NCBI GenBank assembly: GCA_030295235.1 | Contig: AP026123.1 | Span: forward strand, 1,240,001 to 1,304,000 | From: Fistulifera solaris | Taxonomy: Eukaryota | DNA length: 64,000 nucleotides | Direction: 5' to 3' | The notes under the pieces: model-generated | Database searches by the model: none | What the model was told of the DNA's origin: nothing | The model's input: only the letters and a program-made list of their open reading frames with translations | Shown here: piece after piece, positions 1 through 64,000 of the stretch | Layout: each line of letters opens with the position of its first letter | Position numbering within the stretch: position 1 is the first letter of the stretch | Made by a program: the position numbers and the translations under genes

Positions 1-1297
1 ACTCGACAAACCAGTTGTGTCAAATCGAAGCAACAAGCGGTGGCGAGCAGCTGGAGACCTGCTACGCGTGCCGTGAAGGCTACATCGAGCTTGGCAGGGC
101 AATGGACTCGGCTGGCTGTATCGATCTTTCTACTTTAGATCTTGACTCGTTTATCGAGCGTTTCAAGGCTCAGTTTAACGCCGAAGAGTCTCTAGTCACC
201 AACGAAGAGCGTCTGGAATTGCTACAGGCTGTAGCGAGCTACGTTTCTCAGCACAATGCCCAACAACCTCCTCCTGCATTCTTTTTTAGGATTGAATAAA
301 TTTTCGGCTGACAACAAAGACGAAGCGAAGCAGATACGAGGATATAAGCAAACGGACGACCCAGCTGTTCTTCAAGACCTTCCGCTTTATCAGTTTGGCG
401 ATGAAGATGATATTCCTCCCGATGCGGTTGATTGGGTTGCGCAAGGAGCTGTTACCAGCGTGAAAGATCAGGGCCGGTGTGGTTGTTGCTGGGCTGTTGC
501 TGCAGTAGGTGTTATCGAAGGCGCGGCAGCAATAACTTCCAACTATTCTTATCTACAAAGTGTCAGTTTTCAGCAAATGATCTCGTGCAGCGATGTGTAC
601 AATCAAGGATGTGACGGCGGATTACCTGGGCTAGCGCTGTTGTATTCTATAGCAAACCAGTATGGTGGTATGTCAATCCTCAATGACTATGGATTCTCCG
701 ATGAGCGAGGAGAAACAACAACGGAGTGCAAAATGACTGAAGATTTACTGAAGGTCGTTATTGAAGAACCTTCATTGGTGGTTTCATCAAGCGTTCCCGA
801 GTCATTTAATACGAGAATAAACAAGATGAAGAAAGCGGTAGCCAAAGGGCCCGTCAGTGTAGCAATGAAATCAAATTGTAAAGAAATGAGCTCCTACAGA
901 AGCGGAATCCTAACCTCTGATGGTGATTGCGCGTGCAGTCCTGATATGGGTTACTGTCTCGACCACGCTATCCTAATGGTAGGCTACAACGATTCGCACA
1001 ATCCCCCCTTATTGGAAGCTGAAGAACAGCTGGTCGACGGACTGGGGCGAAGACGGCTATTTTCGCATCGCGCAAGCAAACCCATCAGGGAACTTCTCTT
1101 GGGGGTTGTTTGGTGTTCTTGCTGAAGGATCCATGGTGAAACAAGCGTTCAACAGTACGGAAGGGACGTTCGATATACCACAAGAAACAGATCTACTTCC
1201 CATGTGGGCGATCATCTTCATAACAGCTTTGGCGGGTCTCATTTGTGCGACGATCTGTTCTTTTGCAGTCAATAAACTAAGAAGTAAGGAACAGTAA
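1..1297 (+). CDS. Papain-family (C1A) cysteine protease with I29-like propeptide and C-terminal TM anchor; 5'-partial, two frameshifts
   Basis: VDW..GAVTSVKDQGRCGCCWA (catalytic Cys), GCDGG, DHAILMVGY (His). Removing one base at the C run ~1003-1008 restores YWKLKNSWSTDWGEDGYFRI (Asn) and joins ORF 1106-1297, which has a hydrophobic C-terminal helix. A second shift in the T run ~282-287 joins the propeptide ORF 15-299. Confidence 0.9.
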
Positions 1298-1299
1298 AA

Positions 1300-2471
1300 T
1301 CACCAAAATTTCCACCATGACATTCTGGCTTTTGTTGTGTTTCCAGAATCTTCTGTTTGAGCAGTAGGGCTGGGTACCGGTACCTCATCCTCGTGCACAT
1401 TCTCAGTATCTATATCCCTGTTAACTCGTGTCGCCGTTTGCTTTTGAAAATCTTTTCCATCATTTCTTGACTCAATTGCTGAGGACACCTGCTCTCGAGA
1501 CAGAGAAGAAACAGTGCTTTTGATCATCTGGACCCACTCCGAAACATGAAAAGTATCTAATAAACTTCCAGCAGTTTGCGGCGATTCAGACTCTCTTTTT
1601 TCTTCTTCCCATTTCGATCTGATATCAGCCATGGCTCTATTTCGAATACCACTTTGTTTGGAATCAGCACCGTCCTCTATTGACGTGTCGATCCCAAGCC
1701 GACGTTCTAATTGTTGAATGCGACGAAGCAGAGTCTCGGTAGAAACTTCATCTGAATTGTGTTGCGTTGTAGTCGTGATTAGCGGTGGTTTTGTGTCAGC
1801 TCTAGTGGTTTCCTTTTCACTACTAGTTTCCGTTTCACCTTCAGGGGATGCTTTTCCTAAAACCAGGTTGCGAACGACGTTCAAGGGTGACCATGATAAA
1901 CCATCCTTCGCTCCATGTTCCTCATTATTTGGATGCTCACTCAAAATCAGCTGCTTCTCTTGTCGTTCTCTTTGCTGCTTCCGGTACTTTTCGACGAGAG
2001 GTTTTCCTCGCAATTCACAGAATGTGGCAATCAACACGGCGGGTAGTAACGCAAAGGCGATATTCCAGGCCCACCATCGAGCATCCATCACGACATCTAA
2101 CCGGTTGGGTCGTTTGTGTTGCAATGATAAATAGTCTGGATTCCAGTTCTGATATATTTTGTTTCGAAAAAGGACAAGCGACTTTGGGCTAGTTCGAGCA
2201 ACTGATTCGCTTTTGCCTGTGAAAACGCGTCCGACGGCAGCTGATTTTTTTCCAATAACACACGCATGCGGTCTCTTGTAGTTTTGTTCAAATCGAAATA
2301 CATCTTCAGTCTCGACTTCTTCCGACTTTTCGCTTTCATAGTCGATGAAGTGGAAAACGTGGCCCTATTCTCAAATAATTTGTTAAACAGCCGAGGAATG
2401 CCGACTCGAACTCGACGCTCTTGAAGGATTGAGACAATGCTTCGCTCTGTGATTAAAGTTGATCGCTGCAT
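1300..2471 (-). CDS. Hypothetical single-pass membrane protein, possibly mitochondrial; frameshift ~2125-2170
   Basis: ORFs 2097-2471 (R/S/T-rich N-terminus) and 1300-2124 (TM segment WWAWNIAFALLPAVLIATFC, coiled-coil, ends SWWKFW) overlap on the same strand. Confidence 0.55.
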
Positions 2472-2859
2472 AATATTACTACCGTGGAACTGCGGCGGAC
2501 TTGTTCAAACAACTATTTATGCATTATACAACCTGACTTGATTATTCAAGTAATAATGATGAAACAGCATACCTATAGTAGCGTAACAATGATCAGCAAT
2601 CTTTTCGAACGGCGGTGTGAAACGCAGAGCTCATAATGCTTCGTGACTGCAATTAGTCGTAAAAAAAGTAAAATACACTGTGAGCCTATAGTAGATCGGG
2701 ATACGATCGATCCGCAAAACGATTTCGACACAGGGAACAGAAGCGTGCGTTGCAAATACTAATTTGCGATACCACCAATTGCGGGTAACCAAACTGAGCG
2801 ACCAAACAATGTGTTTGGATAGCATTTCAAATCGGTAAAATCATATTTACAAACGGATT

Positions 2860-3872
2860 GACGCAGTCATGACAGAAATCCAGTCGTGAAATGGTCCAAC
2901 AAACAGATTGGATCATAGTAAAAACATGAAGGTCAGGACTCGAAGACATTGCCGGCTGAAATCGCAGTTGCGCGGTATTCCCAAGGTGAGACTATAATTA
3001 GCCTTACATCTATTATTGCAATGAGACTATAATCAAACGCGATAAAGACAATAATTCGCTGCAGGCTTCATGTACAAAAGGATCGATGCAGTCTGAGTCT
3101 GATGACTGAAATCCAATCGTGGATTCGTACAACCAACTTTTTGGATCATAGTAAAAACATGAAGGTCAGGATTCGAGAGCATTGGCGGTTGAAATCGCGA
3201 TTGCGTGAAATTTCCAAGGTAAGATCATAATAAGCTGTAGATCTTTTATTGTATTGAAACTATAATCAAACGCGATAAAGACAATAATTCGCTGCAGGCT
3301 GCATGTACAAAAGGATCGATGCAGCCTGAGTCTGATGACTGAAATCCAATCGTGGATTCGTACAACCAACTTTTGGATCATAGTAAAAACATGAAGGTCA
3401 GGATTCGAGAGCATTGACGACTGAGAAATCGCAATTGCGTGAAATTTCCAAGGTAAGATCATAACTAGCTTTGGGTCTCTTGTTGTAATGAGACTATAAT
3501 CAAACGCGAAGACAACAAAATCGCGCTGCAGGCTGCATGTGCAAAAGCATTTTTCTCATGGCTGAAATCCAATCGTGGATTCGTACAACCAACTGTTTGG
3601 ATCATAGTAAAAACATGAAGGTCAGGATTCGAGAGCATTGGCGGCTGAAATCGCAATTGCGCGAAATTCCAAGGTGAGAGCATAACTAGCTTTGGGTCTC
3701 TTGTTGTAATGTGAGACTATAATCAAACGCGAAGACAACAAAATCGCGCTGCAGGCTGCATGTACAAAAGGATTGATGCAGTCTCAAGACTGAAATCCAG
3801 TCGTGGGTTGGTACAACCAACTGTTTGGATCATAGTAAATACATGAAGGTCAGCAAGGATTCGAGAGCATTT
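2860..3872. repeat. Tandem repeat, ~4.5 units of ~224-233 bp
   Basis: The anchor GATCATAGTAAA(A/T)ACATGAAGGTCAG recurs at 2911, 3144, 3376, 3600 and 3828; the intervening sequence is also homologous. Confidence 0.95.
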
Positions 3873-4006
3873 GCGTTGGCGGCAGACACAACATGACGGT
3901 GCGATACATCGCAATTTGTTGTATTGGTATTGCCTCGTACCACAACTTCTGCATAATAAACGCATAGCTACTTTGATTCTTTCTCGAACGTAGCGTACGG
4001 TCACCC

Positions 4007-5881
4007 ATGAGGCGCGCTAGAAGAGAAAGTACGATCGAGCTTCCCTCGTTCGCCAAACTGGTCAAACCCCGACGGCGCAATCGATTGCAGGTCCCTCTGT
4101 CACTTCCAGAACACGAGCAATACCTGCGGACTCGTTCCTTCTATTTTCTGAGTCGACAAATCGATCTCGCGTGGCAAGAAACGTTGGAAGAAGCATCCGA
4201 GCCATTTCATGAAGCTCTTGATTGTATGCTACAAAAAGAGACCGTATCGGCGGAGACGACGACAATACAATCTACAGACCAATCGATTACTTTAAACTGC
4301 GAGTCGGAGAAGAAGATTAACAACAATTCGTTTGTGTTCGAGTCTATAAGTCATACTCTTTCGAGGCTGCTTTTACCCATTCTAGCAGTCCATGGCCCTC
4401 CTTACCTTCTCGATCGTAACGACTGGATGCATCATTTGGTACACGCCACCAAAACCAGACGCCCGACTTGTTGTACGGTTTGGCTTCGATCAAGCTTTGC
4501 TGTAAACATTTCCTTGCAAGAAGAACTACGGAGCCAATGCTTTCATCAAGAACCAGATTTGCCTGCGTCGTTACAGAATGTGGACCGAAAACCAATCACA
4601 GAGACATTGGTAGAGTGGGCTCGAGAAACTTCCCGTTTTCACGAAATAGTCGTCTTTTTAGACGTGGATCTCAATTTTTCTGACTCTGAAAATCAAGACT
4701 TCATCCATTGGATGACCGAACGACGGTCGATTGAAGGGTTACCGTTGAACCTCGTTCTTCTCGTTCCTCATGGCATCGGACGTTGCCTTGATTTCCAATC
4801 GACGTCCCAAGGCAATGGTATTCGAATGAATCATATCCGTCTGTCATCTTCAGAGGATATGATGGAGAAATTTTCTGCAAACCTCTACCTCCGCCACGAT
4901 TTCCCCATTCTGTTTCCGGCAGAGACGGCACAGAGTCTGGAGGAATCGTTTCGGGATCACAACAGGTCTCCGAATGATGTTATGCAAAAATTGAAGGCTG
5001 TACTCGCGCATGTATTCTGTCAGCGTTGGTCTTTTCTTCTGGGCAGCGCTCCAGATGATAGAGCCCGCGTTCGCTGGTTTCTGAATTGTACTGCAGGCAG
5101 AGCAATGGCGCCTGATGTAATATCGAGTGATAAAGTACTGCTTCAAAAGTGGCTGAACGATCTCATCATACACCGACGAGTGGGTTGCATCGCGATGCGG
5201 CTGAATTCGGTCTTACGGCAGGGCGAGAATAGGGAGGCAACGCCGCTGCTATTTATACCAGGTCGAAAGTATAATGACAAACCAGCGTCAACTTTTTCCG
5301 AGGAAGAAAAGCGACGAGCATTTCACTTTCTCATCGAACAACGAATTAATTTGAGGCCTCTTTCGACCGATAATCCCGCCAAAGATGATGCTTCGGTGCA
5401 AGAATTCGATGCATTGAACGAGCTCATCATTCTATGCGCAGCATCCGCCTCGCAAACAGACATGCTACGAAGTTTAGCTGAGGTCCAGCGTGCATGGAGT
5501 GATCATATTTCTGTGTTTGTTTCGTTTGAACAGTTGTCGACATCAACACGTATACAGCCTCGACGCCAATTTCTTCGTGGATTCATGCAGAGCTTGAACA
5601 CCACGAACGACTTTAACCTTGTGACGATCGCTGCGCAAATGTTTGAGTTATTTGATGATCGTGTCTCAATATCGCAGAACGAGTGGTTCGTGTTGTTTCG
5701 TAATGCTGTTGCCGCGGACGTTTCTCAACAAAAGGCGCTCGAGTGGTTCGCCTACGGATTCTTGCACCTGAAGCTTTGCGGATTGCTAAAAACACGCAAC
5801 CTGAATCAGAAATCTGAGGTTCGCTACGAAAAAGCAATGGTCATTTGGTGCTATTCTAGGAAATCCATTGCTCGAAAATAG
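4007..5881 (+). CDS. ORC3: Origin recognition complex subunit 3-like protein
   Basis: 624-aa ORF. The C-terminal pattern AAQMFELF..ISQNEWFVLF...FAYGFLHLKLCGLLK resembles the ORC3 winged helix; the central DFIHWM..GLPLNLVL and SFRDHNRS..VMQKLKAVLAHVF segments resemble ORC3_N. Confidence 0.65.
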   Translation: MRRARRESTIELPSFAKLVKPRRRNRLQVPLSLPEHEQYLRTRSFYFLSRQIDLAWQETLEEASEPFHEALDCMLQKETVSAETTTIQSTDQSITLNCESEKKINNNSFVFESISHTLSRLLLPILAVHGPPYLLDRNDWMHHLVHATKTRRPTCCTVWLRSSFAVNISLQEELRSQCFHQEPDLPASLQNVDRKPITETLVEWARETSRFHEIVVFLDVDLNFSDSENQDFIHWMTERRSIEGLPLNLVLLVPHGIGRCLDFQSTSQGNGIRMNHIRLSSSEDMMEKFSANLYLRHDFPILFPAETAQSLEESFRDHNRSPNDVMQKLKAVLAHVFCQRWSFLLGSAPDDRARVRWFLNCTAGRAMAPDVISSDKVLLQKWLNDLIIHRRVGCIAMRLNSVLRQGENREATPLLFIPGRKYNDKPASTFSEEEKRRAFHFLIEQRINLRPLSTDNPAKDDASVQEFDALNELIILCAASASQTDMLRSLAEVQRAWSDHISVFVSFEQLSTSTRIQPRRQFLRGFMQSLNTTNDFNLVTIAAQMFELFDDRVSISQNEWFVLFRNAVAADVSQQKALEWFAYGFLHLKLCGLLKTRNLNQKSEVRYEKAMVIWCYSRKSIARK

Positions 5882-6018
5882 AAAACAATAAATCTGGGAC
5901 ACTTTCTCATGCTGAGCATTAAATGAAAGTAGTTTTATTTCTTACGATAGACTTTCCAAAAGCCAATGGCAAGGGAACTCAAACGGTACCTTCTTCGTTA
6001 TAAATAATCACAATAAGT

Positions 6019-7793
<1,775 letters not shown>

Positions 7794-9443
7794 GACGAAG
7801 AAGCTTTCAACAGGCACCGATTGCTTCTCTGTTGTGGAATTTCAGGGACTAGAGATTGACGAAAGAATTTTCGCTCCTCTCTCTCATTAAATCGTTTGAT
7901 TCCTGTCAATATATAAACCAAGTCGACGAATGTATCCTTGCTTAGACAGTCAGCAGCGAAAAAGTGATATTTCTCTCAAAACTGCCGATCGTCACAATAT
8001 CGACGATATTCCACGCGTTTTTAATCCCCACGTCTCGCTGCCTTATGCTAAGATTGTAGCTACAGAACGATTCTAGCAAAGCCTCGGTTCAACAATTTTT
8101 CTCCGCAAAAACGACTCTTCCTGAGTTAACGTTGGTTGTTAAAAAGATGTATTTCAAGGAAAAAAGGTACGCATTATTGACGAGGAACTGTGATGGCTCG
8201 ATCGATTGACACGATACACGCGAAGACGACAAGAACAAACCTGCGGGGCGGGCCCGCAAACATCGCACTGTCGCATAGAGTACAGTCACGAGACGCTCGC
8301 CAATCCCCACACGCGGAGGAAATTATTATGAGTACATAACAGAATGGAAATTTTGATCTTAGAGGAATTCAAAGCCGGCCCACTTAAAACTTCCAATTCA
8401 ATGTATACACACTCGCCGAATGACGTTTGGTATTTAAAAGACGAGAATGTCAACGACATTGAGAAAACGCTGCATAAGTATAAACTTGAACTGGTTTTGA
8501 AGGTATGATTCCAAATAAGGGAAAGAACGCTCTTTAAGAATACTTAGAGGAAAAGTTGTCCGTTGAGATTTGTAATACGCAAAATCTCCACCCCACACCC
8601 CACGCCCACGAGGAACACCAAACACGACTGACATGTTTCACGATAGTTATGCATCGTTGCATCGTTCAATGGGGCCTCTCAAACACATTGATTAAAGCTA
8701 TTATTCCTAGGAGTTGCTATTCCGGCAAAAGTTTAGTGTGTTTTGCGGCGTAAATGCAACTAGAAAACTATGTCAGCCGTATTTTTCTAACATGCAACCT
8801 CACTAGCAAAAAGCAGCTACTAGCTCAAGCTCGAAGTTACTGATGTGTTGGACAGAGTCATTAATGCGAGTCGACAGAGGGCTTTTAGATCAATCTGTTT
8901 ATCCATCAAGTATAATTAAAGGATATCTTCACGCAACTCGTTAATCGCCAACCAGCTGAAAGTGTGCAGTGTCAATAATCTAATTCAACGCTGTTATTCT
9001 TACGAGAAAAGGTTACCATTTCCGCAGAGTATTTGATAGCTTTAGTAATTTATCACCAAAAAGACAAGCCAAATGTGTTAGGAGCTGTTTTCTCCGTTGC
9101 GAACTCTAAGATATCTTTTCTACGGATGGGAACGTATGAAGCTCCCTCCCTATTCCTTTTCAATCTAAACAGTGATCCCCTTGTAATATTATCATCTAGA
9201 TGCCTTTTACATGGTTATCCTTTGAGCAAGCGGTTTGGACACAGGCCAGCATCATTTACCGAACGCAAATGACCAAAGAAAATTCTGATATCTTAGCCCA
9301 CTACCCGTACGACATCTGAAGATCGTGAAACATTTTATACGCGCGCGTGTTTATCCCGCACAGCGTTTTCGACGTTCGATTTTGCAACAACAAAAACAAT
9401 TTGCTTTTGATCGTAATTGTTGCTCTTATTGACTTGCCTAATT

Positions 9444-10420
9444 ATGAACGATGAATCCATGGAGATCGTTAAAGCCGGAGAATATGACGTGCTTCTTGGT
9501 AGAGGAAAACAGATAAGCGAATGGCCAGGCAATGTTCATTTTCGACAAGTGGTCAACAAGTTTAGAGTCGAATACGTAACAGCAAACAGAGATTCGAAAG
9601 TCAGCATTGCGAAACGAGTAATTGCTCTTATACACAAAGATGGCGGGCGATTTCTTCAAGAAACTGAGCCAGGAAGTGGCGATTACTACAGTATTTCCAA
9701 AGCGCGAGCTGTAGAAAAATGCTGCCAGGCTCTACGAGAAAAGCAGATATTGAATCCGCCGCAAGGGTACCCCATTGCAAAGTTAACGAAAAGACGAGAA
9801 AGTTCAGGAAGAATTTTGAGTAATTCATCGAAGAAGATTAAGGCCTCGCCAGTCAATGCGGGGGTGAAGAAGTCCAAGAAAGCTTCTCCAGTGACTTTAA
9901 AATCGCAGGTGAAGAAACCAAAGCGGAAGTATGCTCGTAAAACGTCTTCTGTGGTTTTATCTGAAGGCAGCAAGAAATCGCCAGATAGCAAGGAAGACTT
10001 GAATCAGAGTCGAATGAGCCCTGTACGATCATTTTCACCCGAGAGAGCCGACGCTCAAGTGAATGTCTCAGAAAACAACCAAAAGACAAAGAAAGACCCA
10101 TGCATTCCACTACAAAAGGACATTTTGTTACTGATGCAATCACCAATGGATCGCTTGAAAAACTTGGTGCAAAAGAAATGTTGGGTCGATTAGATGTCTT
10201 TATCCAAGAGTATCGTCACGCCGCCGTGCCACCTGGATGGCCTCGCGACCCCGATTTAGCGGATTGGTGCACGATTCGGCGTCAACACTTTCGTATGGCA
10301 AAGACAGGGTATGCGGAACTTAGTTCCGAAGAAGCCGATTTACTGAAGAGTCTAAACTCGCTGAACTTTGTGTGGGACCATGATGAATGGTTGAAAAGTC
10401 AGAGAGCGCATACACGGTAG
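9444..10420 (+). CDS. DUF6824 + helicase-associated (HA) domain protein; frameshift ~10100-10150
   Basis: DVLLGRG...PGNVHFRQVV...KVSIAKRVIALIHKDGGRFL...KCCQALRE (DUF6824). Overlapping ORF 10100-10420 has F..EYRHAAVP..DPDLADWC..RR...LNSLNFVWD (HA). Confidence 0.8.
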
Positions 10421-10678
10421 TGCTCTGCAAAGCCCAACTAATCACGTAGGACAGGAAAAGACTGTCGTTCTGGATGCATTGCAAAATAAAATCAAGTTAA
10501 TTTATTTATACGTCGTTCTTAGAAAAATATTCCGAGTATTGTTGATTGCTTTGGGATGCAACGCTAAAATTTCTATCCAGCATTACCGATACGGCGTTAA
10601 TGCCCACATACCCAGCTTAAACAACCCATCACCACTATCAGATGGCCTTCTGTCGAGTTTAACAGGCTACCTTTGGTT

Positions 10679-11305
10679 TCAAGTGGGGCCCCTTGCCATG
10701 AGAGAAATTCCTGCCTCCTCGTCGGCGTCATCGTCAGTAGTAACAATATCACCTTTCGGCGGAAATCTTCCGTCTCGAATCAAAGATGCCACTAGCGTGT
10801 CTGATCCTACTGCTGTCGTGACTGCTATAGCGCTGCCCAGAACAACTCGGCCTCCCCAGAACAGTTGCGTCGGCTGCACAAAATTACCCCTGCGTTTCGC
10901 GCTGCGAGGTTTCTCTTCACCTGTAACCGACCGATGATCCACTAACAGCTCAGAGGTTCCTTCTTCTAGAGTCAGCACAACGCAATCAGCAGGAACTACA
11001 TCCCCTTCTTCCAAACGAATGATATCACCAATCACCAACGATGCAGCGTCGTATCGAATCCATTTTCCGTTTCTTTTGAGTTCAGCGTCGTCCGGTTTGA
11101 TGCGCGCAAAAGCTTGCATGCTCGGAACGTGGTTGATACACGGTAATAAACAACACACCCATGACGGGCAATTGATAGGCGGCTCAACCGTGTTGAACGA
11201 GCCCTGTTTCTCGCGCCGGGCTGCGGCTTCGTCCGTTGTAAGCCCTTTTTCAACATCTGCTTTGACACTCGCGACAAGTTCCTGCTGAGCCTGTGAAAGC
11301 TGCAT
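10679..11305 (-). CDS. Stand-alone P-type ATPase N-terminal + actuator (A) domain protein, 208 aa
   Basis: GLTTDEAAARR..GSFN (Cation_ATPase_N), LVIGDIIRLEEGDVVPADC, VDHRSVTGE, AVVTAVG-like AVTTAVGSDT. It has no TM helices and no DKTGT P-domain. Confidence 0.8.
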   Translation of the reverse strand: MQLSQAQQELVASVKADVEKGLTTDEAAARREKQGSFNTVEPPINCPSWVCCLLPCINHVPSMQAFARIKPDDAELKRNGKWIRYDAASLVIGDIIRLEEGDVVPADCVVLTLEEGTSELLVDHRSVTGEEKPRSAKRRGNFVQPTQLFWGGRVVLGSAIAVTTAVGSDTLVASLIRDGRFPPKGDIVTTDDDADEEAGISLMARGPT

Positions 11306-11841
11306 TGCTGTTGTTAATCAGAAGAAAGATGGAAGCCATGAACAAGGAAAGCAAGGCAATTTTACTGCGATGCAATAAAAGAAAACGACGCATAAGCAAC
11401 CTTTACGATTCATGACTGAAATGCTTCAGTCGTTGTTAAGTTCAACAACACTATGGTCAATAGTCGAAACAGAAAACACCGACGTTATCAAGTGTGGCGT
11501 TCATTGCAATTGCTAGTGAAGTTAACCGATTTAAGATGAAGTAGATTCTGTCTTGCAACTTACAAGGCTACTCAGCAGTAGGTCGAACGGAGCATCATTC
11601 GCAACCAGGCTCGAAAAGATTATGATCATGACGAGTAAAGTCGCGCCTCGGGTCTATAGTGAGAACACGAAACACATTACGAGGCGGAAATGATGGTCAT
11701 TCAAGTGTGTGAACAATTAACTGATTGCTTCAAGTGTAGCAAAAACAGAGAAAGAAAGAAGCAAGCTGAATATATTCGTTTAAAACACACTTAATTGACT
11801 TGGAACTACCCTTCGTGTCAATTGAATCATAAAATCAAAGC

Positions 11842-13453
11842 TTAGAAGCACTTTCGGTGCACGATGGAAGGACCAGACTCGTCGTATTCTTCCTTGCTGA
11901 TCCACATGCTCTGGAAAGTAGAGAGAGACGCCAAAATGGAACCTCCGATCCACACGGAGTATTTGCGTTCCGGAGGAGCCACAATCTTGACCTTGATCGA
12001 AGCAGGAGCCAAAGCAGTGATCTCCTTCGACATACGCTCGCTGATACCGGGGAACATGGTGGTACCTCCGGAAAGAACAATGTTGGCGTACAAGTCCTTG
12101 CGGATATCGACATCGCACTTCATGATGGTCTGGAAGGTGGAGTCGGCAATACCGTCCATTTCAAGACCCGTCAAGTTGGGCTGGAACAACACCTCCGGAC
12201 AACGGAAGCGCTCGTTACCGATCACGATGATGTTACCATCGGGAAGCTCGAAGGATTTCTCAAGAGCAGAAGACTCGGCAGCCTTCTTCATCTCTTCCTC
12301 AAAGTCAACAGCAACGAAGCACAAGGACTCCTTGATATCACGAACAATTTCTCGCTCGGCGGTGGTGGTGAGAGAGTAACCACGCTCGGTCAAGATCTTC
12401 ATCAAGTAGTCGGTCAAGTCACGTCCAGCAAGATCCAAACGGATCACAGCGTGGGGAAGAGCGTAACCCTCGTAGATGGGAACGGTGTGGGTGACACCAT
12501 CACCAGAGTCCAAAACGCAACCGGTGGTACGTCCAGAGGCGTAAAGGGACAAGACGGCCTGGATGTTCACATACATGGCAGGGACGTTGAATGTCTCGAA
12601 CATGATCTGGGTCATACGTTCGCGGTTGGCCTTGGGGTTCTGAGGAGCCTCGGTCAACAGAACAGGGTGGGCCTCGGGGGCGACACGGAGCTCATTGTAG
12701 AAGGTGTGGTGCCAGATCTTCTCCATGTCGTCCCAGTTGGTAACAATACCGTGCTCGATGGGGTATTTGAGCGTGAGAACACCTCGCTTGGCCTGGGCTT
12801 CGTCACCCACATAGGCATCACGTTGTTCCATACCAACCTACAAGCGCAAGACGAAGCAAAGGCGAAAGGCAAGAAGAGAAGTAAAAGAAGAGGGATAGCG
12901 TTAGACGTCGTTCAAATTCAAAGGGTGACACAGCTCTCGACAAATAGAAGAGCCACCGTCACCGTCGACGACTCACCATGATACCGGGCTGACGGGCACG
13001 ACCGATCAAAGAAGGGAAAACGGAGCGAGGGGCGTCATCTCCGGCGAAACCGGCTGTTGGAAGTCAAATAAAAGGTAGAAGAGGAAGAGAGGCAAAGTTA
13101 GAGAAGGTTTGCAAGTTTGTACGACGCATTGAATGTCGAAATGACCGCGTCATGCAAATGTCTTTTCGTCGCTCGTCAACAGTCAACGCGTTCCGTCTTT
13201 TTCGATGAAAGAAGCGTGAAATGACAGCAGCAGATCATTGCTGTCGACACAAATTGAAAGATGAAGGCTTATCGAGACAAGTCTTCACCCTTCAAAGATT
13301 GCGATCGCGTAGAAAAGCCGCCAGTCACCCAAAGACAGCTCACACAGACAACTGGTCGCAATTCGAAGCGACTTCGGCCGCTTTTGACTTACCTTTGCAC
13401 ATTCCAGAACCGTTGTCAACGACAAGGGCGGCAATATCTTCGTCATCAGCCAT
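11842..13453 (-). CDS. ACT: Actin, copy 1 (exons 13393-13453, 12977-13053, 11842-12837; 377 aa)
   Basis: [20 protein letters not shown] through [10 protein letters not shown]; canonical GT-AG introns give a 1134-nt CDS. Confidence 0.99.
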
Positions 13454-14245
13454 GGTGATAGTTTAGAGATTTGTTGCTAATACGAAACGTTTTTAGATTG
13501 CAGATCGCTTGGTCAAGCAAGTTTATGAGAGGTGCTTGATCTTTTTCGAATCTTGTCTCGTCGGCAACGTTCATCGATGACCGGAGCAATGACCTTTCTC
13601 ATCAAGATATCGGGTACACCAAGCTTCACAGTCAGACTTTCCGTTGAGAAATTTCCTAGACAAAAACGTTGCACAAGACCCTGTTTTGAACAAGATGTCA
13701 CATTCCATTCAAACCATAGGCTATTGAGTGCCGGTTACAAACATTGGACATGCGGTCATTATTTTTTAGCCGCTACCGTCTGTCGTCCGTCAAGCCTAAA
13801 CCCTAAACATACAACGAATGATAACGACCCTAACGCAACGACCCGAGAGCCTGCGAGGCTTGGGCTAGACCCGGACCAATGTAAAGAGGGTTCGACTATC
13901 AATAAATTTCCTGCTACTAACTGCTCTCAACCACATAGGAATCACTGAACTAAAATTAACGTAATTAGCTACAAAAATTGATATCAAAATGATAAGACGG
14001 CGTTGCTTTTCAAAATGGATTAGACAACCCTAGAGGAATTTCGCGCACTGGACTAACAAGCTTGTAATCTTAGCTCGTGCAACTAAAAGTGCAGCTAGAT
14101 TGGCGCAATCCCATCAGTATCGTCCCTGTTTATGCCCAATCTAAAAGTCTAGCAGCTGCTAGGAATCGAGTGACTGCCGCCCATAAACCAATCACAAACA
14201 GGTTGATATTAAACCAGTAGTTGGAAGTTTTATAACTTCGAACGG

Positions 14246-15229
14246 TCATCTACTGGTGACAGCGACAGCCGCTTGTGTCGGTCGGTAGATATGCGAGCCC
14301 CAAAATTGCGGCGTTCCATCCGATTGATAAAGACTGGGACGATAACCTGCCCCGGAATCCGTACTCGGTGACCGCGACAAGCCTTCCTCAATACGCACAT
14401 AGTAGTCGGATCTTCCTTCCGATATACCCGGCAGTTGGCTGCGACTGTTGGCCACAGCAAAGTCTCTGCATTTGATATAGCCAATGACCCCACAATACGC
14501 AGCCGACAAACCGGTGATGAGCATGCTTAGCGCCCAGATCAGATAAAGCGGACGGCTACCACACCAGCGAACTTCGATGTCGTCGTCGATATCCTCATTT
14601 TCGTATCGATCGACACCGGCTTGGTCCGAGCAGTGGCCTACAATGAAAACGGAGAGCCAGGTAAATAAGAGACAAACAACAATGCTCAATTTCCAAGGGC
14701 AGGATCTGGGTCGCATGGAAGTATATCCGTTCGGATAAATGTATTTGAGGTGTCCTCCGGTGTACGCTTCGCCATAATGCTCTTCGTAAGATGCATACGG
14801 CATTTCATTCTCGAACGGTGAACGGACTGCTACTTTCGGTCGAAGTTCCGAACTCAGTAGGGAAGTAGCTTTGGTGCCTCGATTCGATTCGATCTCACTT
14901 TCCGCGTAACTCGTTGCGCTACTGCCAAAATCTGTTGTCTGCTGCAAATGAGAATCAGCGAGAGATGGCGGCACGTCGGGCATCGCTTCGTACTGTTTTT
15001 GCTTGTCATTGTTGTTGTACCGCCTCTCTTCATTCGACTCGGTGACGGCGGGGCTGTGCATTTTCCCATCATCGTTTCCCGTACCAGGAGCGATAGTTTG
15101 TGCATATTCATTTAAAGCGTACTGATACATGGGATATTTTTCACGGATGGCTTCCGGCGTCCGAGCCGCTGGTGACAGCCGCTTCCTCGCTTTCTTTTGC
15201 CCAAACCCAGAATTCGGACCATTGTACAC
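14246..15229 (-). CDS. Hypothetical two-TM membrane protein; true start uncertain
   Basis: 327-aa ORF with two hydrophobic helices (LSIVVCLLFTWLSVFIVG; LYLIWALSMLITGLSAAYCGVIGYI). Confidence 0.65.
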   Translation of the reverse strand: MYNGPNSGFGQKKARKRLSPAARTPEAIREKYPMYQYALNEYAQTIAPGTGNDDGKMHSPAVTESNEERRYNNNDKQKQYEAMPDVPPSLADSHLQQTTDFGSSATSYAESEIESNRGTKATSLLSSELRPKVAVRSPFENEMPYASYEEHYGEAYTGGHLKYIYPNGYTSMRPRSCPWKLSIVVCLLFTWLSVFIVGHCSDQAGVDRYENEDIDDDIEVRWCGSRPLYLIWALSMLITGLSAAYCGVIGYIKCRDFAVANSRSQLPGISEGRSDYYVRIEEGLSRSPSTDSGAGYRPSLYQSDGTPQFWGSHIYRPTQAAVAVTSR

Positions 15230-15604
15230 CTTACTCAGTTTCTATTTCAAAATGTCGTGCAAATTGTTGAGAGGTGAAGATAGAACGTTTCGAGCATTGA
15301 ATTCAATAAATGAATGACACCGAAGGAACGAAATAATAATACTCCGGAGTAATAAGGTGCGCAATAATAAAGGGTGGAAAAAATGCCGTACGTTAGCTAA
15401 GCACTCGTACCGGTACACTTTCCATTAATAAGAATTTTATGCCGGTACCGGTTCGTCATCAATTAGGCGCGGATCCACGAGGAACTTCGACAAGGTTCCT
15501 AACAAAGAAGAAAATAAACAAAAAGGACCGAGCGAGAGATTATCGCGCCAATAGTTTGCTTTCATAAGACACCGCTGATCATCCCCCCATCTCGTTTTGA
15601 CTCG

Positions 15605-16267
15605 ATGATGAGTGCCATTTTCCGGAAGACTGGCATTGAAGAACCCGTCTTCAAGTTGCTTTTGGATCGGACGGAAGCCTCCGTCTCTTATCAGCTACGC
15701 GAATATGGAAAGAGAATTGCCATCGAGACAAGATACAACGACGTTTTCGATGACAGTTCTGCTTTCATGAAGCTGGCCGGGTACATTGGAGTTTTCGGTC
15801 CACCAAATAATCAGGACAACATCCCGATGGCAATGACTACTCCTGTCGTTCGAAACGGCACAAACGGCACTAAGATTGCCATGACCGCACCCGTAGTCCG
15901 TGAGAAAGGTATGATGCAGTTCATTCTACCAGCCAAATACACTTCGTTAGAGAAAACTCCGACACCGACGGATGCAGCGGTTGCCTTAAAAGAGATTCCA
16001 CCCTCGCTCGGGGCGGTCAAGTTCTTCTCTGGGCCACGCGACTTCATTTTGTGTAGAAATTGGGCACTTGCGCTGGGTCAGCAGCTTCGCGAAGACGGCG
16101 TTGATCTTTCGGAAGACTATGTTCTCCAGTCCTATCAGTTCTGGAGCTACGATCCGCCTTCTGTCCCATCCTCACTCCGCCGAAACGAGGTATGGATACC
16201 GTTGACACCTGATCAGGCTACTGCCATAGTTGCTTCCTATGGAGGAGAACAACATGCGAGCAACTAA
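15605..16267 (+). CDS. SOUL haem-binding protein, copy A
   Basis: EEPVFKLL, YQLREY, AFMKLAGYI, IAMTAPV, MQFILP, YDPP..P..LRRNEVWI. Confidence 0.92.
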   Translation: MMSAIFRKTGIEEPVFKLLLDRTEASVSYQLREYGKRIAIETRYNDVFDDSSAFMKLAGYIGVFGPPNNQDNIPMAMTTPVVRNGTNGTKIAMTAPVVREKGMMQFILPAKYTSLEKTPTPTDAAVALKEIPPSLGAVKFFSGPRDFILCRNWALALGQQLREDGVDLSEDYVLQSYQFWSYDPPSVPSSLRRNEVWIPLTPDQATAIVASYGGEQHASN

Positions 16268-16512
16268 TGAATAAATCGTCTTAATTTTAGAAAATTTTAT
16301 TGAATTTGTTACTCCGCACTCTGTTCTACGCACGCCCTACAAAATGGAACCTGTGCGACACTTCCTGATACACGAGTGACCTTCTTGTGACGGCGCGCAT
16401 GCGATGACTTCGAAAACGAGAAAAATTACTTCGCATGAACTATTTTGCGAACGATCCCCGTTATTTTATTATACACATCAAATACCTTTTTAAAAAGTAA
16501 AAGAGGTTGATC

Positions 16513-17168
16513 ATGGGTGTGGTATTCGGCAAATCGAACATAGAGGAACCGGCGTTTAAAGTTCTTTTGGACCGCACAGGCGTGGCAGTGCCTTACCAAA
16601 TCCGAGAATACGGAAAACGAATAGCCGTCGAGACAAAAATGGGAGAAAGCGATCGAAGTCCTTTTATGAAGTTGGCTGGATATATAGGAGTGGTAGGAAA
16701 CCAACCTGCCAACGAAGGGGGGACGACGATCGACATGACGGCCCCAGTCGTACGAACCGACGGAAAGGGTACCAAAATCGCCATGACGGCACCCGTTGTT
16801 CGCGAAGAAGGAATTATGCAATTTATTTTACCAGCCAAGTACGATTCATTAGAGAAAGCTCCGAAACCGACGGATGCGACAGTTTTCTTGAAGGAAATTC
16901 CGCCGTCGGTCGGTGCCGTGAAGCAATACACAGGATCGTACGACCAAGATCTCTGCAGAAAATGGGCCATTGAGTTGCGCCAACAGCTCCGTGAGGATGG
17001 CATCGATCTGTCGGAAGAGCATGTGCTTCAATCGTATCAGTTTTGGGGTACAACCCGCCTTTCACTTTGCCCATGTTCCGTCGAAACGAAGTTTGGATCC
17101 CCTTGACAAAGCAGCAGGCTGCTAGCTTGATTGCATCTTGTGGGAGCGGAGAGAGCTCGATAAATTAG
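16513..17168 (+). CDS. SOUL haem-binding protein, copy B; one G missing at ~17045-17048
   Basis: MGVVFGKS..EEPAF, FMKLAGYI, IAMTAPV, MQFILP. Restoring one G gives FWGYNPPFTLPMFRRNEVWIPL with TAG at 17166-17168. Confidence 0.9.
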
Positions 17169-18183
17169 ACATATTGTTCTGATAATCGAGCAGTGATTTG
17201 GCATGTTCGAGTATAAAAAACACCAACCTCAATATGGATTTCGACGCTTGTCGACGCCCGACCCAATTTCACGTAAACCGATTAACAAGCATTAGACCTT
17301 TCTCGTGCATGCACAATTGCTGATTGATTGTAGAGTATCGTTGCTGGTTGATTGCTGTCTTGACACTGCCCCTACGTCGAGAAATGGCCATTTCAAATAC
17401 GTCGACCGGATTTGTACGACGGGCGACGGGGGCGTGTTTCTTCGAAAATGAAATGAGACGAGACGCGAATTCAGTCCAGCGACCTTTTCGGCGCTTCGAT
17501 AGCAAGCGGCAGTTCAATTACTGGAGAATAACATCGCAGGGTAAGTAGATGTGTGGTCGCTGGCCAAACATGCATCGGCCGTCTTTGTCGTCGTCGTCGT
17601 TAGCGACCGCTCCGCCATACAATGTGAACGAGGTTTGTTTTAGCTTCTAGTGAAACTCCATCGTCTAATCTTTAGAACAAGAATGATGATATGTTACAAC
17701 TCAATCTCTTAGCTTTGTTGGTAACAGTTTCTTTCATTATATTTCATTTACATTTATCGTGGACGGTCTTTGGTGTCTTTCGCTTCCTCCAAAAAATGAG
17801 GCAGAACATATCGGTCATTTGCGTCCAAGACAAAGCAAGACACGAGACGCGAGCCAAAAAAACCCAAGTGTGTCGTCTGCTCGTCTGTCGTACGTGCGCG
17901 CTCGCATCGTTTGATTGGATCGCTGCGTGGAGTGCGTACGTGGAGGCACCGTAGAAAAAGAAACGGTCATTGCGGTGGCCGCCAGCAGGGTCATTGCAAT
18001 GCTCAAGATCTTGGGAGTATGGTTAAGAAAGTACACTTGAGGCGAGCATCTTGGATCTTCGGTCCGGTGACTTTGGCCGCGCATCAATCCTTCGACCCAA
18101 AGCATCGCCGCATTCATGTCCATAAAAAGCAGCTCAACAGCACGACTTATCCACTTTGAAAGCAAAACAAGAAAACTCTTACC

Positions 18184-19795
18184 ATGGCTGATGACGAAGA
18201 TATTGCCGCCCTTGTCGTTGACAACGGTTCTGGAATGTGCAAAGGTAAGTCAAAAGCGGCCGAAGTCGCTTCGAATTGCGACCAGTTGTCTGTGTGAGCT
18301 GTCTTTGGGTGACTGGCGGCTTTTCTACGCGATCGCAATCTTTGAAGGGTGAAGACTTGTCTCGATAAGCCTTCATCTTTCAATTTGTGTCGACAGCAAT
18401 GATCTGCTGCTGTCATTTCACGCTTCTTTCATCGAAAAAGACGGAACGCGTTGACTGTTGACGAGCGACGAAAAGACATTTGCATGACGCGGTCATTTCG
18501 ACATTCAATGCGTCGTACAAACTTGCAAACCTTCTCTAACTTTGCCTCTCTTCCTCTTCTACCTTTTATTTGACTTCCAACAGCCGGTTTCGCCGGAGAT
18601 GACGCCCCTCGCTCCGTTTTCCCTTCTTTGATCGGTCGTGCCCGTCAGCCCGGTATCATGGTGAGTCGTCGACGGTGACGGTGGCTCTTCTATTTGTCGA
18701 GAGCTGTGTCACCCTTTGAATTTGAACGACGTCTAACGCTATCCCTCTTCTTTTACTTCTCTTCTTGCCTTTCGCCTTTGCTTCGTCTTGCGCTTGTAGG
18801 TTGGTATGGAACAACGTGATGCCTATGTGGGTGACGAAGCCCAGGCCAAGCGAGGTGTTCTCACGCTCAAATACCCCATCGAGCACGGTATTGTTACCAA
18901 CTGGGACGACATGGAGAAGATCTGGCACCACACCTTCTACAATGAGCTCCGTGTCGCCCCCGAGGCCCACCCTGTTCTGTTGACCGAGGCTCCTCAGAAC
19001 CCCAAGGCCAACCGCGAACGTATGACCCAGATCATGTTCGAGACATTCAACGTCCCTGCCATGTATGTGAACATCCAGGCCGTCTTGTCCCTTTACGCCT
19101 CTGGACGTACCACTGGTTGCGTGTTGGACTCTGGTGATGGTGTCACCCACACCGTTCCCATCTACGAGGGTTACGCACTTCCCCACGCCGTGATCCGTTT
19201 GGATCTTGCTGGACGTGACTTGACCGACTACTTGATGAAGATCTTGACCGAGCGTGGTTACTCTCTCACCACCACCGCCGAGCGAGAAATTGTTCGTGAT
19301 ATCAAGGAGTCCTTGTGCTTCGTTGCTGTTGACTTCGAGGAAGAAATGAAGAAGGCTGCCGAGTCTTCTGCTCTTGAGAAGTCCTTCGAGCTTCCCGATG
19401 GTAACATCATCGTGATCGGTAACGAGCGCTTCCGTTGTCCGGAGGTGTTGTTCCAGCCCAACTTGACGGGTCTTGAAATGGACGGTATTGCCGACTCCAC
19501 CTTCCAGACCATCATGAAGTGCGATGTCGATATCCGCAAGGACTTGTACGCCAACATTGTTCTTTCCGGAGGTACCACCATGTTCCCCGGTATCAGCGAG
19601 CGTATGTCGAAGGAGATCACTGCTTTGGCTCCTGCTTCGATCAAGGTCAAGATTGTGGCTCCTCCGGAGCGCAAATACTCCGTGTGGATCGGAGGTTCCA
19701 TTTTGGCGTCTCTTTCTACTTTCCAAAGCATGTGGATCAGCAAGGAAGAATACGACGAGTCTGGTCCTTCCATCGTGCACCGAAAGTGCTTCTAA
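18184..19795 (+). CDS. ACT: Actin, copy 2 (exons 18184-18244, 18584-18660, 18800-19795; 377 aa)
   Basis: Same protein as copy 1; canonical GT-AG introns 18245-18583 and 18661-18799. Confidence 0.99.
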
Positions 19796-19901
19796 GTAAC
19801 CTGAATGGTCAATATCTGCATCAGGAAGGTTGGAGTACCGTTGTGCTAGTAAATGGATTAGAAAAAATTATACATGTCTTCTTCAAGTGACTTCCTTAAT
19901 T

Positions 19902-20913
19902 TTATCGTAAGGCAACAAACTCCTCCGGCCGACTGCCAGCTAAATCCAATCTTCCCGTTGGATTGTTTATGTACATTGCTATTACCGTTCGCCCGTACTT
20001 GCGGTTTCTGATCCCAATCATTGCACCGCCATCTACTCCAGGAATTACATGGGGAAGACAGCCCAACTCGACTGGATACTCGACCAAAACGATGGTGTCA
20101 TCCGTTATGAGATCAGACGTAGCGACAGCCTCCAGAAGGTCTCCGTACACAATTTCTTCGTAGGGCGGGCAGAGCGTCACAATCTGATACTTCGTCCCTT
20201 CCGTAATTCCAACTGACTTCGGCTGCTGTAATACTTGAAAGGCATCTGCGTTAATGATCTGTTCTTGCCCAGTAAATTGACACCAGTCTACATTTCGCTT
20301 GATAGCCGAACAGCAATCATCAGAGAGATCGACAAACGTACAATGAGCCGCCCCTCGACTCAGACTCTCCAATCCGACACTCCCCGACCCGGAGAAAATG
20401 TCCAAATGGCGTGTGTTCTCCACATCGTACAGCCCAAATGACGTAAGTGTGCTGTATACCGCTTCTCGTACTTTACCCATCATCGGTCGGAGATAGACGT
20501 TCGGTGAATCGAGCCGTTTTCCTCGTGCCGACCCTCCAGCGATTCGCAGCATACTCGGATTGTTCATGCCCATTTCCCGAGCTTTCCCCTGAGGTCGTAA
20601 GCGAGGGTTCGACGATCCTCCGGCTCCTGGAGTTTTCGTACTTTCTGGTACGATGTGGCCTAAGGGTGGTCTCTTGGCTTGTACCTTTCTTCTTAAATTC
20701 GCTGGAATAGACGGGTCCACATCCGTGGAGGAAATTTGACTTGGTGACTTTTTTGGGTTTAGCACACAATGGTTGAGTGCGTGCGAGGTGGCCCGTTTGG
20801 GTTATTGATTTGTATAAGATGTGCGGCGAAATTGAAAATGCATTACAGAATGTTGATTTTAAAACAATCGAAATGGCAACGCCTATAAGCACAGGAAAAG
20901 AGAGGATCTGCAT
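19902..20913 (-). CDS. rsmD: RsmD-family 16S rRNA (guanine966-N2) methyltransferase, probably plastid-targeted; frameshift ~20750-20765
   Basis: LRIAGGSARGKRL, RPMMGKVREAVYS, LDIFSGSGSVGLESLSRGA, CPPY, RKYGRT. The N-terminus MQILSF...CNAFSI is a signal peptide + AF motif in overlapping ORF 20473-21006. Confidence 0.88.
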
Positions 20914-21432
20914 TATGCGTTGGGTTTGCTGACTCTTTGATCGATGACGGGTCGACGCGCGCCAAAAGAAAGCTTTCGATGAGCAAAATTTAATGCTGGA
21001 TGACAAGAAGCAACCGATGTGCGAGTATTCTTGTATATTTGAGGGAAACTGTTCAATTCAAGCCCATGTTGTGAGACGCAGAACAAGAACAGTTCTTGGA
21101 ACAGCGACGACTGATGGTTGGAATGAATTTGATGATCGATGGGAGCGAGCGTCTGACCGACCGCCCATAAAGACTAGTAACTCACTCAGGACTCAACTGC
21201 AGTCGTAAAAAAGGTGACATACACTTCGGACTATAGTGAATACGGTCGTCGTTACTTGGTCGTTACTTCAAGGCAGACGGAAATTCTGAAGATGTTTGTT
21301 TTCGTAATTCACGACGCTCTTTTTTCTTTAAACACTAATCACCTTCGGCAACTAGCTTCTGTGAAAGCTTTCATCGTACTCGCCCTTTTACGCGGGGGGA
21401 ACTATGAATGAAATACATCTTCCTGTCGAGCG

Positions 21433-22347
21433 TTAGGTCAAAAATCCATTTGCTCGTTGTAATTCTGTTGAATCCTCCGACTTTGCAAGCCTTCGAAGCG
21501 GTGTTGCGACTCGATTGATCATTTGCTTAAGCTCTTTTTTCATTACCTTTCGAGCCATATTACTGATTCGTCTTGTTTGTGGTTTCGTAGTTGGCGAAAG
21601 TGAATTGTCAGCCAGCGAGCCGCTGTTCAGTGACGGAAGCGACCGACGCATACTCAAATCGGAAGATCCACAAATCGTTTCAGGTGCGGTGATAACAGAG
21701 GGATCATAGCAGCTCGATTGTCCTACAAAACTTCCGACGGATAAAACAGTAGCATGAGACGTTTGTCGTGGCGTGTATTTTGGTCGATTTCCCAGAAGTT
21801 GCGAAGCTGCTATTGATGATCCGGCCTCTGAATATCCGATGGATCGTATCGATGGAGCCTCTTGAATCAAAGGAAGGTGAGAGTCCTTGTTGGTTTGGTC
21901 TCGGGGGGCAGACAGTTGTCGAAGCCTTGACGCTCCCAATGAGGCGGGACGAGGGAGAGAAAGTTGGGGCCGTAATGCCACACTTGGGTCGGGTGATTGA
22001 GTAACCGAAACGAAGATTTCCTTTGGAGGACTAGCGGTGTCAGCTTCCTCTTCGTCGAGTCGCTTTTTTATTCGATTCTTGAACGAAGTGTCGGTGACGG
22101 AAGATATTGTCGACGCCTCGCTAACAGAATCTTCTTCGTCATTGTCGTCTACGGCAACGTCATCGTTTATTTCAGGAACATCTTCCCGATAATTTCGAAC
22201 CAGAACGGTATCTTCGGTCGTGGTTCGATTTCTCATAGAAAATGGTGCGTAGAAGACGCCTGACAAGGACGTCGATGGCGATGACGATCCAACCTCGACT
22301 TCGCTTATTGTTGGTGCTCCTCGCAAAAACAGTCGACTTCCAGCCAT
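21433..22347 (-). CDS. Hypothetical Ser-rich, probably disordered protein
   Basis: Clean 304-aa ATG-initiated ORF; no recognisable domain. Confidence 0.65.
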   Translation of the reverse strand: MAGSRLFLRGAPTISEVEVGSSSPSTSLSGVFYAPFSMRNRTTTEDTVLVRNYREDVPEINDDVAVDDNDEEDSVSEASTISSVTDTSFKNRIKKRLDEEEADTASPPKEIFVSVTQSPDPSVALRPQLSLPRPASLGASRLRQLSAPRDQTNKDSHLPLIQEAPSIRSIGYSEAGSSIAASQLLGNRPKYTPRQTSHATVLSVGSFVGQSSCYDPSVITAPETICGSSDLSMRRSLPSLNSGSLADNSLSPTTKPQTRRISNMARKVMKKELKQMINRVATPLRRLAKSEDSTELQRANGFLT

Positions 22348-22855
22348 GATGTTATGAATGTTTTATTTGTTATTGGAATATGGATTGAAAGCTCTTCCTG
22401 TGGGGTTACAGAAATGAAGTAAGAATAGGTGAAAAAATGGAACTGCCGGTTGAGTCGTGGTGAAAAAGTGGGGGGAGAAACTGTTGTCGCGTTTTTATTC
22501 CGTTCCGGTTTCCAGGCAAGATTGATTTTTCACACGGTTCCTTTTTATGCCGTTCGCTGTTCGCTTCGTACATTAGCGAACTATTCCGTCGACACTGAAC
22601 CATAGTGAAAAAACACTTCGTTTTACACAATTATCCATACTCGATGCAATGTAAAGTGTAAAGTGCCTTTGTTGCTCGTACGTGCGTCGCACGTGTCTGT
22701 GTCTGCCTGTGACCCGCTATCTCTGCCCATCGACGACAACGACCAACCAAAGAAAAAAGACGCTGAAGTCGTTTTCGTTTTCTTTGCCAAAGGTGGCCCA
22801 CATTGAGAAATAAACGAAAATCACGACAGTCCTCTTTCGACCTAAATACCCCATC

Positions 22856-23674
22856 ATGGTCAATGCTAACTCGAAGAAGTCTGGGCTTATGCTAATACCC
22901 GAGTCAATTCTGAAGAAGCGTCATGATTTGGACGATCTTGCCCGCAAGAGAGCCGCTTTGGAACAACCGCCTAAAAAGGCAGGTAGCAATAAGGCGTTCT
23001 ATGTTCGAAAGCCGGAAACCTTTTTGGCCAGAGGTCGCGCAAGACGTAATAATGCTACTCGGTATCGTCGTGTAGCGAAGAAAGGAATGCAAAAACGTGC
23101 ATCGAACAAGAAGGAGGTCGCCGAGAAGGTAGTTGAGGGCAATGGTGATTCCCTAGCAGTCAAATACCAGTCCAACTCCGTCGGAGCTCCGTTTGTTTTT
23201 GTTGTGAGAATTCGAGATGATTTGGGAGCTCCACGTGTTGTAAAAACGGTTCTGGACCAGATGCGACTGAAGAAAGAGCACGAAGGCGTGTTTTTGCGGT
23301 ACGATGAGGCAACACGCAAAAAGCTACATTTGGTCGAAAATTTTGTAGTTTATGGCCGACCGTCGAAAGAGATTATTAAAGATTTGATTGAAAGGCAGGG
23401 TCACGGGTGCGTAGATAATGAAAGAGTTCCTCTTTCCGACAACACTGTTGTTGAACAACATCTTGGCGAGCACAATATCATTTGCGTTGAGGACATGGTC
23501 CATGAAATTTTTGCGGTAGGGGAATCATTTGACGTAGTGAATCAATTTTTGTGGCCTTTTTGTTTGATGGATACAAAAACAGAATTCGAACGGAGAACAC
23601 TTAAATTGCACGACGGCAAAGACTACGGTGACAGGGGCGACGCCATCAACGATTATCTCAAGAATGTTCTATAA
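22856..23674 (+). CDS. RLP7: Ribosomal protein uL30/L7-like protein (Rlp7/RPL7L1-type ribosome biogenesis factor)
   Basis: IPESILKKR, FVFVVRIR, RVPLSDNTVVEQHLGEHNIICVEDMVHEI, NQFLWPF, GDRGDAIN. Too divergent for canonical RPL7. Confidence 0.8.
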   Translation: MVNANSKKSGLMLIPESILKKRHDLDDLARKRAALEQPPKKAGSNKAFYVRKPETFLARGRARRNNATRYRRVAKKGMQKRASNKKEVAEKVVEGNGDSLAVKYQSNSVGAPFVFVVRIRDDLGAPRVVKTVLDQMRLKKEHEGVFLRYDEATRKKLHLVENFVVYGRPSKEIIKDLIERQGHGCVDNERVPLSDNTVVEQHLGEHNIICVEDMVHEIFAVGESFDVVNQFLWPFCLMDTKTEFERRTLKLHDGKDYGDRGDAINDYLKNVL

Positions 23675-23842
23675 ACACCTTTAGCACTGTACGTTTAGTT
23701 GACTACGCATATTCGAGAACAATAGTTTCGCACTTCAAATTTGCTTGCTTGATACCTTATCGAGAAGCTTTGTCAAGGTCCGAGGTGGAGCAGGTATGTA
23801 GTCTAGATTTGTTGGCTTGAGCTGTTTGTTCTTTTCCCTGTA

Positions 23843-24661
23843 TCATCCGCTTCTGTCTCCAACCGTTCCATATAGCTTGGAAAGAAAAGGGTGCACTTTC
23901 TTCCTCGACAACTTTTTGATTTTCTCTTCTTCTTCTTTGAGCTTGTCTCGTTTCCGAGTTTCAGTGTCCAATCGCTTTTCAATCTGTCCCTTCTGCTCCT
24001 CGAGTTTACTAGACAACAAGGCCGTTTTCTCGACAGTTAATGCGCGTTCCTTGTTAATTCTCTCCATCCCTTCCTTGCAAGTGTCTCCTTCGGCGATACT
24101 AGCATAAATATTCGGTAGGTTGCTTTCTCGGAGTCGTCGACGAACGGAATCAATGATGGCCTTTGTATGACGATCAAATGCTAGGACAATTTGTCGGCTA
24201 TGCATCCGTTCCCCTTGTGCTTCGGACGGCTCTGCGACTTCTTGGCTTGTCTCCATGGCCAAGCGTCGCATCACATCGGTGCTGTAAAGGAGAATACTGT
24301 TGTCGAAATTCCTTCGCTGGGATTCGTCATCTTCGTGAAAGTAACTTTCTGCTGACATCTGACTTGTCACGGAAGAGGAATCATTTTCAGTGAGATCATC
24401 CTTGTGACTATTATCAAGATCGACGTTCTCTTTTGTGGATTGTATCTTGTAATTAGTGGCTAGTGTAGAGTTGCTTTCCTCACCAGACAATGTGGACGAT
24501 GACGACAAGTAGAAGCTATCGGACTTATCGTGAGCTTCCGCAAACGGTCGTTTTCTTTTGCGACCGACGATTTCCGTTCCTAGTGATGGTTTTGAAAATA
24601 AAGCCAGCAGAGAGCTGGAAGAAGGCTTCAACTTCGAGCTTGGTCGTTTAGGTTGGCTCAT
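23843..24661 (-). CDS. Hypothetical protein with Ser-rich N-terminus, basic NLS-like motif and C-terminal coiled coil; may extend past 23843 via a frameshift
   Basis: ORF from ATG 24661; GRKRKRP motif; coiled-coil segment KLEEQKGQIEKRLDTETRKRDKLKEEEEKIKKL. Confidence 0.6.
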   Translation of the reverse strand: MSQPKRPSSKLKPSSSSLLALFSKPSLGTEIVGRKRKRPFAEAHDKSDSFYLSSSSTLSGEESNSTLATNYKIQSTKENVDLDNSHKDDLTENDSSSVTSQMSAESYFHEDDESQRRNFDNSILLYSTDVMRRLAMETSQEVAEPSEAQGERMHSRQIVLAFDRHTKAIIDSVRRRLRESNLPNIYASIAEGDTCKEGMERINKERALTVEKTALLSSKLEEQKGQIEKRLDTETRKRDKLKEEEEKIKKLSRKKVHPFLSKLYGTVGDRSG

Positions 24662-24727
24662 GTCGACAAGTTGCAGCAAATCCAATAACATCAACAACAA
24701 TTTGCAAATAGCACCGATGATGATTTA

Positions 24728-25645
24728 TTCCAGAATTTCTGGAACGTCCCCAGATTAACTGTAACCTTATTACCCAAAAAACAACGGTTCCAGAATTTCT
24801 GGAACGCGCACAAAATCACTGTGTGACGCAAAAACCGATTCCAGAATTTCTGGATCGCGCACAAAATCACTGTGCGACGCAAAGGACCGATTCATTCCAG
24901 AATTTCTGGAGCATCCCCAATCCCTAGATTATCTGTATTACCCAAAACAATGGTTCCAGAATTTCTGGAACGCGCACAAAGTCACTGTGTGACGCAAAGA
25001 AAGAAACGATTCCAGAATTTCTGGAACGCGCTCAGAATCACTGTGCGACGCAAAGGACCGATTCCAGAATTTCTGGAACGCGTTAAAAAGCATTGTGTGA
25101 CGCAAAGCATACGTTCTTGACGCAAAGGACCGATGATTCCAGAATTTCTGGAACGCGCACAAAATCACTGTGTGACGCAAAGCACCGATTCCAGAATTTT
25201 TTGGAACGTTCCAGATTTTCTGTATTACCCAAAGTAACGACTCTAGAATTTTTGGAACGTGCTCAAAAGCACTGTGTGACGCAAAAAACCGATTTTAGAA
25301 TATTTCTGGCACGTTCCAGATTTTCTGCATTACCGAAAACAACGATTCCAGAATTTCTGGAACACGTTAAAAATCACTGTGTAGTGCAAAGGACCGATTC
25401 CAGAATTTCTGGAAAGCGCTTTTAAAAGCACTTTTTGACGCAAAGGACCGATTCCAGATTCCAAAATTACTGGAACGTCCCAAGAATTTCTGCATTACCC
25501 AAAACCACGATTCTTGAATTTCTGGAACGTCCACAAAATGACTGTTTGACCCAAAACACCGAGCACAAAATCAATGTGTAACGCAGAGGATCGATTCCAG
25601 AATTTTGGAACTTCCCACAAAATTAATTTTTGACCCAAAACCCAT
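24728..25645. repeat. Minisatellite of ~16 units (~51-60 bp) built on the inverted-repeat core TTCCAGAATTTCTGGAA
   Basis: Cores at 24728, 24788, 24839, 24895, 24954, 25010, 25062, 25137, 25189, 25241, ~25293, 25346, 25398, ~25452, 25511 and ~25595, separated by two homologous linker types. Confidence 0.95.
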
Positions 25646-26076
25646 CTATCAATTGTTTCATCGCATCTAAAAAACATTATAAGAACGTATTGGAAGCCGT
25701 CGCCCGTCGCCATGATGTGATGATCGAGTGATGATGGGTCGCGCGATACGAACTAGCCTTCGGTAAGGTTCAGGCTGTGAACGTTTTGAAAATAATAATA
25801 TTTCTAATGACTCATGACTGAACTCTTTAGTCTTGGTCGTGTTCCCCTACATTATTGTGGGAAAAGGTCAAACTGCAAAGGATAGGATGATGATTTGTGA
25901 GACTTTGCCGAATTTCTTCGCAATAGGGTGCATTAGTGTGGCTAAAATACCCAATTCAATGTAAAATAGAGCCAATTTTTAAGTATGGAAGTAAGTTGCG
26001 AAACATTACTAAGCCGAGAAATTCAACATCTTCAGCATAGCCTGCGCGATAGATACTCAGATCCGTCATTATGAGA

Positions 26077-26720
26077 CTAGCGATCGTATAATGTTTTGTC
26101 CTTTTTCTTCTTTTTCTTCAAATCGGCTTGTGCTTTTAATTCTTTTGCTGCAGCGGATGCAGCAACGCTTGTCGTTGGCTTTGACTTTCGTTTTGTCTTA
26201 GCTTTCAATATGGCAGCCACATCCGCCGGGCCATCCAAATACATTGGAGTCTCTTCTGCTGGAAGAGTGGCATTGATCGTTTTCTTCTTTTGGGCTTCCG
26301 CCTCTTGGCTTGACTAGGCTCCAAGCATTCCTCTGGATTCGTAAATGGCTCAGTATCCACTACGACGTTCTCCTCCTTCTCGACAGTGACTTGATCGATA
26401 CCAAGTTCATTCAAAATATCATCAAGATTGTCGAGTTGGTCGTCGATGGACACTTTCGCCAGCTGTTTCTTCGAAGCATTTTCACGTGCTTTCTGTTTGG
26501 CAATTTCCAGTCGTCGCTCGCGTTCTTCTGCGTCCTCTTCGACAGTGACGCCTCCATTTTCCTCTTCTGATTCAGACTCTGAGTCTGGAATGAGTTCTTC
26601 ATTTTCTTTGACTGATGAATGTTCCTGTACTGCTCCGTTAGCCGCCGTTTCGGTCGTATTGGGATGATGATCTTCCTCATCCGACGAATCATCATCGCCC
26701 CATCGCTGATTTTCGTTCAT
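26077..26720 (-). CDS. Hypothetical acidic / Lys-rich protein; frameshift ~26310-26330
   Basis: ORF 26205-26720 (RWGDDDSSDEED...) continues in another frame to AAAKELKAQADLKKKKKKDKTLYDR, with the stop at 26077-26079. Confidence 0.6.
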
Positions 26721-27149
26721 TATCGCCTCCTGCTGTCACACTAGATGACTGTCGATACTCTAGGATCTTAAATTGATGCTACTGTTTACTTTTTTTAAAG
26801 AGAAGTTATGCCAGTAATAGCTGTCTTTCTTTGATCCGAAGTCTCGGCATGGATTTTCTTTCGTAGAAAATGTGGCTGATGTCTGATGTGCGATGAAATT
26901 GAACCAACGGAGGGCGGGTGGACGGGCCCATTATGTTTTGTTGATAATGTTTGTAATAACGCAGCGACAAAGATCTCCTCCATCATGCTTCGGACGAACG
27001 ACAGACAAAAGATCCGCCATCGGATCGGAAAATGAATGCCGAGAGATAGGACTTATTACTTGCTTGACAGCAACGGCAACCCTTCTCATTACACTCGTAA
27101 CGTGCTTCTTGATCTGCGATCTTCTATTTCATTACGAAGGGATAACACC

Positions 27150-28777
27150 ATGAAGCTGCTTTTTCTATCTACAACATTGTCGCTCATCTTCGCGACTTCA
27201 GATGCATCGTCCTTTCCATCTGCACCTCATGCTCTTCTCGTCCGTGGAGGAGCCCAGCCCAATAAGGCGAAGAAAGGATTCGTGCGCCCGCCTGCACCCT
27301 TTCGTCCTCCTGCTAAGGCGACTAAGCCTGTTGAAAAAGTAGTTGCTGGTAAAGGAACTGCTACGATCCCTCAAGAAGTTTTTAACCTCGTCAAAGGAAT
27401 CGTTGGTGTCGGAGTGCTCAGTCTCCCCGCCGGTATCGCTGTGTTCGCCGACAGCCCAGCCGGACTCGGTCCTGCTCTCTTCCTGATTGCAGCAATGGGG
27501 ATTTTGTCAGCTGTGGGTTTTGCTACGATTGGACGCGTCTGTGCCTACACGGGGGCGACGTCTTATCGCCAAGCTTGGAGTCTATCGGTAGGGCCAAGAA
27601 CCTCTTGGATTCCCAGTTGGAGTGCGACTCTCAAGACAAGTATGGCTTGTCTCGCTTACTCCATGGTCTTGGCTGATACCTTCTGCTCGCTGCTGGGGAG
27701 CACACAACGTACGACGGTTTTGTTGGGACTGACGGTCGCAATTTTGTTGCCCTTGTGTTGGTTGAAAGACTTGGCTTCTTTGTCACCCTTTAGTTTGGTA
27801 TGTACAACAGTGCGCAAACGACCGTTTTTCAAAAGCGTCTCACGTCCGCTTCTTTTCTCTTCTAGTTGGGGGTGTGTGGTATGGCTTATACAGGTCTGGC
27901 CATGACAATTCGCTACCTTGACGGCTCGTATTCCAACCCGGGCAGTTCTCTCCTGGCGGCCGTTTCCGACAATCTGAAACCCAAGTTTGGTAGCAGCGAC
28001 TGGACGAGTATTTTTCAACCAAACAGCTTGATCCTCGTATGTATGCTAAGTACTGCGTACATGGCGCACTTCAATGCTCCCAAGGTATGTTGTTGTGATG
28101 GGGGTGTGTATTGTTGCTTCTGTTTCTCATGAATTGATCGTCAATACCAGTTTTACAACGAGCTCAAAAACAACACGCTGGCACGTTATCACCAAGTGGT
28201 AGGAACCAGCTTTGGTATCAGTATCTTACTTATGGGTGCCATTACTGCCGTTGGGTTCCTTACATTTGGATCGGCTTGCTCGGGACTTGTCCTCAACAAC
28301 TACGCGTCGAAGGATGTGCTCATTCAGGCCAGTCGGGTAGCAGTTGCTGTCGCTTTGGTCTTTTCGTTTCCGCTGGCGTTCCAGGGATTTCGTGACGGTG
28401 CATTGGATTTGTTGCAAGTGCCTGTTGAGAAGCGCTCAAATCCTCTTTTGAACACCGTGACGATCGTGCTGTTGGGAGCCATCACAGCTGCGGCTGCAAC
28501 TTTGAAGGATGTCAGCTTTGTCCTTGCATTTGGAGGAGGTATGTGGCAGTGCTTTTGCGACTGGTTTCTCAATCACAAAGTCTCAATGAACAATTATCTT
28601 TTCGCAGCAACACTTGGAAATGCTTTGACTTATGTATACCCTGCGATCATGTATGCATCAGTTGTTCGCAAACAAAATCGCAAAGGAGAAACAGCGAATG
28701 TCTTGTTCAACAATATGTCGGCAATTCTTGGTCTCATCATGGGTGCCATTGGCGCTAAAATGGCGTTAGATAAGTAA
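27150..28777 (+). CDS. Amino acid transporter (Aa_trans/AAAP, SLC38-like) with signal peptide; introns ~27798-27864, ~28085-28150, ~28539-28607
   Basis: FNLVKGIVGVGVLSLPAG, LLPLCWLKDLASLSPFSL, AYMAHFNAPK, GLVLNNY, SFPLAF, YVYPAIM. Confidence 0.9.
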
Positions 28778-28941
28778 TTATATTCTGGTTTGATTATCAG
28801 ATGCAAGAGATTCCAATAATCGTCTGTCTGAACGAGCGAGCATTTCAAAATTGAAGCGACAGGTAAGGCGCTAGATTAAAAAGGGCACTGAATTGAAAGT
28901 GAAACCAAGCATTAAACTTTACAGCTCTAGCACCCGACTCT

Positions 28942-30416
28942 CTAAAGGTAGTTCTGAACTGCTTTGATGGCTCCTACTGTACCCATAGCAACACCTAGAA
29001 AGGCGGATCCCATTGCGAATTTCGTTTCGCGTTTCTGCATCTTAGTTGGGTTGGACAATTTGTTTACAGCTCCTCGGAACATTATAGCGGGATAGATATA
29101 GATCAGAGCATTCCCCAGAGTTGCGCTAATGTCATCGAACACGCAAAGTTAGGGAGAACGATTCGAACAGCATTTGGCAATCAAGAGTGAATACGGAACT
29201 TACCCGGCAAACGCCATGACAAAGCTGACATCTGGGATGATTATAGCCAGCCCAGTGATACCAGACAAGAGACCCACAGTCAATAGATTCAGAAACTTGT
29301 TCGATGCGTTGTTGACCTTCAAAAGATCCAGCACTCCATCACGCGCCCCCGTGAATGCCAGCGGGTAAGAAAAGACCAAAGAAAGAGCCACAGCGAAGCG
29401 CGAAATCGACATAAGTCCATCGCGGCTCGAATAGTTGTTCAGAATCAATCCTGCAGAATTTCCGCCAAATGTAAGGAACCCAATTCCAGCCATACTGGCA
29501 AAAGACCAATGCTAATCGCAAAGCTAGTCGCCACAACTTTGACGTAACGGGGAATCGTGTTGTCTTTCAATTCCGTATAAAACTTGGGAGCATTGAAATG
29601 CGCCATGTAAGCCGTACTAAGCATACCTAGCAAAATGGTTGACGCCGGATTGAAGACGCTGCTTTGCGTCCCAAATGCCGGCTGAAGGCTCACTGGCAAA
29701 TCCTTGGCAAACTTTCCACCGACAGCATAAGCCTTACCAAAGTACCGGATGGCCATGGCAATGGCTGTATACACCATGCCGAGACTTCCCAAGAGCGAGA
29801 AAGGGGCCAATGCGTTCAAGTTCTTGAGTAAGCAAAGTGGCAGTAGTAAGGTGCTCGTCACTCCAATCAAGGCCGTCGATTTGGATACGGCGAAACCGGC
29901 TGTGGCGAACAGCGACGCGAATGTATCTCCAAGAATCATACTGTACGCGAGCACAGCAAACATAGTTTTCAACGTGACCGACCACGCAGGAATCCATGAT
30001 GACTTCTCACTCACGGCGGCACTCCATGCTTGTCGAAACGTCTTTGTTCCTGTCAAAGCGCACGATCTGCCGATCAAAGCAAAGCCATAAGCTGACAAAG
30101 AACCGATGGCAGCGATCAAGAATACCGCGGGTGTAACTGCGCCTGGGGCGTTTCCGTATTTCGCAATCCCTGCTGGCAGACTCAAAACTCCGGCACCGAC
30201 AATCCCTTTGACTAAGTTGAAAATCAATTGTGATACAGTCGCTGTACCTCCTGATGACGGTATCTCCGTGACTTGTTTCGTTTCAAAGAGTGCCGTGGCG
30301 TGGAAGCTCGGTCGTACAGAAAAAGTGGGCTGTCGAATAACAGCAGCTGGCTGAAAGGCGTGGGAAGAGCACAATAAGAGGCTGGTGATGGCCAAGAAAG
30401 CAACACAGCGTGTCAT
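28942..30416 (-). CDS. Amino acid transporter paralog, probably plastid-targeted; frameshift ~29500, intron ~29126-29202
   Basis: MTRC...SSHAFQP bipartite presequence; FNLVKGIVGAGVLSLPAG, AYMAHFNAPKFY, GLILNNY, SYPLAF, YIYPAIM. Confidence 0.9.
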
Positions 30417-31065
30417 GATCGGCGTCGGAGTATCGTTATGCGTCAATATGTGTGCCTGAAAATAACAAGGCGCGGTACCGTATTTACTTGGCTTCCAGAG
30501 AAGCGCCCTAAAAAAAAGTTTGGTTGATAGAAGGTAAGGAAGTAGAGGTGATGAACATCAACGCGATCAAGGATCGGCATTCTCAAACATCAATTTTTAT
30601 ACGAGAACTTTAGTGGTATCGGAGGAACCGAGAGCACAGCACACCCACTCAAATGCCAAGAAAACTTTTTGGGTTGACACAAGGACGAAGGACGACGTTG
30701 CACGGAGGCAATTTCGATGCAGTAAGGTTCAGGAATAGGCGAGGGACTCAGTATTACCCACGAATCAAATGACTGGCAGGCGCGCTACTGTCAGTACTGT
30801 AATTAATACGAGGAGTTACTACACAAAAACCTATCTTACCAGAATTAATATGGTCGAGATAGTATTCTTGGGAATTGTAGCGAGCAAACATACGACTCAA
30901 AACAGTCCTGCATCCTTGCATCCTGCATGCTTTTTGCCAAGAAACGCGACGCAGCTTTGCACCCAGTCTGTGTCTGTGGGCATCTTATTACGACATGAAA
31001 CGAGTATTCAAGAAGTTGTCTTTGTCATTAATTGTTATTCCTTCAGCACCCTTATCAACAAAAGG

Positions 31066-31822
31066 ATGAGTTCAACACAACACGGAGGAACGTTTCAACC
31101 TTTGCAGCATCGCAGCGGAACGCTTCGGGATCGGTTGCACTCGTATACAAAAAGGACTTTGGGAGCAGGCGGAAGTCTCAATGAAGCTGTAAGTCCTTTC
31201 GATGATCGATCCTCTTTTCAAAACTAATCTCATCGCTTACCTTGTCTTCGTCACGTAGGTGGCTTTACCAGCCGGTGAATCTTGCGCCGCGTGGGTCGCC
31301 GTTCATGCAATCGACTTTTACAACGATGTCAGCACGATCTGGGCCGTCATGTCGACGGATCCGTACCTATCTTCTTTCCGTCCCGGGGAGGGATTCCCAT
31401 CTGGAGTCGAATATCGATGGAGTGATAGTGACAACAACAAGGAAGCCGTTTCGGTCTCGGCTCCTGTATATGTAGACAAAGTCCTCGGATGGATTGCGGA
31501 TCAAATGAATGACGAGCGCAAGTTTCCCGACGATGACGACGAAGAACGAGCACTTCGTGTATTTCAAACTCCGCAATTCGCTGCTCTATGCGGGCAGATC
31601 TTCCGGCGATTATTTCGGGTGTATGCAATCATATATTCGTCGTTCTTTGGGACGCTGGAAGCACTTGATATGGCTCCGCATTTGAATTCGTGCTTCAAGC
31701 ACTTTATGTACTTTTGCACAGAGTTCGGGCTGTTACCAGAGCGCGAAATTGAACCGATGGAAGTTCTTGTCAAACCCATTCGCAAACAGTATCATCAGGG
31801 CCGAAACCCCAGTAATCGCTAA
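31066..31822 (+). CDS. MOB1: MOB kinase activator (Mob1/phocein family); intron 31189-31258
   Basis: TLGAGGSLNEA|VALPAGE, WVAVHAIDFYN, EYRW, SAPVYVD, IFRRLFRVYAIIY, HLNSCFKHFMYF..EFGL. Confidence 0.88.
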
Positions 31823-32353
31823 CTCGGCATCCTCGCGGTATCTCAAAACAAATTGTTTTGGCCTTGAGCGCATTTGCTTCGACCTCTTCTCATTCATACA
31901 ATAGATACTTCTAGAGTGACTGCGGATACTTTTATTCGTCATTAAACTTTCTAGTCTAATGAGCTTTGTTCTTGATAAATTGTTTTTCTGAGACAACGGT
32001 TCATTTGATACAACGATAGCTACCAGGTAAAAAAGGATCCAGATTAAGTAAAACGCTCTGATCGACTGATAAGGCACGAAACGAAACTGAATCGCAATAA
32101 GTTGACACCATAATAGCTTCTCTAATCACAAATTGCAACGCCTTCGCAAAGAAACTTGACATTCGATTCATTGCGTTTTCCCCCCTCGTTTGTCTGAACT
32201 AAAAAAGTCGAATAAAAGCGCAGTTCGTGGTAAACTTATAATGAGAATGAAGTATCTAGGCTTCTACAAACAAACTCCTGGTTGCCTCTACTTTGTATGT
32301 AGTATTTATCATGAATAAATAATAGGCACACTTAGAATGAATTCTTACATGCA

Positions 32354-35144
32354 TCATAGCTCGTTCTTGCTCTCGTCGCGGATCTTCTCGGCCTTGGCTT
32401 GTTTTTCCAAGACTTCGGAGTCAGCATCGGGGTGATAGTCAAAGTCTTTGGCAGTGTGGCCTTCCTTGTCCTTGACATTAGCATCAGCACCACTTTTAAG
32501 TAAGAGGTCTACCAGCGCAAGGTGATCCGTTAGTGCCTGTTTAATGATAGGACCAGTACCGCTGTCATCGGCTTCTTTGTTTTCTGAATCACGAACGAAT
32601 TGATTGTATCTTTCCCATAACGTTTCAACCTGGTTCTTTCCATTATAGGCAAACATAAGCGCGGTGTGCCCATCTTTATTTTGCTCATTGATGGATGCAC
32701 CAGCTTTTAAAAGCTCTTCAACTACTTTGAGATGCCCTCTTGCTGAAGCGGCCATAAGTGTCGTCGTTTCGTCAGAGTCTTTCATGTTCACATTCGCGCC
32801 TCCAGCAATAAGGGCAGCGACAACTTCAGCGTGGCCTTCTGATGACGCAGCTAATAAGGGAGTTACGCCTTCTTCACTGGCTTCGTCGATGAAACCCTCC
32901 TTTCCGCCATTCTTTTCAAGAAGCATCTTAACTACATCAGTAAAGCCTCTGTGACTAGCCTGTAACAATGTGGTCACTTTCTTGTCGTCTTTATGGTAGA
33001 TATTGGCTCCTTTCTCAATGAGCAGCTTCGAAAACTCCTCATTTTCAACCATAATAGCATCAAACAAAAGATCATGCGACACACCACTATCATCAACAAA
33101 GGGTGTATTCGGATCCGCGCCCGCCTTGACCAAAGCTGTTGCCACCTCACCATGGTTCCCTTTAATAGCAAGTAACAATGGGGTTCTCGCTTGATCATCT
33201 TTTACAAGAACCATTTCGGGACTGTGTTCGAGAAGAAGGTCGACTGTTGCGAGATGACCGCCTTGCGCAGCTGCGTCAAGTAAGATTGGGTAAGAAAATA
33301 GAACTATTTCAAAGTAAGCTCTCCTGATTCTAGAACGTACCAACGTGCAAGGCCGTGACTCCGTCAACATGTGGATCCTCATTCGTCATTTTTCCTTCCG
33401 CAATCATTTGCGATAATTTCACTAAATATTCAGGGGTAGCGCGGGCGACTGCTTTGACGTCGGCTCCTAAGGCAATAAGCTCCTTAGCGCACTCTGTGTG
33501 GCCACCAGCAGCGGCGAACATTACTGATGACCCACCAGAGTATGAAAATTTATTGATGTGTTCCGTGAGTTGAGCTGATGTCATAGTCTTCTGCAACGTT
33601 TCAATTACATATTTTTGTCCCTCAATGCTTCCCTGCGATGCAATTGCCATCAAGGGCGTCACGCCATCGTCATCGCTAAAGTCTACTGATGCTCCTTTCT
33701 CGATCAACAATTTCATCGCTTCCACGGCACCTCCCGTGGCCGCTTCTAGCAAGGCCGTACCACCGTTCGTATGTTTGGCGTCCACGACAGCGTTCCCTTT
33801 CTCTAACAAAACTTTCATGGCTTCGACATGATTGGACGCGGCAGCGTACATCAGGGCAGTAACCTTATTGTCGGAAGCACCATCAACTTCGGCCCCTGCC
33901 TCCAAAAGATACTCAATCGCCGCCGTGTGGCCATGGGCAGCAGCAATAATTAATGCATTGAAGCCAGTGGACGATACAGCATTCAAATAGGATGGATCCT
34001 TTGCGTTCTCTGTCAGCGCTTTAATGACCGCTACAGACCCATTCTCGGCTGCGTTCATCAACGGCGTCAATCCATCTTTGTCGGCTGTTGTGGGGTCTGC
34101 ACCGTGTTCAAGAAGTAAGTTGATTGCCCCTTCATGACCGCCGACACTAGCGCTCATTAACGCAGTAAGGCCATCCGCGCGAGTATTACTAGCATCTGCT
34201 CCTTTGTCGAGAAGGATCTTCATGACCTCGGTTTGACCTTCACTGGCCGCAAGCCACAAAGCCGTAACTTCTGTATTCGCGGCAGCGTTCACATCAGCGC
34301 CCTTTTTGAGCAACATCTCCACAATTTTCTTTTGCCCCATAATGCTAGCTTCCATTAGAGCCGTAATACCATCCTTATCGGAAGCGTTCACATCGATACC
34401 CTCTTTCAAAAGAAACTCGCAAATATCAACGTGACCGGCAGATGCTGCTGGAATCAAAGCAGTTAAATCATCCCAGTCGCGAACGTTAATATCAACCCCA
34501 TCGGCTAGAATGGACTGAATCGTCTTTTTGTCTCCGTCAGCTGCTGCTCCAATCAATCGTGCCCCTGGCGAGCTCATCGTTTTGATATCGGCCGCCGAAG
34601 CAAATTGCAACTGAAGCGGTGTGTAGGGAACTTCCTCCGAGTCGCAGGGTGCTGTGATAACCTTGGTGGATCCCTTTTCACGTACTAAACACGTTTTCTC
34701 GTCAAAGGTCAAGACATAACCGGTGTCAGCGTCGCCGAGAATGTTCCAACTTTTCGCCCCGCAGTGAGAGCACTTGGTCAATTTGACAGGTCCGACCTTA
34801 GTAGGATCTGCTTTGCAATCTTTTTTGGAGAGACACGTTCCGTCGTCCTCTTCGTCGATAGTCCCGTCGGAGGAACGTTTATGTACCTGATATTTTCCTG
34901 TCGTCGAAACAAAAAAAAAACTGAGCGCAGAGTCCAATATGTCGATAAGAGTGCAAGCAACATTGGTCTTACCTGGCGAGCCAACGACATAAAATAGCGT
35001 ATCAATCGAGCAGCGCTTGAACTCTTCTCCAGCCAAACATAGGGAATCGCTGGGATCTTGTAGAAAGAAAGGAGGAGGACTGCTTTTGGTTTCTTCGGCA
35101 GCCAAAACTGTCGCGAACCAACAAGATAGGAAGAAGAATCTCAT
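32354..35144 (-). CDS. Secretory-pathway ankyrin-repeat protein with C-terminal KNEL; introns 34898-34972 and 33271-33340
   Basis: Signal peptide MRFFFLSCWFATVLA, Cys-containing N-terminal domain, more than 15 ankyrin repeats (G.TALM.AA..G), ends ESKNEL. Confidence 0.9.
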
Positions 35145-35971
35145 TTCTGATCAAAGTTGAGAGTCAAATTGTGAGAAAATAGTAGAAATTCCTTGATGAT
35201 TACGAAACATGAATCTCCTAGTCGACCCATTAAGCAAATTGCTTGCGAAAATCATCGGAAAATCGTCGACGAAGTTATGATCTTTTACGCACCTTAGCTT
35301 CGTTCAGAAAGGCTTCAGTAACAAATGGGGTTACGAGCAATTGAGAGTGACTTTCAAATCAATCTTTAACCCAACGCTATGATGAGATTTGCAAACACGT
35401 GCCAACGTTTCGGTCAACACTCCTATACAAGCTATCGCATCAATGGCAATAAAATGCATGGACGTCAAAAGAGAACCCTGGCAAACCACAACGGATCCTT
35501 TCTGAATACAGTAATTCCTCGCTGCCTGCGTCACGGCATAAGTTCCACTTGGCGGTCGACTTATGTTGTGGATAGAGTTCTTGTCGTACCAATTATGATA
35601 TTGTTTTCTATATATTGAATTGATACCGGATAGACGAAAAAGTCCCCGCCATTTTCTTGTCTCCCTAGGTCCTAACATGTTCGACCTAATCCTAAAGGGA
35701 CTTATAAGATCTAACGCAGAACTATAATGATGACACTATACAACTCCTTCGGCTGGATTGTTCTCCACTTTAGTGTCAATGAAAGGACAAATTCAACCCT
35801 GGTACGCGTTGGAGTACCGAGACGCTTCTCGCCGCCTCCATTAAGGATAGCTTCCTAGACGCCCAATGCCGTCTCGGTTTATTAAGAGGAATCGGATATA
35901 GATGGTAGTAACCAATCAATGGCATGGATTGCAGAAGAGGGTACCAGCATGCGTGCAGAGAAGCAAAAGCA

Positions 35972-36726
35972 CTAGCCAGTTCTTTCCTCTGTGTAAAGTA
36001 ACTGCAACATTTTCCCTGGTTCTCTCCACACTGTTCGAAGTACGAAATTTAAGCTCAATTCATCTCCCAGTGGAATCTCATGGCACGATATTTGCCACTG
36101 GGTGTGTGCTGACCATTGGTATCCAACAACTGGTGCTTCAAATACTTTTTAATTTGCCCAATCCGGAGCGTGTTTTCCGAATAGATCAAAGGGTGCTCCA
36201 GTTGCAGTGCTGCTGATTGTGTACCCGGTCTAAGTTCTACCATGATCTTGGAAGATGACTGTGATCGGCACCGTTTCTATGACGGCGGCGTAGATAATGA
36301 TACTTTTCGTTGAATCCCCTTACGCTCATAGAAATCATTCTCGCGTGCCCGGTCTTCGCGAGCGAGCTGTGGCAACAAAATCTTATCTATCAAATCACTC
36401 ATCACATGATCAAGAGATCCGGCCTTTTCAATATCTTCCCCTAATACTTTTGACAAGTCGAGCAGTCGTAAAATACTGACACTGAAAGCTATACCCAAGC
36501 ACCCACGACAAAACGTATGATGACAATTTGCGGTAGTGAAGGGCTCTCGAAAGAAACCTCCACATAATCGACAAGTTAGTTGTGCTTGGATCCGGTCTAA
36601 TGAGAACTCCAATGTATGCTTTGTCGCATGCAAAACAGGTTGCAAAGGTACGGGTAATTTCTCGTCCAGACTTTGTGGGTGACATTTCTCATCGATTTCA
36701 TCGCCCGGAGGCTCGATTGCCGACAT
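35972..36726 (-). CDS. Polycomb group RING finger protein (PCGF/Psc/BMI1-like): RING + RAWUL; several frameshifts
   Basis: LTCRLCGGFFREPFTTANCHHTFCRGC, DHVMSDLIDKILLP.L...E.DFY. The C-terminus across frames reads LRIGQIKKYL...WQISCHEIPLGDELSLNFVLRTVW...LQLLY, with TAG at 35972-35974. Confidence 0.78.
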
Positions 36727-37422
36727 CCTTGTTCGCTAATGAAAATAATGGCTTGTTTTTGTTCACAGTTGCTCATGCAAGGTTTTGTGAAACGATCGTC
36801 GATCAAAAATTTTTTTAGGAAGCACAAAACAGAAAACGGACGCTTTTGCGGTCATGAATCATGACTGAAAACCAGTCGTAGAAAAAACGAACAACACTTT
36901 GAGGTTATAGTGAAAAAGGTGAAGGTATTAGTAATCAATCGAGGGGTTGCATAGCAAATCCTGTTAAGGATAAATAATAAAGATTATTGATTTTGATTAT
37001 GGATTGCCAAGCTCTAGGACCAATAAACGGTGGTTCAGTAAAACAGAATAAGTTCGAAAAAATCATGATTCATGACTGAAATTTTAAAATGCAGTCGTGG
37101 CGAAGGTCGCTTACACTTTGGCCTACACTACGTCAAATCAATAGTCTGTACACCTTAGGGAATAAAATGAGTCGCAATGAATATCAAGAAACGAGTCGAG
37201 ATTTGCGAAACAAATGACGCTGCTGACGGTAACTCATTGCAAACAACATAAATTGCTCAGGTAGTTCGGCATTGTCTGACTCGAGTGACATGATGCTTCC
37301 GATAGATAGGACGTAAGCTTAGTAAATTATACGGAGTAGCCAATTTTTAATTGAGGAATATCCTAGACTAAGGGATGGCTGCAATCGGGAGCAAGTGAAG
37401 CAAAAGTCAAACGCGATCGACA

Positions 37423-38586
37423 TTATCTAATACCTTGATTTTTATTACCGTTGTATAAATGGTAATTGGTAAAGTTGAGCACGGGATTCAAATAATCTTC
37501 TGCATAGTACATTTCAATAGCTTCTTCTAGCTCTGCTGAAGAGATCGTCTCCTTGAGCTTATCATGAGCATTTGTAGCATGGTAGCGACCCACTCCTCCA
37601 GCTTTTGTTTGGAAGATGGAATTCTTGCCGCCTTTTCCCCAGCCGGATGCCCCATACCTTTGCCAAGCCCCAATTTGTCGTAAAAGCCGTTTTGCGTCGT
37701 CTGCTAGGTTTTCCATACGTCCAACAAAATTGATGTAAGACCAATACTTATCGTCTATCCTTTTCGCCTGGGGACTTTGCGAGAAAGTATACGATATGTT
37801 AGGCGAAAGATAAGGCGAATGACGAGATGTCAAGAAGTGGTTAACGAACCTCCAATGCGCATTATCGCATTTCATGGCAACACGTAAGAAGCTTTCCAGC
37901 GATCTACTGGCATCGCGGACGCAGTCTTCACTTTTACCACAACATTTTTCGCGCATGTAGTTGGGATTGCCCACGCCCTTGTCAAGATACGCCGACACAA
38001 GTCTTTCCTTTGGATCGCGCACGAAGATAGCCCTTGTCCACTCGGGTGAAGTCATGATCTCGTTTGCCTTTTCCAGCGGAAAATCATACAGATACTTCAG
38101 TCCATTTGTCTGAGGATTCCAAGGAAGCATGTTCACATACTCTTCCGTTGCCCAGTTCGAATAGCCCATCATTCGACGGAATAGTTGTTTCCATGTTGTG
38201 CACCCGACCTTTGGTATAGTGAAGAAGGCGAGCTTATAGCGTTCGATGATGATGGGTGCTGCGTCCCAGTCATCATTTTCGTAAATGAAGTCACCATATT
38301 CCACCAGGTTCTTGATCGGTTCCGCCGGGTTTACGATTCGATCATCGGGTATGCTCGAGTTGGTTGTATCTTGCAGATTGTCGTCGAAATGAACATTTTG
38401 AACCACCTCTATGTAGTCCTGTGGGCGCTCGTCAGCTTCCAGTGAATCAGCTAGCAGCAAAAGCCCCTGGTAGTTGGTGTAAACAGACACGACGACGATT
38501 GTCAAAAGCACAATGATTGCAACAAGAAAAGACTTCCACAACGATGAGTGTGAGCTCCTAGGCGAAGCTGGTGGTGAAAGCGACAT
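37423..38586 (-). CDS. Carbohydrate sulfotransferase (Sulfotransfer_2 family), type II membrane; in-frame intron ~37777-37848
   Basis: N-terminal TM, FFTIPKVGCTTWK (5'-PSB), FVRDPKERLVSAYLDK (3'-PB), HWR..Q, NFVGRMEN. Confidence 0.9.
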   Translation of the reverse strand: MSLSPPASPRSSHSSLWKSFLVAIIVLLTIVVVSVYTNYQGLLLLADSLEADERPQDYIEVVQNVHFDDNLQDTTNSSIPDDRIVNPAEPIKNLVEYGDFIYENDDWDAAPIIIERYKLAFFTIPKVGCTTWKQLFRRMMGYSNWATEEYVNMLPWNPQTNGLKYLYDFPLEKANEIMTSPEWTRAIFVRDPKERLVSAYLDKGVGNPNYMREKCCGKSEDCVRDASRSLESFLRVAMKCDNAHWRFVNHFLTSRHSPYLSPNISYTFSQSPQAKRIDDKYWSYINFVGRMENLADDAKRLLRQIGAWQRYGASGWGKGGKNSIFQTKAGGVGRYHATNAHDKLKETISSAELEEAIEMYYAEDYLNPVLNFTNYHLYNGNKNQGIR

Positions 38587-39375
38587 GAAGTGGCTTTATG
38601 TTTGGGCTCAAAAGATGCAAGTGTCAAGCTCAGTCCAATTACACGGAGTAGTCTATTACCAGGTATAGGGAGTATTAGTCTATTATTTGACGACGAACCT
38701 CATTATTTATTGCGTCGCTCGTTTTTGTGAAAAACGTTTGGTTCATCTTTCTTTAAAATCTATGACAAAACTTGTTCTGGATAACGGTACGAGTCTTTAT
38801 TAGGAGTTCAGGCTTCCGTCATATTAAGTACAAACTATCTTTGAAAGTCGGTGCAACGTGCAACGGACCACCTACTGTACGTACTACATTACGTAGGAGT
38901 TTCAGTGAGACACTAAAAGTTAGTGTACTTGTACAAAGATATGTCAGCATTATTTGACCTTAGCCCTCACTGAAGATTGAAGCTATCCTATGCTCTCTAG
39001 AGACTAAAGATCAGCTACAGTGTCTCTAAAAAATCTAAATAAAACCTGTCAAAATATGCCTGTGACGATAACACTTACTGCCACAATACGATCCTCAACG
39101 AAAATTTCTTTCCAGTAGAAAGATAGGATTGTTCACCTAGTGCCTCGTTATTTTTTCAGCCCACCACTGATCAGCCCATAGAGGCTATAAATTTGCTACA
39201 CTAAAACCTATACTGCGGAGTTTTTTGACCCCCTGCCGAACAGCTTTTGTACATTATAGATATATAGTGCTCAGTTTTTATTTTAAAATCAAGTACAATA
39301 AAATCCATTGTAAATATGATTAAATGTCTTTCAGGCACTGATGAAGTTCTTCACACCGCGCAAAATTTTGACATT

Positions 39376-39746
39376 ACGCATCATCGTCTCCCACGATTTC
39401 TGCCATGAGCTGAAAGTCTTGAGACAAGCCGTAGTCAACGCTGCTGTCATCGCTGTCATTGCTATCACTGCGGTCGACGTAATAGCGGCGTTGTCGTCGG
39501 CACTTTCAAAGAATCTGGCTGCGCTGAATCAGCATCTTCTGCGTCTTGTTCGGTCGCAGTATCTTCGGCGTCGTGATCGAGAGCTGGCTGTGCTTCTTCG
39601 TCAGAAGAAGCAGTTAGATCAATGACGACTCCACGATCTGTAGGAACGTTGTTACGAATACGTCCTGGGACAACTACAATGTTCCACTGATCACCCAGCG
39701 AGAGCAGTGAGGACAAAAATATCCCCATGGATAGGAGAGGAAACAA
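39376..39746 (-). CDS. Acidic transposon-internal ORF with a SUMO-interacting-motif-like VVIDLT; frameshifted, boundaries uncertain
   Basis: ORF 39465-39746 contains GVVIDLTASSDEE; acidic sequence continues in another frame (DSNDSDDSSVDYG...DDDA-stop). Confidence 0.35.
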
Positions 39747-40095
39747 ACTCCTCGATATTAGCCAAATGCATCAACATGGTTCACGTGAGTTTGAGATTTG
39801 ACGTGTGTTTTTTGTGAGCCTGATCTTCGTGTCTCCTATTTTCAGGTGAAAGTTGAGCGGTAAGTTGTCGAATTAAAAACGTTCTGGTGGGTACGGAAGC
39901 GGCTTAAGTATGTCGTTGACTGCCACGCATTCGGCGAACATGGGATCCAACGGTTCCTTCTTAATACAGCTCGCCAATCATGGGAATGCAAAGTAGCTGG
40001 CTACCGTGGGACTCGGCAGGTTCTTTGCAGAGTTCCAGAATCGTGAAATTATCAACTCTTGACCTCACTCGACAACATACAGCTCTATTCATTTT

Positions 40096-40515
40096 GTGAC
40101 CATGGCTGTTAGCAACGAGTTCGTGGTGCATTTCGCTCAGCGAGGACGCGCTGATGAAAGGGGAGTAGACTACAATATTGTATTCTTCGCACTAGTTACT
40201 GTGGGCAACAGAACGATTTCAGTTTATGAGAGAGACAATTACTTGGAAGCTCGAGGACGCGGTGCTCCTGCTAAGCCGGCACTTCAGATCCATTTCTCGG
40301 ACATTACCGTGCTAAAAGCAAAGGAACGGATTCGAAGTGAGCATGGTAATCATGTCGGAAGCAGGATTCGAATCTATGGCACGTTTGATCGGGGTCATAA
40401 GGAGCGCATCACCTTCAAATTGGACAGTGCCATCTTCACCCAATTTATGGCTCATCTGGAGTCGATCGAAAGCATTCGCGGAAAGGTAGTCCGTCACGGA
40501 ACACGACTTGCTTAG
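40096..40515 (+). CDS. Transposon cargo ORF (139 aa), unknown function, possibly PH-like fold
   Basis: Intact ORF inside the TIRs, convergent with the transposase; beta-strand-like pattern followed by a C-terminal amphipathic helix. Confidence 0.5.
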   Translation: MTMAVSNEFVVHFAQRGRADERGVDYNIVFFALVTVGNRTISVYERDNYLEARGRGAPAKPALQIHFSDITVLKAKERIRSEHGNHVGSRIRIYGTFDRGHKERITFKLDSAIFTQFMAHLESIESIRGKVVRHGTRLA

Positions 40516-40596
40516 TTAATCACTACTCATTAGGAAACGTACTATAGGATGAAACTATGCTTCCTAATCAATGTATTATTTCATGTATTACCTAAC

Positions 40597-43500
40597 TTAC
40601 TTAGAAACTAGATTCATTTCCGCCATTTTCTGGGCCTTCACCTGCGCTTTATGGATTTGCATGCATGTAAGTGTATTGTGAGGATTACCCGGGAGTGGTC
40701 TTGGTCCATTAGTTGGGGCACAGATGGGTGTGCATTTGAAATTTGCGTTCTTCTTCAATGCAGGTGCAGCACGACAAACAGGATGAGAGCATTGCCAACG
40801 TGTTCCCGTCTTGCAAACTCGACATTGGCGCTTGATGATGCGAGTTCCTGTTTTGCTTGGTTCTCCTTTCATGATCTCGTGTGAATCCTCAAAGAAGGGA
40901 GCGGGATCAAAATTTGTCCCGGCACCAGAACCAGAACCGGTCGACTGGGACAAGGGCGAGAGCACTGATGACTGTCCGTTCTTGACCACCAAAGAATCAC
41001 TTGCATACATCTCGCACAGATTCAGCGTTGCTTGCTGCAGTGCTTCGTTTCATTTGCTGGACGTAGCGGGCTTCGCTCGGCCTCAGACATGATATCCGCC
41101 TCCATGAACAAGCTGGGCTCGCTTGCTTCTTCGAAGTCGTAGAAATTATTGTTCAGACAGTCGAATGCCAATCCTTTCGCAAAAGCAGCTACCTTAAACT
41201 CCTTGTTCTCGCGAAGCTCTTTGACATGGTGAGTGATTGCACGGAAGGCGTCGATGGCGGTCATGCCAATCAAGGTACAGTTATTTCGAAACCAAGGATT
41301 TTGTGTCAGCCAATACTTTTCCAACCCCAAAGCGATGCTGACGACAGTGATTGTGAGAGTCGATTGCATCGGAGTCTGCAAAGTACTCGGAAAGGACAGC
41401 AGGACGCTTGATGCGGCGCTCTTTTACATTACCGTACGTGTCATTGAATCTCGCTACGTATGGCTTTGGGCCAGGTGAAGTTTGACGTCGTTCCTCGTCA
41501 TGACAAAACAAAGGGTGGTCTTCGAATTGAACTTGTAACCCACTGCAACTAATTGGATATTTGTCTCTGGCGTGCAGCATTGCATCACGAGATGAGACCC
41601 ACTGGGGTAATGCTTCATCCGGGATCGGAGCTCTTTCTTGGGAAAGCGACCACTATTCGCCTTGACCGACCCAATGAACTCGTGACCGTTCGGGTTCTCA
41701 CCTCGACTTCTGTCTATCTTGTACTTGCCGTTGCCATCAGGCCATAGAAGCTTGACACATTCAGCAGTTTTGGCACTGCCGAACCATGAATCGCCAGTCG
41801 CAAGGTAGCGACGACCTTGGTCCAAAGCAGCACTCCTTTCTCCGTGAGATCCCGCACCGCAGTAGACAGACCCTAAAATGAGTCTTATGGCGCAGGCTGC
41901 ATTTGTTCCGATCAATTCGCGAGAGCTCGGCTTTTCGCATGGGCTCTTTACCGCTGCACTTCCTGAAACAAAATCATCTTCGTCTTGGGACAAATCGCGT
42001 TCTGTAAAAGTGTGTGAGTCAATTATAAACAGGTCTTCCAATTTAAGCATATCACTAACCTTGTACTCAACACCAAGCGGCTTAGGCTTTCGTAAGATGA
42101 ATTGCAAATGCGGTAGCGAGGGAGGTCTTTGTAGTGCGGGGCTTAAACGGACTCATTGATTCATCCAAAACGATTTTCGAACTGCTGGCAACAGTTCTTT
42201 TGCGATTCTCGTTGTAGCCGTTAAGAAGACCCAAAATGGGATGCCATGGATCATCAGTTTGCTCGTTATCGTGAAAGCATAGCAAACATTCGCTGAAATT
42301 GTAAAGAACCGCGACTTGCTCATGAACCCAAGGCCCTCTGTGCCAAAGTTGATTGTGGAGAACATGAAATCAAGATCACTTTGCTCGAACAACTTTGCCC
42401 CACCTTTCTGACTAGGGCATGCGGCAAAGATGATGCCCCAAAAGACCCACCATTCCTTGCAAGTCAGCAAGCGCACTTTCTCTTTATGCTCGCCGAGATA
42501 CGCGTTCAGACTCTCTAGTTGCTTTCGCCAGTCACCTGTGAATGACCGTGTCAGGTAATTGTGCACTATGTGATCAAGCCAACGACATTGTAATCTTACC
42601 TGGCCACAGATGCTGCAGGAGCCTGAGGAGCGGGAAATCGTAGCTCTTAGTTTTGGTGTCGAGCTTCTCTTTTTTAAAGGCGGAAAAATCAAAGTCAAGC
42701 ACACCGGATTGCCGAAATGGCAAGACTGGATTGATGGGATAGACGTCGTCGGTGTAGACCCATTCGAAGACACGTTCGTCTTTGATCAAGATTAGCTCTG
42801 TCGACTTCACAAATTTCACTGCTTCGTCTTGAACCTCCCAGCATACGTAGTCGTGCTCTTCATCCCTATTGTCAGCAACGACAAAACCGATTCGTCTCGG
42901 AGCTCTGCTGCTGAACTTGACTTCCAACATCAATTCCTTGGTTCCTTGGGGGCTTACATTTAACACTGGTACCCATCTTGATCAAAGCAGCTTTCTCCAA
43001 TTCGTATCGCTCCCACTTCGCTCTGTGCTTTTCATCGCCCTTGAGCTCTTCGATCATCGCTCTGTAGTTCAAATCCATATCTCCATCTTCATCGTCGTCA
43101 TCGCCGTCGTCTCTCGGACGGTACACTCCAAGATCCTCCTCAAATTCAAGATCTGGATCGCCTTCCTCTTCGGATTCATCGTCACTAAGATCTTCGTACT
43201 TTCGCTGCCAGACGACTTCGTCATCGTTGGCTGCCGCTCCATTCGCGACATTTTGATCCTGCCCAATCACACGCCCATCCGACGACTCATCTGAATTCTG
43301 CGATTCTGTCTCACTGAAGCCGCCATCATCACCGTCTTCATCTCCGTCATCCAAGCCCAAGCCCGCCTTTGCCGATGTTGTGCTGGAACCATTTCCATTT
43401 TCATTTGACTCTAAGGAAGGTGCAGACTTCGTCATTGAGGGTCAAGAGAAGAGGTTGGTCTGCTTCTTCTGGTTCAGCCTCCGCGTCGTAGTCTTCCACC

Positions 43501-43866
43501 ATAGGATGATGCTCTTGATCTCTGACCCTTTTTAGCCCAGTCGATGCAACTTCAGATCGAATGCCATTTGTCTTGCCGGACGGATCAACAAACTCAATGA
43601 TCCATTTGTGCTTTTTCGTGGAATCAATAATGACAACCGGTGGAGGATTATGCTTTCTTCTCAAGAAGCAAGGGTAGCCTTTCCCAAATGCTTCTTCCAA
43701 CGTGGAACGAGGTAACTTCTTCATGATGACTTCTCTGTTCAATGACAGTGGCAAGCAAATGCGTTTCGCAAAACCCAACGAAATTATGGCCAGTGCACGG
43801 CATGCATTTGCAAGCTCGACAACTCATCTTCGCTCCAATAAGATGTTCAAGCACCATTGTTGCCAT
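40597..43866 (-). pseudogene. piggyBac-type (DDE_Tnp_1_7) transposase with C-terminal Cys-rich domain; introns ~42536-42599 and ~42002-42059; many frameshifts
   Basis: MSKSRFFTI, IVLDESM, FILRKPKPLGVEYK, GDSWFGS, FIGSVK, IDSHNHCRQ, LGLEKYWLTQNPWFR and C-terminal CRVC..T...CSHPVC...PIC...CMQIH are spread over successive frames. Confidence 0.85.
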
Positions 43867-44209
43867 GTGTAAATCTAAACAAGTTCACTCAGAGGTTGTA
43901 TTGATAGAAAGACCGTTGGCGTCGAAGTTTCTTCATGTTTCTTGTTGTCGAAGTTTCATTCGAGTCGACCGCCCGACGCTATTTCGAGTCGAACGGAAAA
44001 TGAAAATAAGAAACGGTCATGTTTGTGATCTACGTTGAAAAATGCGTACGTTAAGTACTGGGCTGATTAATTAGCCCTCGTGGTCTGTTGACCGGTATTT
44101 TTAGCCCGTTGGGGCGAAAATAGTACTGAGAACGACGGTTAGCCCCGTTAGACCGTTGTGTACTATAAAAATAACAAGGCACTAGAGATTAGTTTATTTT
44201 TTTATGAAA

Positions 44210-45428
44210 TCAATAAAGTGCGCGAAAGTTCGGTCGCTTCGTCTCGCATTCGCCTGATACTAAGTAACAACGCAATTTGTCGAAGATGTCTTTGTTCTGC
44301 GCCACCATCGCTGCAATATAATTGCCGCGGTATATTCTCGAAATCTCTGATTCAAAAAAATTAGTTCGATCCCGCCACTTGTTGTTCGAAGATTGCAGTA
44401 AGAGAGCTGTAGCCCCAACGGCTAAAACACCGACAATAGGAATCCAAGGAGCAGTGGCTAGAAGTGATACTTGAGTGGTTAATCCTGCCACTCCGCGTAA
44501 ACCTTCGGCTGGGACTGTAATAGGCAAAGCTGCAGCTATACCAGTGGCAGCCAAAGCCACGCCAGCTTTTTTTCACTGCAGCGTCCAATAAGACGGACGC
44601 CACTTGTGTGGTAGCCCAAACACCTGTTTTGCACCAGACAGCTACACACTCGCAGTTGGCTTCCAACAACTCGTACTCGGGTAGAACATGAGGATTTTTC
44701 ACAAGAAAATCAACACGCGCGAGAACGACACGGCGGCAATCACAAAATGCCGAGGTACGGGTTCCGGGCGGTGCAGCTTGACAAAGATCCGTGGGAGCCC
44801 CATACTCCACCACGTGCCATTCTTCCGAGGCGAATTCTGATACGCGAAGGCCTCTGATTTCGACCGCGTCGTGTTCTTTCGAGTCCCTCGGTAGTGACAG
44901 CTGAGATAGTGACGAGCTAGTAAGGGATGTTGGTAAGGCGATTGTATTGGAGTTGTTCGTGAAGTCAGCAATTTTAAGGATAACTCCGTCTTGCGTTGTC
45001 TTTCGAATATCCAGTAAAATTCCATGGTGCTGATAGTCGAGGACACCGGCTTTGCAATGCATATAAATATGATCTCCTGGAACAAATGTTTTTGCTTTCC
45101 TTCTTGAATGCACATCATTTTTAGAAACGATTCTCCAGTTTACAGCTTCGTCTTTTTCTTTGTTCATTTCCGTTAATAACGAAGATGACGCGGCTTCCGG
45201 GCAATGGTGGACACTGGTTGATGAATCGACTGTTCCCTCCATATTTGCAGAACTATCCTTGTGTAAATTGTCGTGATTCGATTCTTGGAGCATTTCCCAT
45301 CGATCAAAAGAGGCAACGTTGGCTGGGCTCTCTCGATGACTAACTATTGTGATTGCATCCATTGTCGTGTCGCGTTTTTCGTCGGGCAAATCCTCCCAGC
45401 ATTCGGAGTCATCATCGTCGCAAGTCAT
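44210..45428 (-). CDS. LRAT-like (permuted NlpC/P60, NC domain) protein; frameshift in T run ~44567-44573
   Basis: PGDHIY, YQHHGI, YELLEANCECVAVWCKTG; hydrophobic C-terminal part in ORF 44210-44560. Confidence 0.82.
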
Positions 45429-45749
45429 ATTTGCTTTATTATTGCACAGCTACCGCCTACGTCTTTCGTACAGCGGCAAAAAGATTGCTGAGCGGGACGC
45501 TGATCAATGATACAGCACTTTATTCTTGTTGCGATACAATGAAAGGCTTCATAGCGATCAGTTTCTTTCGTGCGATGTCACGTAGTCGTCGTGTGCGAAA
45601 TGCGAAAACGCGACACGCGACGATAGGAATAAGGCTCGGGAATGACGGTGTATTAGTGAGTCGTGTTGTAGCTAATTCAAACTCCGTAATTTTTTTAAAT
45701 CGCTTTAAAAATATAGAACTGCATCTAACAGCAACCGGCTGGATAAATC

Positions 45750-48700
45750 TTATGCGTATACATAGTCAACTTTGGCGTCATTGGTACTGTCAGGGTACTT
45801 CCATGCGCCACGCTTTCCTTGTCGCGAGTTCCCTTGTTCCTTTTCTTCCAAGCGGATCAGTCTTAAGCGTTGTTGCCTATTCTGGTAAATGTACCAGATT
45901 GCGCCAACCGCCATGACAATAGAGATGCTGATCCAAGCGACCATATTGAGAACGAATTTGTTGTATGGCTCGTTGTTAACTTGGTTATCGGCGTTGGCGC
46001 TCCAGGCTGCCTCAATAAAGACATTGATGCCCATTAAGATGGCATCAAACGTACCATGCAGAATGAGAGCAGGAAAAACGATTCGCCCAACGCCGATACG
46101 ATGTCCATTATCTCGATCGTGTTCGACGAACTTTCGGATCATATTAATGCTTTGCATAGCTGCAGCAAGAGCATGGATTGGGAAAATAGATCGAAAAAAG
46201 AGTACAATCCACTCTTCCATGATCTCCTCCTTCCCGTGAGACTGACCAGGGCCGCCAAAAACAAACACGTATAAGCAATTTTCCGCGCATGCAAAGCCGA
46301 CAGCCACGCTAATCATTGCGGTGGTAATCGCCATTGCCCTTTGTCGGTGAGTTCGAATATCGTTCTCGTCTTCGTCGAACTCAGTCTCGGTGGTACCGGT
46401 TGAACGAAGGAGGTTGTCTTCGGTGGCCTTCAGCTTCTTTGCTTTATCGTCGTTACTTTGAATCAGCTCCTGCACTTGATGTGAAGCAAACGGGTACTTA
46501 ACAAGGCCGCCGTCGATTGCGCCGGCGTCATCTTCCTGACGTTGTAGTCCGGTGAGAAACACCAAGTCCGGGTGTTCGACAGCGCGAAAAGTGTAATACT
46601 TGCACAATTCTTCCACTGATGCGGCAACTACATAGGCATTGAACAACTCGCTCAATATCCAAATGATTCTCTGATGATCATAAACCCAGCTATCGAACGC
46701 ATCACCTTGGATTATGACACCAGTGAAGTAAAGCACCAATTCTCCAAAGAGTACCAGATGGAGAAGCAAGTTCTCCAATAATAATGCTACCGGCACCGCA
46801 ACCAAAAACCCCGCAGCGAAAAACTTAATGACAGCGTCCAGACTGAGGTCGCTTTTGTGAAGTAGCCAATGAACAATGAATATAATTAGAAAGCTTTGGG
46901 CGAACGTTGCACCAAGTATCACAGCGTCTTGCCATGAGAAGGCAGCGAGTGGATTGAAGAAAATTGCCGCAACAAGAGCAGAGCACGACAGCAGAAAGCC
47001 GACAAGGATATAGCGGCTTAGCTTCGACAAGGCCTGAAAGTGAGGACTAACTCCGCGCAGTCTTTTCGAATAGCCTTTCCATCCTTTTCGAAGATCATTT
47101 ACTTGTTTTTGATATTCATGAAATGGCTGGTGTGTAATGAAGTCTATCCTTTGGTAACGCGGAGGTAAAAGGAGACGCATTTCCCGTGCTTCCTGAGCGA
47201 GTGCGCAAATGGATAGGAACTGGCACCAGCATTTACACAACGCTCCGCAACATAACGACATGAAACAGTTGAATCCTCTAGCAACGCTGTCTTCATGGTG
47301 AGGTTTTTTCTTGCGACGAACAATACCTTCGTCTGCCACCTCTATGTGCTCGTTAAACGAACCATCAATTGTATCATCAACGGGATAGCAACCGAACAGC
47401 GTGTGACTGCAAGCCCCTTCGTACTGGTCTTCCAGTGCGCCATCTAGCGCTACGCGTCGTGTCGCAGCCTCGTCGGAAGAGGCGTAGTACAAGTGATCTT
47501 CTTGGGCTCTTGCTCTCACAACATAAAACCGTGTCCTCATTCTTCGGCGTCGGCCCAACAAGCCTAGAAAAATCAGGAAAAATATGAATATTCCGAGTCG
47601 AGCGTGCGAGCCAGTCTTTTGATCACCTAGCGCACTAGGCTTGGGCTGTTTGGCGTAGTTCTGTCCATCGTCATTGTTTGCGTCGTCGTTTGTATCGTCA
47701 TTATTTACACCCGCATCATCGTTGTTCGCATTCGCATCATCATTGTAGACGGCATCGTCGCCGTCTCCGTCATAGTCTTCAGTACGTCTTCGCTGTTGCC
47801 GATCTCGACGACTTTCTTCCTGTATTTGGTCGTAAATGGCGTATTCATAGCGTACAAAATCAACTAGGGGCCGCCAAATAGTTTCATGGCAATCGCGAAT
47901 TTTGAAAATTCCATTCACGGGATAAGTCGTCCTTTGTTGGGTTGATACTAAACGGCGCTGATCATCATCGTTGTTTCGAGCATTGTTGTAGTAGCGATTA
48001 TTGTTGTTATTTTGAAGGTAGTCGTCCCACCATTGCTCCTCTACGTCTTCACCCTCATCGCCGCCATCTTGATTAACGGCATTGGTGTTGCCGTTACTTT
48101 TATTGTCGTTATTATTGTAGAAATCATAGCCGGACATGTAAACTCCAGCGAGTCCGCTACCTGTTCCAAAACCAAAGACGAGGAACGTGGAGAACATAAG
48201 GAGCATTGTCACTAGCAAAGCGTACGCCATTAAGCGACTGGGTTGTCGCTTTTTATTGGCTTTGCCCCATCCTCTTCTTTCGTTACGAAGCTCGAGTAAA
48301 TATTCAGTCCTATTCGACAGAAGCAGACCGAAACAACCTATACTCGCGCAAACAAGGGGTTCGTCCAGGAATAACGATCGAATGCTGGTCGAAAAGCCCC
48401 GAAATCGCAGTACAGGCGTAATGTCACCCGTCGTAGACTGAGATCGGAAGGACTCAATATGATCATCATCTTCTTCATCTTCGTCGGATATATACGACTC
48501 GTCAGACTGTTCTTCTTTATCCGTGCTGTATACGCTGTGATTGGATTGTTTTCTTTCCCGGTTTCCCCTTCTTGAATTACTAGTCTCCGCACGAAATTCC
48601 TGGCTCATTTCGTTCTCCGAATGAGATTTGCTCTGCCGAAATAGCGTAGAAATTTTCCCTGTCAAGCCTACTTTCGGCTTGGGAGGCTCCATGACAAAGT

Positions 48701-48815
48701 CGGCGGTCGGAACGACAGTTTCTCGGGCAACATCCCGACTGTCAAGAGCCGGAGGTACGTAGGATCCGGTGCCCTTATCATTGGGGCCACTGCGAGCTGT
48801 TGACTTGGGTGCCAT
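45750..48815 (-). CDS. Multi-pass membrane protein with C-terminal PrsW-family glutamic intramembrane protease domain and a PLAC8-like Cys-rich segment
   Basis: 1021-aa ORF; SVEELCKY, GFACAENCLY, PIHAL, ILHGTFD; CKCWCQFLSICALAQEARE. Confidence 0.8.
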   Translation of the reverse strand: MAPKSTARSGPNDKGTGSYVPPALDSRDVARETVVPTADFVMEPPKPKVGLTGKISTLFRQSKSHSENEMSQEFRAETSNSRRGNRERKQSNHSVYSTDKEEQSDESYISDEDEEDDDHIESFRSQSTTGDITPVLRFRGFSTSIRSLFLDEPLVCASIGCFGLLLSNRTEYLLELRNERRGWGKANKKRQPSRLMAYALLVTMLLMFSTFLVFGFGTGSGLAGVYMSGYDFYNNNDNKSNGNTNAVNQDGGDEGEDVEEQWWDDYLQNNNNNRYYNNARNNDDDQRRLVSTQQRTTYPVNGIFKIRDCHETIWRPLVDFVRYEYAIYDQIQEESRRDRQQRRRTEDYDGDGDDAVYNDDANANNDDAGVNNDDTNDDANNDDGQNYAKQPKPSALGDQKTGSHARLGIFIFFLIFLGLLGRRRRMRTRFYVVRARAQEDHLYYASSDEAATRRVALDGALEDQYEGACSHTLFGCYPVDDTIDGSFNEHIEVADEGIVRRKKKPHHEDSVARGFNCFMSLCCGALCKCWCQFLSICALAQEAREMRLLLPPRYQRIDFITHQPFHEYQKQVNDLRKGWKGYSKRLRGVSPHFQALSKLSRYILVGFLLSCSALVAAIFFNPLAAFSWQDAVILGATFAQSFLIIFIVHWLLHKSDLSLDAVIKFFAAGFLVAVPVALLLENLLLHLVLFGELVLYFTGVIIQGDAFDSWVYDHQRIIWILSELFNAYVVAASVEELCKYYTFRAVEHPDLVFLTGLQRQEDDAGAIDGGLVKYPFASHQVQELIQSNDDKAKKLKATEDNLLRSTGTTETEFDEDENDIRTHRQRAMAITTAMISVAVGFACAENCLYVFVFGGPGQSHGKEEIMEEWIVLFFRSIFPIHALAAAMQSINMIRKFVEHDRDNGHRIGVGRIVFPALILHGTFDAILMGINVFIEAAWSANADNQVNNEPYNKFVLNMVAWISISIVMAVGAIWYIYQNRQQRLRLIRLEEKEQGNSRQGKRGAWKYPDSTNDAKVDYVYA

Positions 48816-49553
48816 ACTTCAATAGAAGAAAAGATTGTTCTAGCTGTTCGTGAATGAATCACGTGCTGTTTTCTGATTGAAGAAATTATGAGGTACGGAG
48901 AATATTATTATTTCTTGTCGCGTGTAATGGTTATGTTGTGCATCAAAGGACCTTTGTCTGTGACCTACAACATATCATGGCCGCAATGGCGAGAGGCGTG
49001 CAAGGTGCAATAAAGTGCTCTTTGTTTGCAGCATTCATTATTGACAGGCGATAGGTGGAGTTTCTGCAACTATACATCAATATCCGTTGAAATATCTCAA
49101 CGTCTATCTACTATCAGCGATCAGTAGAAATGTTGGCGCACAATTTCGTATTCAAACAGTTTACTTAGTACTTTAAAGCTCATATTTATGTTCCGAATTC
49201 TAATTCCGAATTCCAATGCACCGTTTTTCTTAGAAGTAATTTTAAACTCTATAACATATAGTGGCGGATACCGGTAAGTCTGTCTCGGTGACATTTTTGA
49301 GATGTCATCTGCCACCTTCCTCGTCCACCGCAGTTCACACACGCGCAGCACCACCCCGCCGTAGCCAGTCCTTCGACCCTTCAACCATGGGAAGAGCCTT
49401 TCCTGACGACAAAGAAAAGACAATCCGTGGCTAATAGTTTGTATTTTTATTGAATACATGTCTAGAACTTGCTCGAAAAATAGAATAGGAAACGAAACAG
49501 AGAAAAGTCATGGCTCCCAAGCGCTGTAAAATGCGGGAGCGCTCAAAAGCGCT

Positions 49554-52500
49554 GTGGCTGTGAGTGCGAAGAGAAAAGAGCCGGATGGCAGCGACGAGAC
49601 TCGATCAGAGAAGCAAGAATTACAAATTGTCGCTTCTGATATGAATTGCTCCGATACATGTGCTAGAAATAGTGATCATAATGAAATTGATGACGGCGAT
49701 TCGTCCACAGACGGTTGTCTGCACTGTCGAAAGGTAGCGGAGGATGGCGACGTGCAAGTCAGATGCTATGATTGCTGCAGATACATATGCAGCGAGTGCC
49801 ACTGGTGTCATGAATTTCAAGCAAATCATGAAATTCGAGTTTGTGATCGCTGCGATGCATTTTATTGTCGACATTGCGATGAGATGGATCAGTGCGATGA
49901 TTGTGGGGAAGTTGTTTGCGCGTCTTGCAGTACTCTTTTGTCTTGCAAGTTTTGCGGTGGGGGCTTTGTGAAGAGTGTGCTACTGCTTGCGGTCGGTAAG
50001 TGTAGAGTTCGTCTACGAGTTTGCGATTCGTGGATTGAATTTCACTCATCTTGCTCTTTTAGCTGCGGGATTGTGTTGTGCAATCGCGATGCGAAATTTG
50101 CTGTAGACTGTGACACTTGTCGATTATCCTACTGCTTGGTTTGCTTGGCTAGTGGCGGGAAGGATCCTTGCGTGCGTTGCGGGCACAGACCATCGAAACG
50201 TATGGAGCAGTTAGTACATCTTCGTCTCAAAAGTATTTACAAAGCATTTAAACAGAGCAGCTCGAGTCCTGCGCTGTCGACCTCCGCTGTAAGCGTAACT
50301 GGCCATCATGGAGCCACAATATCCACTGTGGAAAAGCATATTTCGAGAGCAAGAGGTCAAAAATCGAAAAGCTGGCGCGATAGAGGTTTTCCCAGTGATT
50401 TGCAGAATGCACCGTGGGATGATGATGACGGGGATTTTGTTCATGACTGCCCGGTGATACCGCCCGCGACTGATCGTAACCCTTTTTTAGATGCCGAGGA
50501 GAGCGTTGATAGACTGTATAGATACAAGGAAGAGCAGGAGAAAGCTGATGCAGCAGCGGCTGCTTTGTTAGCTGAACTGGAGGAGGAAGAAGAAGCTGCA
50601 AAGTCCAGAAAGAAGAAAAAGAATAAGAAAAAGCAACGTCCAGTCACAGGTCAAGATCATGAAGGAAGCGATTTTCAACAAGACTCGAACAATCAGAGTT
50701 TGAAAAAGGCTGGCACGCTAAGTACTCGCGACTATGAAAAGCGACCACATGACGCGACGAAGTCAGATACACAGTTTCCTGATGATGGTTCACGGAACGA
50801 AGAGTCGGCTGTACATGAAACTAAGACCCGAGGACAGGATGATATGCCTTTGAAAGATACGGCTGATAATTTGGAAAACGAATTGTGGAATTTAGTCGAG
50901 AAATCAGATGTGGATGGCATCAAACAACTTTTGCTGTCGATCAAAGGTGTTCCTGGGCGTGCTTTGCTTCGTAAGAATGCGAAAAAAGCGTTGAAGCGTA
51001 TTCGAATGGAACAAGAGGCGGAATTGGATGATGGGACGGACGAAGAGCAGGACGCTGGAGCTGTTGAAGACGGCGCGCTTTCCGTGGGAGATTTTGTTGC
51101 CAGTACACTCGAGTCTTCCAGGGAACTTCTAAGCGTAGTGTCCGAGACGCAAGTAAAATCCACCGCCACTACTTTAGGCGCTTCGCGCGGCCGGCCAGTA
51201 CAGGCCGGCCAGTCATCTGGCAAATGTGAATGTGTTCTTAGTATGTCTCCTCTCATTGTTGGCTGGGTAATTGGCAAAGGAGGTCAGCGTATTCGCGATC
51301 TAATGGAAGAGAGTGGTGCACGAATCTGGATTGATCAAGAAAGTGTCGGTCCATCAGAATATCGTCTTGTATACGTTAGTGGGCAACGGAAGAATGTTGA
51401 CGATGCTGTCCATCTAATCAAAGATTTAGTCAGCAAAGCTCCCGTAAGCTCTGCTCAAACCAGGCATAGTGTACCTTCGGGTGACAATCAGGCTGTGGAT
51501 CCTTCAGCTCCTATACCAAAAAACGACAAGAGCCCCACGAAAGGGCTACCATTAAAGTCTACTGAGAGCGATGTCAAGTTTGAGCCGTCGACAGAAATAG
51601 GCGCGGATCTTTCAAAGCTACAACCTGACGACGTATCTTCGACAAGGCGCGTTCTAACATGTGATCCAAGATATGTTCCTTTACTGATAGGAAGACGTGG
51701 ATGGGAGATTAAATCTATTCAAGATAGAAGCAACGCGCAGGTTGATATTGATCAAACCGTCACCCCAAGGCGTATTACGATATCAGGGACAAAAGAAAGT
51801 GTTGCGAAAGCTGTTGAGCTGGTGCAGGATGTCTTAAGCTACCCTACATCACAACTACAAGGACCTAATAACGAAATGGTGCGAATTGAGCAAGTTGAGA
51901 GTGTGGCTTCACGGCAACTTCAACAATCGTACGCGGAGCGCGTTGTCGCTGTAGAAGACGGCAAGCGAAATTTTCAAATGCCAGTGGGTCAGGAGACACC
52001 GTCATGGCCAAGCAATATCAATTTGACCAATCAGAAGGCAGTTTCTCCTTCTCAAACTGATGCAATGCCGTCGTTAGGTATTTTAAAGAACGAGCCACGG
52101 ACGTCCCCTCCATCCTCCTTGATAATGAATACTGATGCAAGGAGTACTGTCTCGGTCTCTTCATCGCTGTCATCGACTCCAGAGCCCACGATGTCAACGG
52201 TCAAAAGTCCTTATGCGCAAAGTTTCCCGCTGCCGTCGAGTATGCTCCCGCCCATGAATAGCCAGATTGGTATAGGCGGCAGCGAGTTGAAAATTGGTGA
52301 AGTGAACCGTGTCAGCCATGCACAACCCGATACTTTGCACCCTTACCACGCTTTTCCACCGTCAGCCCTTTCACCTCGAGTTGCGCACTTCAATCAAAAT
52401 GTAAACCAGCAGAGCGCTATATTTGAGCAGAGACATCAAATGGGTTTAGCAGCTGAGGTAAACAACCCTCTGTCATTGTTTCAACTGGAACCACGACACG

Positions 52501-53090
52501 GCATGAACCATCATCTGCATACTGGGCTCCATTCTTCAGAGGCTCCGAGCTTTCCTTCGCACAATCACAACGGCCTACATTCTCAGGGTCTTTTCGATCA
52601 AACAGGCATTCATGGTCACCAACAAGAATTAGGGCGTTTCGAGACAGGTGCGTTGCCGAACGCGGGTCTGTGGGAGCGTCCTGTTGGAGCGCCAAATCAT
52701 GTCCCTCAGGCAGCTTCGGATCCTGTCGCAGGTTTCCAACTTGATGCAGCGGTCGACTTCCTGCAAAACTCAAACATGCAATACGGCAGTAGAGCAGCAG
52801 TCGGTCCGCCTTCTGCACATTCCCTTCTAGGTGCGCCTAGTGCACCTGCTAAGGATGATTCGAGAATCATCGACAGCCTTTTCGCCAGTTCTGGGGAACC
52901 AGATTCTTCTTTACTTCACGGCTTTGATGGTCTCTCCATGAACAACGATGCTTCAAATTCGATGTTTGGGCTGTTTGCGACAGGCGACGCAGGAAATGGC
53001 GCTCCGACCCCACGTCAAGCTTTCAATGACAGACATCCTTCCACACAGATTCCGGAAACATTCCCTGCTGGCTTTGCTTGGGAGGGATAA
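49554..53090 (+). CDS. KH-domain RNA-binding protein with N-terminal Cys-rich zinc-binding region; intron 49996-50062 plus frameshift at G run 49959-49963; start uncertain
   Basis: Two KH motifs (VGWVIGKGGQRIRDLMEESGARI; LLIGRRGWEIKSIQDRSNAQVDI); many CxxC pairs; coiled coil AAAAALLAELEEEEE followed by a K-rich stretch. Confidence 0.85.
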   Translation: MAVSAKRKEPDGSDETRSEKQELQIVASDMNCSDTCARNSDHNEIDDGDSSTDGCLHCRKVAEDGDVQVRCYDCCRYICSECHWCHEFQANHEIRVCDRCDAFYCRHCDEMDQCDDCGEVVCASCSTLLSCKFCGGGFVKSVLLLAVGKCRVRLRVCDSWIEFHSSCSFSCGIVLCNRDAKFAVDCDTCRLSYCLVCLASGGKDPCVRCGHRPSKRMEQLVHLRLKSIYKAFKQSSSSPALSTSAVSVTGHHGATISTVEKHISRARGQKSKSWRDRGFPSDLQNAPWDDDDGDFVHDCPVIPPATDRNPFLDAEESVDRLYRYKEEQEKADAAAAALLAELEEEEEAAKSRKKKKNKKKQRPVTGQDHEGSDFQQDSNNQSLKKAGTLSTRDYEKRPHDATKSDTQFPDDGSRNEESAVHETKTRGQDDMPLKDTADNLENELWNLVEKSDVDGIKQLLLSIKGVPGRALLRKNAKKALKRIRMEQEAELDDGTDEEQDAGAVEDGALSVGDFVASTLESSRELLSVVSETQVKSTATTLGASRGRPVQAGQSSGKCECVLSMSPLIVGWVIGKGGQRIRDLMEESGARIWIDQESVGPSEYRLVYVSGQRKNVDDAVHLIKDLVSKAPVSSAQTRHSVPSGDNQAVDPSAPIPKNDKSPTKGLPLKSTESDVKFEPSTEIGADLSKLQPDDVSSTRRVLTCDPRYVPLLIGRRGWEIKSIQDRSNAQVDIDQTVTPRRITISGTKESVAKAVELVQDVLSYPTSQLQGPNNEMVRIEQVESVASRQLQQSYAERVVAVEDGKRNFQMPVGQETPSWPSNINLTNQKAVSPSQTDAMPSLGILKNEPRTSPPSSLIMNTDARSTVSVSSSLSSTPEPTMSTVKSPYAQSFPLPSSMLPPMNSQIGIGGSELKIGEVNRVSHAQPDTLHPYHAFPPSALSPRVAHFNQNVNQQSAIFEQRHQMGLAAEVNNPLSLFQLEPRHGMNHHLHTGLHSSEAPSFPSHNHNGLHSQGLFDQTGIHGHQQELGRFETGALPNAGLWERPVGAPNHVPQAASDPVAGFQLDAAVDFLQNSNMQYGSRAAVGPPSAHSLLGAPSAPAKDDSRIIDSLFASSGEPDSSLLHGFDGLSMNNDASNSMFGLFATGDAGNGAPTPRQAFNDRHPSTQIPETFPAGFAWEG

Positions 53091-53586
53091 TCAGCTGCTG
53101 TTCATTATTTGTTTTATTGACACCGTGCCTCTCCGGCATTCTCACTACTCACTAGTCGGTCCATGATACCGAAGGTCTTTACATCATTATGTCCTCTTTA
53201 CTGCGAGGGAGGATTTTGTTTTAAACCAAGTAACGCGGCTTTCTTATTTCTTCCGTACGCTGTGTATCATATCGCTATCTATGTTTGATGTGGTCCACAA
53301 AGGCGGAGGGAACGCTTGTTTGTTTTGCGAAAAATACATTTATGTTCGTCGGCTTTGAAGCTTTCTGGCTATCGTTTCCTTTTGTTGCCCGAAAAAGCAC
53401 CGTCGTCATGTGACAGATTTTCTTTTGTATAGCGGGTTATAATATATTATTAAACTGCACATCTAACCTTGGTAGGACGATGAGATAAGTCTCTATTTCA
53501 AATACAAGCATACAATGAGAAGGTATAAAATCGGAAGTTCGAAACGTCCAGATCTTCCTTGGGAAGATAGGTTCCATTTACTTTCA

Positions 53587-53943
53587 TCAATTGAAGGACT
53601 CAATCGAACTTCCACTAGTAGAGAATCCTGAAGCGTTACTGGAGTTGATAGAGAGCCGCAGAAGCATCTCACGAAGGCGCTCAGTTTCGTTTCCGGGCTT
53701 TTCAGCAGCCTGTAATAAGAGACGACGCTTTTCTCGGTGCAGCCGTCGCGTCAGGTGCCCAATGCTTTCGTCACGCTTCACCTCAGACTTTGTCGTCAAC
53801 GAAGACTGGGTCTGCATGCTTGGCATCAAGGGTGCATTTTCTGGGAAGAACCCTTGTAGCGACGAGCTTTCTCTGCGCCGAGAGCGCGGAGTTGTCCGTC
53901 GAGCAAAATCGGGCGTCGTTGGATCAGGGAATGGGCTTGACAT
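53587..53943 (-). CDS. Hypothetical small basic/Ser-rich protein
   Basis: 118-aa ATG-initiated ORF in an otherwise AT-richer intergenic context. Confidence 0.5.
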   Translation of the reverse strand: MSSPFPDPTTPDFARRTTPRSRRRESSSLQGFFPENAPLMPSMQTQSSLTTKSEVKRDESIGHLTRRLHREKRRLLLQAAEKPGNETERLREMLLRLSINSSNASGFSTSGSSIESFN

Positions 53944-54381
53944 GGTGATCTAGGAAATCAGATAGAAGCAATGTGGAAAATTCCGCAATAATGAGGTGAG
54001 GAGTTAGTACGAAAAAGAGAGAGAAGAAGATTTTTTTTTGTTGATGTCAAAAGTGTCAATCAAAACTTCCGTTGTTTAACTGTCCAGTATACTGTGTAGG
54101 GTATCTGTTTCACAGTAAATCGGTTAGTAGGCAGTTATGTCGTACGGTTATCAGGTACGACATAAGCACGAAGCATGAGCTAGAGACCTCTAGTTCCCTA
54201 GCGACCTAGCAAAACACGCTGGTATAAGAGTTAACGGCGTGCATAACGGAGAATTTTTCGCTTGGTAGAATTGAATAATTTTCACACGATATTAATTGAA
54301 TTCGTTGGACGTACTGTGACATGTTCTCGAGCTAAAAATTATACTAATCAAAAGTTAACCTAAAAGAATACCAGAACTCAC

Positions 54382-55782
54382 CTAAAGACGCGGATCAAAC
54401 GGCACTGCTCCTCCCTCGGTCGACATACACACATTTTGAACAACTTTCACGCCAGCGGCAAGCGCCTCAAGCGTCTTCGGTGGGCGTACATCCTGGTCAA
54501 AAATCGCCAAAGGAATAGCCAGGGTGGCCACGGCGTTCGGGACGTCGACAATTCCCGAAATTCTGCCTTCGCAAGGAATGCAGCTCAGCATGAGATAGAC
54601 CTGCTCTTCTGTATATCCAAATTGAGAAAGATACTTGATGCAGTTGAGCACGGCGCGTTTGTAAGCGATCGTGGCATCCAAGTAGTGCTGAACTCCTTTC
54701 TCATCGACCGACACGCCCTCGAAGACCAACCACTCTGAATACCGCGGTTCGAGCGGTCCGATTTCAAAAATCGGATTAACCGACAAAGGCGAAGGCCCGA
54801 CGACAGGTAACATTTTCATTCCTCCCTTGATAATGGAGCATTTGAGCTCCAAGAAACCAGACATTTCAATAGCACCACAGAAACTAACTTCTCCGTCTCC
54901 TTGAGAGAAATGCATATCACCCATGGAAAGAAGGGCACCGGGACAGAAAACTGGGAAATAGACCTTGCAACCCCTGCTCAGATTCTTAATGTCACAGTTG
55001 CCACCATTTTCTCGGCCGGGTACTGTCCGCGCCGCTTCGTTGGCGATTGCCAGCCATTCACTATCTTCCTGCTTATCCTTGAAGTGGCCAAGTTTCCCCA
55101 GCATAGCTCCCTTGGCTTCGGGTAGACAAGCCAACGGACGCGTGTGCAAGCAACCGCAAAGCGTTTTCTCCTTGTCGGTTCCTTCCTCTGCTACAAGGGT
55201 AGCTTCTCTCTCGTTCCACAATTTGAGTAGCTCGGCGGAAGGGGCCGTTCCGATCAAACCAGGATGAATCAAGCTGAAGAAAACACTCAATAAGCGCACG
55301 CAGTCAATTGTTTTTACGCAAACAGCCCGTCACTTACCCTGCAAATCGAACACCGGGAATGTGACGAGAAGAACAGTAAATTCCTTCCAAATCCCAGCAG
55401 GCTTTGCTAGCGCAAGGAAAGTGATCCGTCAAAAAGCCTCCGCCGTTTTCTTTGGCGAAGGATCCGGTAAAGCCCCATTCATCGCCGTCCAAAGTACCCA
55501 GATTGAGAAATTCGACCTTCAACAAGTCGCCGGGTTCAGCTCCTTCGACCGTGATGGGTCCACTGAGATAGTGAACCTGAGACAAGTCGACATTTTGACA
55601 TCGTCAGAATTGTCGTCATTCTTGATCTGTCCCCCCGTCCAGTCGACACACTCGACGCGAAAGACTTCTCCCTCCTTCACGGAGGCGACCGGCGGGATAT
55701 CCGGATGCCAGCGATTGTGCAGAGGAGTTTCCTGCTGCCACGGAAGCTTCTTGGGGTCTACGGAAATGATCGTTTTAACCAT
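54382..55782 (-). CDS. fmdA: Formamidase (FmdA/AmdA family); intron ~55273-55337, frameshift ~55590
   Basis: LHNRWHPDIP, VECVDWTGGQI, HYLSGPI, ENGGGFLTDHFP, IHPGLIGTAPS, GRENGGNCDIKNL, GDMHFSQGDGE, SGIVDVPNA. Confidence 0.95.
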
Positions 55783-56351
55783 GTTGATCTTGTTGACGAG
55801 GGCAGGACGCTGTTCGGGTTACTTGTGGTAAAAAAGTGAGATTAAACAATGAGAATGTGGATCATCGCATGTTGTGCGTGTGTGTTCTTTGTGTTGCGTC
55901 GATCGTTGCGGTTCATTTTTGTTTCGGAACAACAAAATTCCTCCTCGGTATCCGGCGGAAGATATGAGTACCGGTTTCACTGTTCATCCCCAGAGTCACG
56001 CCATATAGGTAGACCAGTAATTGACAGTTAAATTTGAAATGTAATTAAAGACCACTTGCAAACACTACACATTGAACGGAAACGACTTGCAATAAACTAA
56101 CTCTAAAACATATAGTTTATAAGCACCGGTTATTGAATGCTAGGCACGAAAACTGTTCACGTTCAAAGGCAAAAAGGTGTTTGCGTGTTGAGTTGTTGAT
56201 ATTTATTTGTGATTTGACATGTTTGCAGTTTACGCTATTGTCAAGCTTTCATGATAATACCCCCGAAAACAGTCCGCGCATTCATATGAAGATTCTAAGG
56301 AACTTACCGAGGACCAAGAAATTGGAAGGTATCTTCGACGTACAAAGGAAA

Positions 56352-57341
56352 ATGAATCCTTCTTTTCTATCGCTCTTGGTTCTAGCAACATCGTCTCTGG
56401 CGTTCTTCGCTTTGAACGTATATCAACTGAGTGCTTGGAATGCTTCATCTCGGGCGATAAGATCATCACAACAAGTAGAAACGAGTAGGATCATTCATCA
56501 TGTGCCGATCCAAATGCGGAGAAAAACACGGGGCAGACTCGTTCAACCCGGAGATTTCATTTATTACAAAGATGACAGACGATGGGATTCGGCGCCCATT
56601 GTCATCGAATCCCATAAATTGGTCTTTTTTACCATTCCCAAGGTCGGCTGCACGGTTTGGAAACAACTATTTCGTCGCATGGAAGGATATTCCGATTGGC
56701 AGGATCAAGACGGAGAGCGTCTGTTGCCGCACAACCCGAACGAAAATGGTTTGAAGTATCTGTACGATTATCCCATTGATAAGGCTAATGAAATCATGAC
56801 CAGTCCCAAGTGGACCAAGGCAATGATGGTGCGCGAACCGAAGCAGCGATTTCTGAGTGCCTTTCTCGATAAAGCAGTCAGCAACGATCACGCTCACATT
56901 ATGGGCAAATGCTGTCAGTTTATGGAAGATCCCCAGCAATGCGTTGATTCGGCGCAAACAGCGTCTGGATTTTTGAATTTGATTAAAACGTGTGAGGATG
57001 ATCATTGGAGAGCTCAGAACGATCGAGTGGACTACAAATATTGGCCTTACATTGACATGGTGTTGCATGTCGAGAAGGCGGAGGAGGATGCGAAAAGACT
57101 GTTACAGAAAATCGGAGCATGGGATGAGTTTGGTCAAACTGGATGGTCTAAAGATCATCAGAGTCCTATATTTGGCAACGCTGCTAAAAGTGCCGGCGAT
57201 CACGCAACCTGGTCGCAGTGGCAGGTATGGAAATGGTACACGCCCGAGGTGGAACGTCAAGTGGAAGCGTTTTACCGAGCGGATTACGAAAATCCGCTCT
57301 TCAATTTCACCACATACGAGTGCTTCACCTGTGTTAAATAA
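56352..57341 (+). CDS. Carbohydrate sulfotransferase (Sulfotransfer_2 family), paralog of 37423-38586
   Basis: Signal anchor, FFTIPKVGCTVWK, VREPKQRFLSAFLDK, DHWRAQ. Confidence 0.9.
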   Translation: MNPSFLSLLVLATSSLAFFALNVYQLSAWNASSRAIRSSQQVETSRIIHHVPIQMRRKTRGRLVQPGDFIYYKDDRRWDSAPIVIESHKLVFFTIPKVGCTVWKQLFRRMEGYSDWQDQDGERLLPHNPNENGLKYLYDYPIDKANEIMTSPKWTKAMMVREPKQRFLSAFLDKAVSNDHAHIMGKCCQFMEDPQQCVDSAQTASGFLNLIKTCEDDHWRAQNDRVDYKYWPYIDMVLHVEKAEEDAKRLLQKIGAWDEFGQTGWSKDHQSPIFGNAAKSAGDHATWSQWQVWKWYTPEVERQVEAFYRADYENPLFNFTTYECFTCVK

Positions 57342-57475
57342 TTAGTTAAAGTCATTTGTTGTTTCGATCAACTTCACATTCATTTGGTGAACCATGGGGG
57401 CTCTAGAAATTGTATACTTGTACTGGACAAGAACTACTGGTAACACGGAGAAAGTTAGCTCGTGTCAGTCTATCA

Positions 57476-57484
57476 ATATATATC
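57476..57484 (+). promoter_or_regulatory. TATA-like element upstream of the permuted tRNA gene
   Basis: ATATATATC about 20-25 nt upstream of the leader helix start (~57503). Confidence 0.4.
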
Positions 57485-57515
57485 TTTATGATCACTTTTT
57501 CAGCATCTCGTATCT

Positions 57516-57595
57516 TTCGAATGGTCACGTGTTCGACTCACGTTTGGCGCTTGTCCGAAGCGTCAATAGCTCAGTGGTAGAGCGTTCGATTGCAG
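57516..57595 (+). tRNA. tRNA-Cys(GCA): Circularly permuted tRNA-Cys(GCA): 3' half 57516-57551, spacer 57552-57559, 5' half 57560-57595
   Basis: 5' half: GCGTCAA TA GCTC AGTGGTA GAGC G TTCGA TTGCAG. 3' half: T TCGAA TGGTC ACGTG TTCGACT CACGT TTGGCGC T. All four stems pair, U73 discriminator is present, junction at 37/38. Confidence 0.93.
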
Positions 57596-57605
57596 GGCGA
57601 TGTCC

Positions 57606-57616
57606 TTTTGCTTTTT
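57606..57616 (+). terminator. Putative RNA polymerase III terminator
   Basis: TTTT-GC-TTTTT just after the tRNA trailer helix. Confidence 0.6.
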
Positions 57617-57758
57617 CGACGTGTTCAGTGCCAGTTGATGTCGCAAAGCTTCCTTTTAGGATTCCATAGACCGTTATACACGGATTGGCGATAGGCAAAA
57701 GTTATCATCTTCTCTTTTCGAAGTCGTCGGAAAATCCAAACAAAATGCTTTGACGACC

Positions 57759-59108
57759 ATGAGATTAAATCGACTTTTTCTTGTCAATCTTGTAGTCATT
57801 GTTGATTTGATCGCTTATTTCTACATCAAAGCTTCCTTTGGAGTCGGTGGTGAAGCTTTAGAAACAGCGCTTGTCAAAACGACTGAGGAGCAAACCGTGT
57901 CGTCGATAGAGTCAACAAACTTGGAAAGAGCCCATGAAAACGCCGTTCGCTCTAGTACCGGATCTGTGAGGAAATTCAAAGAACCATTGTTGCCTCATAA
58001 GGTCACCTATGCCCCGACGGGCGGGAAGCTTCCAGAGGACGGGTTTGACACGTACGACGAGACTGCATGGAATAAACTGGATAACGGAACATGTTTATTC
58101 GACGATGACGAAGAAGATCAAGCATTTGAATGGCAAAGGAACTCTCCGTACGCAATACTGTTAGGCACAATGAAAGGCGGGACACATGCATTGTCAGAAT
58201 ACTTGTGGCAGCATCCGCTGATAGCCGCACCCAAGAAAGTAGAGAAAAATGGCCATGAGCTCCATTTCTTCGACAGCCGCAGCTTTGAGAGAGGAAAAAT
58301 GGGAATTCCGAGAAAAGCCAATCAACTGTCTTACGCTATGAAAGTGCATAAAATGTACCCGGATTTCTTTTACACAAAAGAAAGTATGTATACGATTCAT
58401 GATTCACCACGATACCTGGTTTGGAGTGACCGAATTCCTGAAGCAATCATGTGTGTGACCCCTTGGTCGAAGCTAATCGCCGTTCTCAGGGATCCAGTCG
58501 AACGCGTGATATCGCACTATCGCTTTCAAGATCAAGGTAGGTCTCAAATCTCACGTTTCGTATGTAGTGTTCCGGAACGCATATTAACTCAACCGTTGCT
58601 AGCTCGATTTCGGAAAAACATACCTATGGTAGATTGGGAGACGTGGATACAGGATGACATTGAGCGGTTGAAACGAGCGGGAGTACTTCAAGATTGGAAT
58701 CGAGTAGATTTTGACGAATTTTCGGGCTCGGAAGCTGAACTGATTGCATGGAAGAAATATCTTCGGTCGCCTACCACCCAGATGATTGTTGGCCGTGGGC
58801 TTTACTCGCTGCAAATTGAGCATTATTTTGCGGCTATGGACAAAGTGGGGAAACCTCGGTCAGATTTATTGGTCATTCGGTCAGAGGAACTTCGAGACGA
58901 AACGCAGCTGGTCTACAATCGAGTTATTGACTTTCTTAGCCTTCCTCAACATGTCCTCGACGATACGGAAGCAAAACATGAGACTCAGAAGAGCTCTATT
59001 CCGATTCCAAGTGACTTGCGGAAACAGCTGGAAGAGTTATACAGGCCCTACAACCGGCGACTAAATGAACTTTTGGACTGGAACAACGTTTGGGATTACA
59101 ACAATTAA
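57759..59108 (+). CDS. Sulfotransferase (Sulfotransfer_1; heparan sulfate 3-O/N-sulfotransferase-like); in-frame intron ~58537-58602
   Basis: Signal anchor, ILLGTMKGGTHALSEYL.QHP, ELHFFD, SPRY, LRDPVERVISHY, RGLY, YRPYNRRL. Confidence 0.88.
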   Translation: MRLNRLFLVNLVVIVDLIAYFYIKASFGVGGEALETALVKTTEEQTVSSIESTNLERAHENAVRSSTGSVRKFKEPLLPHKVTYAPTGGKLPEDGFDTYDETAWNKLDNGTCLFDDDEEDQAFEWQRNSPYAILLGTMKGGTHALSEYLWQHPLIAAPKKVEKNGHELHFFDSRSFERGKMGIPRKANQLSYAMKVHKMYPDFFYTKESMYTIHDSPRYLVWSDRIPEAIMCVTPWSKLIAVLRDPVERVISHYRFQDQGRSQISRFVCSVPERILTQPLLARFRKNIPMVDWETWIQDDIERLKRAGVLQDWNRVDFDEFSGSEAELIAWKKYLRSPTTQMIVGRGLYSLQIEHYFAAMDKVGKPRSDLLVIRSEELRDETQLVYNRVIDFLSLPQHVLDDTEAKHETQKSSIPIPSDLRKQLEELYRPYNRRLNELLDWNNVWDYNN

Positions 59109-59123
59109 TGGGAAATATTGATT

Positions 59124-62083
59124 CTAAAGCGGTGTCATGTGGGTCAGTGCAGCACTCGTTCCGCTTTTCGACAAACTTACAGCACGAGCGTTCGTCCTCG
59201 CACGAGAGTGGTGGAGAAGATCGGCTAACAGAGCGCTTGCTGTTGAATCAGCTCCAGCACTCGGTCCCTGGACTACCAGAGGGTATGTCATGTGTCTATG
59301 AGTGAAGAAACGGACGCATTCACAGCTAGGCGGTGTCACTGCAAAAATGTGATGATCGGGCACTTCAACAAATCTGATGTCAACCTCACTAGTCGCTATA
59401 TCCACACTAGAAATCTGTCTGATAACACAACCCTTTGCCCTAGCTTCGTCTACGCGTTTCTTCACATTGTCATCTATCTCCTGTGTTAAGTTGAGGAAAT
59501 CAGAGGTTTCACCGAGTAACTTGTCGCTTGCCCCAAGGATGTCTTCAGTCTCAAGGTGATGAATTCCAAGCTCTCTGGAAAGAATCATAAGTACACGGGC
59601 AGTATATTCGTTATTCAAATCCTTTGTCGGGTCTTCTTCCATTAGACCCAAATCTATAGCCTCTTTAACGGCTTGGCTAAAGGAGCATTCACTTTGAAAG
59701 TCTGTTGATGGCGAAATGCCATGATTTCCGTCGGAATGTCCTTTGCTTGTCTGCTGGTCAAATGCGCTACAGCGACTTGTATCAGCGGGAGGAGAGACAC
59801 GAAACATGATGTAGGAAAGCGAGACAGAAAAGATGCCATCAACCCGACGAATCTTGTCGCCGGTATGAAGCAGTGTACGCGTGGTATTAATGATAGGCAA
59901 TCCTCCTCCGACAGTCACTTCACGGAGATAATTTGCCGACTGTTTCCCAAAGGCTTTCTCAGCTTTACTTATTTCGTTGCGTTGCTCCTTTGGTCCTGAA
60001 AGTCCAGTATTATTGGCGGTTACAACGTCAACACCCGCGCGAAGCCACGTCGCATGATACTTTCCAACTTCTTCGTCGTTAGTACAATCGAACACGACGT
60101 GATTCGTACATTCATTTCGAAAGAGACGCTCTAACAAAGTTGATATTCCTCCAGGTTTCGGAATGGCTTTATCGCCATCATGGGTGACCTCACTGCCGCC
60201 TGTTACGTTGTTGAAGGATTCCAATGTAATAGATCCAGCGCCGCCATCCACATCTTGTTCCAGGCATATTATTTCACTGCTGCTGCCTTGGTCAAGCACT
60301 GCAACTATTTGCAAGTCGACTTCGTAAGTGTATCGTAAAGCCGTGCGACGTTCTTGCAAAAGCTTGAGCAAGGAATCGCCGAGTTCATTCATGCCAATAA
60401 TAGCCACACGTATTGTGGTGTGCGAAAGGCGGAAAGCAGCGTGCACCGCTCTAAGAGCACGAGCGGAATCTTCCGCGCTCACGACAGCGGATATGTTCCG
60501 CTCAGAGGAGCCTTGCGCAATCGCCAACACATTGATTTTAGCATCCCCCAGGGCAGAGAAGAATCTCCCGGAAACACCTGTTTGTTGCGACATCCCATCA
60601 CCTACGGCTGCAATGACTGAGCAAGGTGCTTTCAAATCAATATTGGTGATTCGATTATTTCGTAGTTCCGTGGAGAACTCTTCTTCAATGGCGATCTTTG
60701 CCGCTTTGGCGTCTGACTCGACAAGCGCGAAAGTAACGGAGTGTTCCGACGACGCTTGTGAAATTAGAATGACGTTCACATTTATGGCTTCTAAAGAACT
60801 GAAGATCCTTCGTAGAATACCACGGACACCTATCATTCCAGAACCTTCAACATTAATAAGAGCCATGTTTTCGATGCTTGTGAATCCGCAAACAGCCTTT
60901 TCCTTGTTCTGCAAAGAAGTCGAACGAGTGAAGATCCGTGTGCCACGAAAACTGGCATTGAATGTATTGCGAATATAGATAGGAATCTGGGGCTCGGACA
61001 TGATAGCCGGTTGCATTGTTTTCGGATGAATTACTTTAGCACCAAAGAAAGCGAGCTCCATTGCTTCATTGTAAGAAACTTCATCGAGAACTTGTGCCAA
61101 AGGCACTCGGCGAGGATCTGCCGACAGCACACCGTCCACATCGGTCCAAATCTGTATACTGTTTGCCTGTAGTAGTCGACCCATAATAGCAGCCGAGTAA
61201 TCTGATCCATCACGTTTAAGAGTGCAGGCGACTCCATGTGTATTCGAAGCGACGTAGCCTGTGACAATGAAATGAAGCATTTTCTCCGTGTCGTCGCTGC
61301 TTCCTTGCTTTGCTTGAAGCTCCTCCTTGGCTTGCTGGAACACAGATTCAAGTTTTCTTAATGATTCGTCCCAAACGACTGCTCCATCCTGGACAGCTTC
61401 ATCTTCGTCAATGGTGATGACGCGTCGTGCATCCAAAAATACAAAGTCGTGATGGACCTCGCTCACAAGATCTTGCAAGGCATCCGCCGACACCACCTTT
61501 ACTTTGTTGGCTCGTTGATTGGATCGCTTCTGCAACAAAGCAGCTAAGATCTGCGCCGACCATACTTCTCCAAATCCTGAAACTAATTCACGAATGCGTT
61601 CGGCCTCCCACTTCATGAGCGACACTGTCTTGAGAATATCACTCACGTTGGCAAGATCTTGCTGTACAATACCCAGCAGTTTGTCGCGAGTTTCGGGCTC
61701 ATCCTGGAACAGAATCCCTAAGCACTCGTCGTGCTTGCGCAAGACGAGTGTGATGCATTCCTCTTGGGGAGCTTGATCACGCTTGGCGGCATGCTTGACG
61801 GAATCGAGCAAAGATCCGTGACTTTCGGCTTTCCACCCATGGCCGAAACGACGACTGCGAGATGACAATCTGTATTACCAAGCGATGATGACAGGGATAC
61901 GTCGCCGTTCGAATCGGAAATCCCCAACTGATCTTCGACGATCCGAGCTGCTCGAAGGAAGCATTCAGCATTTGCGACAGAGGTTCCGCCGAACTTGTGA
62001 ACTTGCCATTTGAGGCCATCAAACCCAACGTACGACTGTTGACTCGCATCTTCAATCGAAACAAGGCGCGACGAGGACGACAT
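59124..62083 (-). CDS. thrA: Bifunctional aspartate kinase / homoserine dehydrogenase; frameshift ~61810
   Basis: VHKFGGTSV, VVSAMGGKPKVTD, TLKRDGSDYSA, WTDVDGVLSADPR, EAMELAFFGAKVIHP, two ACT domains (ISQASSEHS; IAQGSSERNIS), VVTAN, TVGGGLPI, GPSAG. Confidence 0.95.
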
Positions 62084-62680
62084 TCTTCTGTTCTTATTTC
62101 AGACTATATTTGCATGTAATTTAGACGCCAGAAAGAAGGTCGAAGTAGCGAAACGATTGATGAAGGTTGACGTCGTTTTGTTGGAAGTTTTGCAGGAGCG
62201 AAAAAACGAGTGGATGGAATGTGTCATCGATCCGCTTTCCGCACATATGTCTCAAACAATAATATGATGTGAGGCACCGAGTGGCATTCATTTCACGTTT
62301 CCTGCTTAACCGCGTGTGACGGTGTGACCAGTGACCAGTGACGGTACTGAGTACTGGAGAGACTAGGGACTAAAAAAGCGGTGAGCCACGAGCAACTAAG
62401 CCTTACGAAAAGTAAGGCGTTGGCAGCTTAAGCTTTCTGTCGACTTAGCTCTTTTAAAGAAACAAGAACTTTCATTTGTAGTAATCTCGTAAATCTATCT
62501 GACATTGACGTGTTTCAAAATCAGGAAAATTAAAGACAAGGTCTTTTTGTCATCAAGATTCCTTATTTTCTATTTCCGCAATCTGCTTTGTGTTTTCATC
62601 AGCAATCGCTATGGGTTTTAGTTCGATAGTGATGTTCTCCGCTTCTTTATCATCAATCCCTCTATATCGTGTGTGCCCTT

Positions 62681-63664
62681 TTAGACAACTCCGTCCGGCT
62701 TGTGGGTCAGTTCTATCCATAGCGACAAGAATCGATTCGAATTGTTTTGATTGTTTTCTTCATTGCCGGTGGGCTGCGGCGCACTGCTACGATGTTTACT
62801 TGCTGGTGATCGGACTGTTTCAATCTTTTTCTCTTCGTTTGTATCCTCTTCCTCCATCACCAGCATGTTACGAATTGACATTTTCTTGTCGTTTTCATCA
62901 GAATCATCGTCGGAATCATCGTCCATCTCTTGCGCCGGTTCGTCTCCTCTTAAAGGGTTAGTTCTCGAATTAAAGTACGGCGGTGGATGTTGACTCGGGT
63001 TTTCGTTGCCTGGTATTCGACGCTCGGAAAAGAGTCGCTTTCGCGATACGGGTGAGCGTGGTTGTGGCTCGTCTTGATCATCATTCACCAATGTACTATT
63101 CACGGGAAAGGATTCTGACGGCTGCGATGATAGCATTCCCCCTGTCTGCCTCGATTGAGTAATATATTGTTTCAGAAGGCGATGGTGATGGGTTGGATCT
63201 TGAAGTACTTTTGCTACATCTCCGCTGGGTGGCTTTCGGTGACGCAACAATTCCGCGGTCGATGCCAATTTCCAACTGTCCAAGACGCGCTTTACCTCCA
63301 CAGAATCATTGATGGAAGACGGTTTGCCTATGATCGCCATGCCGTGTCCACCAATGACGTCCAAAGTCCCGACGTGAAAGCAAATGGCGTGTTTATCCCG
63401 GGATACGCCCGACTGACCCGAGGCTACGATATTGCACTGTTTCATACTGACTAAGGTTCCCGTCCGCAATGTTCCATTCAATTCATCGTAGAAAACTTCT
63501 ACAAAGAATTTTTTATCCGACAAAGTGACAACGTTGCTGTTTGGTCGAATCGCAATCACTTGAACGACTTGCGAGGAACGGTCTTGTGGCTTTTTTTGCT
63601 TGTGATACAGCAAAGCTGACACGACACGTTCTTCGATCCACGGATCACTGAGTAAACTTGCCAT
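62681..63664 (-). CDS. Protein with N-terminal TPP1/Est3-like OB fold and disordered acidic tail; C-terminus may continue via a frameshift
   Basis: L..PWI, QVVQVI, VTLSD..FVEV, FHVGTLDVIG...IGKP.SI pattern resembles the TPP1/Est3 OB fold. Confidence 0.5.
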   Translation of the reverse strand: MASLLSDPWIEERVVSALLYHKQKKPQDRSSQVVQVIAIRPNSNVVTLSDKKFFVEVFYDELNGTLRTGTLVSMKQCNIVASGQSGVSRDKHAICFHVGTLDVIGGHGMAIIGKPSSINDSVEVKRVLDSWKLASTAELLRHRKPPSGDVAKVLQDPTHHHRLLKQYITQSRQTGGMLSSQPSESFPVNSTLVNDDQDEPQPRSPVSRKRLFSERRIPGNENPSQHPPPYFNSRTNPLRGDEPAQEMDDDSDDDSDENDKKMSIRNMLVMEEEDTNEEKKIETVRSPASKHRSSAPQPTGNEENNQNNSNRFLSLWIELTHKPDGVV

Positions 63665-64000
63665 TCCTTTCTTTCTTTATTTCTACTTTAAATTGTTATC
63701 GCATTGTGGATTCAATGGTTGTTAATGCTGAGAAGTATTTTCTTTGCAAGCAGCTTTATCACTTGTTTCTCCACGAAATGCATTGCTGCATGAAAGGACG
63801 TTTTTAAAAAATTCTGCCTCTCAGTACAAGTTTCTACGTAGAGCCTACGGCGAGGCAGAATTTTAACGTCGTTTCAGTAAAAAACTTACTACGTACTCCG
63901 TAGCATTTAATCGCGATCGCGTACAACCTACACTTTACCATCATAGTGAAAATGACAGTCGACGATACGGATGCGTATCGACGCAAATAGTTGCGTTTCA

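Follow-up and report, generated by a model that had tools for sequence, protein, structure and literature searches.

A Pennate Diatom's Circularly Permuted tRNA-Cys(GCA) Gene and Its Candidate Expression Signals

Introduction

How could a tRNA be made from a gene in which the 3′ half stands upstream of the 5′ half, and which features of the flanking DNA might serve to transcribe and process it? The question is raised by one locus in a 64,000-nt stretch of DNA from Fistulifera solaris, a pennate diatom that abstracts describe as allodiploid. We refer to this stretch, at its full length, as the window. A preliminary description of the locus had proposed a permuted tRNA gene with an upstream TATA element, a relaxed bulge-helix-bulge (BHB) motif formed by leader and trailer, and a terminator made of T runs.

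Permuted tRNA genes are on record from Cyanidioschyzon, four prasinophytes, the Bigelowiella nucleomorph, and Thermofilum pendens (PMC3978253, PMC4033280), as well as from other chlorarachniophyte nucleomorphs (PMC4494063) and from Auxenochlorella (PMC12633428); a 2026 review names, in its accessible portions, only the red and green lineages (PMC13578239). We found no report of a permuted tRNA in a diatom in the accessible literature, and the lineage appears to be new for genes of this kind. A diatom case would widen the distribution of permuted tRNA genes to the nucleus of a secondary-plastid host, and it would give annotators of diatom genomes a concrete pattern to seek.

Results

The halves of a tRNA-Cys(GCA) in reverse order

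Two sulfotransferase-like ORFs on the same strand (56286-57341 and 57759-59108) are separated by 417 nt, and the interval 57476-57616 sits in that gap. Within the interval, a circularly permuted gene for tRNA-Cys(GCA) occupies 57516-57595; it is composed of a 3′ half, an 8-nt intervening sequence, and then a 5′ half (Table 1). When the halves are rearranged (57560-57595 followed by 57516-57551), ARAGORN recognizes a 72-nt tRNA-Cys(gca) that has U73 and forms seven acceptor pairs; the cloverleaf is perfect and carries a GCA anticodon. The 3′ half supplies the 3′ strand of the anticodon stem, a 5-nt variable loop, the T arm, the 3′ strand of the acceptor stem, and the discriminator U73, and the 5′ half supplies the 5′ strand of the acceptor stem, the D arm, the 5′ strand of the anticodon stem, and the loop nucleotides U32 U33 G34 C35 A36 G37. 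CCA is not encoded. A tRNA fold that appears only after the halves are rearranged is what defines a permuted tRNA gene in Soma 2007. A 1149-aa KH-domain ORF of the window finds its best named match in Fistulifera solaris, with 88% identity along its entire length, and many other diatoms come next; the diatom host supposed in the preliminary description therefore holds.

Read in genomic order, the whole 64-kb window yields zero RNA genes with either ARAGORN at default settings or Rfam at gathering thresholds; the permuted order of the halves would explain why standard finders report no tRNA-Cys at this locus. At permissive thresholds, Rfam returns just two matches here, one to YrlA (RF02553; 33.8 bits against a gathering score of 69) and one a tRNA half-match (22.1 bits against a gathering score of 29). 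YrlA is a bacterial Y-RNA-like family whose tRNA-like module has the order T arm, acceptor, D arm, and the match to its model arises because the tRNA-Cys gene has that same permuted order. As to the surroundings, the two flanking ORFs have sulfotransferase domains (Sulfotransfer_2 and Sulfotransfer_1), and the next gene beyond them, on the opposite strand, encodes a bifunctional aspartokinase/homoserine dehydrogenase.

Table 1. Features of the permuted tRNA-Cys locus, in window coordinates
Feature	Position	Strand	Basis and remarks
TATA-like element ATATATAT (TATATAT at 57477-57483)	57476-57483	+	direct reading
T5 run between TATA-like element and leader	57496-57500	+	direct reading; role putative
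Predicted leader	57501-57515	+	outer-helix strand 57503-57509; central strand 57510-57513; 57514-57515 in the 3′ bulge with U38
tRNA-Cys 3′ half, positions 38-73	57516-57551	+	ARAGORN on rearranged halves
B-box-like sequence TGTTCGACTCA (T loop), core GTTCGACTC	57530-57540	+	direct reading
Intervening sequence TGTCCGAA, 8 nt	57552-57559	+	direct reading and ARAGORN
tRNA-Cys 5′ half, positions 1-37	57560-57595	+	direct reading and ARAGORN; alignment of the Rfam tRNA model starts at 57560
A box TAGCTCAGTGG (D arm)	57567-57577	+	direct reading
Trailer	57596-57605	+	G57596 is the third nucleotide of the 5′ bulge (A36 G37 G+1); outer-helix strand 57597-57603, then CC
Presumed Pol III terminator T4-GC-T5	57606-57616	+	T4 at 57606-57609, T5 at 57612-57616; begins at trailer nucleotide +11
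Decayed 3′-half-like relic	57615-57642	+	TTCGA, ACGTGTTC, TTGATGT; downstream of the terminator

Pairing between leader and trailer

Direct reading bears out the pairing proposed in the preliminary description, with every coordinate and count correct. Antiparallel, the leader strand GCATCTC and the trailer strand GCGATGT match at six of seven positions, through five Watson-Crick pairs and one G-U pair (57503/57603), with one U-C mismatch (57508/57598). Nearer the tRNA, GTAT (57510-57513) stands opposite TTGC (57590-57593, tRNA positions 32-35) at three of four positions; the pairs are C35-G, G34-U, and U33-A, and U32 faces U57513. The cuts required to release the halves, 57515/57516 and 57595/57596, each fall inside one 3-nt stretch, CTT (57514-57516) and AGG (57594-57596), just where the two bulges had been proposed. 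The arrangement amounts to a bulge-helix-bulge register placed on the anticodon stem. When leader/trailer pairs were drawn at random from the window and scored for at least three of four central and at least six of seven outer positions, with G-U allowed, 615 of 200,000 reached an equal score. A repeat search of the sequence did not flag the leader-trailer helix, because it contains no exact 6-nt seed.

Compared with the known classes of splicing motif, the pairing corresponds to the BHB-type leader/trailer motif of Soma 2007 in a relaxed form. It falls short of the strict archaeal hBHBh′, which has a 4-bp central helix between two 3-nt bulges, since the central helix here makes three of four pairs. 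Nor does the gene have the canonical eukaryal anticodon-intron pair, which joins position 32 to the nucleotide that stands third before the 3′ cut; the two are U and U, the mismatch that the preliminary description had pointed out. Across the three distinct leaders now available, the nucleotide opposite U32 is U in the window, C in a related metagenomic contig (X2 record 8), and A at the second locus described below (L058), a mismatch in two of the three.

Folding with ViennaRNA, the check that the preliminary description had proposed, upheld one part of the structure and not the other: the pairs of the outer helix have probabilities of 0.81-0.98, and those of the central helix about 0.005. 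Formation of the outer helix lowers the predicted energy from -19.9 to -25.9 kcal/mol, a contribution of -6.0 kcal/mol, and forcing the three central pairs raises it to -23.0 kcal/mol, a cost of +2.9 kcal/mol. By this model, the BHB has a central helix of marginal thermodynamic stability. With the outer helix predicted and the central one not, the secure element is the leader-trailer helix, lying beyond a 7×7 internal loop; that loop can take the BHB register, and "relaxed" seems a fair label for it. Taken whole, the precursor has no folding advantage over its shuffled versions (z = -1.64; 12 of 200 shuffles equal it).

Candidate signals for transcription

The TATATAT element lies approximately 39 nt before the first mature nucleotide of the tRNA-Cys, and the heptamer occurs in the 64-kb window only twice on the plus strand and five times on the minus strand. 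The T5 run that follows the element would stop RNA polymerase III coming from upstream, and the transcript, if Pol III is the polymerase, probably starts at 57501-57505. A start there would be 24-28 nt past the first T of the TATA element and 0-2 nt ahead of the leader-trailer helix, a spacing that is tight and counts against the model. Of all window positions, 0.26% have TATAWAW 25-47 nt upstream, 13% have a T4 run no more than 25 nt beyond the downstream end of an 80-nt body, and 0.024% have both; most of the DNA behind this null is coding, so that it flatters a site between genes.

The sequence TAGCTCAGTGG in the D arm is a perfect A box, and TGTTCGACTCA in the T loop is a B-box-like sequence with its core intact. 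Their order is as first described, the A box lying 37 nt downstream of the B-box-like sequence. A type 2 Pol III promoter, with the A box about 30-60 nt upstream of the B box, is not what is found here. That this order would impair the use of TFIIIC is an argument taken from the literature, where B-then-A is considered unsuited to simultaneous binding by the factor (PMC3978253). The pairing of a TATA-like element within 50 bp upstream with a T-stretch downstream, which Soma 2007 used as a criterion, is present at the locus, in agreement with the preliminary description, and both elements recur at nearly equal offsets at L058.

Conservation in copies and relatives

Contigs from four public runs (X1 to X4) were compared over 57100-58000; none aligned from X4. 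Among the runs listed as containing the stretch, none is recorded as RNA. In X1, records 1, 2, 4, and 5 have the window sequence with 0 differences, and records 3 and 6 represent a second, diverged copy. Record 3 follows the upstream ORF with five differences, replaces the next 163 nt by 138 other letters, and re-aligns at 57507-57544 with two differences, both within 57507-57514; its leader cannot be aligned upstream of 57507. Record 6 aligns over 57566-57625 with six differences, all within 57596-57625, and then skips. Each of the two overlaps the central record 4 (57515-57595, 0 differences) by exactly 30 nt. Since such overlaps in a k=31 graph imply that the interval 57515-57595 is common to both copies and that the nearest differences lie at 57514 and 57596, we infer that the copies are identical throughout it. 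The mature part thus shows 0 differences in 80 positions against 8 in the 38 alignable flank positions (hypergeometric p about 7e-5), which argues that selection or gene conversion acts on the permuted tRNA itself and that leader and trailer are free to change in sequence.

Relatives in X2, a sediment metagenome, extend the comparison. One near-identical contig differs at 57382, 57474, 57475, and 57495 and leaves the TATA element and leader unchanged. In two others the 3′ half still stands upstream of the 5′ one, and the intervening sequence and acceptor stem differ, the former by both substitutions and insertions. Both members of acceptor pair 3-70 have changed (57562 G>A together with 57548 C>T), from G-C to A-U; 57563 T>C turns pair 4-69 from U-G to C-G, and 57564 C>T turns pair 5-68 from C-G to U-G. 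The leader of record 8 ends in ...GGCACTA before position 38, which pairs with positions 33-35 (through A, C, and G) and places C opposite U32. In the trailer, the consensus of the two contigs reaches an agreement of only 0.65, too low to be of use. A contig from X3 shares 57509-57547 and has a different sequence at the outer-helix strand. Maintenance under selection in relatives, another test in Soma 2007, is evident here from the identity of the X1 copies, from the paired change at 3-70 in X2, and from L058.

A second permuted tRNA-Cys in a metagenome

The pattern with which metagenomes were scanned ran from a T arm and discriminator T across a gap to a conserved D arm. It proved too general, returning at least 119 loci with at least 121 pattern matches, at least 29 of them with 7/7 acceptor complementarity; the matches listed are mostly consecutive tRNA genes or short-linker, YrlA-like modules. 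Among the at least 119 loci listed, GCA stands at the anticodon position in L058 alone. This locus holds another permuted tRNA-Cys, laid out like that of the window, and its source organism may not be a diatom; the best named matches of the adjoining rhodanese gene, to MMETSP transcripts, Chaetoceros, and Craspedostauros, are 41-50% identical. The D arm and anticodon arm of L058 are identical to those of the window gene, and its T arm and acceptor stem are different.

The leader-trailer helix recurs at this independent locus. AGAACTC in the leader pairs with GAGTTCT in the trailer at seven of seven positions, in exactly the register of the window and with wholly different sequence. TATATAT stands 44 nt upstream of position 38 (39 nt in the window), and the trailer repeats the order seen in the window: nucleotide +1, a 7-nt helix strand, CC, and then a T run, here T6, from +11. 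The intervening sequence is 28 nt long against 8 nt. The central helix is built differently, in that the leader offers partners (A, A) to U32 and U33 and none to positions 34 and 35; a U-A anticodon-intron pair at position 32 is therefore available in L058.

Other collections gave nothing comparable. Seven loci matched in a viral scan, and all are tRNA arrays, since each matched D arm precedes its own T arm; a Cys-specific form of the pattern had 0 matches in a collection of prokaryote genomes. Two minor observations may be recorded. The 28-nt intervening sequence of L058 (620-647, minus strand) forms a GC-rich hairpin of its own in the minimum free energy structure, and the 8-nt linker of the window does not. 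Several metagenome loci (L003, L015, L059, L065, L075, L111, and others) consist of a T arm, a 7/7 acceptor-like helix that a linker of 1-6 nt closes, and a D arm, with no anticodon arm following; judged by sequence, these look like the YrlA-type permuted tRNA-like modules of bacteria or phages.

A relic downstream of the gene

The segment beyond the terminator resembles a decayed 3′ half. Its element ACGTGTTC (57619-57626) is an exact 8-mer match to the T arm at 57527-57534, its TTGATGT (57635-57641) pairs with the 5′ strand of the acceptor stem at 7/7 positions (two of them G-U), and its spacing of 16 nt compares with 17 nt in the genuine 3′ half. Its local-alignment score is equalled by about 5% of random segments. 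Both ARAGORN at low threshold and the Rfam tRNA model make use of the segment. In the second X1 copy, alignment is lost from 57625 and the relic is not kept. To judge from these resemblances, the segment looks like the scar that would remain after an intron-containing tRNA-Cys gene had duplicated in tandem, the event that Soma 2014 proposes as the origin of permuted genes (PMC3978253). A candidate 5′-half relic upstream of the gene found no support; its local score of 13 is equalled by 27% of random segments.

Discussion

It seems likely to us that this locus is a working, permuted nuclear tRNA-Cys(GCA) gene with its junction at 37/38, and that the features flanking it are its expression signals. 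Every enzymatic step and both transcript ends in the following scheme are modeled on Cyanidioschyzon and the prasinophytes, and the steps follow the published permuted-tRNA pathway, as it is set out in PMC3978253. TFIIIB would bind TATATAT, and RNA polymerase III would start past the T5 run, producing one transcript that comprises leader, 3′ half, intervening sequence, 5′ half, and trailer and that stops in the T4 or T5 run. The tRNA body would then fold, with the intervening loop closing the acceptor stem, and leader and trailer would form the 7-position helix that extends the anticodon arm across the 7×7 internal loop, a loop that could adopt the bulge-helix-bulge register through its three central pairs. 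The tRNA-splicing endonuclease would cut at 57515/57516 and 57595/57596, its position set mainly by the mature domain together with the leader-trailer helix. A tRNA ligase would join G37 to U38 to give an 80-nt circle, from which RNase P and tRNase Z would take out the intervening 8 nt, and CCA would be added.

The gene could instead be functional and yet driven from within, by TFIIIC bound to the B box (and A box), the upstream AT run being incidental or modulatory. Both boxes are intact, the A box perfect and the B-box core GTTCGACTC present, and AT-rich runs are common in intergenic DNA. Dependence on the A and B boxes is, moreover, predominantly conserved in eukaryotes, although the same review considers a B box that precedes the A box, as it does here by 37 nt, unsuited to simultaneous TFIIIC binding (PMC3978253). 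Since TATATAT is also rare in the window and stands at almost the same offset in L058, we think internal control unlikely. A silent pseudogene, left behind when an intron-containing tRNA-Cys gene was duplicated in tandem, would account for the debris that adjoins the gene at 57615-57642. Decay of that sort is hard to reconcile with a perfect cloverleaf that retains U73 and the GCA anticodon, with a second copy that has 0 differences in 57515-57595 against 8 in 38 flank positions, with compensatory changes in the acceptor stems of relatives, and with the matching layout and signals of L058; we regard it as quite improbable.

The same downstream segment invites the suggestion that the gene is conventional after all, running from the 5′ half through an intron of roughly 20 nt to a 3′-half-like segment that ends at 57642. 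The Rfam tRNA model does align across 57560-57642, and ARAGORN at low threshold reports a tRNA-Cys at 57559-57644. That alignment, at 22.1 bits, is below the Rfam gathering score of 29, however, and ARAGORN misses the tRNA at default; the segment is short by about 6-7 nt (the variable loop), its T arm is degenerate, T4 and T5 runs would lie inside the intron, and the second X1 copy loses alignment from 57625. We give this arrangement scarcely any credence. Hardly more plausible is a YrlA-type, Y-RNA-like mimic of a tRNA that takes no part in decoding: YrlA is the best Rfam match and many of the metagenome pattern matches resemble such modules, but 33.8 bits falls well short of the gathering score of 69, the organism is a eukaryote, and rearrangement restores a full anticodon arm with GCA and all the features of a tRNA-Cys.

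Taken as a working permuted gene, the locus has signals that are those expected of a known kind. Type II (37/38) permuted genes for tRNA-Cys(GCA) occur in Ostreococcus lucimarinus, O. tauri, and Micromonas pusilla (Maruyama et al. 2010, tabulated in PMC3978253), and with these prasinophyte genes, as that review presents them, the diatom gene shares its isoacceptor, its junction, an AT-rich upstream region, a relaxed hBH-type leader/trailer motif, and a short intervening sequence that closes the acceptor stem (12-38 nt in the prasinophytes, 8 nt in the diatom). The diatom gene differs in its stramenopile host and in the mismatch at position 32. Cyanidioschyzon supplies the model for transcription, which combines TATA-driven, TFIIIC-independent Pol III with a leader-trailer BHB and a circle opened by RNase P and tRNase Z (PMC3978253), and its genes likewise have a TATA-like element within 50 bp upstream and a T-stretch downstream (PMC3978253, PMC3728597). 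C. merolae has 11 permuted genes with several junction positions and extra introns, whereas the window has one gene, at 37/38 only; the circular intermediate has been shown experimentally in C. merolae (PMC3978253) and is predicted for the window gene.

The comparison with other splicing substrates bears on how the junction might be found. As in a canonical eukaryotic 37/38 intron, the cut sites are placed alike relative to the mature domain, each in a 3-nt stretch, and a helix lies beyond the 5′ site. The "intron" of the window gene differs in being the joined trailer and leader, and its excision therefore circularizes the exons. It differs too at position 32, where the pair is U-U here and U-C in one relative, the proper U-A being found only in L058. 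The two 3-nt bulges around a short central helix recall the strict hBHBh′ of archaea, as in Thermofilum pendens (PMC3218864), except that three of four pairs would leave the central helix of the window unstable alone; in T. pendens, the junctions are at 59/60 and CCA is encoded, unlike the 37/38 junction and absent CCA of the window gene (Chan et al. 2011, PMC3218864). Eukaryal enzymes are described as using the mature domain to measure out the 37/38 sites of relaxed hBH motifs (PMC3978253), and because that domain is intact here, the endonuclease could find the junction by such a ruler mechanism. The preliminary description had suggested that the endonuclease of this organism accepts relaxed BHB substrates. 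Since the junctions of green algae and nucleomorphs are relaxed hBH motifs at 37/38 as well, this is the norm and not a peculiarity, and the suggestion adds little. The one real departure from the known type is the absent position-32 pair. The yeast endonuclease is reported to recognize the anticodon-intron pair at that position (PMC3978253), and the diatom gene would offer a natural test of how far a eukaryal splicing endonuclease depends on it.

We speculate, tentatively and with some doubt, about a wider significance. Diatoms, and perhaps other stramenopiles, could obtain their cytosolic tRNA-Cys only from a permuted gene by way of a circular RNA, which would make theirs the first such host nucleus beyond the red and green algae. 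Such a gene might have come from the algal endosymbiont, prasinophytes having permuted the same tRNA-Cys(GCA), or it might have been re-invented by tandem duplication, with 57615-57642 as the scar. The diatom endonuclease would also cut without the position-32 pair used by other eukaryal enzymes.

Elsewhere in the window are two 329-aa actin ORFs with identical Pfam scores, at 11842-12831 on the minus strand and 18806-19795 on the plus strand, forming an inverted pair about 6 kb apart. Two equal, sub-threshold Rfam matches to mir-3533 are explained by this pair.

Follow-up and report, generated by a model that had tools for sequence, protein, structure and literature searches.

According to PMC3978253, the 34 permuted tRNA genes on record come from only one red alga, a few green algae, one nucleomorph of green origin and a single archaeon. 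In Cyanidioschyzon merolae (Soma et al., 2007), 6 of the 11 permuted tRNA genes are of type II, some spacers have a length of 7-9 nt, and maturation via a circular RNA was shown (PMC3978253). Table 1 of Soma (2014; PMC3978253) lists, after Maruyama et al. (2010), type II permuted genes for tRNA-Cys(GCA) from Ostreococcus lucimarinus, Ostreococcus tauri and Micromonas pusilla. The locus described here is very probably, as judged from its sequence, a functional nuclear gene of the diatom Fistulifera solaris that encodes the cytosolic tRNA-Cys(GCA) in type II (37/38) permuted form. Because type II permuted tRNA-Cys genes are known in Ostreococcus and Micromonas (PMC3978253), the novelty concerns the lineage and not the kind of gene. 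According to the original prediction, no description was known for diatoms or other stramenopiles. In agreement with this, a full-text literature search of main texts found no paper that reports permuted tRNA genes from diatoms or other stramenopiles. The accessible part of a 2026 review of algal tRNA repertoires names no stramenopile (PMC13578239).

The gene resembles those of Ostreococcus and Micromonas in the isoacceptor, the 37/38 junction and the relaxed hBH motif (PMC3978253). It also shares with them the absence of an intron and of an encoded CCA, the nuclear location and the host type, a marine unicellular alga. Unlike these prasinophyte green algae, however, the host is a diatom, i.e., a stramenopile with a red-type secondary plastid. 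With C. merolae it has in common the position of the 3' half before the 5' half, an upstream TATA-like element and a downstream T-stretch (PMC3978253). In C. merolae the junctions lie at four positions and the motif is a strict BHB, whereas the junction here is 37/38 with a relaxed hBH. tRNA-Cys is not among the permuted genes of C. merolae, while on the diatom side one isoacceptor is known so far. Reversed halves are also described for Auxenochlorella (bioRxiv 10.1101/2025.02.07.637104) and the Bigelowiella natans nucleomorph, where the genes were reportedly found via an incomplete tRNAscan-SE set; in contrast to the diatom host, both are green-lineage genomes. The tRNA-iMet and tRNA-Tyr genes of Thermofilum pendens show circular permutation with short spacers (7 and 1 nt) as well (PMC3218864), but they are archaeal, have the junction at 59/60 (type IV), encode the CCA and contain extra introns.

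Structure and identity of the tRNA-Cys gene

The window, i.e., the whole analyzed stretch of 64 kb, was searched for the two tRNA halves. All elements of the predicted permuted order were read between 57516 and 57595, with the halves separated by the 8-nt spacer (Table 1). The 3' half consists of U38, the anticodon-stem strand 39-43, a variable loop of 5 nt, a T arm of 5/7/5, the acceptor strand 66-72 and U73. The 5' half contains the acceptor strand 1-7, U8 and A9, a D arm of 4/7/4, G26, the anticodon-stem strand 27-31 and the loop UU-GCA-G. The spacer begins with TGT, does not encode a CCA and is free of T-runs. The pairing proposed for the acceptor stem (7 bp with one G-U), the D, the anticodon and the T stem holds throughout, as 21 of 21 stem pairs of the rejoined tRNA were standard in a script check, one of them being the G-U. 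By direct reading, the usual conserved tRNA bases are present as well (U8, A14, G18 G19, U33, G53 U54 U55 C56, A58, C61 and U73).

Table 1. Features of the permuted tRNA-Cys gene of Fistulifera solaris (positions in the window)
Feature	Position	Strand	Remarks
TATA-like element TATATAT	57477..57483	+	33-39 nt 5' of the tRNA 3' half; putative Pol III upstream promoter; sequence read
Leader	57503..57515	+	predicted removal at 3'-splice-site equivalent, cut between 57515 and 57516; direct reading
tRNA-Cys 3' half, positions 38-73	57516..57551	+	B box / T arm, acceptor 3' strand, U73; direct reading and ARAGORN
U73 discriminator	57551	+	last base of 3' half; sequence read
Intervening spacer, 8 nt, TGTCCGAA	57552..57559	+	closes acceptor stem; putative removal by RNase P and tRNase Z
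tRNA-Cys 5' half, positions 1-37	57560..57595	+	acceptor 5' strand, A box / D arm; direct reading and ARAGORN
Anticodon GCA	57592-57594	+	in 5' half; sequence read
G37	57595	+	last base of 5' half; sequence read
Trailer	57596..57616	+	predicted removal at 5'-splice-site equivalent, cut after 57595; direct reading
T4 run	57606-57609	+	putative Pol III terminator in trailer
T5 run	57612-57616	+	putative Pol III terminator in trailer

When the halves were exchanged in silico and joined by their coordinates in a script, ARAGORN identified a tRNA-Cys(gca) of 72 nt, and the same call was obtained for a doubled (circularised) copy of the joined halves. By this call and the stem-pair check, the rejoined halves form a canonical cloverleaf that carries the consensus bases of eukaryotes and no encoded CCA. 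In the native order, ARAGORN found no tRNA across the 64-kb window, and no Rfam family reached its gathering score in the window. Thus, standard tRNA scanners do miss this gene, as supposed before. The Rfam tRNA model RF00005 scored 22.1 bits at the native locus compared to a gathering score of 29, which is expected since the gene is permuted; the model aligns properly with the 5' half only (model positions 1-35 on 57560..57595). In two permuted metagenome loci, L063 and L009, the upstream tRNA-Ala is the single Rfam match. A colinear relative, which differs from the window tRNA at 10 of 72 positions (9 in the acceptor stem), reached 66.2 bits against the gathering score of 29; this value is a proxy for, and not the score of, the rejoined window tRNA.

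The identity elements of tRNA-Cys are the anticodon GCA and the discriminator U73. Both are in place, as in a cytosolic eukaryotic tRNA-Cys, and U73, on which the original prediction relied as the Cys identity base, is invariant in all 40 rows of the family alignment (column T48). With up to 3 mismatches allowed, the window contains a single copy of each half, compared to 0 copies expected from 100 shuffles. Therefore, a colinear gene with a giant intron is ruled out within the window. A loose regular expression for a B box followed by an A box matched the target and two long, loose stretches, 40366-40460 and, within the reading frame for aspartokinase/homoserine dehydrogenase (AK-HSD), 59613-59684; these two were read as chance matches.

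Host, assembly and second copy

The proposed diatom host was confirmed by the neighboring AK-HSD protein, which shares 99% and 96% identity with two NCBI proteins of Fistulifera solaris, a pennate diatom; the next named matches are all from diatoms. Contigs of four public runs were compared with the window. In run X1, an 81-nt unitig covers 57515-57595 without any difference. It branches on both sides into two flank versions, corresponding to a second, flank-diverged copy with an identical core. In the alternative version, 163 nt upstream are replaced by 138 other letters and 6 differences are found in 57566-57625. The two versions fit the two subgenomes of F. solaris, as reported in PMC5935921. 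The identical 81-nt core between diverged flanks indicates that purifying selection acts on the permuted unit.

In the metagenome run X2, a contig of 313 nt covers 57300-57577 with 4 differences. A misassembly of the halves, which would have undone the original prediction, is excluded because the X1 unitig, the X2 contig and 58 independent permuted metagenome matches share the same order. In organism B, present in X2 and X4, the pair 3:70 is A-U in place of G-C (57562 G>A together with 57548 C>T) and the pair 4:69 is C-G in place of U-G. Its spacer differs, and the sequence before 57516 and past 57595 is unrelated to the window. Judged from these letters, organism B carries the same permuted layout with a compensatory change.

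Conservation in metagenomes

Relatives were retrieved by a metagenome scan with the exact 29-nt 5' half of the window, and loci were taken with 600-nt flanks. Since the query was exact, the invariance of the D arm and of positions 27-37 follows from the search itself and is uninformative. The scan gave 85 matches, of which 58 show the permuted order (53 assigned by script, 5 by eye). They represent 19 distinct mature sequences, or 20 with that of the window, all with 72 nt and the 37/38 junction. The spacers of the family range from 5 to 28 nt and are not conserved in sequence, compared to 8 nt in the window and 26, 38 and 12 bp in the Ostreococcus and Micromonas genes. High-GC flanks are expected for Ostreococcus and Micromonas. 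In contrast, none of the permuted metagenome loci has such flanks, their GC content being 0.32-0.49.

In 40 distinct rows, 98.4% of the stem cells pair, compared to 84.0% in shuffles and 24-43% with slid partners. Changes on both sides were found for 7 of 7 pairs of the acceptor stem, which is formed across the spacer, and for 4 of 5 pairs of the T stem. With the canonical rejoined tRNA and the conserved layout, these compensatory changes across the spacer support, at the level of sequence, the proposed reading as a functional 37/38 permuted gene.

Pfam analysis of 45 flank ORFs was informative for only two of the permuted loci. At L008, the permuted gene and an AK-HSD gene are arranged tail-to-tail, which is also the arrangement in the window, with Chaetoceros as the closest named relative (66%), and L009 adjoins an aldehyde dehydrogenase gene whose product is 83% identical to that of Stephanodiscus triporus. 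Judging by these flanking genes, both loci belong to centric diatoms. The permuted tRNA-Cys gene thus occurs across diatoms, as far as sequence comparison tells, and seems to be widespread.

Promoter- and terminator-like signals

The TATATAT element of the window is located at -39/-37 relative to the 3' half. A TATA-like motif at -60 to -21 was found in 24 of the 32 permuted loci without an upstream tRNA, compared to 171 of 1241 (14%) random flank windows. For tRNA genes of Phaeodactylum tricornutum, an AT-rich region at -30 to -40 is described (PMC3531208). Downstream, the window contains T4 at +11 and T5 at +17 after G37, while the longest T run inside the unit is 3, so that the unit itself is free of a terminator. 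A run of T4 or longer beginning within 25 nt past G37 is present in 46 of 47 distinct permuted loci, but only in 354 of 1938 (18%) random flank windows. The anatomy of the gene, its conservation with covariation and the flanking signals are established here.

Splice junction and proposed maturation

In the original prediction, known permuted tRNAs were described as spliced at a BHB motif. In the window, the leader bases 57510-57512 (GUA) can pair with C35, G34 and U33, 57513 forms a U-U mismatch with U32, and 57514-57516 form a 3-nt bulge. The central helix has 3 of 4 pairs (U33-A, G34-U, C35-G). Across the family, leader positions n-5 to n-2 pair with U32-C35 in 91.3% of the cells, in line with the hBH motif of type II genes in green algae (PMC3978253). 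Leader bases 57503-57507 can also pair with trailer bases 57599-57603, and this outer helix is part of the MFE fold of the window. In the family as a whole, however, such a helix shows no enrichment over cross-paired controls (mean -5.45 versus -5.39 kcal/mol, p = 0.82); a strong outer helix is restricted to some loci (L003/L054, L036, L038, L048, L063 and L070). For this reason a strict BHB was dropped as a family feature, and only the relaxed hBH form with its 3-nt bulge holds. The energy model does not favor the leader-anticodon helix in the window (-22.3 kcal/mol with and -24.7 kcal/mol without it). The MFE structure of -34.5 kcal/mol is a fold different from the hBH structure, and the z-score of the fold is weak (-1.64). 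In the MFE fold, the acceptor helix extends by 2 extra pairs into the spacer, leaving a loop of 5 nt.

Transcription, a circular intermediate and a function in decoding may be expected by analogy with the pathway of C. merolae and green algae. Pol III would initiate 3' of the TATA-like element near -38, producing a single RNA with the leader, the 3' half, the 8-nt spacer, the 5' half and the trailer, ending at the T-runs 11-21 nt past G37. This RNA would fold to the tRNA body, with the spacer closing the acceptor stem and both RNA ends forming the anticodon stem. Pairing of the leader with the anticodon-loop bases 33-35 would provide the relaxed hBH, whose 3-nt bulge lies at the cut 5' of U38. 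Cleavage by the tRNA-splicing endonuclease on the 3' side of G37 and the 5' side of U38 could then be followed by ligation of G37 to U38 by a tRNA ligase, forming a circle of 80 nt. Subsequently, the spacer may be excised from the circle by RNase P and tRNase Z, followed by CCA addition and charging by CysRS, for which the anticodon GCA and U73 would serve.

The same functional gene could also mature without a covalent circle, if RNase P and tRNase Z cut the spacer first; the halves, still base-paired, would then be trimmed and joined at 37/38, with the steps in the same order as for split tRNAs. The sequence does not determine which cut comes first, and the 5-nt loop beyond the two extra acceptor pairs could be cleaved early. 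This order is nevertheless unlikely, as circular intermediates are reported for permuted pre-tRNAs of C. merolae and the Bigelowiella nucleomorph (PMC3978253) and the locus shares their type II anatomy. It is very unlikely that the locus is a non-functional relic, consisting of the inner halves of a decayed tandem duplication, with a working colinear tRNA-Cys elsewhere in the genome. Tandem duplication with loss of the outer halves is indeed the origin proposed for permuted genes (PMC3978253), and some environmental contigs carry colinear genes with the same T arm. Decay is contradicted by the identity of the 81-nt unit in two flank-diverged copies, by the covariation of all acceptor pairs across the spacer and by the enrichment of terminator- and promoter-like signals at permuted loci. 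Furthermore, partner halves are missing elsewhere in the 64-kb window, and the published F. solaris tRNA table is without a tRNA-Cys (PMC5935921).

The best Rfam match on the native sequence is YrlA (RF02553), which covers 57505-57606 with 33.8 bits (E = 7.6e-6). In its tRNA-like module, the T arm, the closed acceptor helix and the D arm follow each other as at the locus and lie inside an enclosing stem, which would suit a tRNA-shaped non-decoding RNA, i.e., a Y-RNA-like mimic with permuted topology and not a tRNA precursor. But the score lies far under the YrlA gathering score of 69, and YrlA is a bacterial and phage family without an anticodon loop to rejoin. The locus, in contrast, has an exact and invariant anticodon stem-loop at both ends (GCA, U33, G37, U38), the invariant U73 and, like splicing substrates, a leader with complementarity to the anticodon loop. 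Such a mimic is therefore extremely improbable, and the permuted tRNA-Cys gene with a circular intermediate is the reading preferred here.

tRNA-Cys genes in diatoms

The published tRNA prediction for F. solaris comprises 76 genes with 34 anticodon types (PMC5935921, Tables S1 and S3) and lists no tRNA-Cys in either subgenome, while the Cys codons UGC and UGU are used with 7.6 and 8.6 per thousand codons (PMC5935921). The table is clearly incomplete, since His and Tyr are also missing; the authors attribute the gaps to the draft quality (PMC5935921). We lean towards the view that the permuted gene is the sole type of tRNA-Cys gene in F. solaris. Similarly, there is a reasonable chance, somewhat better than even, that the permuted tRNA-Cys is ancestral to pennate and polar-centric diatoms. 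A much broader reading, in which the permuted form is the only nuclear tRNA-Cys type in all diatoms, stems from the diatom ancestor, is still linked to AK-HSD and goes back to the same permutation event as the prasinophyte tRNA-Cys(GCA), is unlikely; the common descent with the prasinophyte gene is its weak link. If this were true, the gene would be a rare structural marker for a contribution of green algae to the nuclei of algae with red plastids.

Diatoms form a major group that is well studied and genetically tractable. If their Cys tRNA comes from a permuted gene, diatom annotations made with standard scanners miss an essential tRNA, and the diatom splicing endonuclease and ligase must accept open-ended substrates. 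Transformable diatoms would then be genetic test systems for the circular-intermediate pathway and its promoter problem.

The leader of the window (GCATCTC...) was also considered as a relic of the 3' end of an upstream tRNA-Ala. This was rejected, as its local alignment scores with six tRNA-Ala-bearing upstream regions lie within those of shuffles (101-197 of 300 shuffles score at least equally). In L011, L012 and L047, ARAGORN reported a "tRNA-Phe with 99-319-nt intron", which is an artefact of tandem permuted copies. Six environmental loci (L001, L041, L062, L065, L068 and L082) carry tRNA-Cys genes in colinear order that share the 5' half and the T arm. Both colinear and permuted tRNA-Cys genes are located directly behind a tRNA-Ala(UGC) gene in environmental loci, and tandem arrays of permuted units occur as well. 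These loci provide material for testing the duplication model of origin.

Structure and detection of the permuted gene

The original prediction placed a circularly permuted tRNA-Cys(GCA) gene at 57503-57616, and direct reading agrees with its description of a 3' half, an 8-nt spacer and a 5' half in this order on the forward strand. A script check showed standard pairs in 21/21 stem pairs, with a single G-U in the acceptor stem. The conserved bases U8, A14, G18 G19, U33, G53 U54 U55 C56, A58 and C61 are all present, as are the anticodon GCA, a G at position 37 and the discriminator U73. After the halves had been swapped in silico by a script joining them by coordinates, ARAGORN called a tRNA-Cys(gca) of 72 nt; a doubled copy of 57516-57595 was again called as tRNA-Cys(gca). 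In native order the gene escapes standard scanners, as had been anticipated: for the 64-kb window, ARAGORN made no tRNA call and Rfam reported no match at gathering score.

A permissive Rfam search of 57400-57720 yielded two sub-threshold matches, the tRNA model with 22.1 bits (gathering 29), properly aligned for the 5' half only, and YrlA with 33.8 bits (gathering 69). The tRNA-like module of YrlA has the same order of T arm, closed acceptor and D arm as the window locus. A colinear environmental tRNA-Cys reached 66.2 bits, which is a proxy score belonging to this relative and not to the joined tRNA, from which it differs at 10/72 positions (9 in the acceptor stem and position 38). Each half was found once in the window with up to 3 mismatches allowed (0 expected), and therefore no alternative partner for either exists in the 57 kb upstream or the 6 kb downstream.

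Features of the permuted tRNA-Cys locus and its surroundings (positions in the window)
Feature	Position	Strand	Basis
Inverted-repeat arm	11841-13464		
Actin frame	11842-12831	-	Pfam
Inverted-repeat arm	18173-19796		
Sulfotransferase-family frame	37423-38586	-	
Sulfotransferase-family frame	56133-57341	+	
tRNA 3' half (positions 38-73)	57516-57551	+	direct reading
Spacer, 8 nt	57552-57559	+	direct reading
tRNA 5' half (positions 1-37)	57560-57595	+	direct reading
T4 run	57606-57609	+	
T5 run	57612-57616	+	
Sulfotransferase-family frame	57750-59108	+	
AK-HSD frame	59124-61868	-	protein matches

Host organism and published tRNA repertoire

The window is gene-dense with a G+C content of 43-49%. 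Its encoded proteins are of eukaryote type, including ankyrin, KH, sulfotransferases and a bifunctional aspartokinase/homoserine dehydrogenase (AK-HSD). The latter shows 99% and 96% identity to two NCBI proteins named Fistulifera solaris, and its next named matches are diatoms throughout (Mayamaea, Epithemia, Fragilaria, Skeletonema, Phaeodactylum, Nitzschia, Seminavis and Chaetoceros), so that the diatom nuclear genome guessed at the outset was right. The genome literature describes F. solaris as allopolyploid, its genome being made up of two subgenomes (PMC5935921), in keeping with the two near-identical AK-HSD proteins. The tRNA gene is flanked by two of the three sulfotransferase-family frames. 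The window also contains an inverted repeat of 1,624 nt (99% complementary, arms 4.7 kb apart) with an actin frame in each arm (Pfam Actin, E = 3e-127 for the frame listed).

The published tRNA prediction for F. solaris comprises 37 + 39 genes with 34 anticodon types and was suspected by its authors to be incomplete (PMC5935921). Neither subgenome has an entry for Cys, His or Tyr (Table S3), and UGC and UGU occur at 7.59 and 8.6 per thousand codons (Table S1; PMC5935921). The missing Cys entry is consistent with, but no proof of, a tRNA-Cys invisible to standard software. tRNA-His(GUG) and tRNA-Tyr(GUA), without entry in the same table, are candidates for further permuted or disrupted genes (PMC5935921).

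The permuted unit in independent assemblies

Misassembly of the two halves, considered in the original prediction, is ruled out by contigs from public sequencing data. Run X1, from coded organism A, contains 96% of the words sampled from 57300-57800, and among its contigs an 81-nt unitig is exactly 57515-57595 with 0 differences. It splits at both ends into two flank versions, one of which is that of the window. In the other, 163 nt upstream are swapped for 138 other letters, and there are 2 differences in 57507-57544 and 6 in 57566-57625. We read this version as a homoeologous copy, in which the permuted unit is identical and the surrounding intergenic DNA has diverged; the unit is under selection. 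Because the shared unitig begins at 57515 and not at 57516, the graph structure suggests that a colinear copy sharing this 3' half is absent from the X1 contigs.

A contig of the sediment metagenome X2 runs across 57300-57577 with 4 differences, and two further X2 contigs match just 57516-57595 or 57528-57595 with 9 to 11 differences. A contig from X4 (coded organism B) that covers 57516-57584 shows 6 differences from the window and 2 gaps. The changes in X2 and X4 include 57562 G>A together with 57548 C>T (pair 3:70, G-C to A-U), 57563 T>C (pair 4:69, U-G to C-G) and 57564 C>T (pair 5:68, C-G to U-G). The spacer carries substitutions and indels relative to the window, and the letters upstream of 57516 and downstream of 57595 resemble neither the window nor each other. 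Other organisms thus retain the reversed order, with compensation across the spacer.

A family of environmental loci

A 29-nt stretch of the 5' half (positions 8-37), which catches colinear and permuted genes alike, served as the query in a scan of a metagenome collection. The scan yielded 85 matches in 84 loci (L001-L084), classified by script as permuted (53), colinear (24), unclassified (7) or ambiguous (1). By eye, five unclassified matches were read as permuted (the T arm is degenerate in L023 and L059, L027 has indels, and L039 and L042 are truncated or damaged) and L049, L057 and L084 as colinear, giving final totals of 58/85 permuted and 27/85 colinear. Together with the window, the 53 parsed loci amount to 20 different mature sequences, each of 72 nt with junction 37/38; their spacers measure 5-28 nt and their flank G+C is 0.32-0.49. 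In seven cases a single contig has two or three permuted copies, 0.3 to 3.8 kb apart (L011+L012, L013+L014, L020+L021, L025+L026, L038+L039, L073+L074 and L076+L077).

ARAGORN misreads permuted arrays as 'tRNA-Phe(gaa)' with introns of 99-319 nt. A tRNA-Ala(UGC) ends 6-12 nt upstream of the permuted 3' half in L009, L020/L021/L058, L025, L055, L063 and L070, and in L033 the order is tRNA-Ala, tRNA-Leu(CAA), permuted Cys. For the permuted loci L063 and L009, Rfam reports the upstream tRNA-Ala only. A permuted gene behind a tRNA may be co-transcribed from the internal promoter of the latter. Closely related colinear tRNA-Cys genes lie 7-9 nt after tRNA-Ala in L006, L007, L010, L019, L046 and L069, and the two forms side by side offer material on the origin of the permutation. 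Four colinear loci with the same 5' half (L016, L043, L049, L078) have a T arm seemingly broken by unrelated sequence after GGTT/GTTCG and received no tRNA call from ARAGORN; they may have an intron in the T loop, as is the case in red algae or nucleomorphs. In L023 and L059 the acceptor strands are intact and pair, while the variable region and the T-arm 5' strand are degenerate, and this permuted-type copy is possibly a pseudogene.

Covariation and splicing motif

Pairs of the permuted cloverleaf and of a leader:anticodon-loop helix were counted in an alignment of 40 distinct rows that extend 12 nt into the leader and 12 nt into the trailer. Standard pairs occupy 98.4% of 1000 cells vs 84.0% in column shuffles (0/500 shuffles as high), and sliding the partners by 1-3 columns brings pairing down to 24-43%. 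In the acceptor stem, which has the spacer between its two strands, 7/7 pairs show both-sided changes and the stem is 99.6% paired; in the T stem, both-sided changes are seen in 4/5 pairs. The D stem and positions 27-37 were fixed by the search pattern and their invariance is uninformative; strand 39-43 is invariant although free to vary. In all 40 rows U38 and U73 are invariant and the first trailer base is variable, which places the junction at 37/38 and not at 38/39.

The leader is complementary to the anticodon loop: n-5 to n-2 face C35, G34, U33 and U32 and pair with them in 34, 38, 39 and 35 of the 40 rows, or 91.3% of cells, with GCAA, GCAG, GCGA and GUAA as common leaders. Beside the anticodon stem, n-1, n and U38 then form a 3-nt bulge, and A36 and G37 are unpaired at the other cut. 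The window leader, GUAU, forms three pairs with a U-U opposite U32. By sequence comparison, from which the support for the central helix comes, the junction motif is an hBH, the relaxed form of the BHB splicing motif. This is the motif of type II permuted pre-tRNAs (junction 37/38) in green algae and the Bigelowiella nucleomorph (PMC3978253), and an hBH-type motif is what the eukaryotic endonuclease requires beside the mature domain (PMC3978253). For the window, the energy model did not independently favour the central helix: the value is -22.3 when the helix is included and -24.7 when it is left out, and the MFE is -34.5. The MFE fold of the window contains an outer leader-trailer helix (57503-57507 with 57599-57603). 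As a family feature it was ruled out, the mean best duplex of -5.45 kcal/mol being no gain over foreign trailers (-5.39 kcal/mol, p = 0.82).

Transcription signals and proposed processing

A run of at least 4 T begins no more than 25 nt after G37 in 46/47 distinct loci, the exception being cut after 9 nt; the rate in random flank windows is 354/1938. GC directly follows the terminator T-run in 30/47 loci (TTTTGC), including the window (57606-57611); this context of the Pol III terminator may be specific to the lineage. Among 40 loci with 70 nt upstream, 8 with a tRNA directly upstream were set aside, and a TATA-like motif at -60 to -21 was present in 24/32 of the remainder vs 171/1241 control windows. 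The window has TATATAT at -39. Permuted genes of C. merolae are likewise surrounded by a TATA-like element and a T-stretch (PMC3978253), and the AT-rich region reported at -30 to -40 of Phaeodactylum tRNA genes (PMC3531208) agrees with the window family.

According to the same paper, P. tricornutum has introns in tRNA genes for eight amino acids (PMC3531208), so that an active tRNA-splicing system is present in diatoms. Trl1-type ligase homologues are said to reach diatoms (PMC4090602). The Pol III transcript of the permuted gene would be cut by the endonuclease at 37/38 and ligated to a circle; the spacer would be removed by RNase P and tRNase Z, followed by CCA addition. This pathway is established for C. 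merolae and green algae (PMC3978253). By analogy, each RNA step would apply to the window gene, of which anatomy, conservation and flanking signals are seen directly.

Known permuted tRNAs and distribution among diatoms

The permuted tRNA-Cys gene in F. solaris is real and well supported by the sequence comparisons. The table of Soma (2014) holds 34 permuted genes from six algae and one archaeon, with diatoms and stramenopiles absent, and the review text has no occurrence of diatom, Thalassiosira, Phaeodactylum, heterokont or stramenopile (PMC3978253). A type II tRNA-Cys(GCA) was already known from O. lucimarinus, O. tauri and M. pusilla (PMC3978253). Permuted diatom tRNAs are unmentioned in the accessible parts of a 2014 survey (PMC4033280), of PlantRNA and PlantRNA 2.0, which annotate P. 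tricornutum, of a 2022 study of diatom tRNA identity (PMC8975779), of a 2025 preprint adding Auxenochlorella and of a 2026 review of algal tRNA repertoires (PMC13578239). The gene belongs to a known kind and comes from a lineage that is both new and important. It is moderately, not highly, surprising, and a permuted diatom tRNA-Cys opens clear experiments.

Flanking genes placed two permuted loci, L008 and L009. At the end of L008 lies the C-terminal part of an AK-HSD (Pfam), with 88% identity to an unnamed environmental protein and, as closest named matches, 66% to Chaetoceros sp. GSL56 and 62.5% to C. neogracile. This AK-HSD gene is tail-to-tail with the tRNA at a distance of about 150 nt. 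In the window AK-HSD and tRNA-Cys are also convergent, with a sulfotransferase frame between them, and we read this arrangement as a conserved linkage. L009 has a T arm identical to that of the window, and its neighbouring aldehyde dehydrogenase is 83% identical to Stephanodiscus triporus and 74-80% to Thalassiosira species. Together with the window host, these neighbours place the permuted gene in one raphid pennate and two centrics, one Thalassiosirales-like and the other Chaetoceros-like. Among the groups of mature sequence, the L008 T arm is common to M05, M10 and M17, with one pair different in M06, and the window T arm to M04, M07, M09, M11 and M12. Groups with either type of T arm are probably diatoms too.
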